Notes under the pieces: model-generated | What the model was told of the DNA's origin: nothing | What the model saw: the letters and a program-made list of their open reading frames with translations, nothing else | The model's database searches: none | Assembly (NCBI GenBank): GCA_041615815.1 | Contig: JBFJCP010000011.1 | Span: 47,684 to 111,683, forward strand | Direction: 5' to 3' | Length of the DNA stretch: 64,000 bases | Source: Gemmatimonadales bacterium | Lineage (GTDB): Bacteria > Gemmatimonadota > Gemmatimonadetes > Gemmatimonadales > GWC2-71-9 | Program-made: the position numbers and the translations under genes | Part shown: positions 1-64,000 of the stretch, one piece after another | Layout of the letters: the number at the start of each line of letters is the position of its first letter | Position numbering within the stretch: the stretch's first letter is position 1

Positions 1-1
1 G

Positions 2-379
2 CAGCTCCCCACGACGTTCGTAGATGCGTGCGAGATTGACGTGCGGAAAGTGCGGGGCTTCGTATCGCGGGGCCTCGGTGGCTTGCTGCAGCCAGGCAAT
101 CGCTTCATCGTCGCGCCCCAACTGCATCAGGTACGCGCCAATGTCGTTGTACGGATTGCCAAACGTGGGGTCGACGACAATGGCACGCTTGCACTCGGCA
201 ATGGCCTCTTCATAGCGCCGCTGCATACTGTAGACCCATCCGAGGAACGTATGCGCTTCCGCGGTGGGCCGCGCGGCAATCGACGCTTGGTAAAGCCGGA
301 TGGCGTCGCCAAGATTGCCGGCTCGCTGGCACTCGTAGGCGCGCTGGAATAGCTTGAGCGCCTGCTCCGGGTCATTCAT
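2..379 (-). CDS. Tetratricopeptide repeat protein (runs off the left edge of the window)
   Basis: Manual translation from ATG at 379: MNDPEQALKLFQRAYECQRAGNLGDAIRLYQASIAARPTAEAHTFLGWVYSMQRRYEEAIAECKRAIVVDPTFGNPYNDIGAYL..., a TPR helical pattern. No stop within the window, so it is absent from the ORF track. Confidence 0.85.
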   Translation of the reverse strand, partial: MNDPEQALKLFQRAYECQRAGNLGDAIRLYQASIAARPTAEAHTFLGWVYSMQRRYEEAIAECKRAIVVDPTFGNPYNDIGAYLMQLGRDDEAIAWLQQATEAPRYEAPHFPHVNLARIYERRGEL

Positions 380-415
380 ACACTAACTAGAGAAACTACC
401 CTTCGCGCACGCCCC

Positions 416-2194
416 GTGAAGTCCCGCAACCTTTCTTGGGTCATCCTCGCGGCCGCAATCGCGCTGCTGGCGGTGGCGTACGATCTGGACGGCTATCCGC
501 TGCTGGACCCCGATGAGGGGCGAAACGCAGAGGTTGCCCGCGAGATGGCCGCCGGCAACGACTATGTCCTGCCTCGTCTCAATGGTCTCCCATATCTCGA
601 CAAACCAGCACTGTTCTTCGCCGTGGAAGCCGCGCTGATGGAGGTCATGGGACCGACGGTGCTCGCCGCGCGTCTCCCCTCCCTCATCTTCACGCTGGCC
701 ACCCTCATCGTCGTAGCCTGGTTCGGGAAGCGACATATTGGTCTCGACGGCGGCCTGGTAGCGGCCGTCGCGACGGCCACCACTCCATTTACGCTCGCGT
801 ACGCCCGCACGGTCATCTTCGACAGCACCCTGACGTTTTTCATGACGGTGGCGATCGTTGGCTTCTATGAAGCCGTCGGACGGATGGAAGGGCAGAAAGA
901 CGGAGAGCTGAAAGTGGGACGCGACGACCCTTCTGTCCCTCCCACCTTCCAACCGTCACCCGGAAATGAGGCGGGGAGTCGGGGAACCTACTGGTCCGCC
1001 ATCGCCTGGGCCGCGGTGGCGCTTGGCGTTCTGACCAAGGGTCCCGTGGCCCTGGCGTTACCTCTGATGATCGGATTGCCATTCGCGATCTCACGACGGG
1101 CGTCCCGAGCCGTCGCCGACCCCATCGGCATCCTGCTGTTCGCCGTCATCCTGATGCCATGGCTCATCGCCATGTCCCGGCGCATCCCTGAATTTCTCGA
1201 GTATGCCCTCGTCACGGAAACGTTGGTGCGTCTCACGACACCCGCACTCGGGCGAAGTGAGCCGTGGTGGTATTTCCTCCTGATTCTTCCCGCCGCCGCG
1301 CTTCCATGGACCGTAGTCGTGCTGAGCGGATGGCGAGCGATCCGCGATCGCATAAAGCAACGGGATGCCCTCGTCACACTGCTCACGATCTGGATCGCGG
1401 TACCCCTGATCTTTTTCTCTCTGTCGAATTCGAAACGCCCGCAGTACATCCTGCCGCTGATTCCAGCCATCGGGTTGCTGGTTGGGCTCCTCGCTGCCAA
1501 ACACAAGGGCCGTTTCCCGGGGGCGCGTGCCGCCGGAGCCTTCTTGTGCGTGCTCGGCGCCGGACTGATTGGCGCGCACCGGTGGATCCCCGCAATGGTC
1601 GCGGCTACCCCCGCAATCGCCACCACCATCCCGCAGACGGCCGTAGCGCTCGGACTCATCTGCGTGGCCTGTGGGACGGGGGCGTGGTGGTTCGCAGCCG
1701 AGCGCATGCGAGTAGTCCTCATCCTGTGTCTTCCCGTAGCGTGCATTCCTTTTATCAGTCGCGCCTTGATGGACGAAATCGGTGTGGAGCGATCAGCGCA
1801 GCCAGTGGCCGAGGCCGTCGGTCCACTCGTCACACCCGCCAGCGAAATCGTCGCGATCGAAGCCTTTCCTCTCTCTCTCCCCTTTTATCTGCGCCGCACA
1901 CTCACCGTGGCCACTCACGATGCCCGTGTCATGACGAGTAATTACCTCATGCGCCATCACGAGCGGTGGAGACGCGAGTCCGGCACGACCCTGCGCCCGG
2001 GAGACTGGTGGTTGGAGGCGCTCGCTGAGTGCCCCCGACCCACACTCTTCATCGTTCAGAGTGCTGACCGCCGAGCCCGGCCCTTGCTGGACAGTCGGCT
2101 CGAGCTGCTGATCGACACGGGCCGATACGCCGCCTACGGACCGTGCGGGTCCAGCGGCCTCGCGTCTCGACCGCCGCTCCCTGGAATCGAGTAA
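416..2194 (+). CDS. ArnT/PMT-like glycosyltransferase family 39 (GT-C) membrane protein
   Basis: DPDEGRNAEVAREM, YLDKPAL, LTKGPVAL and SKRPQYILP motifs; many TM helices. Confidence 0.9.
   Translation: MKSRNLSWVILAAAIALLAVAYDLDGYPLLDPDEGRNAEVAREMAAGNDYVLPRLNGLPYLDKPALFFAVEAALMEVMGPTVLAARLPSLIFTLATLIVVAWFGKRHIGLDGGLVAAVATATTPFTLAYARTVIFDSTLTFFMTVAIVGFYEAVGRMEGQKDGELKVGRDDPSVPPTFQPSPGNEAGSRGTYWSAIAWAAVALGVLTKGPVALALPLMIGLPFAISRRASRAVADPIGILLFAVILMPWLIAMSRRIPEFLEYALVTETLVRLTTPALGRSEPWWYFLLILPAAALPWTVVVLSGWRAIRDRIKQRDALVTLLTIWIAVPLIFFSLSNSKRPQYILPLIPAIGLLVGLLAAKHKGRFPGARAAGAFLCVLGAGLIGAHRWIPAMVAATPAIATTIPQTAVALGLICVACGTGAWWFAAERMRVVLILCLPVACIPFISRALMDEIGVERSAQPVAEAVGPLVTPASEIVAIEAFPLSLPFYLRRTLTVATHDARVMTSNYLMRHHERWRRESGTTLRPGDWWLEALAECPRPTLFIVQSADRRARPLLDSRLELLIDTGRYAAYGPCGSSGLASRPPLPGIE
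879..957. repeat. Imperfect palindrome of 8-mer tandem units inside the ArnT-like CDS
   Basis: Left arm gacggatggaagggcagaaagacggagag; right arm cccttctgtccctcccaccttccaaccgtc. Units approximate CGGAAGGN / CCTTCCGN. Confidence 0.65.
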
Positions 2195-4047
2195 TGTGCG
2201 GAATCTTTGGCGCCGTTCGGGTCGACTCCCACCCGCTCTGCGATCCCACGCTGGTCTCTCAGATGGGTGTCACCGTCAAGCATCGGGGCCCCGATGGGCA
2301 GGGTCTGTTCGAGAGTCAAACGGCGATCCTCGGCGCCACGCGACTGCGGGTCCGCGACCTGAGGGCAGCGGGAGACCAGCCATTCTCGGATCCGACGGGA
2401 CGGTATTGGCTCGCGTGTAACGGAGAGATCTACGACGCGGCCCGCTGGCGAGCTCGGTATCCCGACTACCCGTATCGTACACGATCGGATATCGAGCCCC
2501 TGCTCGCGGCGATCCACCATCGGGGCCTGAGAGTCCTGACGGACATCGACGGCATGTTCGCCATCGCCCTTTGGGATCGGCACGAGGAACGCCTCACGCT
2601 CGTCCGAGACCGAGCCGGCGAGAAGCCTCTCTTCTACGCGCAGCTTGGAGGCGAAGTCTGGTTCGCCTCCGAGATCCAGGCACTCCTCCGGCACCCCCGA
2701 GTCTCGCACGAGCTCGATCCGGCGGGCCTCGATGACTTGTTCACCATCGGGTACATCCTCGAGCCCCGCTCACCCTTCACCGCCATCCGGAGAATCCCCG
2801 CGGGTACCATCGTCAACTTCGCTGCTGCGGGAATCGAAGAAATCCGGTTCTGGAATCCGGTGGCTCAGGCAAAGGCTCCGGAGCGAAGGCGAGACCCGAT
2901 ACGGCAGCTCGACCGTCTGCTCCAGCGAGCCGTCGCCCGACAGCTCGTGGCGGACGTCCCGATGGGGGTATTCGTCAGCGGTGGGGTCGACTCGTCGCTG
3001 TTGGCAGCCATGGCGGTGAAGACCCTGGGTCCTTCGCGAGTCGCCATGTTTTCGGTGGGATTCTCCGCAAAATCGTTTGACGAAAGTGCGCATGCCCAGC
3101 GGCTCAGCCGGCATCTCGGCACGACGTGCCACGTGGTGCGGGCCGATGAAGACGACCTCCGCACCGCGTTGGACGCGGTGACGGCATCGGTGGCGGAGCC
3201 CATCACCGATCCTGCCGTCCTGCCAACGTTTCTCTTGGCGCGAATGGCGCGCCACCACGTGACTACCGTGCTCAGCGGTGAGGGAGCGGATGAGCTATTC
3301 GGAGGCTATCCCACCTATTTGGGACATCGCTACGGCGCGCGGTACGCCGCGGCGCCTCCCCTCTTGCGGCAAGCACTCACACAGGTGAGCAAACTCTTGC
3401 CGGTGTCGCACGGCAAGGTACCGGTCAGTTGGATGTTACGACGCTTTCTCGCCGCTGACGCCCAACCCTGGCACGAGCGGCACGTCACCTGGTTCGGAAC
3501 CGGGCTCCGGACCAGTCAGGAGATCGGGCTCTGGCTTCAGCGGCGCGCCCGATTCTGGGAAGGGCTGCCCGACGACCCCGTCTCGGCGGCCACGCTCTTC
3601 GACTACCAGACGTACCTTCGGGATGGTTTACTGGTGAAATTGGATCGAGCGACCATGCTCAATTCGCTCGAGGCTCGAGCTCCATATCTGGATCGGTCGG
3701 TCACGCGGTTCGCGCTGGGATTGCCGTCGGAGCTCAAGGTCCGGAGCCTGACAACCAAGTGGCTTCTCAAGCAGGTTGCCAGTCGGTGGTTACCGGCTCG
3801 CCATGTACACCGGCGGAAGCGGGGATTGAGTGTTCCCATAAGCAGTTGGTTGAACGGAGGCCTCCGTGGAGAGGTCGATCGATTGCTGGCGCCAACGCAG
3901 CTCCCGGAAGCAAGTGGCTTGCGGCCGGAGCGGATCGCCGCCCTGGTGAGCCAGCACCGGCGCGCCGAGGCCGATCACGGCCGTGCCCTGTGGACCCTTT
4001 TGATCTTTCAACGCTGGTGCGAACGGTGGCTGGGAGGCCAACCATGA
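2194..4047 (+). CDS. asnB: Asparagine synthase (glutamine-hydrolysing) family amidotransferase
   Basis: N-terminal MCGI nucleophile; HRGPD, NGEIY, RDRAGEKPLFY, SGGVDSS and LSGEGADELFGGY motifs; TAATG overlap with the upstream stop. Confidence 0.92.
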   Translation: MCGIFGAVRVDSHPLCDPTLVSQMGVTVKHRGPDGQGLFESQTAILGATRLRVRDLRAAGDQPFSDPTGRYWLACNGEIYDAARWRARYPDYPYRTRSDIEPLLAAIHHRGLRVLTDIDGMFAIALWDRHEERLTLVRDRAGEKPLFYAQLGGEVWFASEIQALLRHPRVSHELDPAGLDDLFTIGYILEPRSPFTAIRRIPAGTIVNFAAAGIEEIRFWNPVAQAKAPERRRDPIRQLDRLLQRAVARQLVADVPMGVFVSGGVDSSLLAAMAVKTLGPSRVAMFSVGFSAKSFDESAHAQRLSRHLGTTCHVVRADEDDLRTALDAVTASVAEPITDPAVLPTFLLARMARHHVTTVLSGEGADELFGGYPTYLGHRYGARYAAAPPLLRQALTQVSKLLPVSHGKVPVSWMLRRFLAADAQPWHERHVTWFGTGLRTSQEIGLWLQRRARFWEGLPDDPVSAATLFDYQTYLRDGLLVKLDRATMLNSLEARAPYLDRSVTRFALGLPSELKVRSLTTKWLLKQVASRWLPARHVHRRKRGLSVPISSWLNGGLRGEVDRLLAPTQLPEASGLRPERIAALVSQHRRAEADHGRALWTLLIFQRWCERWLGGQP

Positions 4048-4613
4048 ATCGCGACGAAGCTCTGACGCTCATGCACGAGTACACCGAATCCGACGCGCTG
4101 CGAAAACACATGTACGCGGTGGAAGCGGCCATGCGCGCGTATGCGGAGAAGTACGAGCAGGACGAAGAGACGTGGGGCGTGGTAGGTCTGCTGCACGACT
4201 TCGATTACGAGCGGTATCCCAATCAGGAGCATGACCCGACGGAGGGCCATCCGTCGTTTGGTGTCCGCCTGCTCCGAGAACGGGGAGTACCCGAGCCAAT
4301 GTGCGAAGCGATTCTGGGACATGCCAGCTACACCGGGATACCACGGGAATCGCTCCTGGCCAAAACGCTGTTTGCCGTAGACGAGCTGTGCGGTTTCCTG
4401 GTAGCCTGCGCACTCGTCCGCCCATCCAAGAGTCTGCAAGACCTCGGGGTCAAAAGCGTAAAAAAGAAACTCAAGGACAAGGCCTTCGCGCGCGGTGTCA
4501 ATCGCCAGGAGGTGCTCGAAGGAGCCGAGGAACTAGGCGTGCCGCTGGACCAGCACATTCAGTTTGTCATCCAGGCCTTGCGACCGGTGGAAGGGGAGCT
4601 CGGGCTGGGCTGA
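4044..4613 (+). CDS. HDIG/HD-domain metal-dependent phosphohydrolase
   Basis: LRKH, GLLHDFDYE, ILGHA and AVDELCGF motifs; ATGA overlap. Confidence 0.88.
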   Translation: MNRDEALTLMHEYTESDALRKHMYAVEAAMRAYAEKYEQDEETWGVVGLLHDFDYERYPNQEHDPTEGHPSFGVRLLRERGVPEPMCEAILGHASYTGIPRESLLAKTLFAVDELCGFLVACALVRPSKSLQDLGVKSVKKKLKDKAFARGVNRQEVLEGAEELGVPLDQHIQFVIQALRPVEGELGLG

Positions 4614-4615
4614 TC

Positions 4616-6025
4616 GTGCATAACAACGCGGGGACGAGTCTACCGGGCGACCGCGGGCCGGTTCAGCGAGCGCTCGATCGTACCTCCGGGGGCCGCAACA
4701 TCCCCGGGAATCGAATCACGCACCTCGCCGACGGGCCCGAGACGTTGGCGCAGATGGTACAGTTCATCGAGAGCGCCAGCCGGTGGGTTCACTTTGAGAA
4801 TTACATCATCCGCAGTGATCGCACTGGACACACATTCGGGGATGCGTTTATCGACGCTGCCAATCGGGGTGTGGCGGTTCATGTCTTGTACGACCCCCTG
4901 GGATCACGGGGGACGAGCCGCGGATTCTGGAAGCGCCTGCGCAAGGCAGGCGTGAAGGTCCGACCGTTCAACCGTCTCAATCCGTTCCGTCCGATCCGCT
5001 CGGTCCGGCGAAATCACCGAAAACTCGTGTCGGTGGACGGACAACGAGCCGTGGTGGGCGGTCTTTGTATCGGTGACGAATGGGCCGGCCGTCCCACCCG
5101 CGGGATCCCGCCGTGGCGGGATACCGCGGTGGCGCTCGAGGGTCCCGTGGTGCCGGCCCTCGACGCCACGTTCGCCCGGCGGTGGGGGCAGACAGGCGGC
5201 CCGCTCCCCGAGGGAGCGGGCACCGGCGCCGGTCCATGCGGGCCCGCCGCCGCTCGAGTTGTCGACGGCATTCCGGGGAAACTGCGCCTGTTTCGCACGC
5301 TCGAGCTGTTGATCGCCGGTGTCGCGGACCGCCTTTGGATCACGGACGCTTATCTTGTTGCTCCCAGCCCGCTCTACGCTGGCCTTCTGGCCGCTGCGCG
5401 CGACGGCGTGGACGTACGACTGTTGGTTCCGGGCCGCACCGACATCCCCGCCATCCGCGCCCTGACACGCGTGGGATACCGCGAGCTGCTCGAAGGCGGG
5501 GTGCGGATCTGGGAATCCCACGGACCGATGCTGCATGCCAAGACCGTCGTCGTGGATGGCACGTGGTTCAAGGTGGGGTCCACCAATCTCAATCCATCCA
5601 GTTTCCTGAGCAATCACGAGCTCGATCTGCTGATCGAAGACTCGGAAGTCACCACCGCCGCGGCCCAGCAATTCCGACGGGATCTGGCCGACGCCGCAGA
5701 GATCGTTTTGCGAATGCGCCGCGGACCCGCGCGCATCACTCACCGCCTACCACCCACCCTGGAGCCGGCGGACGACGCGCCGCCGGTCCGCGGACCTGCT
5801 ACTGGCCGAGAGCTCACCCGTCGGGCCGTCATGACCCTGGGCCAGGTCGCCGATGGCGCCCGGCGCTCCATCGGGGGGGCGTTGGTCTTCGCCTCGGTGG
5901 GGACCGGCGTACTGTTCGCTGCGCTGCCGCGCGTGATGGGCTACGCCATCGCGGTGATCTCTTTTGCGCTGGGGGCCGGAGCGGCGTGGAATTTTTTCCG
6001 GCGTCGGGCGTATCGTCGCAGCTGA
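4616..6025 (+). CDS. Phospholipase D family, cardiolipin-synthase-like, with a C-terminal TM hairpin
   Basis: Two HKD motifs (NHRKLVSVD, LHAKTVVVD), WRDT and GSTN. GTG start 2 nt after the upstream stop (start inferred). Confidence 0.88.
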   Translation: MHNNAGTSLPGDRGPVQRALDRTSGGRNIPGNRITHLADGPETLAQMVQFIESASRWVHFENYIIRSDRTGHTFGDAFIDAANRGVAVHVLYDPLGSRGTSRGFWKRLRKAGVKVRPFNRLNPFRPIRSVRRNHRKLVSVDGQRAVVGGLCIGDEWAGRPTRGIPPWRDTAVALEGPVVPALDATFARRWGQTGGPLPEGAGTGAGPCGPAAARVVDGIPGKLRLFRTLELLIAGVADRLWITDAYLVAPSPLYAGLLAAARDGVDVRLLVPGRTDIPAIRALTRVGYRELLEGGVRIWESHGPMLHAKTVVVDGTWFKVGSTNLNPSSFLSNHELDLLIEDSEVTTAAAQQFRRDLADAAEIVLRMRRGPARITHRLPPTLEPADDAPPVRGPATGRELTRRAVMTLGQVADGARRSIGGALVFASVGTGVLFAALPRVMGYAIAVISFALGAGAAWNFFRRRAYRRS

Positions 6026-6046
6026 TCTCAACGTTTCCTGGAGCCC

Positions 6047-6613
6047 GTGCGTAAGAATCGTATGGAGGATGGGGAGCTCGCCGCGCTGGCCCAGGCGGGC
6101 GACCGAGAGGCATTCGGTGAGTTGGTGCACCGGTATGCCGCCCCCGCCCGCCGTCTGACGCGCGCGGTCCTCCGGAACGACGCGGATGCGGACGACGCGG
6201 CGCAAGACGGGTTTCTCGCAGCACTCCGGACGATCGGCCGCTACGATCCCACGCGCCCATTCGGACCGTGGCTCATGCGAATCGTCGCCAACGCGGCGGC
6301 GGATCGCCGTCGGCGGCGACGAGTGCGCGAAACCGAGGCGCTGACCCCGAGCCTCGCCTCGCCGGCTGCGTCGCCGGACGAAGAGGCTCACCGGGAGGGG
6401 CTGAGGAGCGCGCTGCGGGAGGCCCTGGCCACGCTGCCGGAGCGTCAGCGGCTCGCGATCGTGTTCTTCGACGTCGAGGGGTACAGCCATGCGGAGATCG
6501 CAGAAGTGCTTGGTGTACCGGCCGGGACCGTGCGATCCGACGTGTTTCATGCCCGCCGAGCGTTACGACCGGCGCTCGAAGCGTGGCGAAATCGGACCGA
6601 GGAGGCCACATGA
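6047..6613 (+). CDS. ECF-type RNA polymerase sigma-70 factor
   Basis: GDREAFGELV, ADDAAQDGF and WLMRIVAN region 2; LPERQR...GYSHAEIAEVLGVPAGTVRS region 4. Alternative ATG start at 6062. Confidence 0.93.
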   Translation: MRKNRMEDGELAALAQAGDREAFGELVHRYAAPARRLTRAVLRNDADADDAAQDGFLAALRTIGRYDPTRPFGPWLMRIVANAAADRRRRRRVRETEALTPSLASPAASPDEEAHREGLRSALREALATLPERQRLAIVFFDVEGYSHAEIAEVLGVPAGTVRSDVFHARRALRPALEAWRNRTEEAT

Positions 6614-6972
6614 ATGATCGGTCTGCATTCGATCATCGGCCCGACCCTGAGTTGGGGCCTGCGCTTCGGGCGCTGCTGACCGCCGAGGACGACGCGGCCT
6701 TCGTGTCGAGGGTCGTAGAGGCGGCCGCGCTCCAGGAGAGCGGCCGCTGGTGGGAAGTCCTCGGGTCCTGGGCTGCACCGGGCTTCGCCGCCGCCCTTGT
6801 CCTGGCGGCCGTCTCCGCCTGGTTTGCCGTCACGGCTGGTGCCAACGGTGACTCGCCTTTGGGTGATCCCTTGGCCGCCGCCAGTGAGGCCGCGGCCGTC
6901 CCGGCGTACCTCATATCGGCTGACGTCCCCGATGTCGACGCCGTGATGACCGCCCTCTTCGAAGATCAGTAA
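6610..6972 (+). CDS. Putative single-TM anti-sigma factor
   Basis: ATGA-coupled to the ECF sigma, GGAGG SD; short N-domain followed by a hydrophobic helix (GFAAALVLAAVSAWFAV). Confidence 0.65.
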   Translation: MNDRSAFDHRPDPELGPALRALLTAEDDAAFVSRVVEAAALQESGRWWEVLGSWAAPGFAAALVLAAVSAWFAVTAGANGDSPLGDPLAAASEAAAVPAYLISADVPDVDAVMTALFEDQ

Positions 6973-7009
6973 AAAAACCGAATAGCAACGCTGGAAGGGA
7001 AGCGATAGC

Positions 7010-7408
7010 ATGTTGAATCGATCCAAGCTGTGGGCTGCCGCGCTGCTCTTCGCCGTATTCGCGGCGGGAATCGCCGTCGGCGGGGCCGCATCGGCTGCGT
7101 GGGGAGACCCCCGAGGCAGTGAGGCCACCGATGGCCGGCGGGGGCGCTACGCGGAGCGGTTGCAGCAAGAGCTGGCACTGAGCCAGGAGCAGCGCGACTC
7201 GGTGGATGCCATTCTCGCGCGGCGCAAGGCCGCCATGCGCGCACTCTGGAGCGAGATGGAGCCTCGCTTCGACTCCCTCCGCACCGCCATTCGCGCCGAG
7301 ATCGCGACGCTGCTCGATGCCGAGCAGACCGAAGCATACCGGGCCCTCATCGCCCGAAGCGACAGCGCGCATGCCCATCGGCATCACCGGGGGCGCAATG
7401 GTCGCTAG
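7010..7408 (+). CDS. Exported helical Spy/CpxP/heavy-metal-sensor-like protein with a His-rich tail
   Basis: N-terminal hydrophobic segment; LALSQEQ and LLDAEQ (LTxxQ-like) motifs; C-terminal HAHRHHR. Confidence 0.65.
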   Translation: MLNRSKLWAAALLFAVFAAGIAVGGAASAAWGDPRGSEATDGRRGRYAERLQQELALSQEQRDSVDAILARRKAAMRALWSEMEPRFDSLRTAIRAEIATLLDAEQTEAYRALIARSDSAHAHRHHRGRNGR

Positions 7409-8690
7409 GCAATGGCTCGCAGCCGTGCTGTGCGCTGGAGCGCTCGCCGTCGCATCGGAGACGCTTCACGCTCAAGCGGAGACCGTGAGCCTCGACGATG
7501 CTGTAACAGCGGCCCTCCGTGCGCACCCGCAGGTGGTGCAGGCACGTGGCCAGCTGGACATTGCGGCCGCCTCTCGCCGATCTGCGGTGGGCGCCTGGCT
7601 GCCCACGATCAACGGGACCTCCGGGTGGAGCCGCAACTCATCCAGCCGGTTCGACCCCAACACGCAACGGACCGTCAGCAGCGGGGCGGGTTCGACCTAT
7701 TCCGCGGGATTCGACGCCCGGATGGAGCTGTTCGACGGGCTTCGACGAGTGGCCGACAATCGTGCCGCCAATGCCGATGTGGCCAGCGCCGACGCGGGGC
7801 TGATCAATCAGGAGTTTCAGGTCACACTGCAAACGAAGCAGGCCTTTTTCACCGCGCTCGCCGCCGATGAGCTGGTCCGAGTGGCCGAGACGCGCATCCA
7901 ACGGGCGGAGGAGCAACTCAAGATCTCCATGGACAAGTTGGCGGCCGGGAGCGCCACCCGGTCCGATACGCTCCGCGGCCGGGTCGAGCTGGGAAACGCA
8001 CAGCTGCAACTCCTCAATGCTCAGACGCAGCGGGCCACCGCGGAAGCCGACCTCGCCCGGTTGATGGGCAGGGACGGCCCCGTCCGCGCGGCGAGCGACC
8101 CCACGTTGTTCGACCGGGTATCGTTGGACACCGCTCAGCTGCGAGAAGAGGCGCTGGTCCAATCGCCCTCGATCGGTCAGGCGCTCGCCGACGCCCGGGC
8201 CGCAGACGCTCAGGTAGCGGCCTCCCGAGCGCAGTACTTCCCATCGGTCTCGGCATCGTTCTCGAACTCCTGGACAGGTGCAGCTCTCGACCAGCTCGGC
8301 AACACCTGGTCCGTTCGGGTGAACCTCTCGTGGCCGCTGTTCAACGGGTTCACACGGGAGACGAATCTCGCCCGCGCCTCGGCGAGTCAGGATGCCGCTC
8401 GTGCGCAAGCGGAGGACGCACGCCGGCAGGTGAATGCGGACCTCACCCAGTACCTTTCCGCCGTGGCTTCGGCCCAGGCGCGAGTCGAGATCGCCCAGGC
8501 CAGCCGCGCCGCTGCCGACGAAGATCTTCGGGTTCTCAGAGAGCGGTACCGTCTCGGCGCCGCCACGATCCTCGACGTCCTTACCTCACAGGTCAACCTG
8601 GATCAGGCAGAGGTCGACATGGTCCAAGCGCGCCTCGATTATCTGGTAGCAAAGGCACAGATCGAGGCCTTGGTCGGGAGAGAGTTATGA
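7398..8690 (+). CDS. TolC family outer-membrane efflux protein
   Basis: Signal peptide; two OEP repeats (WLPTING...ELFDG, YFPSVS...PLFNG); [13 protein letters not shown]. Confidence 0.92.
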
Positions 8691-9433
8691 CGAGCGCCGC
8701 CGAAATGGATTTTCGAACCGGTGATATCCCAACGCCGGACATCATCATCCTCACCCATAAGCTCTCACGGGATTACGAGCTCGGGGCGGAGGTGGTGCAC
8801 GCGCTGCGTGACGTGGACCTCCAGATCCGGAGGAACGAGTTCGTGGCCATCATGGGGCCATCCGGATCCGGCAAGTCGACACTCATGAATTTGCTCGGCT
8901 GCCTCGATACCCCTACGGGTGGTGAGTACTGGCTCAACAGTCAAAAGGTCAGCGAACTCGATGACGATGAATTGGCCCGTATCCGAAACAAGGAAATCGG
9001 ATTTGTATTCCAGACATTCAATCTCCTCCCCCGCGCCACGGCGCTCCACAATGTGGAATTACCGTTGATCTATGCGGGGATCCCCGCCAAACAGCGGCGA
9101 GAGCGGGCCGCCGATGCCCTGAACCGGGTTGGGCTTGGCGACCGAATGGAGCACCGCCCCAACGAACTGTCCGGCGGTCAGCGGCAACGGGTCGCCATTG
9201 CCCGGGCGCTGGTGAACAACCCCAGCATCCTCCTGGCAGACGAACCCACTGGAAACTTGGACAGCGTCACCAGCCAAGAGATCATGGAGGTGTTCGAGGC
9301 GCTCCACGGTCACGGACACACGATCATTCTGATCACGCACGAGCACGACATTGCTACCCACTCCCAACGCCAGGTTCACCTGCTGGACGGCAGGATCGAA
9401 CGAGACATCTCTACTGCGAGCATCCAGGCATGA
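8687..9433 (+). CDS. ABC transporter ATP-binding protein (MacB/LolD type)
   Basis: GPSGSGKST Walker [32 protein letters not shown]. Confidence 0.95.
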
Positions 9434-10935
9434 TTCATCGATATACGTACCGCGTCGCGTTTCCGGCCTTCGCCGTTGCCCTTGTGGCGTGTTCTGAACC
9501 ACCGCCGCCACCCGTGTATCAAGCGGTTCCCGTTGCCAGCCGCGACATCATCGTCTCGGTGAGCGCTGCCGGAACCGTAGAGCCGGTTACCACCGTCGAC
9601 GTGAAGTCCAAGGCGTCCGGTGAGATCGTGGCTACCGCGGTCGAAACCGGCGACGTCGTGGATGCAGGAACGGTGTTGGTTCGGGTCGATCCCCGAACCC
9701 CGCGCAACGCCCTCGACGAGGCGGAGGCCGACCTCGAGGTGGCGCAGGCACAATTGACCAATGCCGAGTCGCAGCTCCGCAGAGCGCAGGAGCTGTACGG
9801 GACGCAGTCGATTACCGAACAGGAGTTCGAGGCGGCGAATCTCCAAGCTGCCACGGCCAAGGCGCAGTTGGTTCGCGCCCAACGCTCCCTGGAAGACGCC
9901 CGGATCGCTTTCGAGGACACCGAGGTGCGGGCCCCCATCCATGGCGTCGTCATCCAGAAGAGTGTCGAGGTGGGGACGGTCATCTCGTCCGCGACGCGGG
10001 AAGTGGGGGGTGGCACGGTGCTGCTCCAGATGGCGAACCTCGATACGGTCCAGGTCCGCACCCTGGTCGACGAAACCGATATCGGAAAGATCCAGCCAGG
10101 CCTCGACGTCACCATCACTGTCGATGCGTACCCCAACCAGCCGTTCCGCGGCGCCGTGTTGAAAATCGAACCCCAGGCCACAGTGCAGCAAAACGTGACC
10201 ATGTTCGCCGTGCTCATTCGCATCGCAAACCGCCAGGGACTTCTGCGACCGGGGATGAACGCCGAAGTGGAAGTGCACGTCGGTTCTCGGCAAGATGTTC
10301 TCGCCATTCCGAACGCGGCGCTGCGCACGCAGCGTGACGTCGCGTCCGGCGCGCAGGTGCTGGGTCTCGATCCGGAAGTCGTCGATCAACAGATTGCGGC
10401 GGCCCGGGAGGGCGCCGGTGCGGCGTCTCTCGCCGGCTCGATGGCAGGGTCCGAGGAAGCCGGTCCGGAAACCATCACGTTCGGTGGTCGTACCGTTGAA
10501 CTGCCGGAGGGCGTGACCGCCGAGCAGGTCCAGAGCATCTTCGGCAAAATGCGCTCCGGTGGCGGCCCGCAGGCGCTGTCGCAAGAGGAGCGAGCCATCA
10601 TGGCCCAGGTTCGCAACGCCATGGGCGGAGGGAACGCGGGCCGAGGTGCGCGGCGTGCCCAGGGCGGCGGCAGCGACTACCTGTTTGGCGGCAATTACAT
10701 CGTCTTCGTTCTGCGAAACGGCGAACCGCAGGCGGTGCCCATTCGTACTGGCCTTACGGACCTCGACTATTCCGAGGTCGTCTCAGGCCTCTCCGAGAGT
10801 GATACCGTGTTGATTCTCCCCTCCGCCAGCCTCGTCGCGAGCCAGGCGGAATGGCAGGAGCGTATCCAACGGGTCCGCGGCGGTGGTCTTCCGGGCGTGC
10901 AGCGACAATCGTCGGGATCCCAAGGAGGTCGGTGA
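9430..10935 (+). CDS. Efflux periplasmic adaptor (MacA-like membrane fusion protein)
   Basis: Lipobox [30 protein letters not shown] and LRPGMNA motifs; Gly-rich insertion near the C-terminus. Confidence 0.92.
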
Positions 10936-12149
10936 TGCTTTTCGGCGAGATCATCGGGGTGGCCCTTGGCGCGATTCGGGCCAACAAGCTGCGATCGTTT
11001 CTCACCGCGCTCGGCATCGTGATCGGCGTGGGCGCCGTCATCACCATGGTTTCCTTGGGGAACGGCGCGCAGAAGGCCGTGCAAGAACAGATCGAATCCC
11101 TCGGAACCAACCTTCTGTCGATCTACCCCGGTCAGCGGTTTCGGGGAGGAGTGGCGAGTCAGGACCGTGAAAGCCTCACGTCAGACGACGCCGCCGCGCT
11201 CGAGCGCGATGCACGGGGCCTCTCCTCGGTGGTCCCGGAGCTTCGCGCCAACAAGCAGGTCAAGTACGGCAATCAGAACCTCAACGTGAGCGTCACCGGC
11301 ACGGTCACAGCCTACGCTCCGGTGAACAAATACGAGGTAGCCGTGGGATCGATGTTCACGGCTGGCGACGAAGCCGCGCGGAAGCGGGTGGCGGTGCTGG
11401 GCTACGCCATACCCATCATGTTGAACATCCGGCCTGAGATGCTCGTCGGCAAACAGGTGGACATCGGTGGCGTTCCTTTCGACATCATCGGGGTGCTGGC
11501 AGAAAAGGGCGCCCAGGGAAGCTGGCGCAACCCCGATGAGATCATTCTCGTTCCGCTCCAGACCGCACAGTTCCGGCTCATGGGAACGGACAGGCTGGGG
11601 TCGATTACGGTGGAAGTGGCCTACAGCGACTCGATCGCCACGGCAATGCTGGAGATCGAGCGCGTCATGCGGCGCGAGCATGCCATCCCCCCCGGTGGCG
11701 ACAACGACTTTCAGATTCTCAGGCGCTCGCAGTTCCTCGCGACCCTCGAGGATACGACCCAAACGTTCACCATCCTCCTCGCAAGCATCGCGGCGGTGAG
11801 CTTGCTGGTGGGTGGGATCGGCATCATGAACATCATGCTCGTGTCGGTGACGGAGCGCACCCGCGAGATCGGGGTGCGTAAGGCCCTGGGCGCCACGCGA
11901 AAGAACATTCTGCTCCAGTTCCTCGTCGAGGCGCTCGTTCTCTGCATGCTCGGCGGCGTACTGGGCATCATGTTCGGCTCTGGCGGAGCCATCGCGCTGT
12001 CACGATTGGCCAACTGGAACACGTTGCTCTCGCCGGGCGCCATCGTCCTCGCCTTCTTCTTCAGCGCGGCCGTGGGCATCTTCTTCGGACTTTGGCCGGC
12101 CAAACGCGCAGCGGCGTTGGATCCGATAGAAGCGTTGCGATACGAATGA
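10935..12149 (+). CDS. ABC transporter permease (MacB/FtsX family)
   Basis: NKLRSFLTALGIVIGV; GGIGIMNIMLVSVTERTREIGVRKALGA; LDPIEALRYE; TGATG overlap. Confidence 0.95.
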   Translation: MLFGEIIGVALGAIRANKLRSFLTALGIVIGVGAVITMVSLGNGAQKAVQEQIESLGTNLLSIYPGQRFRGGVASQDRESLTSDDAAALERDARGLSSVVPELRANKQVKYGNQNLNVSVTGTVTAYAPVNKYEVAVGSMFTAGDEAARKRVAVLGYAIPIMLNIRPEMLVGKQVDIGGVPFDIIGVLAEKGAQGSWRNPDEIILVPLQTAQFRLMGTDRLGSITVEVAYSDSIATAMLEIERVMRREHAIPPGGDNDFQILRRSQFLATLEDTTQTFTILLASIAAVSLLVGGIGIMNIMLVSVTERTREIGVRKALGATRKNILLQFLVEALVLCMLGGVLGIMFGSGGAIALSRLANWNTLLSPGAIVLAFFFSAAVGIFFGLWPAKRAAALDPIEALRYE

Positions 12150-12153
12150 CGAC

Positions 12154-12229
12154 GCGGGGTGGGCAGCCGGGAGCCAGGAGCGGTGACCGATGAATCCCGC
12201 TTCCGGCTCCCCACTCCCCGCTCCCCGCT
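12154..12229. repeat. Inverted array of 7-mer tandem units straddling the thrB start
   Basis: Left units gggcagcc-gggagcc-aggagcg; right units cgcttcc-ggctccc-cactccc-cgctccc; the ATG at 12190 lies in the loop. Confidence 0.7.
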
Positions 12230-13086
12230 TTCACGTCCGCGTCCCGGCCTCCACGTCCAACCTCGGCGCCGGGTTCGACTGCCTCGGCCTGGCGTTGGAT
12301 CTATGGTTAGACGCCCGAGTCGTGCCTGGGGGCGGACCACCGGTCTACCGAGCCGCGCTCGCCGAATTGGCACCAGAGTCGGACATTGTCACCGGTCTCA
12401 TCCGTGATCACCTTCCCACCGATCACCACCTCGAGCTGACATCGGACATTCCAGTCGGACGCGGGCTCGGCTCGTCGGCCGCCGCGATCGTTGCCGGAAT
12501 TGCACTCAAACATCTCTTGGAGGGCCAGCACGTGGATGAGGATCGCCTGTTCGAAGAGGCCAACACCCTCGAGGGACACCCCGATAACGTCGGACCGGCC
12601 GTCTACGGCGGGCTCGTCTGGTACACAAATCGGCCCAACCCGCTCACCATCCACCCGAGCCTCGCCATCGCGCTCGCGATTCCTCGGATCGCCGTCGACA
12701 CGAAGCAGGCGCGGGCGATGCTTCCCAAAGCCGTGAGTCGAGAGATCGCAGTTCGACAGGCCCGTGGTGCCGGTGCGTTGGTCCAGGGCTTGGTCACCGC
12801 CGATCCAGCGCTCATCGCTTTTGGCATGCAGGATCAGTTGGCGGTTCCCCACCGCCGCAAGCTCATACCCGGCTTCGACGCCGCGGTCGCGGCAGGTGAA
12901 GGGGCGGGAGCACACGGCGTGACCATTTCGGGTGCCGGCTCTACCGCGGTGGCGGTATGCCCCAACGCCCGTGCACGACCCGTGGCCGCCGCCATGGCCG
13001 CCGCGCTCACGAGCGCCGGCAACGATGCCCGTGCTCACCTTCCTCAGGTGTGTCCCACGGGATACGAGATCGCCACCACCCGCTGA
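12190..13086 (+). CDS. thrB: Homoserine kinase
   Basis: VRVPASTSNLGAGFDCLGLAL; IPVGRGLGSSAAA (GHMP motif); EGHPDNV; ISGAGST. Confidence 0.92.
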   Translation: MNPASGSPLPAPRFHVRVPASTSNLGAGFDCLGLALDLWLDARVVPGGGPPVYRAALAELAPESDIVTGLIRDHLPTDHHLELTSDIPVGRGLGSSAAAIVAGIALKHLLEGQHVDEDRLFEEANTLEGHPDNVGPAVYGGLVWYTNRPNPLTIHPSLAIALAIPRIAVDTKQARAMLPKAVSREIAVRQARGAGALVQGLVTADPALIAFGMQDQLAVPHRRKLIPGFDAAVAAGEGAGAHGVTISGAGSTAVAVCPNARARPVAAAMAAALTSAGNDARAHLPQVCPTGYEIATTR

Positions 13087-13167
13087 GCACCATGGCGAAT
13101 CCACTCACATGCTCCTGACAAAGCTCGAACACGCCTCGGATCGTCAGCCGGCCTCCGAGGATTAGTT

Positions 13168-14193
13168 TTGCACCTGTCATCGCGGGAGAGCCGATTGCAC
13201 CGAACCCTTCTCGCCCTCGTGGCGTTCGCAACGGTCCTCGGCTGCCGCCAGGATGAGCGTTCGGCGTCCACCACCCAACACGAGGACGGCGATCGTGCGA
13301 CCGTGGAGACCACCCCTTCCCCCCGAAGCGGCTTTGCACTCGCCTACAACGCACAGCGTGGTCGGCTGGTGTTGTTTGGGGGATCCGACTCCGCGAACCA
13401 ACGTCTTGGCGACACGTGGGAGTGGGACGGGCGGCGATGGTCTCAACGGGAGGTGCCCGGGCCAGACCCACGCAGCGACGCACAGATGACGTACGACAGT
13501 CGGCGGCATCGCGTCGTACTCTTCGGCGGGCTCACACCCGATGGCCGAATGGGCGATACGTGGGAGTATGATGGCTCTGCCTGGGCCCAAGTCGCGCACA
13601 GCGGCCCCAAGCCGCGCAACCTTGGCGCGATGGCGTTTGACGAGCAGCGCGGGCGCTCCGTGCTCTTTGGAGGCACCGGCCCGCAGCGGGAGCGTCTCGG
13701 TGGCACGTGGGAATGGGATGGCGAGCACTGGTCGCAGCAAAGCGATTCCGGCCCAGAGCCACGGGGCGCACACGCCATGGCATACCACGCGACCCGGGCC
13801 GCCGTCATGCTGTTCGGCGGCTACGACGGGAGTGCCACCCGTAAGGACTTGTGGGCGTGGGACGGGACGGCGTGGACGGCGGTGATGGGAGCCGATGCGC
13901 CGGTGCGGCTGCACCACGCTCTCGGCTATGACGCCGCCCGTGACCGGCTCGTGGTGTTCGGGGGGTTCGACGACGCGGGGCGGGTGGGTGATACGTGGGA
14001 ATGGGATGGCGTGCGCTGGACGCAAGCTTCCAAGGATGGCCCACCGGCGCGGGCCGAGCATGATGGAGTGTTCGTCCCGGGTATGGGACTTCTCGTGTTC
14101 GGTGGGGTCGTTGGTCAGGGAATGGCGCTTGCCGAGCGCGTCAAGGTGGCAGACCTCTGGTTGTGGAATGGCATGACCTGGGAGAAGCGATAG
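13168..14193 (+). CDS. Kelch-repeat beta-propeller lipoprotein
   Basis: About six repeats of YDxxRxRxVLFGG...DTWEWDG; lipobox VLGC; TTG start. Confidence 0.85.
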   Translation: MHLSSRESRLHRTLLALVAFATVLGCRQDERSASTTQHEDGDRATVETTPSPRSGFALAYNAQRGRLVLFGGSDSANQRLGDTWEWDGRRWSQREVPGPDPRSDAQMTYDSRRHRVVLFGGLTPDGRMGDTWEYDGSAWAQVAHSGPKPRNLGAMAFDEQRGRSVLFGGTGPQRERLGGTWEWDGEHWSQQSDSGPEPRGAHAMAYHATRAAVMLFGGYDGSATRKDLWAWDGTAWTAVMGADAPVRLHHALGYDAARDRLVVFGGFDDAGRVGDTWEWDGVRWTQASKDGPPARAEHDGVFVPGMGLLVFGGVVGQGMALAERVKVADLWLWNGMTWEKR

Positions 14194-14217
14194 CCTCCGA
14201 TACGTCCCTTCCGGCCG

Positions 14218-14745
14218 CTACTGCCCTCTTTGCCTCCCATTCAACCACTCCAACCTCGCGCCGATCTGCTTGGCGTGATGCCGGCAATGCACGTAATGAA
14301 AACGCACCCATTCGGGGAGATTGAGGTCCCCCACGATGGGGTGCCGCACGAACCGTTCGAGCTGGCGACTCTCAGGCCATGTCTCGGACAGGACCGCCAG
14401 ACGTTCTACTCCCATCCGGAACTGGGCCATCACCTGTTCGGGATCTGGCTCCTCATGGGGCTTGACGCGCTCGGGGGATTGAGCCCCGCTGGGGATCTTG
14501 CCGACTCCTAGCAACAAGTGACGGAGAATCGTCTGGTGCGGGGTTGCGCGCCGCTTCATGAGCGGCTTGTCCGCCCGTTGCTCGAACGCGGTGGCGACGA
14601 GATCGACGCCCATGGCAAGGTGCTGGAGAATTTGACAGACACTCCACTTTCCGTTGGGGGCCCGATGCCAGTCGGCTCCGGTCACCCCGTTCAGGGGCTC
14701 CAACACCAACGTGTCCAGACGCTCCAACTGATGACGTACTTTCAT
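14218..14745 (-). CDS. DinB family protein
   Basis: WSVCQILQHL, HPIVGDLNLPEW and HCRHHAKQI motifs; start overlaps the ridA-like stop. Confidence 0.85.
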   Translation of the reverse strand: MKVRHQLERLDTLVLEPLNGVTGADWHRAPNGKWSVCQILQHLAMGVDLVATAFEQRADKPLMKRRATPHQTILRHLLLGVGKIPSGAQSPERVKPHEEPDPEQVMAQFRMGVERLAVLSETWPESRQLERFVRHPIVGDLNLPEWVRFHYVHCRHHAKQIGARLEWLNGRQRGQ

Positions 14746-15188
14746 GGGGCACCACCTGTCATCGCGATGCATTCGATTTCGACCCGAGCGTCGAGAGCGA
14801 GGCCGCTCCCCGCTACCGTCGAGCGGGCCGGTGGATCCTTCATAAAGAACGTTCGATACACATCGTTCATGGCGGTGAATTCACCGATGTCTCGCAGGAA
14901 CACCGTACACTTGACTACCCGGTCCATAGAACTCCCCATTGCCTCCAACGCGGCCTTGATGTTCTCGAGCGTCTGACGCGTCTCCGGACCAATCCCTCCC
15001 GGAATGAGCTCCACCGTCCCCGGCAGCCTTCCTATCTCACCGGAGAGGAACAAGAGGTTACCAACACGCACCGCCGACGAAAACGGGAGCCCTGCAGGAG
15101 CACCGGGAAGCTGAATGACTTCCTTCTCTTGAGCGTGTAGCGGTCCGGCAATCATCAACACGAATAGGATCCTCAGGAATCTCGGCAT
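14742..15188 (-). CDS. RidA/YjgF/UK114 family protein with a predicted signal peptide
   Basis: PFSSAVRVGNLLFLSG, VVKCTVFL, MNDVY, PPARST and VEIE motifs. Confidence 0.9.
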   Translation of the reverse strand: MPRFLRILFVLMIAGPLHAQEKEVIQLPGAPAGLPFSSAVRVGNLLFLSGEIGRLPGTVELIPGGIGPETRQTLENIKAALEAMGSSMDRVVKCTVFLRDIGEFTAMNDVYRTFFMKDPPARSTVAGSGLALDARVEIECIAMTGGAP

Positions 15189-15336
15189 GTCTGTCTCACG
15201 GGTTCGACGGGTTTTCGGATCGGCGTCTCGTTTGCTTGGTCTTGCCTCATTCGCTACCCATGCTGCATCTACCAGCCCTGTATTCGGCAATCGGCACTCT
15301 CGTGGGTGCCCGTCCGCGCTTCACCTCTCAGCCTCG

Positions 15337-15591
15337 CTACATCTGTGCATCATCGATCGCCTTTACGATCGCATCGAAGAGCGCGGACTTGGGAGGCATG
15401 GCGCCCGTCTTGTCACGATGGATGTACCACTGGCACATCTCCGCCATCGCCATCGCCTCATCGTCGGAGAGGGTGACCGAGTACCTGTCGGCGTCCTTTC
15501 GGGCATGGTCCACGCGTCGCCGGAGATTGTCGGGGATTTCCGGTGTGTTGCGGAGGGCGTCGAGCATCTCGGTGGTCATCTGCACTTCCAT
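15337..15591 (-). CDS. Small hypothetical protein (84 aa)
   Basis: GAGGAG SD; protein-like composition (MEVQMTTEMLDALRNTPEIP...CQWYI...). Confidence 0.7.
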   Translation of the reverse strand: MEVQMTTEMLDALRNTPEIPDNLRRRVDHARKDADRYSVTLSDDEAMAMAEMCQWYIHRDKTGAMPPKSALFDAIVKAIDDAQM

Positions 15592-15610
15592 GCGTAGCAA
15601 CTCCTCTTGC

Positions 15611-16096
15611 TCATCGCTCCATCGAGCCCGTGACGGCGATTTTCCACCCTTGCCGCGTCCTGACGAACACCCGCTCCGAGATCCCCCTAGTCGTGTCTCC
15701 TTCGAGCACCGCGATGTACTCGAACGCCGCCCAAACGACACCTGGCGCTATCCAGACCAGTGTGGGATCGCCGGCAATCAGCGTGTCCGGCCAGTCCGCG
15801 CTCGCTCTACGCGCTTCGGCAAACAGCAGATAGCCCCGGCGAATCCCTTCCGCGGTGGCGACCGCGAGGTCCGGCGAGTCCACGTAGTGCGCAAGATAGG
15901 TTTCCGCATCACGCTGATGAATCGCCCCCAAGTTGCTTTCCAGAACCGCTGCCGCACCCGTCAGATCCTGCGCCCGCATGGCTTCGAGATTCGGACGGTT
16001 GCACGCCGCGGACACCAAGATCATGCCCATCGCGACACCGAATCGCCAGTGGGTGAGGGACGCCAGCCTCGTCCCGGAAACGGCCACGCCGCTCAA
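15611..16096 (-). CDS. NTF2/SnoaL-like (DUF4440-type) lipoprotein
   Basis: Lipobox SAAC; C-terminal RVFVRTRQGWKI. Start uncertain: TTG 16096 overlapping the upstream stop, or ATG 16030. Confidence 0.7.
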   Translation of the reverse strand: MSGVAVSGTRLASLTHWRFGVAMGMILVSAACNRPNLEAMRAQDLTGAAAVLESNLGAIHQRDAETYLAHYVDSPDLAVATAEGIRRGYLLFAEARRASADWPDTLIAGDPTLVWIAPGVVWAAFEYIAVLEGDTTRGISERVFVRTRQGWKIAVTGSMER

Positions 16097-17397
16097 TGCC
16101 GAGCCGTGGGAGCATCCCATGAGGGGTCGATTCCCCAGGCGTCGAGCATCTCGATTTGCGCGTTGCTCGGTGCTCGTTCTTGTTCGAGGCGCGCCGCCAC
16201 CGCTTCGACGTCGCGCATGACCCGAAGGGCATTGAGCCCGATCACCTTCTTGGCATCCTCGTCGCTCCATCCTCGGCGGAGCAGCTCGGCGATGAGCGCC
16301 GGAAAAGTCGAGACGTCCTCGAGTCCGATCGGCGGGACGTCAATGCCGTCGAGATCAGACCCCAGACCCACATGATCGACACCCGCTACGTCCCGGACGT
16401 GTTCGATGAGATCGGCCACCACTTTGATATCGGGACGCGGCATGGGGTGCGTTCTCGTCCAGGCTCGGACAGAATCTTGGGCGGCGACACTGTCACCCGT
16501 CGTTTCGAACACGCGCGTACGGAGGGCATTTCGCTCGAGTCCCCATTGCCGCGCTGGCTCGTGAATGAAGGAGGCAACGTAGTTCACCATCATGATGCCG
16601 CCATTATCCCGCAGAGCGCGGGTGACGTCGTCGGGTACGTTACGTTTGTGCGGCGTGAGGACGCGGGGCGATGAATGGGAGAAGATGACGGGGGCTTCGG
16701 TCACCCCGAGGACGTCCCACATGGTCGAATCCGAAACGTGCGAGATGTCGACGAGCATGCCGAGACGATTCATCTCCCGTACGACCTCTTCTCCAAAAGC
16801 CGTGAGGCCGCCGTGCACGAGCGTGTCGGTGGACGCGTCCGCCCAGTCCGTATTTCGAGAGTGGGTGAGCGTGAGATACCGGATGCCGAGACGGTGGAAG
16901 CCACGGAGGAGGGCAAGCGAGTTCTCGATCATGTGTCCGCCCTCGAGCCCGAGGAGCGATGCCACTTTCCCGGACCGGTGGATCCGCGTGATGTCGTCTG
17001 CCGTCAACGCTATCTCGAAGGCCTGGGGATAACGGGCCACCATACGGTACACGACATCCGTCTGCTCCATGCCGGCGCGAGCGGCGTTGTGCTTGTCGAA
17101 CGCGACCGGCGTGTAGATGGACCAGAACTGGCCTCCCACCAACCCGTCACGAAGCCGCGGAATGTCGGTCATGATTTGAGGCTGTGGGCGCGAGATATCC
17201 AGCGAATCGAAGCTCAGTCCATAATTGACCCGGAGCTCCCACGGCAGATCGTTGTGCCCGTCGATCAGCGGCACCTCGCGCATGAGGGCGCGAGCGCGCT
17301 CGAGATACGGATCACCGGCTTGGGCTGACGCACTGCAGCCGGCTACGGAAACGGTGAACGCCCACACCAACGCGATGACGAGAGTTGGACGAGTCAT
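16093..17397 (-). CDS. Membrane (renal-type, M19) dipeptidase, lipoprotein
   Basis: IDGHNDLPW, GGQFWS, LEGGH, LTLTH, DISHVS, FSHS and HVGLGSDLDG motifs. Confidence 0.93.
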   Translation of the reverse strand: MTRPTLVIALVWAFTVSVAGCSASAQAGDPYLERARALMREVPLIDGHNDLPWELRVNYGLSFDSLDISRPQPQIMTDIPRLRDGLVGGQFWSIYTPVAFDKHNAARAGMEQTDVVYRMVARYPQAFEIALTADDITRIHRSGKVASLLGLEGGHMIENSLALLRGFHRLGIRYLTLTHSRNTDWADASTDTLVHGGLTAFGEEVVREMNRLGMLVDISHVSDSTMWDVLGVTEAPVIFSHSSPRVLTPHKRNVPDDVTRALRDNGGIMMVNYVASFIHEPARQWGLERNALRTRVFETTGDSVAAQDSVRAWTRTHPMPRPDIKVVADLIEHVRDVAGVDHVGLGSDLDGIDVPPIGLEDVSTFPALIAELLRRGWSDEDAKKVIGLNALRVMRDVEAVAARLEQERAPSNAQIEMLDAWGIDPSWDAPTARH

Positions 17398-17627
17398 GAG
17401 CCTCCTTCTTCGCTGCGAGTCTCACCCAAATCGGGGGTGTAGCCGCTGCACTGCAGGACCGGCAACCGGGGGTACTTCGCAAATCGCCGATCGAGCTCGG
17501 ATCGCTTGCAGTACCAGAATGTCGAGCCACGGTTGTTTCGTATCATCCGACGGTACCGGCAAGTTGCGCATAGTCCTGCCCGGGTCTCGTCGTCAGTCGT
17601 GGTTTGGAGTCGCATCCGTTCCTGCAC
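17394..17627 (-). CDS. Small four-cysteine hypothetical protein
   Basis: GLCATCRY...GSTFWYCKRS...KYPRLPVLQCSGY; ATGA-coupled to the dipeptidase. Alternative start at 17615. Confidence 0.75.
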   Translation of the reverse strand: MQERMRLQTTTDDETRAGLCATCRYRRMIRNNRGSTFWYCKRSELDRRFAKYPRLPVLQCSGYTPDLGETRSEEGGS

Positions 17628-17629
17628 AC

Positions 17630-17642
17630 GGTTAAATTAACC
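17630..17642. promoter_or_regulatory. Symmetric AT-rich element, candidate bidirectional -10 box
   Basis: GGTTAA-A-TTAACC in a 19-bp divergent gap; TAAATT on + and TAATTT on -. Confidence 0.55.
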
Positions 17643-17646
17643 CGTC

Positions 17647-17898
17647 ATGAGCGACGTCAACTGCGTACGCTGTGGGCAACCCGGCGCAAGATTGGCCGCA
17701 CCACCCCTTCCGAACGAGCTCGGCGGACGGATCTACGACTCGATCTGTCAGCGGTGTTGGGGCGAGTGGCTGCAGCATCAGACCGCGATGATCAACCACT
17801 ATGGCCTCGATCTGCGAGAGGCTGAGGCCCGGAAGTTCCTGACCGAACAGACGGAGCAGTATCTCTTTGGCCAACCGAAAGCCCCCTCCTCGGGCTAA
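17647..17898 (+). CDS. yggX: Fe(II)-trafficking / oxidative damage protection protein (YggX family)
   Basis: VNC...PPLPNELGGRIYDSICQRCWGEWLQHQTAMINHYGL...ARKFL...YLF matches the YggX pattern. Confidence 0.88.
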   Translation: MSDVNCVRCGQPGARLAAPPLPNELGGRIYDSICQRCWGEWLQHQTAMINHYGLDLREAEARKFLTEQTEQYLFGQPKAPSSG

Positions 17899-18406
17899 GG
17901 CCCACGTCGGCCTCGTCGTGAATGGCGAGCCGACGGAGGTTTCGTTCGCCCCCCACAAAACGCTCCTCGAAGTTCTTCGAGAAGATCTTGACCTCACCGG
18001 CACGAAGCATGGGTGCGAGCTTGGTGAATGCGGCACCTGCGCGGTCTTGGTGGACGGGCAACCGGTGCTCTCGTGCCTCGTGTTGGGGCTGGCCTGCGAG
18101 GGCCACGAAGTCCGTACCGTCGAGGGGATGCGGGATGGACCAGACCTCCATCCATTGCAGCAGGCTTTCGCGGAACTCGGTGCTGCCCAATGTGGCTACT
18201 GCACACCGGGGTTCCTGCTGACCGCCGAAGCGCTACTGCGCCACAACCCATCGCCTTCCCGAGAAGAGATCAAGCACGCGCTCGCTGGAAATCTCTGCCG
18301 CTGCACCGGATACATCAAAATCTACGAGGCGGTGGAGCTGGCCGCTGCCCGCATTCGCGGCGAGCACGCCGAGCCAGCGCGAGAGGCCGTGTATGGACGG
18401 GAGTAA
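17867..18406 (+). CDS. 2x[2Fe-2S] subunit of a xanthine-oxidase-family molybdoenzyme (HcrC-like)
   Basis: GTKHGCELGECGTCAV...SC; QCGYCTPG; NLCRCTGY. Confidence 0.93.
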   Translation: MANRKPPPRAKAHVGLVVNGEPTEVSFAPHKTLLEVLREDLDLTGTKHGCELGECGTCAVLVDGQPVLSCLVLGLACEGHEVRTVEGMRDGPDLHPLQQAFAELGAAQCGYCTPGFLLTAEALLRHNPSPSREEIKHALAGNLCRCTGYIKIYEAVELAAARIRGEHAEPAREAVYGRE

Positions 18407-20933
18407 GGGTCGGAAGGACGGAAAGTTGGCAGGGAGGAAGGGTTCCGACCAACCTTCCCGCGAGGCCGGTTTTCGCGTCGTCGGCACGCCCCGCTGGAAG
18501 GTCGATGCCGCGGCCAAGGTCACCGGTGAAACCCTGTTTGCCGACGACCTCTTCCTTCCCCGGATGCTCTACGCACGAATCCTCCGGAGCACAGAGCCGC
18601 ACGCGCGGATTCGATCCGTCGATACGTCGCGGGCCGAGGCCATCCCCGGGGTGAAGGCCGTCCTCACCGGGGCGGCGCTGCCCATACCGTTTGGCATTCT
18701 TCCCGTGAGCCAAGACGAGCATGCGCTCGTACCAGACAAGGTCCGCTTCGTTGGTGATCCCGTGGCCGCTGTCGCCGCGATCAGCGAAGAGATCGCCACG
18801 TCTGCGGTGGACGCCATTCACGTCGAGTACGAGCCTCTCGATACCATCGGCTCCATCGAGGAGGCCGTGGACACGATCGAGCCGCGAATCCACGATTACG
18901 GCCCGCTCGGCAATTTCCACAAGCTCATCGACCTCGAATTCGGGGACGTGGACGAAGCCCTGGCCGCCGCGGAGCATGTCCGCGAGGATCTGTACTTCTA
19001 CGAGGGCAACACGCACCTCGCCATGGAGCAGCACGCTGCCCTCGCCGAGTGGTCGGCGGACGAGAAGCTCACGCTGTGGAGCGCCACCCAGACACCGCAC
19101 TATGTGCATCGGGCGCTGTCGAAGGTACTGGCGATCCCGGCGGCGCATATCCGGGTGATCGCCTGCCCCAACGGCGGTGGCTTTGGCGGTAAGAGCGATC
19201 CATTCAGCCATGAGATCGTCGTGGCGAAGCTTGCCATGCTCACCGGCCGTCCCGTCAAGATCACACTGACCCGCGAGGAGGTGTTCTACTGCCATCGCGG
19301 GCGTCATCCCACCCTGATGTGGGTGAAGACCGGCGTGTCGCATGATGGCACGATCCGCGGGATGCATTTCCGCACCTTGTTGGACGGCGGCGCTTACGGG
19401 TCCTACGGTGTAGCAAGCACCTATTACACAGGTGCGTTGCAGACGGTCACCTACCAGGTAGACCGCTATCGCTTTCAGGGAGCGCGGGTTTTCACCAACA
19501 AGGCCCCGTGTGGCCCCAAGCGGGGCCACGGTACGCCGCAACCGCGGTTCGCTCTCGAGATCCACATGGACAAGATCGCAGAGGACCTCGGCATGGACCC
19601 CGCCGACCTTCGCCTTCAGCACCTGGCGCCAGCGGGCTCGCTCACCGCCAACTACCTGTCCATCGGATCCATGGGATTACGCGCGTGCATCCACAAAGTG
19701 ACCGAAGGCGCCCGTTGGAAGGATCGCTTCCGTAAGCTGCCGCACGGTAAGGGCATCGGACTCGCCTGCTCCAGCTACATCAGCGGTGCGGGCGTGGCGA
19801 TCTATTGGAACAACATGCCGCATTCCGGCGTGCAGCTGAAATGCGACCGCAGTGGGGGCGTGACAGTGTTCTGTGGTTCGACGGATATCGGGCAGGGTTC
19901 GGATTCGATCCTGGCATACATCGCTGCTGAAGTGCTGGGGATCGAACCGCTCGACATCCGAGTGGTCACGGCAGACACAGACCTGACTCCGGTAGACCTC
20001 GGGAGCTATTCGAGCCGGGTCACCCTCATGACGGGGAATGCAGCGCTCCAAGCCGCCGAACGTGCCCGCGACCTCATTGCCCGCGCGGCGTCCAAGAAGC
20101 TCAACGTGAGCCGCGACCGACTCGTATTCGCAGATCGCCGCGTGTTCGACGCTGAGGACCCGGAGCGCGGGTCGAGCTTTGCGGAAGCGGTGCAGCTGGC
20201 CGAAGCGGAGTTCGGAACCGTGGGGACCGTCGGATCCTACACGCCGCCCAACAGCGCTGGGCGGTACCGGGGCGCCGGAGTTGGCCCGTCACCGGCGTAC
20301 TCGTACAGCGCCGCCGTCGTGGAAGTGGAAGTGGATCCCGACACGGGGACCGTGCTCGTCCCCAAAATCTGGATCGCGCACGACGTGGGCCGCTCCATCA
20401 ATCCCATCAACGTGATAGGACAGGTAGAGGGCAGCGTGTATATGGGCCTCGGCGAAGCCCTCATGGAGGAGATGGCGTACCGTAGCAATCGGAACCTGGT
20501 GCACAAGATCCCGAGTCTCCTGGAATACAAGAGCCCCACGACGCTCGAGATGTCGGACGTGGTGACGTATCTCATCGAGGATCCCGATCCCAACGGCCCG
20601 TTTGGTGCCAAGGAGGTGGGTCAAGGTCCACTGCTTCCCATTCCTCCCGCGATCGCCAATGCGGTCTACGACGCCGTGGGTGTCCGTATCGACGAGGTTC
20701 CGATCACACCTGAGAAGGTACTGAAGGCCCTGAAGCAAAAAGCCGCTGGGCTCGAGCCACGGTTCGGACCAAAGAGCTTCCCCGTAATCCCGTGGCCCGA
20801 ACCGATTCGGATACCGCCCCCATGGGAAGGTGGTGATGGGAGAGCAGCAGCGGCAGAGGCAGCAGGTAGCGGAGGGAGAGCGGGTCGTGCTGCCGCCGCT
20901 GCCAGCCCATTCCTCGAGGAGCGCCAACACTAG
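18393..20933 (+). CDS. Molybdopterin-binding large subunit, 4-hydroxybenzoyl-CoA reductase alpha-like (HcrA-like)
   Basis: PFGILPVSQDE, GGGFGGK, CGPKRGHG, GQGS, GSYSSRVT and GAKEVGQG motifs. Confidence 0.88.
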   Translation: MDGSKGRKDGKLAGRKGSDQPSREAGFRVVGTPRWKVDAAAKVTGETLFADDLFLPRMLYARILRSTEPHARIRSVDTSRAEAIPGVKAVLTGAALPIPFGILPVSQDEHALVPDKVRFVGDPVAAVAAISEEIATSAVDAIHVEYEPLDTIGSIEEAVDTIEPRIHDYGPLGNFHKLIDLEFGDVDEALAAAEHVREDLYFYEGNTHLAMEQHAALAEWSADEKLTLWSATQTPHYVHRALSKVLAIPAAHIRVIACPNGGGFGGKSDPFSHEIVVAKLAMLTGRPVKITLTREEVFYCHRGRHPTLMWVKTGVSHDGTIRGMHFRTLLDGGAYGSYGVASTYYTGALQTVTYQVDRYRFQGARVFTNKAPCGPKRGHGTPQPRFALEIHMDKIAEDLGMDPADLRLQHLAPAGSLTANYLSIGSMGLRACIHKVTEGARWKDRFRKLPHGKGIGLACSSYISGAGVAIYWNNMPHSGVQLKCDRSGGVTVFCGSTDIGQGSDSILAYIAAEVLGIEPLDIRVVTADTDLTPVDLGSYSSRVTLMTGNAALQAAERARDLIARAASKKLNVSRDRLVFADRRVFDAEDPERGSSFAEAVQLAEAEFGTVGTVGSYTPPNSAGRYRGAGVGPSPAYSYSAAVVEVEVDPDTGTVLVPKIWIAHDVGRSINPINVIGQVEGSVYMGLGEALMEEMAYRSNRNLVHKIPSLLEYKSPTTLEMSDVVTYLIEDPDPNGPFGAKEVGQGPLLPIPPAIANAVYDAVGVRIDEVPITPEKVLKALKQKAAGLEPRFGPKSFPVIPWPEPIRIPPPWEGGDGRAAAAEAAGSGGRAGRAAAAASPFLEERQH
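18398..18460. repeat. 8-mer tandem-unit palindrome in the N-terminal extension of the Mo subunit
   Basis: cggga...ggtcggaa pairs with ttccgacc...tcccg; units tcggaagg-acggaaag-ttggcagg-gaggaagg. Confidence 0.6.
20844..20906. repeat. 9-mer GC-rich inverted repeat in the C-terminal tail of the Mo subunit
   Basis: gcagcggca-gaggcagca-ggtagcgga versus tgctgccgccgctgcc; encodes an Ala/Gly-rich tail. Confidence 0.45.
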
Positions 20934-20935
20934 CC

Positions 20936-21946
20936 ATGCTCCGCCTGCCGTCGTTCGACTACCTCCAGCCCAAAACGCTCCGGGAAGCGCTCAAGATGAA
21001 ACAGGAGGCCGGGGCGGTGGGGATGTATGTGGCCGGCGGCACCGATCTCTATCCCAACATGAAGCGCCGTCACCAGGAGCCAAAGGTGGTGATCTCGCTG
21101 GCGGCGATCCGTGCGCTGCGGCGCATCACCGGGGGAACGAGAGGGTCTGCACTCTCCGTGGGAGCGGGTGTCACGCTCACCGAGCTGCGCCGGCACCGGA
21201 GAATCCGTTCGCGTTACGCCGCCGTCGCCAAGTCGGCCGAGCTGATCAGCACACCCATCCTACAGAACATGGGCACGCTCGGTGGCAACCTCTGTCTCGA
21301 TACACGATGCAACTACTACAACCAGGGATACGAGTGGCGGAAGTCCATCAACTTTTGCATGAAGAAGGACGGCGACATTTGCTGGGTGGCTCCGTCGAGC
21401 CCGCGCTGCTGGGCAATATGCTCGAGCGACCTCGCGCCGGTGGCGGTGGCGATGGGGGCCGACTTCACCCTTGTGGGGCCACAAGGCGAACGGGTGGTAC
21501 CGGCCAGCCGGTTTTACCACGACGACGGCATCAATTACCTGACGAAGCAGCCTGACGAGATCCTCACCGACATGAGGCTACCCGCCACCAACGGGTGGGA
21601 TGCCGTGTATTGGAAACTGCGTCGGCGAGGCTCGTTCGATTTTCCGGTCCTTGGAGTCGCCGCGTGGATTCGATGGGAAGGTTCGCGCGCGGCCGAGGCA
21701 CGTATCGTCCTTGGCGCCGTGGCGAGCCATCCATTGGAGGTGGCCACTGCGGCGGATGCCATCGTGGGCACGGAACTGGACGATGACGCGATCGGGGCCG
21801 CAGCCGATGCTGCGTACAAGCCCTCGAAGCCAATGGACAACACGGACTTCGGTCTGGCGTGGCGAAAGCACATGACGCGGGAGTACGTAAAGGGCGCGTT
21901 GAAGGAACTGCGCGAACGTGTTCGTCGCGCCGGGATGGGCCGCTAG
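20936..21946 (+). CDS. FAD-binding subunit with a [4Fe-4S] insertion (HcrB-like)
   Basis: AGGTDL; GTLGGNLCLDTRCNYYNQ..WR....FCMKKDGDICWV......CWA Cys-rich insert; KLRRRGSFDFP. Confidence 0.9.
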   Translation: MLRLPSFDYLQPKTLREALKMKQEAGAVGMYVAGGTDLYPNMKRRHQEPKVVISLAAIRALRRITGGTRGSALSVGAGVTLTELRRHRRIRSRYAAVAKSAELISTPILQNMGTLGGNLCLDTRCNYYNQGYEWRKSINFCMKKDGDICWVAPSSPRCWAICSSDLAPVAVAMGADFTLVGPQGERVVPASRFYHDDGINYLTKQPDEILTDMRLPATNGWDAVYWKLRRRGSFDFPVLGVAAWIRWEGSRAAEARIVLGAVASHPLEVATAADAIVGTELDDDAIGAAADAAYKPSKPMDNTDFGLAWRKHMTREYVKGALKELRERVRRAGMGR

Positions 21947-22136
21947 GTTCTCGTGCCGAGATCGTGATCAATCTCGAAGAGACCTTCCTATTCAGATCCC
22001 AAAACGATGCCGCTGAGCGCATGATCACACCTCGCTGCGTCGTGGACTATGTCATAGGGAGGAATCCCAACCGGTCACCGCAGTCGCTGCCTCATCCAGG
22101 GAACCTTCTGCGGAGATTCACGCTCATATCGACTCG

Positions 22137-22499
22137 ATGTCCGTAGGGCAGATCGGTATCACCGCGGTGCATGCCTTTGTAGGGTGGGGGCTCTGCGGCG
22201 CAACGATGGGCATCGGCCTGGCCAAGACGTCGCTCGCGCGCGCGCTGCTCATTCACGCCGTGGCGGCTCCGGTCATTTTCGGCCTCATATCCTTCATCTA
22301 TTTCACCCATTTTGGCTACTCAACTCCGTTGGCAATCGCCGTTGGATTCGTTACGGTCGTGATTGCGATGGACTTTCTGGTCGTCGCCCTCCTGATACAG
22401 CGCGAACTCACCATGTTCCGGAGCGTCCTCGGAACCTGGCTTCCGTTTGCGTTGATCTTTGCATCCACCTACCTCGTCGGGCGTGTCACGCTGCCGTAG
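22137..22499 (+). CDS. Hypothetical membrane protein (4 TM)
   Basis: Four hydrophobic segments in a clean ORF. Confidence 0.75.
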   Translation: MSVGQIGITAVHAFVGWGLCGATMGIGLAKTSLARALLIHAVAAPVIFGLISFIYFTHFGYSTPLAIAVGFVTVVIAMDFLVVALLIQRELTMFRSVLGTWLPFALIFASTYLVGRVTLP

Positions 22500-22587
22500 G
22501 TACGAAACCGAGCAATCTGACTGCACCGAGTCTCGCCGCACACCCAGCCCCAAGCCAGATTATGGAGCCTCCATAAAGGAGACAGAG

Positions 22588-23835
22588 GTGAACAGATCAT
22601 TGGCGAGCGGTCATGTCCTGCATTGGCGGTGTGGACTCTGGATCGCTCTGGTCACGGTGCCGCTTGGTCTTAGCGGATGGCGCCCGATCGCGCCTCCACC
22701 GTCGGCGATCACCGGTGTCGTATTCGTCGATCACAACAGTAATGGCCAGCGGGATGCGCAAGAGCCGGGAGTCGCGGAAGTCGCGGTTTCGGATCAGGTG
22801 AACGTCGTCACCACCGATCCGGCCGGCCGGTACGAGTTGACCCGCAGGAGCACCGGGGGACTGGTTTTCGTGAGCGTTCCCAACGGATACAAGGCCACGC
22901 ACGGTCAATGGCGCGCGCTGAAACCGGGCCACGAGACCCACCACGTCGATTTCCCACTCCGGATCGACCCGCCCCGTCGTTCGTTCAGGTTCATGCACGC
23001 CTCGGATACTCACGTGAGTGAATCGAGCGTCGAACGGATGCGGCTGCTCCGCGAGCTGGTAGACTCACTGCGGCCGGCCTTTCTCCTGATGACTGGAGAT
23101 CTCGTGCGGGACGCGCTGAGAGTGGGCGAGGAGGAGGCCAGACGATACTACGAGCTCTACCTCTCCGAGATCGAGCGGTTCAGCGCACCAGTGTGGAACG
23201 TACCCGGAAATCACGAGAACTTTGGGATCGAGCGACACCAATCATTGGTCAGTCGCGAACATCCCCTCTACGGCAAGGGAATGTTCCGCCATTACCTGGG
23301 TCCCAATTACTACTCCTTCACCTACAGCGGTGTGCATTTCGTGGGACTCGACTCGGTGGATTATGACGATCTGTGGTACTACGGACATATCGATTCCACC
23401 CAGGTAGCATGGCTGAAGCGCGATCTGTCCACGGTGCCGGCAGGCACGCCGATTGTGACGTTCAACCATATTCCGTTTTTCAGCGGTATCCTGTCCGTCT
23501 CCGGCTACAACGACACGTCTGTAGCGCCAACGCTGATTCGGATCGGTGGTGTCACGCAGTTTCGGCATACCGTTTCCAACGCATATGAGCTGATCAGTCT
23601 CTTGACTGCGCGGCACGACTATACCCTTGCGCTCGGCGGTCATGTGCACGCTCGGGAAAAGCTGGTGTATGACGTCGATGGGACCAACGTGCGGTACTAC
23701 CAGTCAGCGGCGGTGATCGGTCCGAGTGGGCGTCCCGGCATGCGGATGACCTCCGGCGTGACCCTCTATCGCGTGGAGGACGGCCAAATTGACGATGGCG
23801 AGTTCATCCCGTTAGATACGCCGATGCAGCATTGA
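22588..23835 (+). CDS. Exported calcineurin-like metallophosphoesterase with an N-terminal beta domain
   Basis: SDTH, TGDLV, PGNHE, FNHIP and GGHVH motifs; GVVFVDHNSNG N-domain; AAGGAG SD before GTG 22588. Confidence 0.9.
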   Translation: MNRSLASGHVLHWRCGLWIALVTVPLGLSGWRPIAPPPSAITGVVFVDHNSNGQRDAQEPGVAEVAVSDQVNVVTTDPAGRYELTRRSTGGLVFVSVPNGYKATHGQWRALKPGHETHHVDFPLRIDPPRRSFRFMHASDTHVSESSVERMRLLRELVDSLRPAFLLMTGDLVRDALRVGEEEARRYYELYLSEIERFSAPVWNVPGNHENFGIERHQSLVSREHPLYGKGMFRHYLGPNYYSFTYSGVHFVGLDSVDYDDLWYYGHIDSTQVAWLKRDLSTVPAGTPIVTFNHIPFFSGILSVSGYNDTSVAPTLIRIGGVTQFRHTVSNAYELISLLTARHDYTLALGGHVHAREKLVYDVDGTNVRYYQSAAVIGPSGRPGMRMTSGVTLYRVEDGQIDDGEFIPLDTPMQH

Positions 23836-24034
23836 GCGGCATCCCGCTCGGGTACGGAATTCACGCGACCGTGCCACCCTGTCTTGCCGTGCACGGTTCT
23901 AACGCGCAAGCTCGTGTAGCAGGACTCCCACCACGAGATCATCGTGGTTGCGCCCTGCACAACACCCACGCACGGCAGCGGCACTCGATGACTGGATGGC
24001 GGTATCAGTGTTACTGCGATCTGGAGGTGAGACC

Positions 24035-24406
24035 ATGATCAAGGGCGTCCACACCATGTTCTACTCTTCGGAGCCGGAAAAACTCCGAGCCTTTCTGCGA
24101 GACAGACTCGGTTTTCCGTATACGGATGTCGGGGACGGCTGGTTGATCTTCGACCTGCCCGAGGCTGATATGGGGTGTCACCCGGCGGATGAACGGGGGG
24201 AGGACGGAGCCCCAGCTGGGACTCACGACATCTCGTTTTACTGCGATGATATCGAGAAGACCGTCGCCGCACTCACCGATCGCGGAGTGGAGTTCACCGG
24301 CGGTATCGAGGATGCGGGCTACGGGATCAGAACGTACTTCCGGATGCCGGGGAACATACGCGTCCAGCTCTACGAGCCTCGCTACACCAAGCGCCCGGAC
24401 TCTTGA
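24035..24406 (+). CDS. VOC/glyoxalase family protein
   Basis: GGAGGTGA SD; ISFYCDDIEKTV...GVEF...DAGYG...QLYEP. Confidence 0.85.
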   Translation: MIKGVHTMFYSSEPEKLRAFLRDRLGFPYTDVGDGWLIFDLPEADMGCHPADERGEDGAPAGTHDISFYCDDIEKTVAALTDRGVEFTGGIEDAGYGIRTYFRMPGNIRVQLYEPRYTKRPDS

Positions 24407-24442
24407 TTTGGCGATTGGGATCAAATCCATGCCGAAACCTCC

Positions 24443-24823
24443 ATGAGTGTGAAGCAACGATTCACCGACGACATTCTCGACGCCATCGACAGCAGTAAGA
24501 TCTTAGGCATCCGAGCCGGAACCGAGCCTCACCGTTTCATTGGGATCTGGAGCGTAGTGGTGGAGAAACGCGTATTCGTCCGTTCGTGGAGCATCAAACC
24601 GCGAAGCTGGTACCGCACGTTTCTCGAGGATCCGCGCGGCACGATCAACATCGCCGGTCGCGAGGTCCCTGTCCGCGCCGTGCGCACGAGAAGTGAACGG
24701 GTGAAGGATGCGGTTAGTCGAGCCTACCTGGAGAAATACGACACCCCCGGGTCCGTCAGGTATGCGCGGGATCTGGGACGCGCCAGATCCAAAGCCACGA
24801 CGACCGAGCTAGTGCCACGGTAG
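24443..24823 (+). CDS. DUF2255-like hypothetical protein
   Basis: IWSVVV...VFVRS....SWY...AYLEKY pattern. Confidence 0.7.
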   Translation: MSVKQRFTDDILDAIDSSKILGIRAGTEPHRFIGIWSVVVEKRVFVRSWSIKPRSWYRTFLEDPRGTINIAGREVPVRAVRTRSERVKDAVSRAYLEKYDTPGSVRYARDLGRARSKATTTELVPR

Positions 24824-25146
24824 AACGACAGAAGCTCGGCGTTCCCAGGACCGTCGCCGCCCAGGCTCTCCTTCGCGTACCAGCCCTGGTATTCTCTCGC
24901 CGATGGCTCGGTCAGCCCCTCGGCGCGCTCATGATTGACGGGCGCCGGACGCCGCACGCGACGATATGCCTTCACCCCACCGATATGGCAAACCATGACC
25001 GAATCTTGCTGCTCGCTCACGCACGGTCACTGAACGCCAGAGACCCCTGAATCGAGTCACATCACCCTCCGTCTCAGTGCATTCTCGTCCCGCCGGTGAC
25101 TGCTGTCTTAGATTGATATGAGGGCCATCCTGACTGTGGGGTCACC

Positions 25147-26190
25147 ATGCTGCTGCTCGCCGTATCGATCGCCGTCGTACTCACTGTCTCGGCGTTCTGC
25201 TCGCTCTCGGAAGCCGGGTTGTATGCCGTTCGGCTCCCGTATATCCGCAAGCTCGTGGACCGAGGGAGTAAGGCCGGACCGCTCCTGCTAAAGTTCAAGC
25301 AGGACATTCAGCAGCCCATTGCCGCAATTCTCATCCTCAATACGATCGCCAACACCGCTGGGGCCACCGTGGCGGGCGCGCAGGCCCGGGAGCTTTTTGG
25401 CGAAGGTGTCCTCATCTGGTTCACCATTGCCTTTACCCTTAGCGTGTTGTTCCTATCGGAGATCCTCCCCAAGGTCATCGGTGTCACCTTCAATAAGATC
25501 GTGGCCCCGGCGGTAAGCGTGCCGCTCCAAGCCGTGCTAGTGCTGTTGTTTCCGATGGTGTGGCTGACTGAGACAGTAACCCGCGCCATTCGCGGACAAC
25601 CGCAACCGATGGCGCCGGAGGACGAAGTCCAGCAGATGGCCAAGATCAGCGCCGAGGAAGGAAGCATCCTCCCGATGGAGGCGGACCTCGTCCACAATGT
25701 GCTGCGCCTCAACGACGTCCGTGCCAGAGAGATCTTGACCCCGCGAAACGTCGTGTTCAAACTGCCCGGCGACGTGACCGTTGCCGAAGTGCGGGATCAG
25801 GTGCTCCACCTTCCGTTTACTCGCATTCCGGTGCATGCAGAGGGAGATCCCGAACATTGGGAAGGGGTGGTGCTGCTGCGAGACATCCTGAGATGCATCG
25901 CCAACGACGAGTTCTCGACAACGCTCGGCTCACTCGCCAAACCTCTACACTTCGTGCCGGAATCGACCAGTGGGCACACACTGCTCGCGGAGTTTCTTCG
26001 TGAACGGGCGCACTTGTTCGGCGTCCTCGACGAGTTTGGAAGCGTGATGGGCGTCGTGAGCTTGGAGGACGTCCTGGAGTCGCTCTTGGGCACGGAAATC
26101 GTCGATGAGACCGATACGACGGTCGATTTGCGGGACGCTGCCCGACAGCGGCACAAGAAGCGCTTCAAGAAAGAGGAAGAGAAACCGTGA
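25147..26190 (+). CDS. CNNM (DUF21)-CBS domain membrane protein (HlyC/CorC family)
   Basis: SAFCSLSEA, ILILNTIAN, SEILPK, ILTPR, TRIPV and DEFGSVMGVVSLEDVLE motifs. Confidence 0.92.
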   Translation: MLLLAVSIAVVLTVSAFCSLSEAGLYAVRLPYIRKLVDRGSKAGPLLLKFKQDIQQPIAAILILNTIANTAGATVAGAQARELFGEGVLIWFTIAFTLSVLFLSEILPKVIGVTFNKIVAPAVSVPLQAVLVLLFPMVWLTETVTRAIRGQPQPMAPEDEVQQMAKISAEEGSILPMEADLVHNVLRLNDVRAREILTPRNVVFKLPGDVTVAEVRDQVLHLPFTRIPVHAEGDPEHWEGVVLLRDILRCIANDEFSTTLGSLAKPLHFVPESTSGHTLLAEFLRERAHLFGVLDEFGSVMGVVSLEDVLESLLGTEIVDETDTTVDLRDAARQRHKKRFKKEEEKP

Positions 26191-26243
26191 GCGTGACAAT
26201 TCCGCAGTGAACGTCACGTTACATGTTGAGCGAGGCACAAGTA

Positions 26244-27101
26244 ATGAGCGACTCGACCAATAGGGTCTGTATCGTCACCGGGGGAAGCACCGGAGTTGGT
26301 TACGCATCGGCGCTGGCCCTGGCGCGTGAAGCGGCTACCGTCGTTGTGGTTTGCCGGAACCGAAAGCGCGGAGAGACGGCGATTCGGAAGATCCATGCCA
26401 AGGTACCCAACGCTCGAGTGCGGCTGAACCTGTGTAACCTCGCCAGTCTCACGCAGGTTCGCGAGCTCGGTTCCCAGCTTGCCTCCGAGTACTCCCAAAT
26501 CGATCTCCTGGTCAATAACGCGGGGGTGTACCGTGCGAGTCGTGAGATTACCGAAGATGGTTTCGAAAAGACGTTCGCCGTCAATCACCTCGCACACTTT
26601 CTTTTGACGCATTACCTGATCCCTTCGCTCCGACAAACAAAGGGACGGGTGATCACCGTGAGCTCGGAGGCTCATCGCGGGGCGAAGGTGGATCGAGCGT
26701 CGCTGGAGGATACCATCAGGGGCCGGCGTCGGTACGGCGGGATGCGAGCCTACAGCGACTCGAAGCTCGCCAACGTGTTATTTACCGTCGAGCTCGCCCG
26801 CCGACACCCGGTGAACGAACTCGCCACCGCGGCCCTCCACCCCGGCGTCCTCGCCACGCGGATCTGGAATCAGAACCACAACGCACTGAGCTTGCTCATG
26901 CGGGTCTTCAAGCCGTTTCTTGGGCGCCCGATGATCGGAGGTGGGGCGGTCCTGTTTCTCGCAACCGCCGCCCGTGAGGAGATTCACGGTCGGTATTACG
27001 ACAAGCAACGTCCGGTGGACCCATCGCCCAAGGCCCTAGATCCGGAGCTGGGACACGATCTTTGGCAATTGAGTGCCGCGCTCGTGGGGATTTCCGACTG
27101 A
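26244..27101 (+). CDS. SDR family oxidoreductase (retinol-dehydrogenase-like)
   Basis: TGGSTGVG, NNAG, VNHLAHF, YSDSK and HPG motifs. Alternative start at 26223. Confidence 0.92.
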   Translation: MSDSTNRVCIVTGGSTGVGYASALALAREAATVVVVCRNRKRGETAIRKIHAKVPNARVRLNLCNLASLTQVRELGSQLASEYSQIDLLVNNAGVYRASREITEDGFEKTFAVNHLAHFLLTHYLIPSLRQTKGRVITVSSEAHRGAKVDRASLEDTIRGRRRYGGMRAYSDSKLANVLFTVELARRHPVNELATAALHPGVLATRIWNQNHNALSLLMRVFKPFLGRPMIGGGAVLFLATAAREEIHGRYYDKQRPVDPSPKALDPELGHDLWQLSAALVGISD

Positions 27102-27240
27102 ACGAGCGGGCCACAAACTGAACTGCTCACGACCCCAGGCAGAGGTGAATTTTCCAGAGACGGGACAAAGAGGTCTCATAGCATACGCAGGAAGGGATGG
27201 CGCACGACACACAGCCGGAATCCACAGAAGGGAGCGACCA

Positions 27241-27714
27241 ATGGCCCCCCTGCCTATTCCGCACGGCTTTCACACGGCCACCCCCTATCTCATCGTCCGA
27301 CATGCGGAGGAGGCGGTGGCGTTCTATGAGAAGGCATTCGGCGCAACGCCAATGATGGCTCCACTCAGAGACCCGACCAGTGGCAGCATCGTCCACGGGG
27401 AGCTCAAGATTGGGAATTCGCCGATCATGATCACCGAGGAAAACCCGGATTGGGGCAACCGGAGCCCACAAGCGCTGGGCGGCGCGTCGTCCGCGGTACA
27501 TCTCTATGTCGACGACGTGGATGCGCTGACGAGCCGGGCCGTCAAGGCCGGCGCCAAGATCTTGATCCCCGTCGACGATCAGTTCTACGGCGACCGATCC
27601 GGACGTCTCGAGGACCCCTTCGGCCATATCTGGATCGTCGCCACCCACATGGAGGACGTGAACCCGGAAGAGATGCAGCGACGGATGGAGACTTTCATGA
27701 AGCAACAGGGATAG
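27241..27714 (+). CDS. VOC family protein (PhnB/bleomycin-resistance-like)
   Basis: PIPHGFHTATPYL; FYEKAFGA; DQFYGDRSGRLEDPFGHIW. Confidence 0.92.
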   Translation: MAPLPIPHGFHTATPYLIVRHAEEAVAFYEKAFGATPMMAPLRDPTSGSIVHGELKIGNSPIMITEENPDWGNRSPQALGGASSAVHLYVDDVDALTSRAVKAGAKILIPVDDQFYGDRSGRLEDPFGHIWIVATHMEDVNPEEMQRRMETFMKQQG

Positions 27715-27782
27715 ACGGGAGAGTACTAGGCCCTCACCCGGCAGGTCTCGAACCAGCTCAGCAAATCAGCGGAGGGAATACC

Positions 27783-28223
27783 GCGGCAGTAAAGCCCATT
27801 CCTGACGGGTATCACACGATTACGCCGTACCTTTTAGTGAATGAGGTCGGTGAGCTGGTCCGATTCGTGACTCGAGCCTTCGGCGCCTCCGAAACCCATC
27901 GCCTCGATCGTCCCGATGGCTCGATCATGCACGTCGAGGTACGGATCGGTGATTCGGTCGTGATGATGGGAGAGCCCATGGGCGACTTTGGTCCCATGCC
28001 GACGTCACTTTATCTCTATGTAGAGGATTGCGACAGCGTTTACGAGCGCGCGATCGGCGCGAACGGGATTTCGGTCATGGAGCCGACGAACATGTATCAC
28101 GCCGGCGAGCGTTGCGGCGGCGTTCGAGACCCGTCGGGAAACATTTGGTGGATTGCGACCCACGTCGAGGACGTGTCGCCGGAAGAACAAGCTCGACGCG
28201 CCGCGCAACTCGGGAACGAATAA
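27783..28223 (+). CDS. Second VOC family protein; the expected start codon reads GCG (possible pseudogene or non-canonical start)
   Basis: GGAGGG SD, 6 nt, then GCG-GCA-GTA-AAG-CCC-ATT ([M]AVKPIPDGYHTITPYL); intact VOC body ending DPSGNIWWIATH. Confidence 0.75.
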   Translation, partial: AAVKPIPDGYHTITPYLLVNEVGELVRFVTRAFGASETHRLDRPDGSIMHVEVRIGDSVVMMGEPMGDFGPMPTSLYLYVEDCDSVYERAIGANGISVMEPTNMYHAGERCGGVRDPSGNIWWIATHVEDVSPEEQARRAAQLGNE

Positions 28224-28243
28224 TCCTGACCAGGAAGGATATC

Positions 28244-28717
28244 GTGAGCAAACGAAAGACGTTTCGCGAGAAGCTTGCCGACAACAAGGATCTCCCGCGC
28301 GTCGAATCCATCTCTCCCGGCATGGAAAAACAGTGGGGCTCCGGAACGATCGTGATCCCAGCTCCGCGCGAGGTGGACGAGATCATGCGCAACGTTCCCA
28401 AAGGCAAGCTGATTACGATCAACCAGATTCGGGACATTGTCGCGAAACGACACGGCGCCACCATTGGATGTCCCATCACGACCGGGATCCTGCCGCGGAT
28501 TGCCGCGGGGGCGGCCGGGGAAGACGAGGCGCAAGGCAAGACATCGGTCACCCCGTATTGGCGCACCCTCAAGGCCGGGGGCGAACTGAACCCGAAATAC
28601 CCTGGCGGCCTCGGCGGTCAACGGATTCGTCTCGAGAACGAAGGTCACGAAGTCATGGCGAAGGGAAAGCGCCTGTTCGTGCGGGACTTCGAACGCTCGC
28701 TCGTGGGTTCGCCGTGA
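28244..28717 (+). CDS. MGMT/alkyltransferase-like DNA-binding protein
   Basis: VPKGKLIT helix-turn-helix region; TPYWRTL; LNPKYPGG...LENEG. Confidence 0.8.
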   Translation: MSKRKTFREKLADNKDLPRVESISPGMEKQWGSGTIVIPAPREVDEIMRNVPKGKLITINQIRDIVAKRHGATIGCPITTGILPRIAAGAAGEDEAQGKTSVTPYWRTLKAGGELNPKYPGGLGGQRIRLENEGHEVMAKGKRLFVRDFERSLVGSP

Positions 28718-28990
28718 GGCGCCGGGAAACGCGCTCGGTCTCTACCCGATAAGCGGCTTCCGGAACGACGTCGCCTTCCACCTACAGTATCTACAGCAGA
28801 GCTTTGCAAACGCTGCAATGTTCCTCCTGGGTCGGACGTCGGCATGGCACCAAGATCCGGACGGGAATACGCCCTGGGACCATCCCTTGACATGGAGACG
28901 TCACGCTCCACCATTGGCTCGGCAGTATATTCGCCGGTGTCGGGACGCCTGCGCGAAAGTCTCACATTGAATCTCAAACCAGAGGAACCA

Positions 28991-29920
28991 ATGCGAATCC
29001 CCTCGATGCTGCGTATCGTCGTCCTTGCCTTGCTCCCACTCGGCTGTGAGCAAAGTGAGCGGGGCGCCTCCTCACAGGGCGGCGAAGCCGCGCCTCCCGT
29101 CTCGTGGGGTGTTCCCCAGGACTCGACAAGCCGCGTGGCAATCGTCTCCGGTTTTGCCGGGCCGGAAGCCGTACGGTACGACCCGGACCAGGACGTCTAC
29201 TTCGTGGCCAACTTCAACGGCGGCGGTGGCGAGCGCGACAGCAATGGATTCATCAGCCGAGTTACGGCGGGCGGGGTGCTCGAATCGCTCGAGTTTGCAA
29301 GCGGAACGGCCGAACGACCGCTTCACGCGCCACGGGGCATGTTCATCGTCGCAGACACGCTGTGGGCGGCCGATGCCGACGGTGTTCACGGGTTCAACCG
29401 GCGAACGGGACAGCAGGTAGCCTTCATCGATTTTCGCACCTTCGAGCCCGGATTCCTCAACGACATCGCGCGCGGGCCGGACGGGGCATTATACGTCACG
29501 GATACCGGACGGTCGCGGATCTATCGTGCGAGAGGAAGGACCGTGACTGTTGCCATCGAAGACTCCGTCCTCGGTCCCCCCAACGGGATCACATGGGATC
29601 CGGTGGCGGAGCGGTTCCTGCTCGCACCGTGGGGTGGGAACCAGCAATTCGCCGCCTGGCAACCCGGTAGTGCCAGCGCCGAGATCTTTGCCGAGAGCCC
29701 TGGTGGACGATTCGATGGCATCGAAATCGTCGGCAACCGAGTACTGGTGGCGAGTCAAGTTGATTCCAGCTTACACGTGCTGGAAGCAGGTTTGGGACAG
29801 CCGTACATTCGAGTCGCTGGTCGTCCCGCAGACATCGGGATCGATACCCGGCGGATGCGCGTTGCCGTGCCATACATCTCACTCGATCGCATCGATATTT
29901 GGCAGCTACCAACAAGGTGA
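28991..29920 (+). CDS. SMP-30/gluconolactonase-like beta-propeller lipoprotein
   Basis: Lipobox PLGC; PEAV, APRGM, FLNDI, PNGI, DGI and PADIG motifs. Confidence 0.85.
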   Translation: MRIPSMLRIVVLALLPLGCEQSERGASSQGGEAAPPVSWGVPQDSTSRVAIVSGFAGPEAVRYDPDQDVYFVANFNGGGGERDSNGFISRVTAGGVLESLEFASGTAERPLHAPRGMFIVADTLWAADADGVHGFNRRTGQQVAFIDFRTFEPGFLNDIARGPDGALYVTDTGRSRIYRARGRTVTVAIEDSVLGPPNGITWDPVAERFLLAPWGGNQQFAAWQPGSASAEIFAESPGGRFDGIEIVGNRVLVASQVDSSLHVLEAGLGQPYIRVAGRPADIGIDTRRMRVAVPYISLDRIDIWQLPTR

Positions 29921-30028
29921 TCTCAGCCCGTGCGCTGCCGATCTCGGCTCGTCCGGTCGGCAGCCTTGCGAGTCGGGATCTCCACCGGGTGGCTCCTATG
30001 ATACACGTTCCGAGGTCTCGAGACATTT

Positions 30029-30358
30029 ATGGCATATGATGAAGAACTGGCGCACCGCGTCAGGGCGCTCTTGAAGGACGAGAACGCCGTCACGGAGCGC
30101 CGGATGTTCGGTGGCCTCGCGTTTCTCGTTCGAGGAAACATGTCCTGTGGCATCGTGCGCAATGAGCTCATGGTGCGCGTCGGTCCTGAAGACTATGACG
30201 CCGCCTTGCAGGATCAGAGCGCTCGTCCCATGGATTTCACGGGCAAGCCTATGCGTGGCTTCGTGTACGTCCGCTCGGCCGGTATTGCTTCCGACGCGGA
30301 CCTGCAACGCTGGGTGCACCGCGGATTCCAGTACGCGGCATCCCTGCTCGCCAAGTGA
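30029..30358 (+). CDS. TfoX/Sxy N-terminal domain protein
   Basis: MAYDEELA.RVR; RMFGGLAFL; PMDFTGKPMRGFVYV. Confidence 0.9.
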   Translation: MAYDEELAHRVRALLKDENAVTERRMFGGLAFLVRGNMSCGIVRNELMVRVGPEDYDAALQDQSARPMDFTGKPMRGFVYVRSAGIASDADLQRWVHRGFQYAASLLAK

Positions 30359-31059
30359 AGGACCCTACCGCCTTCGATTTCGATGGAGACTACGGCGCGG
30401 GTTACGAAGACCTCGCCCGAACGGTCATACCCGGATACGATCAGGTTTTCCAAAGCGTGCTTGCAATCTTTCGGCGCCAGCTCGAGCCCCTGGCACAGAT
30501 TCTGATCGCTGGCTGCGGGACCGGAAGAGAACTCGCCACGCTGGGACCGGCACATTCCGGATGGAGGTTCGTGGCGGTCGATCCATCCATCGAGATGGTG
30601 AGAGTCACGGCCGATCTCGTACAAAGACAGCAACTGCAAACCCGCGTTCGCCTGCACCACGGGTATGTCCACGACCTTCCCCCTAATGACAGGTATGACG
30701 CGGCGACGATCATCAACGTGCTGCACTTCCTCCAGGACGATGGGGAAAAGCAAGCGTTGGTGAATAGCGTCTCTACCCGACTTCGTATAGGCGCACCGCT
30801 CGTCCTCTTCGATCTCCACGGGGATCCCATGAGCGTGGAGTTTCGAACGCTTCGCGACGCCTGGTACGAGTTCATCGAGCTTCGCGGTCTCACTGCCGAC
30901 AGCAAAGCCCGGTTCATCGATCGACTCGACCGCGGAATTGCCTACGTGCCCGAGACGAGGATTCTGGACATCTGTCGCGACGCGGGGCTGGAGTTGCGAG
31001 CGCGGTTCTACGGGGGATTTCTGTATGGCGGCTGGCTCCTTGCGCGCGGTGCCACGTAG
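30355..31059 (+). CDS. Class I SAM-dependent methyltransferase
   Basis: IPGY, ILIAGCGTG, VDPSIEM and YDAA...VLHF motifs. Confidence 0.9.
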   Translation: MKDPTAFDFDGDYGAGYEDLARTVIPGYDQVFQSVLAIFRRQLEPLAQILIAGCGTGRELATLGPAHSGWRFVAVDPSIEMVRVTADLVQRQQLQTRVRLHHGYVHDLPPNDRYDAATIINVLHFLQDDGEKQALVNSVSTRLRIGAPLVLFDLHGDPMSVEFRTLRDAWYEFIELRGLTADSKARFIDRLDRGIAYVPETRILDICRDAGLELRARFYGGFLYGGWLLARGAT

Positions 31060-31191
31060 ACCTAAGGCGCGCCATCCGAAATGGCCTAGCGACCGGCTCG
31101 GCTGGCGGTGCTTCCGTGAGACAGATAGCTTCTCTCGCGCCGAGCTCGTGACGCGTATGTCATAGGCAAGAGACCGCACGCGGAGAGAGGG

Positions 31192-31461
31192 GTGAAGCGA
31201 CTCAAGGGTGTGACGCTGACCTTACTGATCCTCGGGGTGATCCTATTTCCCCTGGGGATCTACTTGTTTACGGCGGGTGCGCCGGTTCGGGCCGTAGCGA
31301 CGCTTCTCATCGGCCTGGGGCTATTGCTCATCGGAATGGCATATGGACGCAGGCATCCGACGACGCAAGTGCCGGACAAACGCGCACAACTCATCGGTAG
31401 CGTGGCACTCCTCGTGGGCGCCATCCTCCAGTTGGCGGCAGCATTCGGGCTCTTTGAATAG
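31192..31461 (+). CDS. Small hypothetical membrane protein
   Basis: Three hydrophobic helices; purine-rich SD. Confidence 0.65.
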   Translation: MKRLKGVTLTLLILGVILFPLGIYLFTAGAPVRAVATLLIGLGLLLIGMAYGRRHPTTQVPDKRAQLIGSVALLVGAILQLAAAFGLFE

Positions 31462-31480
31462 GTTCTAGAGGGCAGACCGG

Positions 31481-32968
31481 TCAGGAGCGCTGCAGAGCCT
31501 CCCGGCCGGCGTGTGTTCCGGCGATCCGACCAAAGACGGCTCCGGACATCAGACCACTCCCCCCGGGGTAGTTCTCATAAAACAAACCGCCCACCAACTC
31601 GCCGGCGGCGTAGAGGCCGGGAATCGGCATGTCCGTTCGGTCCAGCACACGGGCGGACGTGTCGATGCGAAGGCCTCCGTAGGTAAACGTGATCCCGCAC
31701 TTCACCGGGAATGCGACAAACGGCGGCCGTTCCAATCGCAACGCCCAATTCGATTTTTGGGGATCGATACCGCGGGTCTGTTTGCCATCCCGTACGTGCG
31801 GATCGAACGGTCCGTCTTGCACGGCCGTATTGTAGGTCGTGACCGTCTCGAGAAACGCAGTTCGATCGATTTCGATTTGCGCCGCAAGATTCTCGATCAT
31901 GTCGGCTTCGAATCGCGTGCACTCCTCGTGAAAGTACTCGGACCTGAGCAGGTGCCGAACCTGCCCGTCGAAGACCTGGAAGGCGACGCCCCCCGGCTGT
32001 CGCAGAATCTCTCGCCCGTAACGCGCATAGGTGTAGTTTCGAAAATCCGCCCCTTCGTCAACGAATCGGTGGCCGTCTCGGTTGACGATAATGCCAAACG
32101 GATAAGAGTGTTTCTTGAAGACGTCGCCCGGCTTCGTGAAGTCCCCCACCGGTGGCGCGTTCACGTCCGTCGCCACCGCATGACATCCTCGCCAGTCTCC
32201 ACAGGGTTGAGCGCCCACGGCGAACGCCATACGAAGCCCGGCGCCCTGGTTGAACGGACTGCCGCGAACGATTGCTCCGCGCCACCCGGACCCCAAATGG
32301 CGCTCGCGTTGGTCTGGGTTCGCTTCAAAGCCGCCGCACGCCAGGACAACACAGCGGGCGCCGACCGTCACCGGTCCCCGGGGCGGCCCCACGTGGACCC
32401 CGGTGACCTTCCCGTCGAACATCTCGAGGCCTACCGCCGGGGCCGTGTCCCAGACCTCGATGCCAAGTGACTCCACTCGAGACAGGAGCGCGCCGATCAG
32501 CCCCGTGCCCCTCCCTGCCGTTCTGAGCATCAAGCCACCCCAGAAGCGATGCTTGCCCGCGATCTCGAATGCCTGATTGTCGAGTATCAACTCGAATCGG
32601 ACTCCCTGCTCGGACAGCCACCGGATGGTTGGGTACGAGCGGTTTGCCAAGAGTCGCGCGAGACGGCGATCGGTTTTTCCGTCAGAGACCCGGACGAGAT
32701 CGTTTTCATACTGTTCCGCCGTGTACGGAGCCGCGTCCACTCTCCCAGCCAATTCACTCGTCAATGCGGGAACGAGCTGCTCAAGATCTGCGAGATGGCG
32801 GAAGGCTACGCGAACGGCACCATCCGTAAAGTAGGAATTGCCACCCAATTGGTTTCTGGGTGCGGCCTCGAGCACGAGCACGCTGGCTCCTTGTTCACGA
32901 GCCGACAGCGCAGTGCACAACGCCGCATTGCCGGCACCAACAACGATTACGTCCAGGCCCCGCTTCAT
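31481..32968 (-). CDS. tcuA: FAD-dependent tricarballylate dehydrogenase TcuA-like flavoprotein
   Basis: VVGAGNAALC, GGNSYFT, GGFEAN, RFVDEG, GITFTYGGL and GLFYENYPGGSGLMSGAVFGR motifs. Confidence 0.82.
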   Translation of the reverse strand: MKRGLDVIVVGAGNAALCTALSAREQGASVLVLEAAPRNQLGGNSYFTDGAVRVAFRHLADLEQLVPALTSELAGRVDAAPYTAEQYENDLVRVSDGKTDRRLARLLANRSYPTIRWLSEQGVRFELILDNQAFEIAGKHRFWGGLMLRTAGRGTGLIGALLSRVESLGIEVWDTAPAVGLEMFDGKVTGVHVGPPRGPVTVGARCVVLACGGFEANPDQRERHLGSGWRGAIVRGSPFNQGAGLRMAFAVGAQPCGDWRGCHAVATDVNAPPVGDFTKPGDVFKKHSYPFGIIVNRDGHRFVDEGADFRNYTYARYGREILRQPGGVAFQVFDGQVRHLLRSEYFHEECTRFEADMIENLAAQIEIDRTAFLETVTTYNTAVQDGPFDPHVRDGKQTRGIDPQKSNWALRLERPPFVAFPVKCGITFTYGGLRIDTSARVLDRTDMPIPGLYAAGELVGGLFYENYPGGSGLMSGAVFGRIAGTHAGREALQRS

Positions 32969-33014
32969 GCCACACGACCTCGACGCGAAAGGATGAAGAG
33001 CATCGGCGTTTCGA

Positions 33015-33518
33015 TCAGAGAAGGCCAAGCAGCTGAAATGGGGCAATCGCGCTGGCCGGCCACCTGAGTCCCAGAACGTTCCCCAAGACCACCAATAGGA
33101 TGATTATCCCCGCACCGGCAAGAACGGCGGTGTGCCATCGCACTCGACCTTCCCGAGACAGAAATACCCCGACGAACAAACCGCTTGCCACCACGAGACC
33201 CGCAACCCAGACCGCGACCAGATAACCCCCGATCCAGATCAGGAACGGCAGCACTCGAGGGAACTGTTCGCCTATCGTGGCTGGCCGCATCACCTCTCGG
33301 TCTCCGGGCAACGATGGTTGGACCGGCCCGCTCCGAGCCCTCGAATGAAAAGCCAACAGCTCCCAGGCAGTAATCAGCACCCCCACCACGCCGACGACCA
33401 GCGGATAGGTCCGCGCTCGTGGTGGGAACCCCAAAGAGGCCACCGCCGCTCCCCCGAACACGAGCAAGAGAATACCCAATGCGACGATCTGCTCGCGGTC
33501 TGCGGGCGACAGCCTCAT
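33015..33518 (-). CDS. tctB: Tripartite tricarboxylate transporter small membrane subunit (TctB-like)
   Basis: 4-5 TM helices; coupled to the tctA stop; ARTYP and LRWP motifs. Confidence 0.75.
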   Translation of the reverse strand: MRLSPADREQIVALGILLLVFGGAAVASLGFPPRARTYPLVVGVVGVLITAWELLAFHSRARSGPVQPSLPGDREVMRPATIGEQFPRVLPFLIWIGGYLVAVWVAGLVVASGLFVGVFLSREGRVRWHTAVLAGAGIIILLVVLGNVLGLRWPASAIAPFQLLGLL

Positions 33519-34987
33519 GAAGACACCCTGCCTCGGTTCAATCGGATGCCAGTGACGGTCAGCGCCGCCGTTACGATGCCGATTCCAACGACCGCTGGGT
33601 GGAGCAGCCACTCCCATCCGTACCGAGTCGTCGAGATCCACAAGGTCCGCTCGACCGTCATGGCCAACACGAATCCGATCAGCAACGGGGGTAGCGGAAA
33701 TTCCAGACGCCGTAGTGCCCACCCAGCGAGCCCGATCACGACGAACGCGACGAGGTCCCCCCAGCTGCGGGTGCTTTGATAGGCACCCGTGAGCATGATC
33801 ACGAGTAGAAATGGCGCCAAGCGAGCAGCGCGGACTCGGGCAAGCTTCGCAACGGCGCCCGACATGGCCATGCACGCCGTAGCGCCAAGCACATTGGCCA
33901 GCGCCAGTGTCCAGACGATGAGCAAGGTGACGTTGAGGTCGCTTCGCAACATACGCGGACCCGGTTGCAAGCCCAGTAATACAAACCCACCGAGGAGCAC
34001 CGCCGTCGTTCCACTCCCCGGGATACCGAACAGCAGGGTGGGAATGAGTGCGCCTCCCTCTTTGGCGTTGTTGGAGCTCTCGGGCGCAATGACTCCGCGG
34101 ATGTCGCCTTGTCCGAACTCGCTCCCACGTACGGTCTGCGCGGCGACCCCATAACTGATCCAGTCGACAACACTCCCGCCGAGGCCGGGGATGAATCCAA
34201 CGACTACGCCCAGAATCGCGGAGCGTAGGACCAGCAACTTTTCTCGAATGACATCACGCACGCCCATGAGCCACCCACCGCCGATGCGTTGGATCTGCGA
34301 ACCGGCGATGCTGGTTCCGGATGCGAGAAGATCCAATAGCTCGGGGAGGGCGAACAGGCCTAGCGCGAGGACCGCCAGCGAGACGCCGTCCCACAGATAC
34401 ATCTGACCGAAGGTGAATCGATAAAACGGTGTCGTCGGTGCAGCGCCAACGGCTCCCAGCAGAAGTCCCAGCGTGGCCATCACCATGCCACGGAGGGGCC
34501 GTTTGGCCGCAAGGATCCCGACCATGGATAAGCCGAGCACCGCGAGCATTAGAAGCTCGGGCGACCGGAAGGCGAGCACAATGGGGCGCGCGACCGGTAG
34601 GATGAGGAAAAGCGTTATGGCACCGACCAAGCCACCGATCATCGAGGCAAAGAATGCGGCGCCGAGCGCGCGTGCCGCTTCGCCGCGGCGCGCGAGCGGA
34701 TACCCGTCCATGATCGTCGCCTGTGACCCGGACGACCCGGGCACACCCAGCAAGACAGAGGGAAAGGTGTCGGCGGTGTGCACGACGGCCGCCATGCCAA
34801 TGAGCAGCGCGATGGCCGGTCCGGTCTCCATGCCGAACACGAACGGCAACAGAAGTGACAGGCCAACAGTTCCCCCGAGACCCGGAAGGATTCCCACGAG
34901 GATACCGACCGAAACCCCGAGTACCATAAAACCAAGACTCGTGGGCTGCAGTAATGCTACGAGCGTCTCGAGTGCGAGCTGCAACAT
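33515..34987 (-). CDS. tctA: Tripartite tricarboxylate transporter permease (TctA family)
   Basis: GILPGLG, DGYPLA, APESSNNA and IPTLLFGIPGS motifs. Confidence 0.93.
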   Translation of the reverse strand: MLQLALETLVALLQPTSLGFMVLGVSVGILVGILPGLGGTVGLSLLLPFVFGMETGPAIALLIGMAAVVHTADTFPSVLLGVPGSSGSQATIMDGYPLARRGEAARALGAAFFASMIGGLVGAITLFLILPVARPIVLAFRSPELLMLAVLGLSMVGILAAKRPLRGMVMATLGLLLGAVGAAPTTPFYRFTFGQMYLWDGVSLAVLALGLFALPELLDLLASGTSIAGSQIQRIGGGWLMGVRDVIREKLLVLRSAILGVVVGFIPGLGGSVVDWISYGVAAQTVRGSEFGQGDIRGVIAPESSNNAKEGGALIPTLLFGIPGSGTTAVLLGGFVLLGLQPGPRMLRSDLNVTLLIVWTLALANVLGATACMAMSGAVAKLARVRAARLAPFLLVIMLTGAYQSTRSWGDLVAFVVIGLAGWALRRLEFPLPPLLIGFVLAMTVERTLWISTTRYGWEWLLHPAVVGIGIVTAALTVTGIRLNRGRVSS

Positions 34988-34991
34988 CGCC

Positions 34992-36050
34992 TCAAAACCT
35001 CACGTCGTGTTTCTCACGTAAAAACGTCATGAGCCACTCACGCGCAGTCGGGGATAGCTGCGATGTGACGGAAAAGATGGCTTCGACGTCACTGCCCGCG
35101 TAGAACTCGTAGCCGCCGAGGAGCCTGGTGGCGAGCTGCTGAAACGAAGGATCGGCTATCGTTGCGCGAGCCGTCGCGATGAGGGCATCGATACGCTCTG
35201 GTGGCGCATCGTCATGGGTCCAGAGATTCTTCTGCGCAGTAAATCCGGCAACCAGCGCAGCTCGATATGCATCCCACGCAGCGCCCGCAGGCGCTCGGCC
35301 GCGGCAGAGCTCATAGGCTTCCGCCATGCTCGGGAGTTTGTTGAAAACGGGATCGCGGACGACTCGCCCCTGGGCATCGAGCATGCCGAATGAAAAGAGA
35401 GGAATCGCCGAACCCTCGTCCACAAGCGGCTGGACATTGGACAAGTAGGCGGGGGATGTCTGATAGTCGAGGTTCGTCTCGCGTTGCTCGAAGGCCACTC
35501 GCGCCGCGCCTTTGCCCTCATAGCCGAGGATGGTAAGGACGTCGAGCCCCAGAAACTCGAACGCGATTAGTGGTACCATGTCCAGGCCAGTCGGCGAGAT
35601 CCCTCCATAGATCAACCGCTGATTCGTGCCACAGAGATCGTTTACGTTCGCGATGCCAAGCTCCGAGGAGACATAGACCACGCCACCGACGGGTGAGCCC
35701 ATGATCCCTCGCATCTCCTTGAAGTCGTACTGGACGGCACGGAGGCCAAGCAGCGCTGGGAAAACGTTCGAACCGCTGGAGATAAAGAGACTGCGCCCAT
35801 CGTGAGGGCGGCGCACGGCGAACTCGTTTCCTCCCTGGACCCCGGAGGCTCCTGGGATGTTGAACACCTGAATACGCACGGGCTCGGAGAAATGTCTTTG
35901 AAAGAACGGTGCGACGGCACGAGCCCATTGATCCGACCCACCACCTTCACGGAACGGAACGATGAACTCGACGGTGGGGAGGCGGTCGCCAACGCAACCC
36001 CACACGATCAACACAACCAAGAGCGCCAAGCGCGGACCGACGCGTGCCAA
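34992..36050 (-). CDS. tctC: Tripartite tricarboxylate transporter substrate-binding protein (TctC/Bug), lipoprotein-type
   Basis: IVPFREGGGSD..AR; NIPGASG; DG; GYEG...R.AFE. Confidence 0.88.
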   Translation of the reverse strand: MARVGPRLALLVVLIVWGCVGDRLPTVEFIVPFREGGGSDQWARAVAPFFQRHFSEPVRIQVFNIPGASGVQGGNEFAVRRPHDGRSLFISSGSNVFPALLGLRAVQYDFKEMRGIMGSPVGGVVYVSSELGIANVNDLCGTNQRLIYGGISPTGLDMVPLIAFEFLGLDVLTILGYEGKGAARVAFEQRETNLDYQTSPAYLSNVQPLVDEGSAIPLFSFGMLDAQGRVVRDPVFNKLPSMAEAYELCRGRAPAGAAWDAYRAALVAGFTAQKNLWTHDDAPPERIDALIATARATIADPSFQQLATRLLGGYEFYAGSDVEAIFSVTSQLSPTAREWLMTFLREKHDVRF

Positions 36051-36179
36051 TTCTTCTCCTGCAAATGGAGGATCAGGGGGGCGGGCGATAGTAGAGGGAT
36101 ACCCGACCCTCCGTCAAGCTACACATTCCCTTCTCACGCACGACTCCACATCATTCACCGCGGAGCAGGGACGCGAACG

Positions 36180-36656
36180 ATGACTCCGGATTTAGCGGCG
36201 TGGCCGCCCTCACGTGAGGGCATCGAACAGGCACTGCTGGCGCTCAACCGGTTGCGGATGGCGGAGCCGCTTGTTGCTCGCTCGCTGGATCACGCCTTGG
36301 AGCCCTTGTTCCGGGCCTCCACGCATCTCATCGTCTACGGCAGTCTCGCACCAGGGCGGCCGAATCACGGTCAGCTGAGCGCCCTCCAGGGCCATTGGAC
36401 GGCAGGGTGGGTGACGGGCGCCCTGATGCAACACGGGTGGGGCGCGGCACGTGGCTACCCGGCCCTCCGGTGGTCGCCGGGCGGCGATCGCGTCCCAGCC
36501 AGTCTCTTCGTCTCGCTCGACCTCCCGCATGCGTGGCCGCGGCTGGACGAGTTCGAGGGTAGCGACTACCGGCGTATCCTCGTTCCCTTCTTTCGTGGTG
36601 AGCGGCTTGTCGCCGTGGGGAATCTCTATGCCGCCGCCGAGCTGGGTAGCCGATGA
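36180..36656 (+). CDS. Gamma-glutamylcyclotransferase (AIG2-like) family protein
   Basis: VYGSLAPGRPNH; GWGAARGYPAL; LDEFEGSDYRR. Confidence 0.88.
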   Translation: MTPDLAAWPPSREGIEQALLALNRLRMAEPLVARSLDHALEPLFRASTHLIVYGSLAPGRPNHGQLSALQGHWTAGWVTGALMQHGWGAARGYPALRWSPGGDRVPASLFVSLDLPHAWPRLDEFEGSDYRRILVPFFRGERLVAVGNLYAAAELGSR

Positions 36657-36732
36657 CGAGCGGTCTGTGAATCCCGAACGGCGGGACATATTGATTACGT
36701 TATCGGTAGGCTCCTGGAGAAAGGACTGCGGC

Positions 36733-37053
36733 ATGCCGTTTACCGAGCTCGACAATCTGCCAGAGAAGGAGCCCGTTCGCGGATACCACGGGCGTTTCAT
36801 CCATACCGACTCCATGACGCTGGCCTATTGGCGTATCGACGCCGAGGCGGAGATTCCCGAGCATTCGCACCCTCAGGAGCAGGTGGCGTCGGTGATCGAA
36901 GGGCAATTCGAGTTGGTCCTGGATGGCGCGTCTCGCATCATGGGGCCAGGCTCCATCGCTGTCATTCCTTCCAACGCCCCACATTCGGGTAGGGCGGTGA
37001 CGAATTGCCGCATCATCGACGTGTGGCACCCTGCCCGTGACGACTATCGCTGA
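36733..37053 (+). CDS. Cupin domain protein
   Basis: PEHSHPQEQ; IPSNAPHSG; DVWHPARDDY. Confidence 0.9.
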   Translation: MPFTELDNLPEKEPVRGYHGRFIHTDSMTLAYWRIDAEAEIPEHSHPQEQVASVIEGQFELVLDGASRIMGPGSIAVIPSNAPHSGRAVTNCRIIDVWHPARDDYR

Positions 37054-37062
37054 GGTGATGTC

Positions 37063-37632
37063 ATGAGCGCCCGAGCCCACTCACCCTACTGGTACAGCCT
37101 TCTTACCGCTGTTTTCTTCCTGGGCGTCCTACCGAAACCCGACGCAGCTGCGCAGGAGCCACTCGAAGCCCGCGTCGCGCGCCTGGAAGCGCGCGTTCAG
37201 GCTCTCGAGAACGCCTTGGCCCGTCTGACCGGTACGGCAGGAGCAGCCCAGCCAACGGCGGGCCAGCCGGATCGGTCTCCGATCATGGTGACGTTGACCG
37301 GCAAGGAATTCTACAGCGGGTCGCCGCAAGACCAGATCCTGCTCCGGCTCCAATTCCGAAACGGTCTGGCGAAAGCGGTTCGCGCTTTCACCGGTCACGT
37401 CGTGTTCGAAGACCTCTTTGGACGGGAAATTCTCAGAGTCTCCGTGACCGTGGAAGAGCAGGTGAACTCCGGTGGCGTCGTTGGTTGGAGCGGCGGGATC
37501 GATTATCGGTCTTCGGTTCCGGAGCACGAGCGGTTACGCACCATCGAGGCGAACGCCCTTACCACTCGGTTCATCGTCGACATGGTCGTGTATCCCGACG
37601 GGACGCGAGAACGGTTTCGGGGCCGTCAGTAG
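37063..37632 (+). CDS. Exported hypothetical protein with an N-terminal coiled coil
   Basis: Signal peptide; LEARVARLEARVQALE; beta-rich C-domain; GAGGTGA SD. Confidence 0.75.
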   Translation: MSARAHSPYWYSLLTAVFFLGVLPKPDAAAQEPLEARVARLEARVQALENALARLTGTAGAAQPTAGQPDRSPIMVTLTGKEFYSGSPQDQILLRLQFRNGLAKAVRAFTGHVVFEDLFGREILRVSVTVEEQVNSGGVVGWSGGIDYRSSVPEHERLRTIEANALTTRFIVDMVVYPDGTRERFRGRQ

Positions 37633-37902
37633 GCCCTTCAAGGGCATACGGTGGTTGGAACTCGTCTTGCGTGACGACGTGCGCCCGACCACCTCGCGTA
37701 ACGGCCCACTGGGTCTCGCCGCTGCCACGCGACATTCTATTGGTGTCACTCAATGACATGTCCCCATGATCCCCGCCGGTCAGCGCCTCGGGTGTTGCCA
37801 CTCCCGCTGTAGAAGTTGCCAAGCGTCGCCATGCCGGAGATCCATGACAGATTCCGCATCTCGGCAGTGGGTGGCAGTGGGTGGTAGGATCCTGCAGCGG
37901 TC

Positions 37903-38853
37903 ATGAAGACGACACTGGGATCGACCGGAGTGGCTCGCGTACTTGTCGTGCTGGGCCTTTCGATAGGCGGGTGTTCTGAGAAGCCCGAATCGGTGAAGCT
38001 CTCCCGCACTGGGTTCGTCGAGCGGGACGGCGCTCGGCTCCGTTATACCGTCGCCGGGAATGGGGTACCCCTGATCGTGATTCCGGGGGGACCGGGCTTC
38101 GGCTACACCTATTTGTACGACGACCTCACGCGTCTCCTCGCCGACCGGTACCAGCTCGTGTTCTATGACCAACGGGGCAGCGGGGGTTCGAGCGGCGGCG
38201 AGGATTCCCTACGACTGACGATGGCAGCCTACGTAGCAGATCTCGACGCCCTGAGAGCCGCCGCAGGAATCCAGCGCGTCAACCTCCTCGGTCACTCGTT
38301 TGGTGGGCTGCTCGCGATGCACTATGCCATGGCGCACCCGAATCGGGTGGCATCGTTGATTCTGATGGACTCCGACCCCGGGAGCTGGACGCTGTGGAGG
38401 CAGTTTTCAACCGTGATCGAGTCGCGTCGCGTCGATACCGATACTCGCGCGCTCCGAGCCATCCAAGCGGTCTCCGGCTGGGAACGTCGTCCTCAGGACG
38501 TGGAGCGTTATTTTCGAGTGCTCTTGCGACCCTACTTTGTGGACGGATCACACGCCGAACGGCTTCGGTTTGGGTTTGATGAAAGATCGGTGCTGCAGCG
38601 AGAGCTAACCTATCGTCACATCCGTGACGATCTGGGACAGTGGGATATCCACAGCGACCTAAAGAGTATTTCCAGCCCCACGTTGGTGGTGTATGGTGCG
38701 GAAACAATCTTCCCTCGAGAAGCGGGCGAGAGACTTCGCGCGGGTATCCCCAAGGCTCGGCTCGTGGTCATCGACGCCGCCGGACACTTCCCTCACATGG
38801 AAGCACCCGATACGTTCACCGCGGCCGTCCGGCAATTCCTACGGCCGCGGTAG
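37903..38853 (+). CDS. Alpha/beta hydrolase (proline iminopeptidase-like), lipoprotein
   Basis: GGPG, YDQRGSG, GHSFGG nucleophile elbow, AGHFPHME. Confidence 0.9.
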   Translation: MKTTLGSTGVARVLVVLGLSIGGCSEKPESVKLSRTGFVERDGARLRYTVAGNGVPLIVIPGGPGFGYTYLYDDLTRLLADRYQLVFYDQRGSGGSSGGEDSLRLTMAAYVADLDALRAAAGIQRVNLLGHSFGGLLAMHYAMAHPNRVASLILMDSDPGSWTLWRQFSTVIESRRVDTDTRALRAIQAVSGWERRPQDVERYFRVLLRPYFVDGSHAERLRFGFDERSVLQRELTYRHIRDDLGQWDIHSDLKSISSPTLVVYGAETIFPREAGERLRAGIPKARLVVIDAAGHFPHMEAPDTFTAAVRQFLRPR

Positions 38854-38854
38854 G

Positions 38855-39853
38855 TCAGTCCTCGTCGTCCTCCAATTCTGCGGGCGCCGGGTGCTCCGAC
38901 CCATGGAGATCGAGAGCTTTGGCGCCAGCCAAGCCCACGATACCCGGCAGGTTCAACGAGTCCGCTAGCCCGGAAGGCACCACCATCAACGACCCCCGCT
39001 TTACGATGCTCTCATAGAGCATGTTCATGGCGCGCAGATTGAGCGCCACGGGATTCTTCCCGTAGCTTTCCGCCGCTTCGATGAACTTGGACGCGATCTC
39101 TGTCTCCGCGGTACCGAGAATGATCCGTGCCTGCCGCTCGCGCTCGGCCTGCGCCTGGCGGGACATCGCTTCCTCGAGGGCCTTGGGAATGATCACGTCT
39201 CGGATCTCCACGGACTGCACCTGTATGCCCCAGTCGTGCATCTTGCGATCCAGCGTCTCCTGCAACCCACGGCCTAACTCTTTCCGTGACTGAATCAATT
39301 CGGCAAGGTCGTGCTTGCCGATGGCGTCCCGGAGCGCGGTCTGGGCCGCCAGGATGACCGCCTGTTCGTAGTCCTGGACTTCGAGGGCGGCACGTTCGGC
39401 ATCGTAGACGATCCAAAAAGCGATCGCGTCCACGTTCACGGGCACGGTGTCTTTCGTGAGACACGACTCGGCTCCGAAGTCTGTGGTGCGAATCCGCTGG
39501 TCGATGTGATAGGAGATCCGGTCCACCACCGGCACGATGTAAAAGAAGCCTGGACCGCGCAGGCCCTGGTACTTCCCCAACCGAAGGACCACCGCTTTCT
39601 CCCACTGATCCGAGTACTTGATGGAGGATCCAACGAACAATCCCGTGAGGGCCGACACAATGGGTGTCACCAGCACTCGAAACGGCTCCCAATCGATCGG
39701 AAGTAGCAGCATCACCCCAGCCATGGCCGCCGCGGCCACCAAGCCAGAGAGGGCGGCCACCACAGGATATCGAGTGTCATTCGGCGAGCTGTGCCCTCCA
39801 GTTCGCTGAATGCCTTTGGTCGTAATCACGCTTGGTAAGAAAGTCTCCGCCAT
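38855..39853 (-). CDS. SPFH/stomatin (slipin) family protein
   Basis: AVVLRLG; LTKDTVPVNVDA; AQTALRDAIG; RQAQAERERQAR. Confidence 0.93.
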   Translation of the reverse strand: MAETFLPSVITTKGIQRTGGHSSPNDTRYPVVAALSGLVAAAAMAGVMLLLPIDWEPFRVLVTPIVSALTGLFVGSSIKYSDQWEKAVVLRLGKYQGLRGPGFFYIVPVVDRISYHIDQRIRTTDFGAESCLTKDTVPVNVDAIAFWIVYDAERAALEVQDYEQAVILAAQTALRDAIGKHDLAELIQSRKELGRGLQETLDRKMHDWGIQVQSVEIRDVIIPKALEEAMSRQAQAERERQARIILGTAETEIASKFIEAAESYGKNPVALNLRAMNMLYESIVKRGSLMVVPSGLADSLNLPGIVGLAGAKALDLHGSEHPAPAELEDDED

Positions 39854-39855
39854 GG

Positions 39856-40290
39856 TCAGCCGCCTCCAGCTCCGGTATCGCGTCGAGATGTGCGTAGATC
39901 CCCGAGCATCTCGATGAGCTCGTCAACAGTGAAGTCGAGGGCCTCAGCGTGCCCGATGAGATCTCGACAGAGTCGTTCGAGCTGCGATCGGCGCTCGAGC
40001 TCCGAACGATTGGGCTGGGAGAGACTGACGAATGTCCCCCGGCCCTGTTTGGACGTGAGGACGCCGAGAAGTTCGAGCTCCTCGTACGCCCGCTCAACGG
40101 TCTTGGGACTGATACTCAGGTCAATCGCGAGTTGACGCACGGTGGGCAGGCGAGCTCCCGTCTCCAACACACCGGTGATCACCTCGTGCCACAGCTGGCT
40201 GGCGATCTGACGGTAGAGGGGCTCCCGACCCGCCATATCCAGATAGATCGCCAAGCGTTGAGCCAGATCCGCACGAACCCTGTCGGCCAT
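39856..40290 (-). CDS. GntR family transcriptional regulator (YtrA-like, short)
   Basis: PLYRQI; RLPTVRQLA; TVERAYEELE; GRGTFV. Confidence 0.92.
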   Translation of the reverse strand: MADRVRADLAQRLAIYLDMAGREPLYRQIASQLWHEVITGVLETGARLPTVRQLAIDLSISPKTVERAYEELELLGVLTSKQGRGTFVSLSQPNRSELERRSQLERLCRDLIGHAEALDFTVDELIEMLGDLRTSRRDTGAGGG

Positions 40291-40312
40291 CGCTCTCCCC
40301 CTGCGTCCCTCC

Positions 40313-40319
40313 TAGAATA
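40313..40319. promoter_or_regulatory. Candidate bidirectional -10 element (TAGAATA) between divergent gntR and VOC genes
   Basis: TAGAAT on + overlapping TATTCT on -. Confidence 0.4.
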
Positions 40320-40412
40320 GCGTAGGCGAGACCCCGACACCACGGTCCGGCATTGCCCGGCCGCTGCTGGCGACGCAACTTCCGGCCGGCGCTCATGAAG
40401 GGTGGGACACAT

Positions 40413-40874
40413 ATGACGGTGCACATTGGACACGCGCATCTGAAGGTGCGGAACCTCGAGCGCTCGATCGACTTCTACACACAGTTTCTCGATCTCACCA
40501 TCCGAGAGCAGGTGGATAATCGTTGGGCCTTTCTCTCGGGCACGGATGTCCATCACGAGCTGGCGTTGCAAGAGGTGGGTGCCGACGCCCCCCTCCCCAG
40601 CCGGTGGCATGTAGGCCTCTTTCACATTGCGTTCGAAGTGCCAACCCGCATGGCATTAGCGAGGTACTTCCATCGGCTTGTCGAGCGGGACGTCCCCGTG
40701 GTTGCGGTCGACCATCGCATCAGCTGGGCCGTGTACTTCGGCGATCCGGATGGGAACGGATTGGAACTCTATTGCGACACCCGTGGGGACGAGGACGGTG
40801 CCGAGCGATGGGAGGGCGTAGACCGACCATTGCCTGCAGAGCGGCTCCTGGCGGCTCTGGGAACGGCCTCTTGA
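40413..40874 (+). CDS. VOC family protein (CatE-like glyoxalase)
   Basis: IGHAHLKV, HHELAL, GLFHIAF, DH and YFGDPDGNGLELY motifs. Confidence 0.9.
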   Translation: MTVHIGHAHLKVRNLERSIDFYTQFLDLTIREQVDNRWAFLSGTDVHHELALQEVGADAPLPSRWHVGLFHIAFEVPTRMALARYFHRLVERDVPVVAVDHRISWAVYFGDPDGNGLELYCDTRGDEDGAERWEGVDRPLPAERLLAALGTAS

Positions 40875-40921
40875 ATACGGGCGCCGTGTCGATACCCCAT
40901 TGGCCAGTCAGCGGATACGGC

Positions 40922-41494
40922 ATGCGTGTTGCGCTCACCGTGTGGTTCATGACGGGTCTTGGATGGTCGTTCCAGGGCTCCTCGCTGTTCGCGCAGCAAG
41001 AGACGCCGGAAGACGTCGCCCAGCGTTACGTCAGCGCGATGCAAGCCGCCGATTGGGACACGATGGCCGGGCTCATGGACCAGAGCGCGCTAAAATCCAT
41101 GCGGGACCTGCTGAGCCCGCTCTTCGACTTACCCGAGGCGGCCGAACTCCGCCAGCGATTTCTGGGCGTCGAGACCGTCGATGAGGCAGCAGCGCTCTCG
41201 GATACAGCCGTGTTTGCGCGATTCATGCAATTCGTCGGCTCCCAAGAACCATCACTGCAGGAGGCCCTCAAGACGTCTCGCATGCGAGTGATCGGGCACA
41301 TTCCCGAGGGGGGCGATACCGTTCATGTGGTCTATCGCATGACCATGACCGTGGAAGGAATCACGATGACGCGGCTCGACGTGTTCAGCCTCCGACAACA
41401 TGGAGAGACGTGGCGGGGGTTGTTGGCCGGGGACGTGTCGGCATTGGCGGCAGCACTACGGGCGGCACTGGAGCCGTATCCAGATCCACGATGA
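40922..41494 (+). CDS. Exported hypothetical protein (NTF2-like fold possible)
   Basis: Signal peptide ending LFA-Q; TPEDVAQRY...DW. Start uncertain. Confidence 0.7.
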   Translation: MRVALTVWFMTGLGWSFQGSSLFAQQETPEDVAQRYVSAMQAADWDTMAGLMDQSALKSMRDLLSPLFDLPEAAELRQRFLGVETVDEAAALSDTAVFARFMQFVGSQEPSLQEALKTSRMRVIGHIPEGGDTVHVVYRMTMTVEGITMTRLDVFSLRQHGETWRGLLAGDVSALAAALRAALEPYPDPR

Positions 41495-41513
41495 CTCAAA
41501 GGACGCCGATCGC

Positions 41514-41867
41514 ATGAGCGATACCCATCACGAGAGCACGGTAGAGTTCACCGGCCTGATTGCGGGGTTGGCCGCAACGGCAGCTGCAACGCTGCAAAAG
41601 GTCGAAGCCCTGGCGAACGTGGGCACGGATACGGCAAGCGCATCTTCGCCACAAGACGACGAGCCCTCTCCCGCGGAGCGCGGCAAGCAAATCAGGGACG
41701 CCTTGAGCACGGCTCGGCAGCTCATCGACACCATTGCGATGCTGGAGACCAAGACCAAAGGCAACGTCACGAGCGGCGAGCAGCAATTCTTGGAACGAGC
41801 GCTCTCCGAACTCCGCATTACCTTCGTGCGCGTCGCCGATCGCGTGAAACCGCTCACCCGAACATGA
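41514..41867 (+). CDS. DUF1844 domain protein
   Basis: ARQLIDTIAMLETKTKGN...EQQFL...LSELR. Confidence 0.8.
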   Translation: MSDTHHESTVEFTGLIAGLAATAAATLQKVEALANVGTDTASASSPQDDEPSPAERGKQIRDALSTARQLIDTIAMLETKTKGNVTSGEQQFLERALSELRITFVRVADRVKPLTRT

Positions 41868-41877
41868 GGAATTGTCC

Positions 41878-42201
41878 GTGGCCGTTGCATTACTCGTCCT
41901 CCTCGTGCTCGCCGTATTGGTTGTCACCTTGCTCAACCGCCCGGTAGGCGCTCGCTACCCCAATCGGTTGGAGATTGGCTCTATCGTGATCGAGTTCTCG
42001 AAGATCGACCGATTGTGCTACGCGGTGGCCGCCGCAGCGGTGCTGATCGGGGTGGTGGCCGGTCTGCTTCTCATTTGGGGTCCGCGCAATCAGGATATGG
42101 TTGGGAAGGTCCTGGCGACCGCTGCGGTCGGTTTCCTCGGGGCGGTGTTCATCCTGGTGCTCAATCGGCTGATGCGTGGTCCGCGCGGAGCTGCCTCGTG
42201 A
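41878..42201 (+). CDS. Hypothetical membrane protein
   Basis: Three TM segments; GAGGA SD; GTGA overlap with the next gene. Confidence 0.65.
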
Positions 42202-43535
42202 CCGACGCGACCTCGTCGCCAGGAAGGGGGCGGGATCGCCAGATCGGCATCTTCATTCCCGGGCTCGCAGGCCAGCGCCCGTCGGTACCGGTATGCATCC
42301 GCGAGCTCGAGCGACGTGCGCGAGCGCGCCTGTCCCCCGAGGCTGATGCGTATGTCGCCGGCGGTGCCGGTGCCGAGCGTACCATGGCGGCAAACCGCGC
42401 GGCGTTCGACCGGTGGCGCATCGTCCCCCGTATGCTTCGCGACGTGACCCGGCGGGATCTCACCGTCGAGCTTTTCGGTGCGCGCCTCCCCACCCCACTG
42501 CTGCTCGCACCGATTGGCGTGTTGGAATTAGTCCACCCACAGGCGGATCTCGCCGTGGCCCGCGCCGCCGCCCAACGCGGGGTACCCATGGTGTTTTCCA
42601 ACCAAGCCTCCCACGCCATGGAGGCCTGCGCGGGCGTCATGGGTGATGCCCCTCGTTGGTTCCAGCTCTATTGGAGCGAATCGGACGAGCTGGTTCGCAG
42701 CTTTGTGGCCCGCGCCGAGCGCTGCGGATGCCAAGCCATCGTGCTGACCCTCGACACGACGATGCTGGGATGGCGGCCTCGGGACCTCGACCTCGCGTAC
42801 CTCCCCTTTCTTCGGGGAATGGGCATCGCGCAGTACACGAGCGATCCGACGTTTCGCGATGCCTTACGTCAAACCGAAACGAGGCGTACCAGTCCGCGGC
42901 CATCGATCAACCTCAAAACGTTGCTGGCGATCCGACAGCAGTTCCGAAACTACCCCGGCGCATTTCTCGCCAAGCTCAAGAGCGGTGCGCCGCGGGCAGC
43001 CGTGCAGAGGTTCATCGCCACATATTCTCGCCCGTCGCTGACGTGGAGCGACCTGCACACCCTTCGGGCACTCACCGAGCTTCCCATCCTCCTCAAAGGC
43101 ATTCTCCACCCCGACGATGCCCGCGCCGCCGTCGAGGCCGGTATGAACGGGATCGTGGTCTCGAACCATGGTGGTCGTCAGGTCGATGGCGCCATTGGGG
43201 CCTTGGATGCTCTGCCACCCATCGTGGAGGCCGTCGCCGGGCGCCTCCCCATCTTGCTCGACAGCGGTGTTCGGTCCGGTGCGGATGTGTTCAAGGCCAT
43301 TGCGCTCGGTGCCACCGCGGTGTTGATCGGTCGTCCGTACGTCTACGGGCTCGCACTCGATGGGGAACGTGGTGTTGGAGAGGTGATCGACAATGTGCTC
43401 GCCGAGCTCGACCTCACCATGGGCCTCGCCGGGTGTCGCAGCGTGAGGGAGATTGCAGATGGCCGGCTCGCTCGGTCGTCACCGAACTCGAGCGATGGGG
43501 CCGAAGCCGGCCGGCCGAGCAGAGCGTTCTCTTAG
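42198..43535 (+). CDS. FMN-dependent alpha-hydroxy-acid oxidase (lactate 2-monooxygenase-like)
   Basis: [39 protein letters not shown] and GRPY motifs. Confidence 0.92.
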
Positions 43536-45013
43536 TTCGCGATACGCGACTTGAGCGTGAGCGTTGGTCCGTAGCGACCGATCGTGCGGCGAACCCACCA
43601 CGCTGCGGTTTCGCGTCGCTCCTTCCAATCCGAGAATCGGTAGTCATACCACACGGCGCGTACGAATCGCGGTGGGTGGTCGCTGAATGGGGAGGGCGCG
43701 AGAAGACGGCGGACCGGTCCGGAACCCTCCAACAGTCGTGACAGCAGCGATTCCAGCCACGGAGAATCTTCATACCTCCGGAGGGCGGCGAACCACATTT
43801 GCCAGTCGAGCCTTGGCTGGTGGGGGGCGCAGAAACGGGGGCGCCGAAGGGGATCACCGGGCTTATATCGGAACGCGAATGGTACCCACGCCCTTCCGTC
43901 CTCGCTTCCTTGCAGGCTGATCTCGAGCCGCCGAGTGGTCATCACTCGGAAGAGGCCGTAGCCATTGATCACACGAAACGGATCGAGCAGCGCGAGCACA
44001 CGCTGCAACGGACCGGGCAACCGAGCGTTGGGGGAAAAGGTGCGAGCCAGCTTCAAGCCGCTCACGCCAACGATCACCAGCGCCAGAGCGATCATGCCGG
44101 GGCCCGGGAGCGCGGCGCCCTGTGGCTCCGCCAGCGTCGGTGCGAGCGATGCCGGTAGCACCGCAACCCAGACCCCATCATCCAGCAAGAGCAACGCGAG
44201 GGCCATGGTGAGGAGATTGAAAAAGTTGTAGTTGCCCGTCATCACGATCAGTATTTGCAGTCCAACGAGCCCCACGAAAGCGACGAGTCGCATGTTTCGC
44301 GTCCCAAAGATCAGTAACGGCACCGCGATTTCGAGAACGAGAGTCGCGATAACGGATATTTTGTGAAACCAGGTAGGGAGCTGATGAGCAAGCCACGCGG
44401 GACTCGTGGGTAGTGGCTGAGTGAAATAGTGATACTCTAGAGCCGTGAGATTCCGCCAGGTGGTGTCACCGCTCGTCAGCTTGCCGACACCGGACTGAAA
44501 CACGAGTCGGAACAGAAGCCACCAAAGAAGAAACAGCCCGAGCTGCGGTACCGGGTGGCCAGAATGCGGCCAGAGATGCCAGGGCGCCAGTAGCGCTGCC
44601 AACACGCTCGTCTCGACTAGGAGGGCATCCCATTGAAAGGCCATGAACTCCTGGCCCACCACGATGAACGACAGGTAGAGGCCGGCGAGCACGAGCAGTA
44701 TCGGGGCAGGCAGGATATCCAACACGACGAGGATCGATCCCACCGTGCCGATGCCACAGCCTAGATGTAAGCTCAGGTCCGAGCTGGACATCCAGAACAG
44801 CGTTGGCGCCTGAACGAACCGTTTGTGTCCGAAGTGAGCGCGCAGCGCCGATAGGAAGCTGGTGGCTGGAACGATTCCACGAGATCCGAACAGTCCGGTC
44901 ACCTGCACCCAAAGCGACACGAACGCGATGAGATGCACGATGCCCAGGAGACGGAGGAACAACCAGCTGGAGACGGCGTATGGAACCACGCCGTCCGCAA
45001 TCGAGTAACCCAT
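43532..45013 (-). CDS. Lipase maturation factor (LMF1) family membrane protein
   Basis: [33 protein letters not shown] and [15 protein letters not shown] motifs. Confidence 0.92.
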
Positions 45014-45145
45014 CAGAGGAACCCGCCAGGGACGGCTTGCACCCAAAGGTACGTCGGGCGTGCCATGTCGCCCAACGGAAGCTGGGTGGACCCTCCATCC
45101 CTCGCTCGGGGACCGTCCTGACAGCCTGTCACACGGAGATTGTCC

Positions 45146-45697
45146 ATGCAGACTCGTCTCGTGCTCTCAGGGACTTTCACGGCGGCGTTGTTTCTCCTCT
45201 GCTCGGCTGACGCAGCGGCACAGCGCGTGCGGCGATCTCAGCCCGGATCCGTTTCCCAGACCATCGCCCGCACCGAGATCAGCGTGACGTACAATCGACC
45301 CGTGGCCCGGGGCAGGACCCTGTTTGGGCCGGGAGCCGTCGTTCCGTACGGTCGCCCGTGGAATCCGGGAGCCGACCAGGCCACCACGATCGAGATCACA
45401 AGCGATGTCGCGATCGAGGGACGGCCCCTCTCCGCTGGCCGTTACACGGTGTGGGCCATTCCCGGTGTCGATGAGTGGACCATAATCTTCAGTGAAGCCG
45501 TCGATATCTGGCACACGCCGTACCCGGGGACCGAGCGGGACGCTTTGCGCGTAGACGTCGTGCCAGTCGAGGGCCACCACATGGAGGTGTTGGCGTTTTA
45601 TTTCCCCGAAGTTGGGCGCGATTCGGCGACGTTGGTTTTGCACTGGGGCCCCACCGTCGTTCCCCTTTCGATTCGCTTGCCAACCACACCGTCCTGA
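45146..45697 (+). CDS. DUF2911 domain exported protein
   Basis: SQ...VSQTI...YNRP..RGR.LFG..VPYG..WNPGADQAT. Confidence 0.88.
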   Translation: MQTRLVLSGTFTAALFLLCSADAAAQRVRRSQPGSVSQTIARTEISVTYNRPVARGRTLFGPGAVVPYGRPWNPGADQATTIEITSDVAIEGRPLSAGRYTVWAIPGVDEWTIIFSEAVDIWHTPYPGTERDALRVDVVPVEGHHMEVLAFYFPEVGRDSATLVLHWGPTVVPLSIRLPTTPS

Positions 45698-45732
45698 GAC
45701 CCAGGGCCCGGGAACGGATGGGAGGGCGCGAC

Positions 45733-47127
45733 ATGATATTTTTCTCACGCTTACTCCGGCTGACTGTGCCGGCGCTGGCCCTCCAGGTCGGGGCGCTAGT
45801 CGCCCAAGTACCCACCAACGCGAGCACTCCCGAACAACCCTTCTTCGAATGGACGGAGCTCCGCTTCGCGTCCGACGTCTATGCTGGGAGACGAGATCGC
45901 CTCAAGCCCCTGTTGTGGGACAACGGCGGTGGAGTCTTCCTTGCTCCGAGCGCTGAAGGGACTTCACACGGTGAAACGTTCCGACAGCTCGACGATTTCC
46001 TCTACTTCACCGGTCTCGAGCTGCCGCACTCAGTCCTGGCGATCGATGCCGATGCGGGGCGAACGCTGCTCTTCGTTCCGTCACGGGATCCACGATTCGA
46101 AAACGGCACACGTCCAAACGATTTCCCAGGCCGACGTCTCGCTTCGGACCCCGAGTTGGTCAGGCGTTCCGGCATTGCCGAGATCAGACCCTACGATGAG
46201 TTGGCCGGCGTCGTCCGTGCCTGGGTTCGGCAGGGGCGGCTCATTTGGATGAACCTCGGCCGTGATGTGGATGTGGAGGAGATCGAGTCGGACTTCGTGA
46301 CGGACCTCGACCCGGTTCATGCCATGTTGGCGCACCTTCAACGCCAACATGCAACGGTTCGCATAGGAAACGCATACTCTGCAATCGCCCGGCTCCGTAT
46401 GATCAAAGGACCGGAGGAGGTCGAGGCAATCCGGCGAGCGTGCGCGGTCACCATAGGTGGTATCCGAGCCACTGCGCCTCACGTCGTGGACGGTACCGAT
46501 GAACGGACGCTTGCCGGTATTCTCGAAGGCGCCTTCAAGCGCGCCGGGGCGCACGGTCCCGCATTTGCCTCCATTATCAAATCTGGGCCGAACTCTCTGT
46601 GGCCGTGGAGGATTCTCGCGGCGCACTACGATCGCCGGAACCGGCCGATACGAGATGGCGAACTCGTGATTTTCGACGTGGGAGCCGAGCGCGACTATTA
46701 CGTCTGTGATGTGGGACGGACCTTCCCAGTCTCCGGCAGGTTCAGTGCATCCCAACGAGAAAAGCTCACAATGGTTACTGCCGTCGCCGACGAGATCATC
46801 GCAGCCATCCGACCTGGTGTCACCTTTGCCCAGCTCCGAGAGGTTGCGTATCACCACATTCCGCCCGAGGAGCAACCCCGGATGCAGACCGGGAGTTTCT
46901 TTGGGCATCACATCGGCCTATCCCCCGGCGATCCCAGCATCCTGCGCACGCCACTCCAACCGGGAATGATCTTCACTGTCGAGCCATGGTACTACAATCA
47001 CGACGCGGGGATTGCCGTGTTCGTGGAAGACGTGGTATTGGTCACGGAGCAAGGCGCTGAGAATCTGACCGGCCGGTTACCCCGGCGGGCATTGGAACTC
47101 GAGGCACTCATGGTAACAGCTCGGTAA
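45733..47127 (+). CDS. Xaa-Pro aminopeptidase (M24B) family, exported
   Basis: FRQLDDFLYFTG, RMIKGPEE, DVG...CDVGRT, GHHIG, TVEP and VED motifs. Confidence 0.9.
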   Translation: MIFFSRLLRLTVPALALQVGALVAQVPTNASTPEQPFFEWTELRFASDVYAGRRDRLKPLLWDNGGGVFLAPSAEGTSHGETFRQLDDFLYFTGLELPHSVLAIDADAGRTLLFVPSRDPRFENGTRPNDFPGRRLASDPELVRRSGIAEIRPYDELAGVVRAWVRQGRLIWMNLGRDVDVEEIESDFVTDLDPVHAMLAHLQRQHATVRIGNAYSAIARLRMIKGPEEVEAIRRACAVTIGGIRATAPHVVDGTDERTLAGILEGAFKRAGAHGPAFASIIKSGPNSLWPWRILAAHYDRRNRPIRDGELVIFDVGAERDYYVCDVGRTFPVSGRFSASQREKLTMVTAVADEIIAAIRPGVTFAQLREVAYHHIPPEEQPRMQTGSFFGHHIGLSPGDPSILRTPLQPGMIFTVEPWYYNHDAGIAVFVEDVVLVTEQGAENLTGRLPRRALELEALMVTAR

Positions 47128-47144
47128 TCTGCCGATACGAGAGG

Positions 47145-48185
47145 TTACGTCGAGGCCACTCCACCAACCAGCGTTATTCCGGCAGCAATCAGGGTCGCCT
47201 GCAGATCCATCTGATCCGCAATCGGCATGGCCGAAAGGCCGGCCCCGATGGCGTCTGCACGGATGCTGTCTGGCGCGGCACCCTCCGCGAGACGACGCCG
47301 CCATCCAGCGATTCGTGTCTTCCATACTTCCGCCACCGGGTCGGGCGGCCCGAGTGTCTCGCCCACACGCGGCGTGAGAAATAACGGCATCTCCGAAACC
47401 AGGGTGAGGGGATCACCACCGAACGAGCGGATCGTCTCCATCGAACTCGGGCGAAAATGCGCTGCTGTCTCGGGGTCGTGGCGCTCGAGGAAGAAGTCTC
47501 GCATGCTGCGTGAGTTCGGTCTCGTGCAGAAGCCTCTCGCGAGCCGGACGAATCCCTTTTCTCCATTCCGCTCCACGTCGTGGAGCTCGTACCCAAGGGC
47601 CTTCACCCGCGCGACACACCGCTGCCTCAGCGGCTCCATGCGGTCTTTCCACCCCGGCTCCACCAGGAACCATGGGCCGGCGGCAAACCCCATTCCATGA
47701 AGCGTGACGTGAAGGTGGAACGGACCAGGAGCCTCGTGCCACCACCTGTAGACCGCTTGGCTTTCTGGCCGGGCGCCACGGTCGCCGGCGTTTCGTGGAA
47801 AGCCAAATTCAAGATCGTCTCCCGGAGCTTCGCGCACGACATTGCGCAGATAGGCGGCGATATCGTAGATCGGATCATGCTCGCCGTACCATGCCTGGTT
47901 CTTGGCCTCCCCATCGGGATTGATATGAGGCACGATCCACCACTCGCAGTGTGTGAGAAGGGGATCATCCGGTGGCCTTTCCGACAGATACGCCACCAGC
48001 TGCCGCAGCAGACGTGGCCCCACTGGTTCATCGGCGTGACAGCCCCCAATCACACTCACGCGGATCCTGCCGTGGCCCAGTCGATAGGCAACGATCGGTC
48101 TCGCCTCGCGGGACGCACCGATTTCCTCCCCTGAAGTTGGCAGCGTCGGCTCGGTGGCGAGGATATCCGCAATTGGCAGTTCCAT
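47145..48185 (-). CDS. M14-like zinc carboxypeptidase family protein
   Basis: IGASREARPI, GCHADEPVG, PHINPDG, PE and TLH motifs. Confidence 0.8.
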   Translation of the reverse strand: MELPIADILATEPTLPTSGEEIGASREARPIVAYRLGHGRIRVSVIGGCHADEPVGPRLLRQLVAYLSERPPDDPLLTHCEWWIVPHINPDGEAKNQAWYGEHDPIYDIAAYLRNVVREAPGDDLEFGFPRNAGDRGARPESQAVYRWWHEAPGPFHLHVTLHGMGFAAGPWFLVEPGWKDRMEPLRQRCVARVKALGYELHDVERNGEKGFVRLARGFCTRPNSRSMRDFFLERHDPETAAHFRPSSMETIRSFGGDPLTLVSEMPLFLTPRVGETLGPPDPVAEVWKTRIAGWRRRLAEGAAPDSIRADAIGAGLSAMPIADQMDLQATLIAAGITLVGGVAST

Positions 48186-48445
48186 GACAACACGATAGTG
48201 AGGCCAGGACGTTCGCGGCAACGGTCGTGGTGCTCCGTCTCAGTGATCCGTGCGGCACCGCCCCACTCGCAGTGTTCGCGGCAGGCACATCGTGGCAGCG
48301 AGGGACGAGTGGGGCCTGAGGATGAGCGGCGTCGGGTGGGCCATCATCGCGATAGGACGCCTCGAATCGGCAAGATGAACCCTTGCACCCGCTTCGCGTA
48401 TATACTCAGAGGACCTCAAACACGCCTGTCTCGCGAGGAAGGCTC

Positions 48446-49597
48446 ATGCTTCGGCGACTGTTATCCCTCGTTCTCTTGCTGTCGGTTGCTCCTCCCACCT
48501 TGGCCTGCCGGGGCCAGAGCAGTGTGGTGTCACAGGGCCGGACGGGATTCCAGACCGCGGTCGTGGATTCGGTCTTCGTCAGACTCATCGAGCGTCTATC
48601 CGAGCCGGGCGGCTACTTTGACACCGATAATCTGATATCGAATGAGCAATCGTATCTCCATGTGCTGGGAGCGCTCGAAGCTCGAGGGGTTCGGGGTGGA
48701 GCGTACATCGGTGTCGGTCCGGATCAGAGTTTCTCCTATATCGCCCACATAGAGCCCGAGATTGCCTTCATCATCGACATCAGGCGAGACAACCAGCTCC
48801 AGCATCTTTGGTTCAAGGCGTTGTTCGAGCTCTCACGCAATCGTGCAGAGTATCTGTCGCTGCTATTCGGCAAACCGATGCCAACCGGGAAGCGTTGGGA
48901 GGAAGCGCCGATCGCGCAACTACTCGAGTACATCGATGCTACGCCGACACGCACGGCGGTGCTGGAAGCGAACCGGGAGGCCATACACGCAGCGCTCCGA
49001 TCCACCGGCATCCCCTTGTCCGATGACGACCTCGGGATCATCGAGCGGATTCACGACTCGTTCATTTCAGCCGGCACGGATTTACGGTTCACCAGCCACA
49101 ACCGTCCGCCTCGGGCGTATTACCCGACGTACCGTCAACTCGTTCTGGAGCGGGACCTCGCGGGCCGGATGGGCAGCTACCTGGCGACGGAAGGGGCCTT
49201 TCGTGTCGTGAAGGATCTACAGGAACGCAATCGTATCGTACCGGTGGTGGGCGATCTGGCGGGCACCACTTCCCTTCGCGCTATTGGAGAGTATCTCACT
49301 GAGCAGCGAATCCCCGTCTCCGCATTCTACACGTCGAATGTCGAATTTTATCTCATGCGAAGCGGAACATTCGACCGTTTTGCGGAGAACGTACAGACGC
49401 TGCACCATGACGAGCGAAGCGTCATCATCCGAAGTTATTTCGGTGGCTGGTATCGCCGCCGGCACCCGCAGGCGGTCACAGGATACTTCAGCAGCCAGTT
49501 ACTCCAGCCCGTGACGGATTTTCTGAGTGCCCATCGCAACGGCGGCTACGTCTCTTACTTCGATTTGGTGACGAGGGACGCCCTCGAGCTACGCTGA
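48446..49597 (+). CDS. Exported hypothetical protein, possible SAM-dependent-transferase-like fold
   Basis: Signal peptide/lipobox TLAC; LSEPGGYFDTDNLISNE, YIGVGPDQ, VVGDLAG and FYTSNVEFYL segments. Confidence 0.75.
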   Translation: MLRRLLSLVLLLSVAPPTLACRGQSSVVSQGRTGFQTAVVDSVFVRLIERLSEPGGYFDTDNLISNEQSYLHVLGALEARGVRGGAYIGVGPDQSFSYIAHIEPEIAFIIDIRRDNQLQHLWFKALFELSRNRAEYLSLLFGKPMPTGKRWEEAPIAQLLEYIDATPTRTAVLEANREAIHAALRSTGIPLSDDDLGIIERIHDSFISAGTDLRFTSHNRPPRAYYPTYRQLVLERDLAGRMGSYLATEGAFRVVKDLQERNRIVPVVGDLAGTTSLRAIGEYLTEQRIPVSAFYTSNVEFYLMRSGTFDRFAENVQTLHHDERSVIIRSYFGGWYRRRHPQAVTGYFSSQLLQPVTDFLSAHRNGGYVSYFDLVTRDALELR

Positions 49598-49615
49598 AAC
49601 CGCCGATCGGCCGGA

Positions 49616-50098
49616 TCAGACGCTGACGACCGGCTCCCGAATATCCTCGGGGATCACCGTCACCTTTATGGGTATCACTTTCCGGACGCTCGCCGTGACG
49701 ATACAAAAGTCCTCGAAGACTTCGAGGCATCGTGCCATTCGATCCCGGTCGCCTTCCGCAACCTGGGGTCGTAGCTCAACCTGGATCTCGGTGATACGCA
49801 ATCGGTTCCGATCGTTTCGGCCGATCGTCCCATGCACGCGCGTCTCGACCCCGTGGACCTGAATCCGCGCCTTGCGCAAACAGAAGATCAAGCTGGCGCT
49901 CAGACAGTGACCAACCGCGGCACCGAGTACCCGCGCCGCGTTGGGACCGCGGTCCGCACCTAATGGTTCCGGTTCGTCCATGGTCAATTGCGGCTGCCCT
50001 GCCGCGTCAAAGCTGACCGCGAACTCGAAATCGCCTCGCTGCATGAGCGTGACGTCAAAGTTGAAATCGGTCATCATGCCCTCTCGGTCCTCGGACAT
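49616..50098 (-). CDS. OsmC family protein
   Basis: DEPEPLG...GPN; AVGHCLSAS; CLEVFEDFCIVT. Alternative start at 50077. Confidence 0.88.
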   Translation of the reverse strand: MSEDREGMMTDFNFDVTLMQRGDFEFAVSFDAAGQPQLTMDEPEPLGADRGPNAARVLGAAVGHCLSASLIFCLRKARIQVHGVETRVHGTIGRNDRNRLRITEIQVELRPQVAEGDRDRMARCLEVFEDFCIVTASVRKVIPIKVTVIPEDIREPVVSV

Positions 50099-50235
50099 TC
50101 ATACTCGTCGTGAAATCTCCTGAAGAGCGAATGAAGATCGTGCCGGTCGGCAATGATGAAGTCTTCAGGACTGGCGAACTCCGCCGCCAGCTAACAGCTT
50201 GAACCTCGCCTTACAGCCACCTACGGGGAATCGTC

Positions 50236-51789
50236 ATGTCTCGTGCATCGTTCGCAATGGTACAACGAACGGCCGTGCTCCTGCTCGTTCTGAGTCCTGG
50301 CGTGCTCACGGCCCAAGATCTCGGGCGGGTCGAATTTGCCAATTCGGGAGCTGCCGCGGCGCAAGAACCGTTTCTGACGGGCGTCCTGCTGCTGCACAGC
50401 TTCGAGTACGAGCGTGCCGCGCAAGCGTTTCGCCATGCGCAGGAAATCGACCCGGACTTCGCTCTCGCGTACTGGGGTGAGGCCATGACGTACAACCATC
50501 CGGTTTGGAACCAGCAAGACCGCGCCGCCGCACGGGTTGCACTCGATCGGTTTCCGCCGGAAAAACGCTTGGCCACAACCTTGGATTTCCGAGAGCGGAT
50601 GTATCTCGACGCGATCGAGATTCTCTACGGAGAGGGATCCAAGGAACGACGCGATACGCTCTACGCGGAAGCGATGGAGCGCCTGGTCGACCAATATCCG
50701 GACGATGCCGAAGCGAAGGCCTTCTACGCGTTGGCGCTCCTCGGATTGAGTCAGGGAGAACGCAACGTACCCACGTACATGCGGGCGGCGGCCGTGGCGT
50801 TAGAGGTGTTTGACCGCAATCCCCTACACCCGGGGGCAGCGCACTACGTCATCCACTCCTTCGACGATCCCACGCATGCTCCCCTGGGCCTCACAGCGGC
50901 GCGCGCCTACGCCAAGATCGCACCGGATGCGCCGCACGCTCAGCATATGACCACGCACATTTTCGTGGCGATGGGGCTGTGGGATGACGTCGTGTCCCAA
51001 AACACGGTTGCGTCCGGCGCCAAGCCATGGCGCCCGGGCCATTACACGTCCTGGCTGGGCTACGGGTATCTCCAGCAGGGACGCTTCACTGACGCGGAGA
51101 ACCTGCTGAACGAAGTGTGGGAGAACCTCGGTGAGGACCCACCGCCCGGACGACGTGCCTATCTCGCTGACATGCGGGCCCACTTCATCGTCAATACAGA
51201 GCAATGGGACACTCCGATGTTGCGCGCGGGTGTGGAGCTCGCCGACGTTGATTTCTGGGGAAGTCGTGGGAGGGATGTCTTCATTTCGTTCTATGCCGCG
51301 ATCAAGCGCGGGGAACACGTCGATCGCGAGCGCGCGGTCGCTGCGATGCAAGCGGCGCAGGGCGACGACCGATCCACCGGTATTCTCCTCCTCGAGCTGC
51401 AGGCGCTCTTGGCACTCGAGAATGGTCAACCGGACAAGGCGCTCCGGCTGATGCGCGAGGCCACCCAGGCGGAAGACACGATGCCGTTCGAATTCGGTCC
51501 ACCTGTGGTCGTCAAGCCATCGCACGAATTGTTCGGGGAGATCCTGCTGGACCTCGGAAGAGCGTCGGACGCGCAGCAGCAGTTTGAGCGGGCGCTTCAG
51601 CTCGCGCCCAAGCGCGCGCTGGCATTGCGCGGTCTTGGACGGGCGGCCGCCGCCGCCGGAGATCGTCGGATGGCGCAACGAGCCTATCAAACGCTGCTAT
51701 CCATCTGGCATCGGGCGGACGCCAACATGGATGTCATTGTCGAAGCGGAGAAGTACCTGGGCGCAGCACGCGTGAGCGAGCGCCGCTGA
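50236..51789 (+). CDS. Exported TPR-containing protein
   Basis: Signal peptide; LLHSFEY, DPDFALAYWGEAM, HPGAAHYVIH and HAQHMTTHIF motifs. Confidence 0.85.
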   Translation: MSRASFAMVQRTAVLLLVLSPGVLTAQDLGRVEFANSGAAAAQEPFLTGVLLLHSFEYERAAQAFRHAQEIDPDFALAYWGEAMTYNHPVWNQQDRAAARVALDRFPPEKRLATTLDFRERMYLDAIEILYGEGSKERRDTLYAEAMERLVDQYPDDAEAKAFYALALLGLSQGERNVPTYMRAAAVALEVFDRNPLHPGAAHYVIHSFDDPTHAPLGLTAARAYAKIAPDAPHAQHMTTHIFVAMGLWDDVVSQNTVASGAKPWRPGHYTSWLGYGYLQQGRFTDAENLLNEVWENLGEDPPPGRRAYLADMRAHFIVNTEQWDTPMLRAGVELADVDFWGSRGRDVFISFYAAIKRGEHVDRERAVAAMQAAQGDDRSTGILLLELQALLALENGQPDKALRLMREATQAEDTMPFEFGPPVVVKPSHELFGEILLDLGRASDAQQQFERALQLAPKRALALRGLGRAAAAAGDRRMAQRAYQTLLSIWHRADANMDVIVEAEKYLGAARVSERR

Positions 51790-51802
51790 GCCGCTCCCCA
51801 CG

Positions 51803-52519
51803 GTGAGCGGCGCCGAGTTCGTCGCGGTGAGCCTCGTCGTCGCGGCTGGCTCCATCGTGCAGGGATCGATCGGCTTCGGTTTGGGGCTCATCGGTGCCCC
51901 CCTGTTGATGCTGATCGACCCGCGGCTCGTGCCTGCCCCACTCCTGTGTTCGGCAGCCGTGCTCACCGTGCTGCTCACGTACCGGGAATGGAAAGGCATC
52001 ACATTTGGGGACCTTCGGTGGGCCCTTTCGGGGTACATCCTCGGCATCGTCGGTGCGGCCATCGTACTCGTGACTCTTGCCACCCAGTCCATCGGGCTCG
52101 TCTCCGGCGGTCTGATTCTTCTCGGGGTAGCCCTGACGGCCGCCGGTTTACCCTTGGACCCTCGGCCCGGCATTCTCGTGGGAGCAGGCGCGCTCTCTGG
52201 TTTCATGGGAACCACCGTCTCCATTGGAGGCCCACCGATCGGGTTGGTTTACCAACGCGTAGCGGGACCACGGATTCGCGGAACCCTGTCTGCCTACTTC
52301 CTGGTTGGCATCGTTCTTTCGTTGATCGGGCTCGGGATCGTCGGACGTTTTGGGCGAGCCGAGGCGGTTCTGGGACTGGCGCTGGTGCCGGGAGTGCTGC
52401 TGGGCTTCGCGCTGTCACACCGCACCGCTCGGTGGCTCGATCGGGGCCGGACCCGCACCGGAGTCCTCGTCATCTCGGCTGCCGCTGCCCTTGTGGTCAT
52501 TCTCAAGCATTTGCCGTAA
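51803..52519 (+). CDS. Sulfite exporter TauE/SafE family protein (copy 1)
   Basis: QGSIGFGLGL; SGFMGTTVSIGGPP; RGTLSAYF; about 8 TM helices. Confidence 0.9.
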   Translation: MSGAEFVAVSLVVAAGSIVQGSIGFGLGLIGAPLLMLIDPRLVPAPLLCSAAVLTVLLTYREWKGITFGDLRWALSGYILGIVGAAIVLVTLATQSIGLVSGGLILLGVALTAAGLPLDPRPGILVGAGALSGFMGTTVSIGGPPIGLVYQRVAGPRIRGTLSAYFLVGIVLSLIGLGIVGRFGRAEAVLGLALVPGVLLGFALSHRTARWLDRGRTRTGVLVISAAAALVVILKHLP

Positions 52520-52567
52520 CCCCGCAGTGACCCCGCGGTCTCCTTCAGCCTGGATGGCGCGTCGACC

Positions 52568-53284
52568 ATGACCGCCCTCGAGCTCCTGCTGGCCACGGGC
52601 GTCGTGGCAACGGGTGCGCTGCTGCAGGGCTCCATCGGATTCGGCCTCGGACTCGTCGCGGCACCCTTGCTGCTGATCATCGACCCCCGGTTCATACCGG
52701 GACCGCTGCTGACTGGATCGGCCGTCCTCACGATGCTGCTGACCCAACGGGAGTGGCGGTCGGTGAGAATGCGCGATCTCCAATGGGCGATACCCGGACG
52801 CGTGATTGGCATTGTCATTGCCGTCGGCGTCCTGGTGATCGTCCCCACGGAGTACATCGCCATTGCGTTTGGGGTTCTCGTGCTGCTGGCCGTGGCACTG
52901 AGCGCGTCCGGCCTCCATCTGACGCCGAGCCCAGGGCATTTGGTGGTGGCCGGCCTGCTTTCCGGATTCATGGGAACGACCGTCTCGATCGGCGGTCCAC
53001 CTATCGCGCTGGTGTATCAGACGGAGTCCGGTCCTCGCGTGCGGGGCACGCTCTCCGCGTATTTCCTCATCGGCGTGAGTCTCTCGCTCATCGCGCTTCG
53101 CTTGATCGGCCGGTACGGTCGGCCCGAGCTGCTGCTCGCAAGCGGGCTCATGCCGGGTATCGTTCTCGGCTTCGTACTGTCCCGGCACACCGCGGGTGTG
53201 CTCGACCGGGGATACACTCGGGTGGCAGTGCTGGTGGTGTCAGCCGTGGCGGCGGTCGTGGCGATCGGGAGGCAACTGTTCTGA
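52568..53284 (+). CDS. Sulfite exporter TauE/SafE family protein (copy 2)
   Basis: Same motifs and same 238-aa length as copy 1. Confidence 0.9.
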   Translation: MTALELLLATGVVATGALLQGSIGFGLGLVAAPLLLIIDPRFIPGPLLTGSAVLTMLLTQREWRSVRMRDLQWAIPGRVIGIVIAVGVLVIVPTEYIAIAFGVLVLLAVALSASGLHLTPSPGHLVVAGLLSGFMGTTVSIGGPPIALVYQTESGPRVRGTLSAYFLIGVSLSLIALRLIGRYGRPELLLASGLMPGIVLGFVLSRHTAGVLDRGYTRVAVLVVSAVAAVVAIGRQLF

Positions 53285-53361
53285 CCATCCGTACTCCCTC
53301 GGCACGACCACGCCCGAGCGCGCTCTCCGGATACCTCTCGTTACCACTCGGAGTTGGGGCC

Positions 53362-53847
53362 ATGCGTACTGCTGCAGGAACTGCTGGCATCCTCATCACC
53401 TCACTCACGATCCTCGCCACGCCGGTGACCGCGCAACGCGCGCCGGCCACGAACGACTATCAAAAGGCCACTCGCGGAACGCGGTGGCTGGAATCGCCCG
53501 GCGGAACGATGATCAAGGTACTAGTAGAAGCTTCGAACCTTGGCGGAGCCGACGTCGAGCTTGCCGAGATCACTTTCCCAGTAGGTAGCGGCGCCTCGGC
53601 CGGTGCCGGGCACCAGCATACCTCAGTGGAGATCCTGTACATCCTGACCGGCGAATTGAATCACATCGTCAACGGGACGTCGCATGTTCTGACAGCCGGG
53701 ATGGTGGGAGTGGTCCGTCCAGGAGACCGGGTCATCCATCGCGTACTCTCGGCCGAGCCCGTGAAGGTCCTCGTCATCTGGGCGCCGGGAGGGGAGGCGG
53801 ACCGGATAGCCCGGTTCTTCACGGAGCGTCCGATCGAACAACGGTGA
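53362..53847 (+). CDS. Exported cupin domain protein
   Basis: Signal peptide; GHQHTSVEILYILTGEL; VIH. Confidence 0.85.
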   Translation: MRTAAGTAGILITSLTILATPVTAQRAPATNDYQKATRGTRWLESPGGTMIKVLVEASNLGGADVELAEITFPVGSGASAGAGHQHTSVEILYILTGELNHIVNGTSHVLTAGMVGVVRPGDRVIHRVLSAEPVKVLVIWAPGGEADRIARFFTERPIEQR

Positions 53848-53896
53848 GTCTTGTTCAGCCGGACACGAGCGCGTCCTGCCTGACCAGGGAGGGGTG

Positions 53897-54292
53897 TTAC
53901 TCGACGATCACCGCGCTGTTGCGGCATCCGGTGCAATGTACTTCGCGGGTCTCAACGCCTCCGTGTGACTCATGCGGCCCCAGCAGCAGATTCCCGCTGC
54001 AACGCGGACACGCCACAATGCGGTCGTTGTCCACGATCATGGCGAGAATTGCCACCGTCTCCTCCCACGAGAACTGGGCCGCCGGGGGAAGCCGGCGATC
54101 GTCGCTGATGCGTCGGTCGCGCCCGCTCCGGCGCTCTCTGCCGGTCCGGCGCTCGTGCTCGACCGGGAGATCGAGCTCTCGCCGATCGGTCCGCCGGCGC
54201 TCTAGTCGGGTACGACGCTCATGCCGCAGGCGGCGGTCGTCGAGAAACCGCTGGATCGACTCGTCGGGATCGGGGGTGGCGCGGTGAACCAT
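53897..54292 (-). CDS. Hypothetical protein with [DE]RR repeats and a C-terminal CxxC...CxxC zinc ribbon
   Basis: Eight [DE]RR units, then CPRC and CTGC. Confidence 0.75.
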   Translation of the reverse strand: MVHRATPDPDESIQRFLDDRRLRHERRTRLERRRTDRRELDLPVEHERRTGRERRSGRDRRISDDRRLPPAAQFSWEETVAILAMIVDNDRIVACPRCSGNLLLGPHESHGGVETREVHCTGCRNSAVIVE

Positions 54293-54361
54293 GACTTGGG
54301 CGCGTTCAACTCGGTATCGTCGTCCATGGTTTTAGCCCGCGGGACGCGATTGCGCTAGGCG

Positions 54362-55639
54362 TCACCGCTCCCGCACGACCATCCCCGCCTTCATGACGAA
54401 GCGCACGGCGCGCAAGGCTGCTATGTCTGTTGTGGGATCGCCCTCGACGGCAATGAGATCGGCACGCAAACCCTCGCGGATGAGCCCTCGATCCACCAGG
54501 CCCAACAGACGAGCATTCTCCGACGTCGCCGCCCGTACGGCGTTCAGGGGTGTCATGCCGTAGTCCACCATCAACTCCAATTCTCGTACGTTGTCGCCGT
54601 GCGGGTACACACCAACGTCACCGCCAAAACAGATGGGAACCCCGGCCGCCAGCGCTTCTCGGAACGCTTCGCGTTTCCCCACGATCCGCGCTGGCTCGGG
54701 GTCGACACCCTTGCGCCACCCGCGATACTGCTCCACGGCATCGCCAGCTGCGAGGGTTGGGCAAAGTGCGACACCGCGATCTGCCATCAGCCGAAACACC
54801 TCCGGCGTGCCCCCGTCTCCATGCTCGATGGTGGCCACCCCGGCCAGGGTGGCGCGCCGCATTCCCTCCGGAGAGCTTGCGTGCGCAACGACCTGGCGTC
54901 CACTGCTTTGGGTGACGTCTACGATCAAGTCGAGCTCCTCTTGGGTGAACGTTGCCCTCGCCTCGCCCTGCGGTCCCCACCGATAATCCGCGTAGACTTT
55001 GATCCAATCTGCGCCTCGACCAATCTGGTCACGCACGACGCGGATCAGATCGTCGTGACCGTCGGCTGGCTCGGCGCCCAACGGAAGATCCCACTCGGCT
55101 GCTCCCTTAGGTCCATAACTCCCCGTGGCCACGATGGCGCGTGTCGTCACGAGCATGTGCGGTCCGGGAATGACGCCGGTATCGATGGCGCGTTTGAGAC
55201 CCACATCGGCATACGCGGCGCCTTCCGTTCCCAGATCACGTGTCGTGGTGACGCCGGCCTGTAGCGTGGCTGCCGCTCCTACCGTGGCTCGGGCGATTCG
55301 CATGGCCAGTGGCTCCACCAGGACCTGATCGTTCCAGCTGGCCTCATCGTACGGATGCAGGAGAAAGTGAGAGTGACCCTCGATGAGGCCGGGTAGGAGC
55401 GTGAGGCCTTTGAGCTCGAGGACGCTCGCCCCCGGTGGCCTGGGTGTGCGAGCTGCCGGCCCGGCCGACGCGATACGCCCACCCACCACGATTACCTCCC
55501 AGCCGCGATGCACGGTTGGCGTGGTGCCATCAAACACCCGATCTGGCCGAAGGACGATCGCGTTTTGCGCTCGGGCTGCGGACAACGGCGAGCCGATCGT
55601 GAACAGGGCAATCGCTGCAATCCATTGTTGGACACGCAT
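54362..55639 (-). CDS. Metal-dependent amidohydrolase (Xaa-Pro dipeptidase-like), exported
   Basis: PGLIEGHSH, GVTTTRDLG, DWIKVY, AHA, IEHG and GLRADLIAVEGDP motifs. Alternative start at 55666. Confidence 0.9.
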   Translation of the reverse strand: MRVQQWIAAIALFTIGSPLSAARAQNAIVLRPDRVFDGTTPTVHRGWEVIVVGGRIASAGPAARTPRPPGASVLELKGLTLLPGLIEGHSHFLLHPYDEASWNDQVLVEPLAMRIARATVGAAATLQAGVTTTRDLGTEGAAYADVGLKRAIDTGVIPGPHMLVTTRAIVATGSYGPKGAAEWDLPLGAEPADGHDDLIRVVRDQIGRGADWIKVYADYRWGPQGEARATFTQEELDLIVDVTQSSGRQVVAHASSPEGMRRATLAGVATIEHGDGGTPEVFRLMADRGVALCPTLAAGDAVEQYRGWRKGVDPEPARIVGKREAFREALAAGVPICFGGDVGVYPHGDNVRELELMVDYGMTPLNAVRAATSENARLLGLVDRGLIREGLRADLIAVEGDPTTDIAALRAVRFVMKAGMVVRER

Positions 55640-55662
55640 TTGAACGACTCCGTGAAGCGAAT

Positions 55663-56622
55663 TCATCGAACGGCGATGGGATTTCCTGGAGACCCCGTGG
55701 CACCTTTGAGCCTGAGCGGCGCAAAGACGAAGGCAAACTCGTACACGCCATCGTTGGCAAGCGCGGTCAGGTCGAGATTCTCGAGATTGTAGATCCCATT
55801 GCGATTCATGAGCCATTGGTGACCCTCGAAGGGGCGATCCGTGTCTTCCCCGGGCACCGCTTCCACCGACGGCGTGTCGGCTCCCGTCAAGACAATCTTC
55901 CGATCCACCAGCCATTGGATCGCCGTGACACCGGGGCCAGGGTTCGATGCCTGGTAGGTCTCGTTGTCCTCCATCCAGAGTTGACCATGCCCCGTGTAAA
56001 AGAACACGGCATCCCCCTCCTGAATGTCCACTCCCTGCCGGGCGAGGGCGCCCTGAATGTCCTCGACGGTCACGATGTACGTGGGTTCGAGACGCTGCAC
56101 GTCCTTGTATGCCACGAGATCAACCAGAACTCCACGTATGAATAACGGACCCACGTGCTCGATCCCGAGCTTGGTCAGGCCATACGCGGTGCCAAACTCC
56201 GAGAGGGTGAAACCGTTATAGAACACGGCCTCCCCATCTACCTGCGTTCCGATGTGTCCGAGCCCGTCGAACTGCGTGCCGACCTGGCCAATCTCTGTGC
56301 TCACGAGTTCGTCGTTGTAGACGATCTGATTGGTGCCGAAGGGCCCTCCGGTGGGAAGTCCCGGGATCGTCAACGAGTAGTGTCGGCTGCCAAAGAGCGG
56401 CATGCCCGCTTCGTAAACCCGCCCCAATTGGTAGATCTTGCCGTGCGTGATCAGCCGTGCCGCTGCGAGCACCCGCGCCTCCGTCACCCGATTCGCAGCA
56501 CCTCGCTGATCCTCAGGACCCCATTCGGAGGGCCACCAGGTGGACCCGGTGGGCGTCTGAGCGCCCAACGACGATGCCATCAGCAAGACCGCGAGACCAA
56601 GACCACTGCGGACCCGGAGCAT
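55663..56622 (-). CDS. Cyclase (kynurenine formamidase-like) family protein, exported
   Basis: WGPEDQRGAAN, GTQFDGLGH, RGVLVD, GAD, ENL and GATGSPGNPIA motifs. Confidence 0.9.
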   Translation of the reverse strand: MLRVRSGLGLAVLLMASSLGAQTPTGSTWWPSEWGPEDQRGAANRVTEARVLAAARLITHGKIYQLGRVYEAGMPLFGSRHYSLTIPGLPTGGPFGTNQIVYNDELVSTEIGQVGTQFDGLGHIGTQVDGEAVFYNGFTLSEFGTAYGLTKLGIEHVGPLFIRGVLVDLVAYKDVQRLEPTYIVTVEDIQGALARQGVDIQEGDAVFFYTGHGQLWMEDNETYQASNPGPGVTAIQWLVDRKIVLTGADTPSVEAVPGEDTDRPFEGHQWLMNRNGIYNLENLDLTALANDGVYEFAFVFAPLRLKGATGSPGNPIAVR

Positions 56623-56840
56623 AGAAACCTCGAGCTGGGTTGAACGAGATGGATGGTTGGCCGATTCGAGCCTCCAAGCCAAGCGTCGCCGACCCGTACC
56701 GGCCATGCATATGATCATGTCCGTTCCCACCTGAAGGCAAATCGGGGTGCCGCCTGCTGGACTCGCGAACTCGCCGAGCACGGCTCATTTTAGACACCAC
56801 ACGCAGACACAACCTATCGAGTCAACGAGCCGGAGGCCGT

Positions 56841-57314
56841 ATGCGTACCCGTTCCGCCACACTCATACTGGCGGCCATCGCCCTAGGCGTTACGGCCTGC
56901 CAACCAACACAACCCGCGGCGTTGTCGGAAGAAGATCTCCAAGGCATACGCGACGTCACGGCACAATGGCAGGCGGCGGCAGTGGCCAACGACAACGCAG
57001 GCCTCGCGGCGCTGTACACCGAGGAGGCCGTCTTCATGCCGCCCAATCAGCCTGCTGTCGAAGGGCGGGCGAGCATTCAGACGTGGATCGAGAGCTTCCC
57101 TGCCATGACCACGGCGGAGCTCGTGATCGATGAGATCGACGGTCGCGGCGATCTGGCGTTCGTCCGCGGTCACTACGACATCACGATGACCGGTCCTGAT
57201 GGTGCGCTGATCCCGGACCGGGGTAAATACCTCGAGATCCGTCGCCGACAACCGGACGGTGCCTGGCTGCTAGCTGTCGACATCTTCAACTCGGACTTGC
57301 CGCAGCCCGAATGA
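56841..57314 (+). CDS. DUF4440/YybH NTF2-like lipoprotein
   Basis: Lipobox VTAC; LYTEEAVFMPPN; GKYLEIRRRQPDGAW..DIFNSD. Confidence 0.88.
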   Translation: MRTRSATLILAAIALGVTACQPTQPAALSEEDLQGIRDVTAQWQAAAVANDNAGLAALYTEEAVFMPPNQPAVEGRASIQTWIESFPAMTTAELVIDEIDGRGDLAFVRGHYDITMTGPDGALIPDRGKYLEIRRRQPDGAWLLAVDIFNSDLPQPE

Positions 57315-59065
57315 CCCGTTCCCTACTCGCTGCCGTCCTGGTGGTCGCGGCATGCGCTGCGGAGCCCCCGGAACCAGACAGCGAGGTCGTGTACCGGCTC
57401 GCTCCGCCCACGTGGTTCGAGGACGGATGGAGCTACTACGACGTGGCCCCGGACGGGCGACAAGTAGTGTTCGGTGCGCGCTTTGGTGTGCGCCTGTTCG
57501 ACTTACAGGGACGTGAAGAACAGACTCGGCTCGCTTCGGGACTCGACCAGGTGCGCGGGGCGGCATTCACCGACATGGGATCCCTCGTTCGCAACGGGAC
57601 ACGATCTGGTAAGACCGGTTGGTACGCAGGCCCGGGGGGCGAGGAGCTCCTGCCGCTCCCGCCGGATGTCGTCCCGACGTGGAAGGGATCGCGAGTCGCA
57701 TACTTTCGACGCGGAGCCGCCGGGCTGTTCGCCGGATCGTTGGACGATCCCGCGTACCACGCGACGGACGGTGCGGTGACGGGCATCGCCTGGTCTGCCC
57801 ATGGCGATCTCGTGTTCGCCATGGTTTTTCATCCGGACGGCAAGTCATCATTGGTGGCCCTCCATCCCACCACCGGCCTGGTCGAGAAAGTCCGGGACGA
57901 TCTCGATGCCACCAGTCGTTTCAATTCGATTGGTGTCGCGCCCGATGGACTCCGGGTCTTCATTGCGCTCGCAAGCCCCAACCTCCCGGATGACGAGGCG
58001 CGACACCAGCCAAGTGCCGACCGGGACATGGATATCTACCAGCTCCACTTGGAGACCAAGACGCTGGAGCTCGTGGTGCAGGAGCCCGGCGACGACTTCT
58101 ACCCGACCGTCGTGGGCGGGCACCTCTACTGGACGCACAATGAGATCCGGGACGACGTCGTCGTGTTGCCCCGAACCGGTGGCGAAACCACCGTGGTGAT
58201 CCAAGACGGACAGATTCCCTACTGGAGTACCGACGGCACCAGTATCGGGTTCACGCACGGCGGGTGGCGCATCGCGGATTGGGCACTCAACCTCGACGTG
58301 GCAGTGGTCACTATCGACGCCGACGGCCAAGCGGTAGCAGAGCCGGTTCCGTTGGTCACCGGCTATCATGAGGATTTTACGCCCGCCTGGTCGCCCGATG
58401 GACGCTGGATGGCCTACCACTCGCATCGAGCCACGGGACCCGTACCCGCGTATTCCGCTGAAGGAAGCACCGATGACTTGTATTTGATGCGTGCCGGAAC
58501 GACGGCGGCGGAGGAGATACGACTCACCGACTTCGGGTGGGAGGTGGGCATGGCGGATTGGGCGCCCGACAGCAGGCGCCTGATCTTCGATTCATGGCAA
58601 CGCGACGCACCCGGTGTCGCTCAACCGTGGGTCGCCACGATCGACACGGAGACCGGACACCTCGTCAACGCTGAGCGGCTCGCTCTGCCCCCGGGGTTCC
58701 GGGGCACCCTGCTGGCGGCCTGGTCACCCAAGGGCGAGGAGATTGCGCTCGTCGAACGCGTGGAGGGCCAGCATCAAGCGCTCTGGATCACGTCGCTCGA
58801 CGGAGCACGTGCTGAAAAGCTCCTGGAGTTCCGCAGCAGCACGTATGGTGGTGTCGATTGGACGCCGGACGGGGAGCATCTGATTTTTGGCGCGCTTGCA
58901 GATGATAGAATGCAGTTGTTCTCGCTCCATCGAAGCGGAAAAGACCTCGAGCAGCTCACCGAGGATCCCGCAAGCTTGATTCAACCACAGGTTTCGCCTG
59001 ACGGCCGCTGGATCGCCGCCACCCGCCTGCACCGCGCCAAGGAGCTGCGTCGGCAGCCGCTATGA
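57311..59065 (+). CDS. TolB-like (PD40) beta-propeller lipoprotein
   Basis: Repeated PAWSPDG, WAPDS, WTPDG and SPDGRW motifs; lipobox VAAC. Confidence 0.85.
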   Translation: MTRSLLAAVLVVAACAAEPPEPDSEVVYRLAPPTWFEDGWSYYDVAPDGRQVVFGARFGVRLFDLQGREEQTRLASGLDQVRGAAFTDMGSLVRNGTRSGKTGWYAGPGGEELLPLPPDVVPTWKGSRVAYFRRGAAGLFAGSLDDPAYHATDGAVTGIAWSAHGDLVFAMVFHPDGKSSLVALHPTTGLVEKVRDDLDATSRFNSIGVAPDGLRVFIALASPNLPDDEARHQPSADRDMDIYQLHLETKTLELVVQEPGDDFYPTVVGGHLYWTHNEIRDDVVVLPRTGGETTVVIQDGQIPYWSTDGTSIGFTHGGWRIADWALNLDVAVVTIDADGQAVAEPVPLVTGYHEDFTPAWSPDGRWMAYHSHRATGPVPAYSAEGSTDDLYLMRAGTTAAEEIRLTDFGWEVGMADWAPDSRRLIFDSWQRDAPGVAQPWVATIDTETGHLVNAERLALPPGFRGTLLAAWSPKGEEIALVERVEGQHQALWITSLDGARAEKLLEFRSSTYGGVDWTPDGEHLIFGALADDRMQLFSLHRSGKDLEQLTEDPASLIQPQVSPDGRWIAATRLHRAKELRRQPL

Positions 59066-59116
59066 TGGCAGCGACACCCAAACGGTCGCCAGCCATTCCG
59101 CTGTCGCGACGGCCGA

Positions 59117-59146
59117 TTGACACCTGAGGGGTCCACCCACTAGCCT
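59117..59146 (+). promoter_or_regulatory. Sigma70-type promoter upstream of the FKBP gene
   Basis: TTGACA-N18-TAGCCT. Confidence 0.5.
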
Positions 59147-59246
59147 GCATGAGCTTCGTGGGCGCGAGCGGCGCCCATCCAGTGAACGCCGGAACGACAA
59201 GACCTGGCCTCCGCTGGGTCTTTCCGTTTTGCAAAAGGTGAAACAC

Positions 59247-59942
59247 ATGATCAAGCAATGCATGTGCGTGGCGCTCGCGGTGAGCGTGCTGGGAACCGCG
59301 GCTTGTAACTCGGGGGGAGGCGCTCGCCTCAGCAACTTTCAAGACAGCTCGAGCTACGCCATCGGCATGAACATGGGCACGAGCCTCAAGCGGACGCAGG
59401 CTGATGTTGATGTCGGAGCGCTCGTGCAGGGACTGCGGGATGTGTTGGAAGACCGAGACGGCCGCCTCACCCAAGACCAGGCGGCCGCGGTGCTGCAACA
59501 ACTGACACAAGAACTCGAGCAAGGAGCCGCGGAGGCGCGGGAGATGCTGAGCGAACGAAACCAACAAGAAGGCAACGCCTTCCGAGAAGAAAACGGTGCA
59601 CGGGACGCCGTCACCACGACACGCAGCGGGTTACAGTACGAGGTACTCGAACAGGGAAGCGGGCCAAAACCAACCGCGGCCTCCCGCGTTCGAGTCCACT
59701 ACCGCGGCACGTTGGTCGATGGCAAGGAATTCGACAGTTCGTACGGGCGTGACCCGGTCTCGTTCCGGCTCAACGGAGTGATTCCCGGTTGGACGGAGGC
59801 ACTGCAGCTCATGCCGGTGGGAAGCAAGTATCGGATCGTCCTGCCGCCGGAGCTGGGATACGGTGCGCGCGGCGCTCCGCCGGACATCGGCCCCCACGCG
59901 ACGCTCATCTTCGACGTCGAGCTGCTCGGAATCGAGAACTAG
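59247..59942 (+). CDS. FKBP-type peptidyl-prolyl cis-trans isomerase (FkpA/Mip-like)
   Basis: SYAIG N-domain; SGLQYEV, VHYRGTL.DG.EFDSS, VIPGWTEAL and TLIFDVELL motifs. Confidence 0.95.
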   Translation: MIKQCMCVALAVSVLGTAACNSGGGARLSNFQDSSSYAIGMNMGTSLKRTQADVDVGALVQGLRDVLEDRDGRLTQDQAAAVLQQLTQELEQGAAEAREMLSERNQQEGNAFREENGARDAVTTTRSGLQYEVLEQGSGPKPTAASRVRVHYRGTLVDGKEFDSSYGRDPVSFRLNGVIPGWTEALQLMPVGSKYRIVLPPELGYGARGAPPDIGPHATLIFDVELLGIEN

Positions 59943-60061
59943 CTCCGCGTTACCATTTTCTCCCGAAACATCGCCAGCGGCCACGCGGCCGTGACCCACC
60001 CGATCTCTTAGCAGCGGTCGGGTGGTCGCATTTTCGACCTCCGCTCGCCACCTTTTCCCAC

Positions 60062-60907
60062 ATGGCCTACGCTACCCTCATTACGTCGGAGGAGCTGCAT
60101 TACCACGGGAACGATCCCGCGTGGGCGGTAGTCGATTGCCGTTTCTCGCTGGGCGATTCAGAGCTTGGCCGCCGAAGTTATCTCGAAGCACACGTTCCTG
60201 GTGCCGTCTATGCGCACCTCGACGAGGATCTCTCGGCGCCGGTGGTGCCCGGCAAGACAGGACGCCACCCACTGCCTTCGGTTGCCGCGTTCGCCCACGC
60301 CTTGAGCGGCTGGGGCATCGATCAGCATGTGCAAGTCGTCGCGTACGATGACAGCGGTGGCTCTATCGCTGCCCGACTGTGGTGGATGATTCGGTGGATG
60401 GGTCACGACATGGTGGCCGTGCTGGACGGGGGATTCCCTGCATGGCTCGCCCGCGGTTTCGAGACACGGTCCGGCGTGCAGTCCCGTCCCCGACGAGAAT
60501 TCGAGCCCAGGGTTCGGCCCGCCCTCGTGGCCGATGTCGGGGTCGTGGAGCGAATTCGGAGCGACGCAGCCCACCGTCTGATCGATGCGCGAGGAGCCGA
60601 CCGCTATCGCGGCGAGAACGAAACGATCGACCCGGTGGCAGGCCATATCCCGGGGGCCATCTCCCTTCCGTACGCCGACAACCTTCGAAAGGACGGGACG
60701 TTCCGGCCACCAGAAGAACTGCGAGCGCGCTTTGCCTCGCAGATCGGGGATGTCCCGCTGGACAAGGTGGTGTGCTACTGCGGGTCCGGCGTCACGGCGG
60801 CCCACGATCTCCTCGCCATGGCCCACGGGGGACTCGGAGACGCTCGGCTCTATCCGGGATCGTGGAGTGAATGGATCACGGATCCCGCTCGCCCGGTGGC
60901 ACCTTAG
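60062..60907 (+). CDS. Tandem-rhodanese sulfurtransferase (3-mercaptopyruvate sulfurtransferase, SseA-like)
   Basis: HVPGA, GRHPLP, ARLWW, GHIPGA, active-site CGSGVTA and YPGSWSEW motifs. Confidence 0.93.
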   Translation: MAYATLITSEELHYHGNDPAWAVVDCRFSLGDSELGRRSYLEAHVPGAVYAHLDEDLSAPVVPGKTGRHPLPSVAAFAHALSGWGIDQHVQVVAYDDSGGSIAARLWWMIRWMGHDMVAVLDGGFPAWLARGFETRSGVQSRPRREFEPRVRPALVADVGVVERIRSDAAHRLIDARGADRYRGENETIDPVAGHIPGAISLPYADNLRKDGTFRPPEELRARFASQIGDVPLDKVVCYCGSGVTAAHDLLAMAHGGLGDARLYPGSWSEWITDPARPVAP

Positions 60908-63012
60908 ATCCTCATCGTCTTCGAATACTCCGCGCCCACTCGCCCTCTGCGACACGCATCGGTCAGCATGAAGCCAGCGGAGTGTTTCGATTGAACGGTC
61001 AAGGCCTCTGCGAGCGCTGTCCCGCACGACTGTTGCACACACGCGAAGATGGCCCGTCGCGCCTCGACGGTGGCCGGGCCACCGGCAGGCGGCAGATCCG
61101 GAACGTCGTCCGGGATACCCGACAACGGTTTCGTCGACACCCGGCGCTTTGCCATCCCGTTCTGCCCGGTGGCGAGTTGCCACGTCATCGCCAGCATCTC
61201 GTCCAGCGGCCCCGCGGTATCGATGAGCCACCCTTGGGCTTCGGCCGCACGTACGGATTGTCCGCTCAGGAGCAGCCGGAGGAGCTTTGGCCACGCGTCC
61301 GGCCGCGCCTTTCGGAACGGCCAATGACAGCCCTCCATTCCCGGCACCACGGGCAGCGTGACTTCCGGGAATCCCAACGCCGCATCCTCGACCGCCACGA
61401 CATAGTCACAGTGGACAAAAAGCTCCAACATTCCACCCAAACACCGCTTGCCACCGATGAATCCCACGGAGGTTACGAAGTCATCCGCAAGGCGCCTGGC
61501 GGTTTGCGACCAGTCGTGTGAGACTCGAAAACCTGCGTCCTCGTTCTCCAGCGCCGGATAGAACTCGCTCGTGTCCGCCCCCACCAGTTGCGTGGCGAGG
61601 TGGAAGTCGTGCGAAACGATGACGCGATCAATTCCTTCAGCCCCGAGCCAATCGATGGCACGGTTCAGCTCTAAATCCACATCGCCGTTATACGCTTCGC
61701 GGCCCAGGGTGATGACGCCAACGTGACCATCGTGCTCGGCGTTCACGTAGAGCTGCTGCCATGGCGGTGCGTCGAGCTGCTCGAGAACCTCTGGATGCCA
61801 CGCGCTGGCGGCCGCCGATGGGTACAAGCGGTGATAGGCTTCGACCGTGCGCCGGACCGAATCGGCACCGCGTGTGCGCATGACCGCGAGCATCCCACGC
61901 CGAAACTGCGCGCAGAGCTCGCCGATAATGTTCATCTGCGCCGGATGACTGCGACGTTCGTGAAGCATGAGGCTGGTCATCTGGAACAGCGGCCCCAAGA
62001 TCCACGTGTCGAAATCGTTCTCGCCCGCATCGTTCAGGCTCCAGTCCACGAGTGGCCGAAAGTGATTGGGCGGATACCAGTCCCGTCCCGTGTCCTTGTG
62101 CTCCACCAACTCCTCTGCAGGTGCGAACAGACCGCCGTACTGTTCTCCGAGATGATGGAGACACGACCACGTCAAGAAATTCGCTCCCTTAGCTCCGATG
62201 GCGTCATGGGCTCGGAACGGATTTGGCCCCAGGAGCCGACGCACGTATTTGTCGATCTTCCAGTAGGGCATGTTGCGCGCATGGTGGTACCGGATGCCTG
62301 CGAGGGTCACACCACAAAACAACACGTCGAGCACGAACGACCAGTCGTCGCTCACCTCCATGGGGATGAGCCCGAGAGACCACAGGAGTTGCGTGACGTC
62401 GGTAGGCTCGGGTTCCACAATCTCGTAGACTTTGTTGATCTCGTGTGGGAACGCCGGATGGGCGATGCCGACACCCAACTCCGAACTGGGAAAGCCGGAC
62501 GTGACCGATCGAATGATGATATCGGGGATGGCCTCCCGAAACATCGTATAGTGGGCCTTCTTGATGTCGAGAAGCTCCGGTATCGCTTCCAACAGGAACC
62601 TGGGGCGTAGCTGCTGAAGCTCGCCGGGGAGGTGGTCCCCGTCATAGGTCAACCGCACGATGTTCGCCATGACCCGATCCGCCCGTTCCTTTCCGAAGGC
62701 CCGTACCAGACCGGGATACTGCGTTCCGATTCCATCAGGGGCACCGGGAAAGTCGAGCGCCACGATCGGGACGCCAAAGGGGGTGAGACGCGCACCCAGC
62801 TGCATCGTTTTTCCCGCCCCCACGATCCCATTCGCCCCCGTGACCACCAACGCGCCGCGCTCATGGGGCGGCCCAAAGATCCGCTCCACCAGATCACGGG
62901 CCTGGACCGGGAGGGTTCCGTTGCGAAAGACATTCAGGACCGTTCCGAGCCCGAGGGTCTCCAGCGTGGGTTGTCTGAGTGCCGTCGTCGTGACACTTGC
63001 GGTCGAAGTCAT
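60904..63012 (-). CDS. 3-hydroxyacyl-CoA dehydrogenase-like / enoyl-CoA hydratase fusion
   Basis: N-terminal Rossmann GANGIVG, LEAIPE..K, TSG and H; C-terminal crotonase CLGGMLEL and FPEV...PG; GAGGAG SD. Confidence 0.8.
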   Translation of the reverse strand: MTSTASVTTTALRQPTLETLGLGTVLNVFRNGTLPVQARDLVERIFGPPHERGALVVTGANGIVGAGKTMQLGARLTPFGVPIVALDFPGAPDGIGTQYPGLVRAFGKERADRVMANIVRLTYDGDHLPGELQQLRPRFLLEAIPELLDIKKAHYTMFREAIPDIIIRSVTSGFPSSELGVGIAHPAFPHEINKVYEIVEPEPTDVTQLLWSLGLIPMEVSDDWSFVLDVLFCGVTLAGIRYHHARNMPYWKIDKYVRRLLGPNPFRAHDAIGAKGANFLTWSCLHHLGEQYGGLFAPAEELVEHKDTGRDWYPPNHFRPLVDWSLNDAGENDFDTWILGPLFQMTSLMLHERRSHPAQMNIIGELCAQFRRGMLAVMRTRGADSVRRTVEAYHRLYPSAAASAWHPEVLEQLDAPPWQQLYVNAEHDGHVGVITLGREAYNGDVDLELNRAIDWLGAEGIDRVIVSHDFHLATQLVGADTSEFYPALENEDAGFRVSHDWSQTARRLADDFVTSVGFIGGKRCLGGMLELFVHCDYVVAVEDAALGFPEVTLPVVPGMEGCHWPFRKARPDAWPKLLRLLLSGQSVRAAEAQGWLIDTAGPLDEMLAMTWQLATGQNGMAKRRVSTKPLSGIPDDVPDLPPAGGPATVEARRAIFACVQQSCGTALAEALTVQSKHSAGFMLTDACRRGRVGAEYSKTMRI

Positions 63013-63022
63013 CGTCGTCTCC

Positions 63023-64000
63023 TCACACCACCTGCAGCACGGCTGCGATCCCAATGTCCCCTGCCGCACAACCGAACACGAGCACGTTTCCACCCCCCAA
63101 CGCCACCGCCTCCTCCAACGCCTCGATGATGATCCGCGTGAGCGTGGGCCCTTGCGGATGTCCCCAGACCAGCGAGCACCCGGTCTTGTTCATGCCCCGC
63201 CAATCGTAATCCAACATGCGGGCAAAGATCGCATCGTTCACTGCGAAAGGATTGTGGTTCTTCACGACCGCCATGTCGGCCATCGTCAGATCGAGGCGGC
63301 GTAAGAGTTTTTGGACGGCCAGGGCAGGCGCTTCTGGCATGAGGCTCGGATGGGCCCGCACCTCTGTCTTGCCCAGGATCCGGATATCGATTTCGGGCCG
63401 GGGACTCAGCTCGGCCACACGATCTTTCGTCGCGATCAGCAGGCAGGCCATGCCATCGGAGGCGTGCGTCTGGGTTCCCGACGTCACGCAGGTATCCAGC
63501 TCGCTCATGGACCCGAGGGCATCAGGCGTGACTGGGCGGATACCGAGGTCGTCGTCGATTCGGCCCAAGGGCCGCCCCTGCACGTTGAGCAAGTCCAGCG
63601 GCACGAGCACACGGTCCAAGAAGCCGTTGCTCTTGGCCTCGAAGTACTGCTGGTAGCGGAGATAGGTCAGCTCGTCCACTTCTTGGCGACTGAGCCGGTG
63701 CTTGCGGGCAGCGATCCCGGCCGTGGAGATCATGGCTTGCCCCGTCGCCGGATCGAACCCGAAATTGTCCCACACGTCTGCGAGGGGTACCGTGCGTTGG
63801 TGGGCCCGGCGCTCCGGGAAGACGCCGACGGGTGAGTCACTCGTTCGATCGAAAGTGAGCACCCCGACGACATCGTAGGAACCCGACTCGACTTCGCCAG
63901 CGCCCAGCAGAGTCGCCTGCAGCCCGGTGGCGCACGCCTGCTCCACGTGATACCCGGGGATCCGATGGCCAAGGCAGAATGCCACGAGTGGCGCATTCCA
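63023..64000 (-). CDS. Thiolase family protein (5' end beyond the right edge of the window)
   Basis: EQACATG, SDG, NHNPFAVND, SLVWGHPQGPT and GCAAG motifs; frame open to position 64000. Confidence 0.9.
   Translation of the reverse strand, partial: WNAPLVAFCLGHRIPGYHVEQACATGLQATLLGAGEVESGSYDVVGVLTFDRTSDSPVGVFPERRAHQRTVPLADVWDNFGFDPATGQAMISTAGIAARKHRLSRQEVDELTYLRYQQYFEAKSNGFLDRVLVPLDLLNVQGRPLGRIDDDLGIRPVTPDALGSMSELDTCVTSGTQTHASDGMACLLIATKDRVAELSPRPEIDIRILGKTEVRAHPSLMPEAPALAVQKLLRRLDLTMADMAVVKNHNPFAVNDAIFARMLDYDWRGMNKTGCSLVWGHPQGPTLTRIIIEALEEAVALGGGNVLVFGCAAGDIGIAAVLQVV

Follow-up and report, generated by a model that had tools for sequence, protein, structure and literature searches.

What does a xanthine oxidase family enzyme do when its active-site glutamate has given way to glutamine? 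The conserved Glu is regarded as essential across this group, and what it contributes to reduction by 4-hydroxybenzoyl-CoA reductase (HBCR) is unsettled. The question is raised by a short run of genes in a Gemmatimonadales genome, lying within a 64,000-nucleotide stretch of contig JBFJCP010000011.1 that we refer to as the window. An earlier note on this DNA had described a yggX-linked, HBCR-like molybdo-flavoenzyme with Gln at the catalytic position. Our best reading, to which we assign a probability of about 0.5, is that the gamma, alpha and beta subunits would form a Mo/FAD/Fe-S enzyme that reductively removes a ring hydroxyl from an aroyl-CoA, much as HBCR does, and feeds benzoyl-CoA degradation. 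Our search of mostly openly accessible papers found no description of the Gln variant or of its link to yggX, and two papers, in the portions accessible to us, only count such annotations (bioRxiv 10.1101/2025.11.25.690425; PMC12879404).

Gene set and subunit architecture

The locus comprises the following features, in window coordinates.

16093..17397, minus strand: divergent M19 dipeptidase gene (PF01244), given for context only
17647..17898, plus strand: yggX, 83 aa, four-cysteine CxxC...CxxC form (PF04362; NF003817 score 88.6 bits, cut-off 74)
17867..18406, plus strand: gamma subunit, 2x[2Fe-2S], 179 aa, TTG start within yggX (PF00111 and PF01799; TIGR03193, 186 bits against a cut-off of 257.8)
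18393..20933, plus strand: alpha (molybdopterin) subunit, HcrA-like, 846 aa (top PDB match 1rm6_A, E 1.4e-180; TIGR03194, 811 bits against 994.55)
19173..19193, plus strand: GGGFGGK cofactor loop, alpha residues 261-267, typical of the family and also present in Glu-bearing sisters
19512..19532, plus strand: GPKRGHG, alpha residues 374-380, with K376 in place of a Met of HcrA and R377 and H379 retained
20622..20624, plus strand: CAA codon, Gln744 of alpha, aligned with Glu726 of HcrA
20936..21946, plus strand: beta (FAD) subunit, HcrB-like, 336 aa (top PDB match 1rm6_B, E 4.4e-58; TIGR03195, 285.8 bits against 404.55)
21308..21409, plus strand: [4Fe-4S] insert of beta, C125-x15-C141-x7-C149-x8-C158, 4/4 Cys aligned with Cys of HcrB; no such insert in CutM

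By Pfam and fold, the subunit set of the xanthine oxidase family is complete, with Mo-cofactor, FAD and 2x[2Fe-2S] subunits. The NCBIfam Hcr models (TIGR03193, TIGR03194 and TIGR03195) score best for gamma, alpha and beta, respectively, and all three subunits stay below the cut-offs. With the AlphaFold2 model of alpha (pLDDT 90.4; low confidence at the termini, residues 1-24 and 822-846), Foldseek returned 1RM6 as the best match (rmsd 1.5 Å, target-normalised TM 0.97), and the insert cysteines of beta correspond, by alignment with HcrB, to cluster ligands. Going by this architecture, the enzyme would work like HBCR. A promoter scan of positions 17300-22500 yielded no sigma-70 site.

Glutamine at the catalytic position

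In a phmmer alignment, Q744 pairs with E726 of HcrA (numbered on the PDB chain), GAKEVGQG lying over GAKEASEG of 1rm6_A; we take this to be the position of Glu1261 in xanthine oxidase. A conserved family feature is thus missing from alpha, as the earlier note had read from the CAA codon, although the motif lies ~100 residues upstream of the C-terminal end and not, as then described, at the end of the subunit. Might the Glu of AKE be the catalytic residue instead? This residue, E741, pairs with the Glu of HcrA's own AKE, which rules out the alternative register. Two further peculiarities listed at the time did not withstand comparison: the "extra Lys" of GPKRGHG, K376, is a substitution for the HcrA Met and involves no insertion, and GGGFGGK conforms to the usual family motif, GG[GA]FGGK. 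Since both occur in the Glu sisters, we rejected them as marks of the Gln clade.

The Gln is not private to this genome. Together with CGPKRGHG it occurs in 120/120 nearest proteins (the top-ranked among 8000 scored, query included) and at 80/80 GTDB loci, these being the ones kept out of 567. A contig from a soil run covers the codon, its sole nearby difference being a synonymous one at 20621, and among the contigs compared no different letter was seen in 20622-20624. Across the best 150 50%-cluster representatives, the residue at the site is Glu in 119, Gln in 8 and another in 10, while 13 lack coverage. The clade-wide counts and the contig comparison rule out sequencing error and private mutation, and we give practically no credence to decay, in favour of which stands solely the missing moaA of the window's assembly, itself likely an assembly gap since moeA, moaC and xdhC are present in the genome and moaA is found in 94 of 95 family members. 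A cofactor-free pseudo-enzyme was rejected on the same grounds. Two other candidates also fell away: an active Glu-bearing paralogue acting as a partner (identity to the remaining xanthine-oxidase-family large subunits encoded in the genome is no more than about 24-34%) and a compensating acidic residue (Asp or Glu at 0/18 of the positions fixed specifically in the Gln clade).

A clade nested among Glu-bearing relatives

How far does the variant extend? Among 201 Gemmatimonadota genomes, 99 encode an Hcr-like alpha: 57 at ≥65% identity (the Gln tier), 35 at ~50% (the Glu sisters) and 7 at 41-45% (a third tier). Besides the window, the residue was read in 20 of the 57 (Gln in 20/20), in 13 of the 35 and in 7/7 of the third tier (Glu in all of both), the remaining genomes being assigned by identity alone. 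A set of 201 Acidobacteriota genomes gave 66 matches, 35 of them Gln-tier; the residue is Gln in all 31 of these that were read, and Glu in all 19 read of the other 31.

In a quick IQ-TREE search on 89 hand-picked alpha rows, the 31 main Gln rows, from Gemmatimonadota and Acidobacteriota, form one clade (SH-aLRT 99). It is nested in a 48-row PKRGHG clade along with Glu-bearing rows and a separate Gln row, P0128, which also has K376; two more Gln rows (P0160 and P0247) are distant and divergent. True HcrA is represented by P0144 (1301.7 against a cut-off of 994.55) and P0156, the Thauera protein not being among the rows, and both fall outside the 48-row clade. With the trait residue masked and six long rows dropped, the Gln/Glu label requires three changes on the tree, and a 25-row core retains support 100; the support quoted for the 31-row node is that of the unmasked tree. 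The distinct HBCR-like subfamily proposed earlier is borne out by the clade-wide Gln and the clade of its own. This enzyme clade is widespread in bacteria and related to HBCR; going by cut-offs, tree and the Glu, it stands outside 4-HBCR proper, and its chemistry is probably altered.

K376 is present in 31/31 Gln rows and 15/15 Glu sisters and in 0/11 other Hcr-like rows, from which it follows, on this rooting, that the Lys was gained before the Glu was lost. At the cofactor site and channel, Q233, K267, Y338, Y345, R377, H379, W472, S541-R542 and Q677 are each found in 31/31 clade rows, which argues that the Mo site is under selection; Q233, K267, R377 and S541-R542 presumably fill the family's apical-oxo Gln, GGGFGGK, Arg and SSR roles. 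At a further 18 positions the Gln clade has a fixed residue that neither Glu group shares; of these, A341, S342, T346 and Q350 are grouped around the channel tyrosine Y345.

The link to yggX

Is YggX, then, a dedicated Fe-S support protein for this enzyme, as the earlier note proposed? The overlap that had suggested so is real: gamma starts with a TTG at 17867, inside yggX, so that the two genes share 32 bases. This TTT-G spelling of the gamma start recurs in 16/17 adjacent loci (one duplicate locus left out, one unscorable), the sole exception being a gamma with its own ATG, versus TTT in 3/19 non-adjacent yggX genes. yggX flanks 11/80 GTDB loci, 64 of the 80 having enough upstream DNA to judge. 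Of the 57 Gln-tier genomes, 16 have it next to the enzyme genes, 16 have it at another place and 25 gave no yggX match, adjacency having been judged from coordinates by eye, with a few of the cases at another place possibly due to contig breaks. All 16 adjacent cases belong to the window's family, in which they span 12 genera; none of the Acidobacteriota loci read has yggX, and in many relatives without yggX at the locus the divergent dipeptidase gene lies upstream of gamma. Of the two points that the earlier note had set up for checking, a monophyletic Gln clade and its synteny with yggX, the first held for the 31 main Gln rows and the second in part: the operon link and its overlap are conserved in one lineage only.

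In that lineage, yggX is likely the first gene of an operon and likely co-transcribed with gamma-alpha-beta. Because adjacency is confined to it and yggX goes undetected in so many Gln genomes, we regard the two as coupled there, with YggX not required and no obligate subunit. That the four-Cys YggX is a dedicated partner, supplying or repairing the [4Fe-4S] cluster or acting as a small electron donor, is a proposal separate from that of the substrate, and one we find distinctly unlikely. The embedded start codon and the adjacency across 12 genera favour it, and CxxC...CxxC could bind metal. Against it, yggX is a phylum-wide gene (153/201 Gemmatimonadota genomes, nearly always single-copy), carried by 121 of the 144 genomes that lack the Gln enzyme. 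The cysteines (C6, C9, C34 and C37 in the window protein) are not special either: CxxC...CxxC occurs in all 38 yggX rows read (at least four Cys), including 20/20 non-adjacent copies, and we rejected a special donor role for the four-Cys form on this account.

Co-occurrence with benzoyl-CoA genes

More informative than the yggX link, and missed by the earlier note, is an association with genes for benzoyl-CoA ring cleavage that lie at other places in the genome. The NCBIfam/Pfam search recognised no aromatic-pathway gene among the window neighbours of the operon. Two clusters are nevertheless present in the genome: C2, at about 89-97 kb, is oah-dch-bcrC-bcrB-bcrA/D-had-like, and C1, at about 126-135 kb, combines crotonases with an aldehyde dehydrogenase, a thiolase that is PcaF-like and a short BoxB of 370 aa. 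This pairing favours our best reading; weighing against it, all Bcr-like and BoxB-like proteins of the genome score below cut-offs, and no benzoate-CoA ligase exceeds its own (best 241.8 bits against 375.25).

For a wider view, we define as a "sink" a BoxB-like match (E ≤ 1e-30) or a BcrB-like match (E ≤ 1e-40). In the 201 Gemmatimonadota genomes, compiled by hand, a sink is present in 54/57 Gln-tier genomes, 5/35 Glu sisters, 7/7 of the third tier and 7/102 without an Hcr-like gene, and 43 of the 44 short-BoxB carriers are Gln-tier (53/56 and 42/43, respectively, when one unpublished genome is omitted); as the genomes are related, these counts overstate the evidence and amount to no statistical test. 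The pattern persists inside the window's order (53/55 versus 4/76 genomes; 29/31 versus 3/30 genera). One family has both genes in 5/38 genomes, the same five, and another in the same 2/3, the alpha subunits of the two belonging to different sub-clades, and one genus contains a genome with both genes and another with neither. A CoxL-like paralogue, the one control gene used throughout, coincides with a sink in 11/23 genomes. Among Acidobacteriota, a sink accompanies 26/35 Gln-tier genomes versus 13/135 without, and 23/31 with a Glu-type Hcr-like gene (one unpublished genome included). The Gln enzyme is thus found almost only alongside genes for benzoyl-CoA-type ring breakdown, which makes it likely that it takes a substituent off the ring of an aromatic CoA ester. 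The low share of sinks among the Glu sisters, which means that HBCR kinship alone does not predict this role, and the 9/35 Acidobacteriota Gln genomes lacking a sink count against the best reading, as do the relatedness of the genomes and the single control.

Physical linkage adds to this picture. At 6 of the 20 wide Acidobacteriota Gln loci (L174-L179), genes for a crotonase, an aldehyde dehydrogenase and a thiolase stand in C1 order immediately ahead of the Gln genes; when searched, two crotonases and the dehydrogenase had the C1 cluster as best match, and the thiolase did not. Five L174-type genomes searched contain no BoxB (four have merely a weak match, 24%), another point against our reading. 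A Glu-type locus, L190, has Hcr-like genes in one cluster with short BoxB.

A LeuA-like gene shows an equally tight distribution, so that several genes share the same pattern. In 80 of the 201 genomes, picked by hand, it was found in 41/42 with the Gln enzyme, 6/6 Glu sisters and 4/32 others. Of 11 wide loci around it from other genomes, 3 (L242-L244) have it within bcr-like clusters; it adjoins Hcr-like genes in L170 and L181, with housekeeping genes around most of the others. We treat it as a lead on substrate supply only.

Proposed mechanism and competing explanations

How might such an enzyme work? Low-potential electrons would enter at the [4Fe-4S] cluster and pass through FAD and the two [2Fe-2S] clusters to Mo, the entry point arguing for inward flow. 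At Mo, an aroyl-CoA would be reduced, with 4-hydroxybenzoyl-CoA as first candidate, and the resulting benzoyl-CoA would go to a Box-like epoxidase or a Bcr-like reductase, both encoded at other places in the genome. With the base lost, hydroxylation is unlikely; and since Gln cannot act as an acid for the Mo-bound oxygen, we predict that the invariant His379 and/or Lys376 deliver the protons. Lys376, kept in all Glu sisters and in the separate Gln row, and an HBCR as the closest relative of solved structure, by sequence as well as by fold, both favour this proposal, whereas the loss of the HcrA His at the S461 position disfavours it. So does the literature, as far as the sections available to us go: the Glu is the catalytic base in oxidising family members, with an inactive Ala mutant of the Desulfovibrio enzyme (PMC3624778), and Ucd, the family's other known dehydroxylase, retains it as E741 (PMC11760930). 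The portions we consulted also discuss the role of the active-site Glu (PMC4334109), propose that it donates the proton in the reductive chemistry of nitrite (PMC10420851) and describe 4-HBCR as believed to depend on a thioester located para to the hydroxyl that leaves (bioRxiv 10.1101/2025.01.17.632430).

The enzyme could instead occupy the same pathway position with another leaving group, either an amino group (reductive deamination of 2- or 4-aminobenzoyl-CoA) or a different substituent. The co-occurrence data are equally compatible with this, the 18 clade-specific positions, four of them near Y345, would fit it, and Hcr-annotated proteins of Desulfatiglans anilini are 4-aminobenzoate-induced and, in the part of the report available to us, proposed to deaminate reductively (PMC7500099). 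We nevertheless think it unlikely. The recurrent neighbours of 120 loci, read by clustering and partly annotated, include no recognised aminobenzoate-specific gene.

Could the aromatic-CoA association merely reflect lineage, the enzyme acting on an unrelated heterocycle, N-oxide or aldehyde? The operon has no aromatic neighbours in this genome, and the LeuA-like gene co-occurs just as tightly while often sitting amid housekeeping genes. Yet the concordance within three families and within one genus, the discordant CoxL-like control, the operon-level linkage of L174-L179 and the LeuA-like genes that lie in bcr-like clusters or beside Hcr-like genes all speak against it, and we hold this explanation to be improbable.

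A catalytically silent Mo site, with the complex serving as an electron relay in place of BoxA or of the Bcr ferredoxin-reducing system, we consider at least as improbable. Glu loss abolishes catalysis in the oxidising Desulfovibrio enzyme (PMC3624778, seen in part), and 0/73 BoxB-type genomes searched have a BoxA above cut-off. These 73, however, include 14 without any Hcr-like gene, so BoxA and the enzyme are not complementary, and we rejected BoxA replacement for that reason. A 780-residue Mo subunit with invariant cofactor motifs and channel residues, in genomes that keep moaA (94/95 family members), likewise disfavours a silent site.

Significance

A wider picture could be as follows, which we put forward tentatively and with somewhat less assurance than our best reading. 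An active xanthine-oxidase-family reductase would operate without the family Glu, after first having gained an active-site Lys as proton donor. It would catalyse the first step of a route, so far undescribed, by which abundant, mostly uncultured Gemmatimonadota and Acidobacteriota make benzoyl-CoA from CoA esters of hydroxy- or amino-aromatic acids, for the O2-dependent short BoxB or the O2-independent Bcr, and the LeuA-like synthase may supply the esters from aromatic amino acids. The large natural Gln clade and its Glu-bearing sisters represent a ready pair for asking which residue donates the proton, and the co-occurrence data point to a pathway in which the substrate may be sought. There is a practical side as well: JGI names many Gln-clade proteins "4-hydroxybenzoyl-CoA reductase", and where metagenome studies claim that soil Gemmatimonadota and Acidobacteriota degrade phenol anaerobically, they may thus depend on an enzyme whose activity is a prediction.

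Comparison with known systems

The YggX encoded in the window aligns over its length with known YggX (PF04362; PDB 2MZY, 1T07, 1YHD, 1XS8) and exceeds the NF003817 cut-off; the two solved homologues that were aligned lack C34 and C37, and 2MZY also lacks C9, leaving only the first Cys.

Xanthine dehydrogenase, aerobic CO dehydrogenase and quinoline 2-oxidoreductase have the fold and cofactor architecture in common with the window enzyme. They differ in being oxidative and only 24-29% identical, in the Glu that acts as catalytic base in xanthine dehydrogenase, and in a CutM without the [4Fe-4S] insert. Closer in chemistry to our proposal is UcdCFO of Enterocloster, a urolithin 9-dehydroxylase of the xanthine oxidase family that, in the parts of the two reports we could consult, works in the reductive direction on a phenol that lies para to an ester (PMC11760930; bioRxiv 10.1101/2025.01.17.632430). 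Unlike the window enzyme, Ucd has the Glu (E741) and no [4Fe-4S] loop.

The Glu-bearing PKRGHG sisters (~50% identity; from other Gemmatimonadota families, Acidobacteriota and an Ignavibacteriales protein) share K376 and K267, a [4Fe-4S] beta subunit where read and, in 6/6 genomes tested, the LeuA-like gene. They have kept the Glu, and a gene like BoxB or BcrB is present in only 5/35 genomes.

HcrCAB of Thauera aromatica (PDB 1RM6/1SB3; TIGR03193-5) has the same three-subunit set and is closest in sequence and fold for alpha and beta, HcrA and alpha being 41% identical in the fold alignment (rmsd 1.5 Å). The window enzyme departs from it at E726 to Q744, M357 to K376, GGGFGAR to GGGFGGK and a His to S461, all three subunits score under the Hcr cut-offs (186/257.8, 811/994.55 and 285.8/404.55), and true HcrA P0144 sits in another clade. 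What it has kept of HcrCAB is the [4Fe-4S] insert, the His of RGHG, Y338 and Y345, and GSYSSRVT.

Further gene clusters and genomic context

The following loci lie outside the window, in its own genome (G000, contigs C1, C2, C19 and C41) and in fetched loci (L numbers):

G000 C19:3-1229 plus the end of C41, also L242-L244, L170 and L181: LeuA/homocitrate-synthase-like gene
L121:4951-13005 (G000 C2): class I benzoyl-CoA-reductase-like cluster
L122:6381-15512 (G000 C1, about 126-135 kb): short BoxB-like cluster

The distribution of the LeuA-like gene, broken over two contigs in the G000 assembly, follows the PKRGHG clade of HcrA-like alpha subunits, and in some loci its companions are bcr genes, a LeuB-like gene and genes judged by eye to be Ior-like. 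At 60907-64000 of the window (- strand), a thiolase gene and an adjoining 750-aa gene share 68-74% identity with genes beside the LeuA-like/bcr cluster of L243. PKRGHG also occurs in P0128, which, together with P0160 and P0247, represents additional, separate Glu-to-Gln changes in the xanthine-oxidase family.

The benzoyl-CoA-reductase-like cluster of C2 falls below every NCBIfam cut-off, and close homologues are present in 36 of 201 Gemmatimonadota genomes. Third-tier Hcr-like genes (L093-L098), which keep the Glu and whose beta subunit lacks the [4Fe-4S] insert, sit within bcr-like clusters, where BcrB-like is encoded a second time. On C1, the short (370 aa) BoxB-like diiron protein, for which no accompanying BoxA was found, is encoded with a TetR regulator, three crotonases, an aldehyde dehydrogenase, a thiolase, a hydroxyacyl-CoA dehydrogenase and an amidohydrolase.

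Across the whole of G000, moaA was not found, even though the genome carries moaC, moeA and xdhC and encodes seven or more large subunits of the xanthine-oxidase family; the absence likely reflects an assembly gap.

Window positions 12190-17397 encode homoserine-kinase-like, DinB, RidA, small hypothetical and M19 dipeptidase proteins, a gene set that in relatives accompanies the yggX-linked form of the operon. YggX itself (window 17647-17898; L213-L232) is possibly a metal-binding variant in Gemmatimonadota: all 38 rows read carry CxxC...CxxC, in which they differ from the solved YggX homologues aligned.
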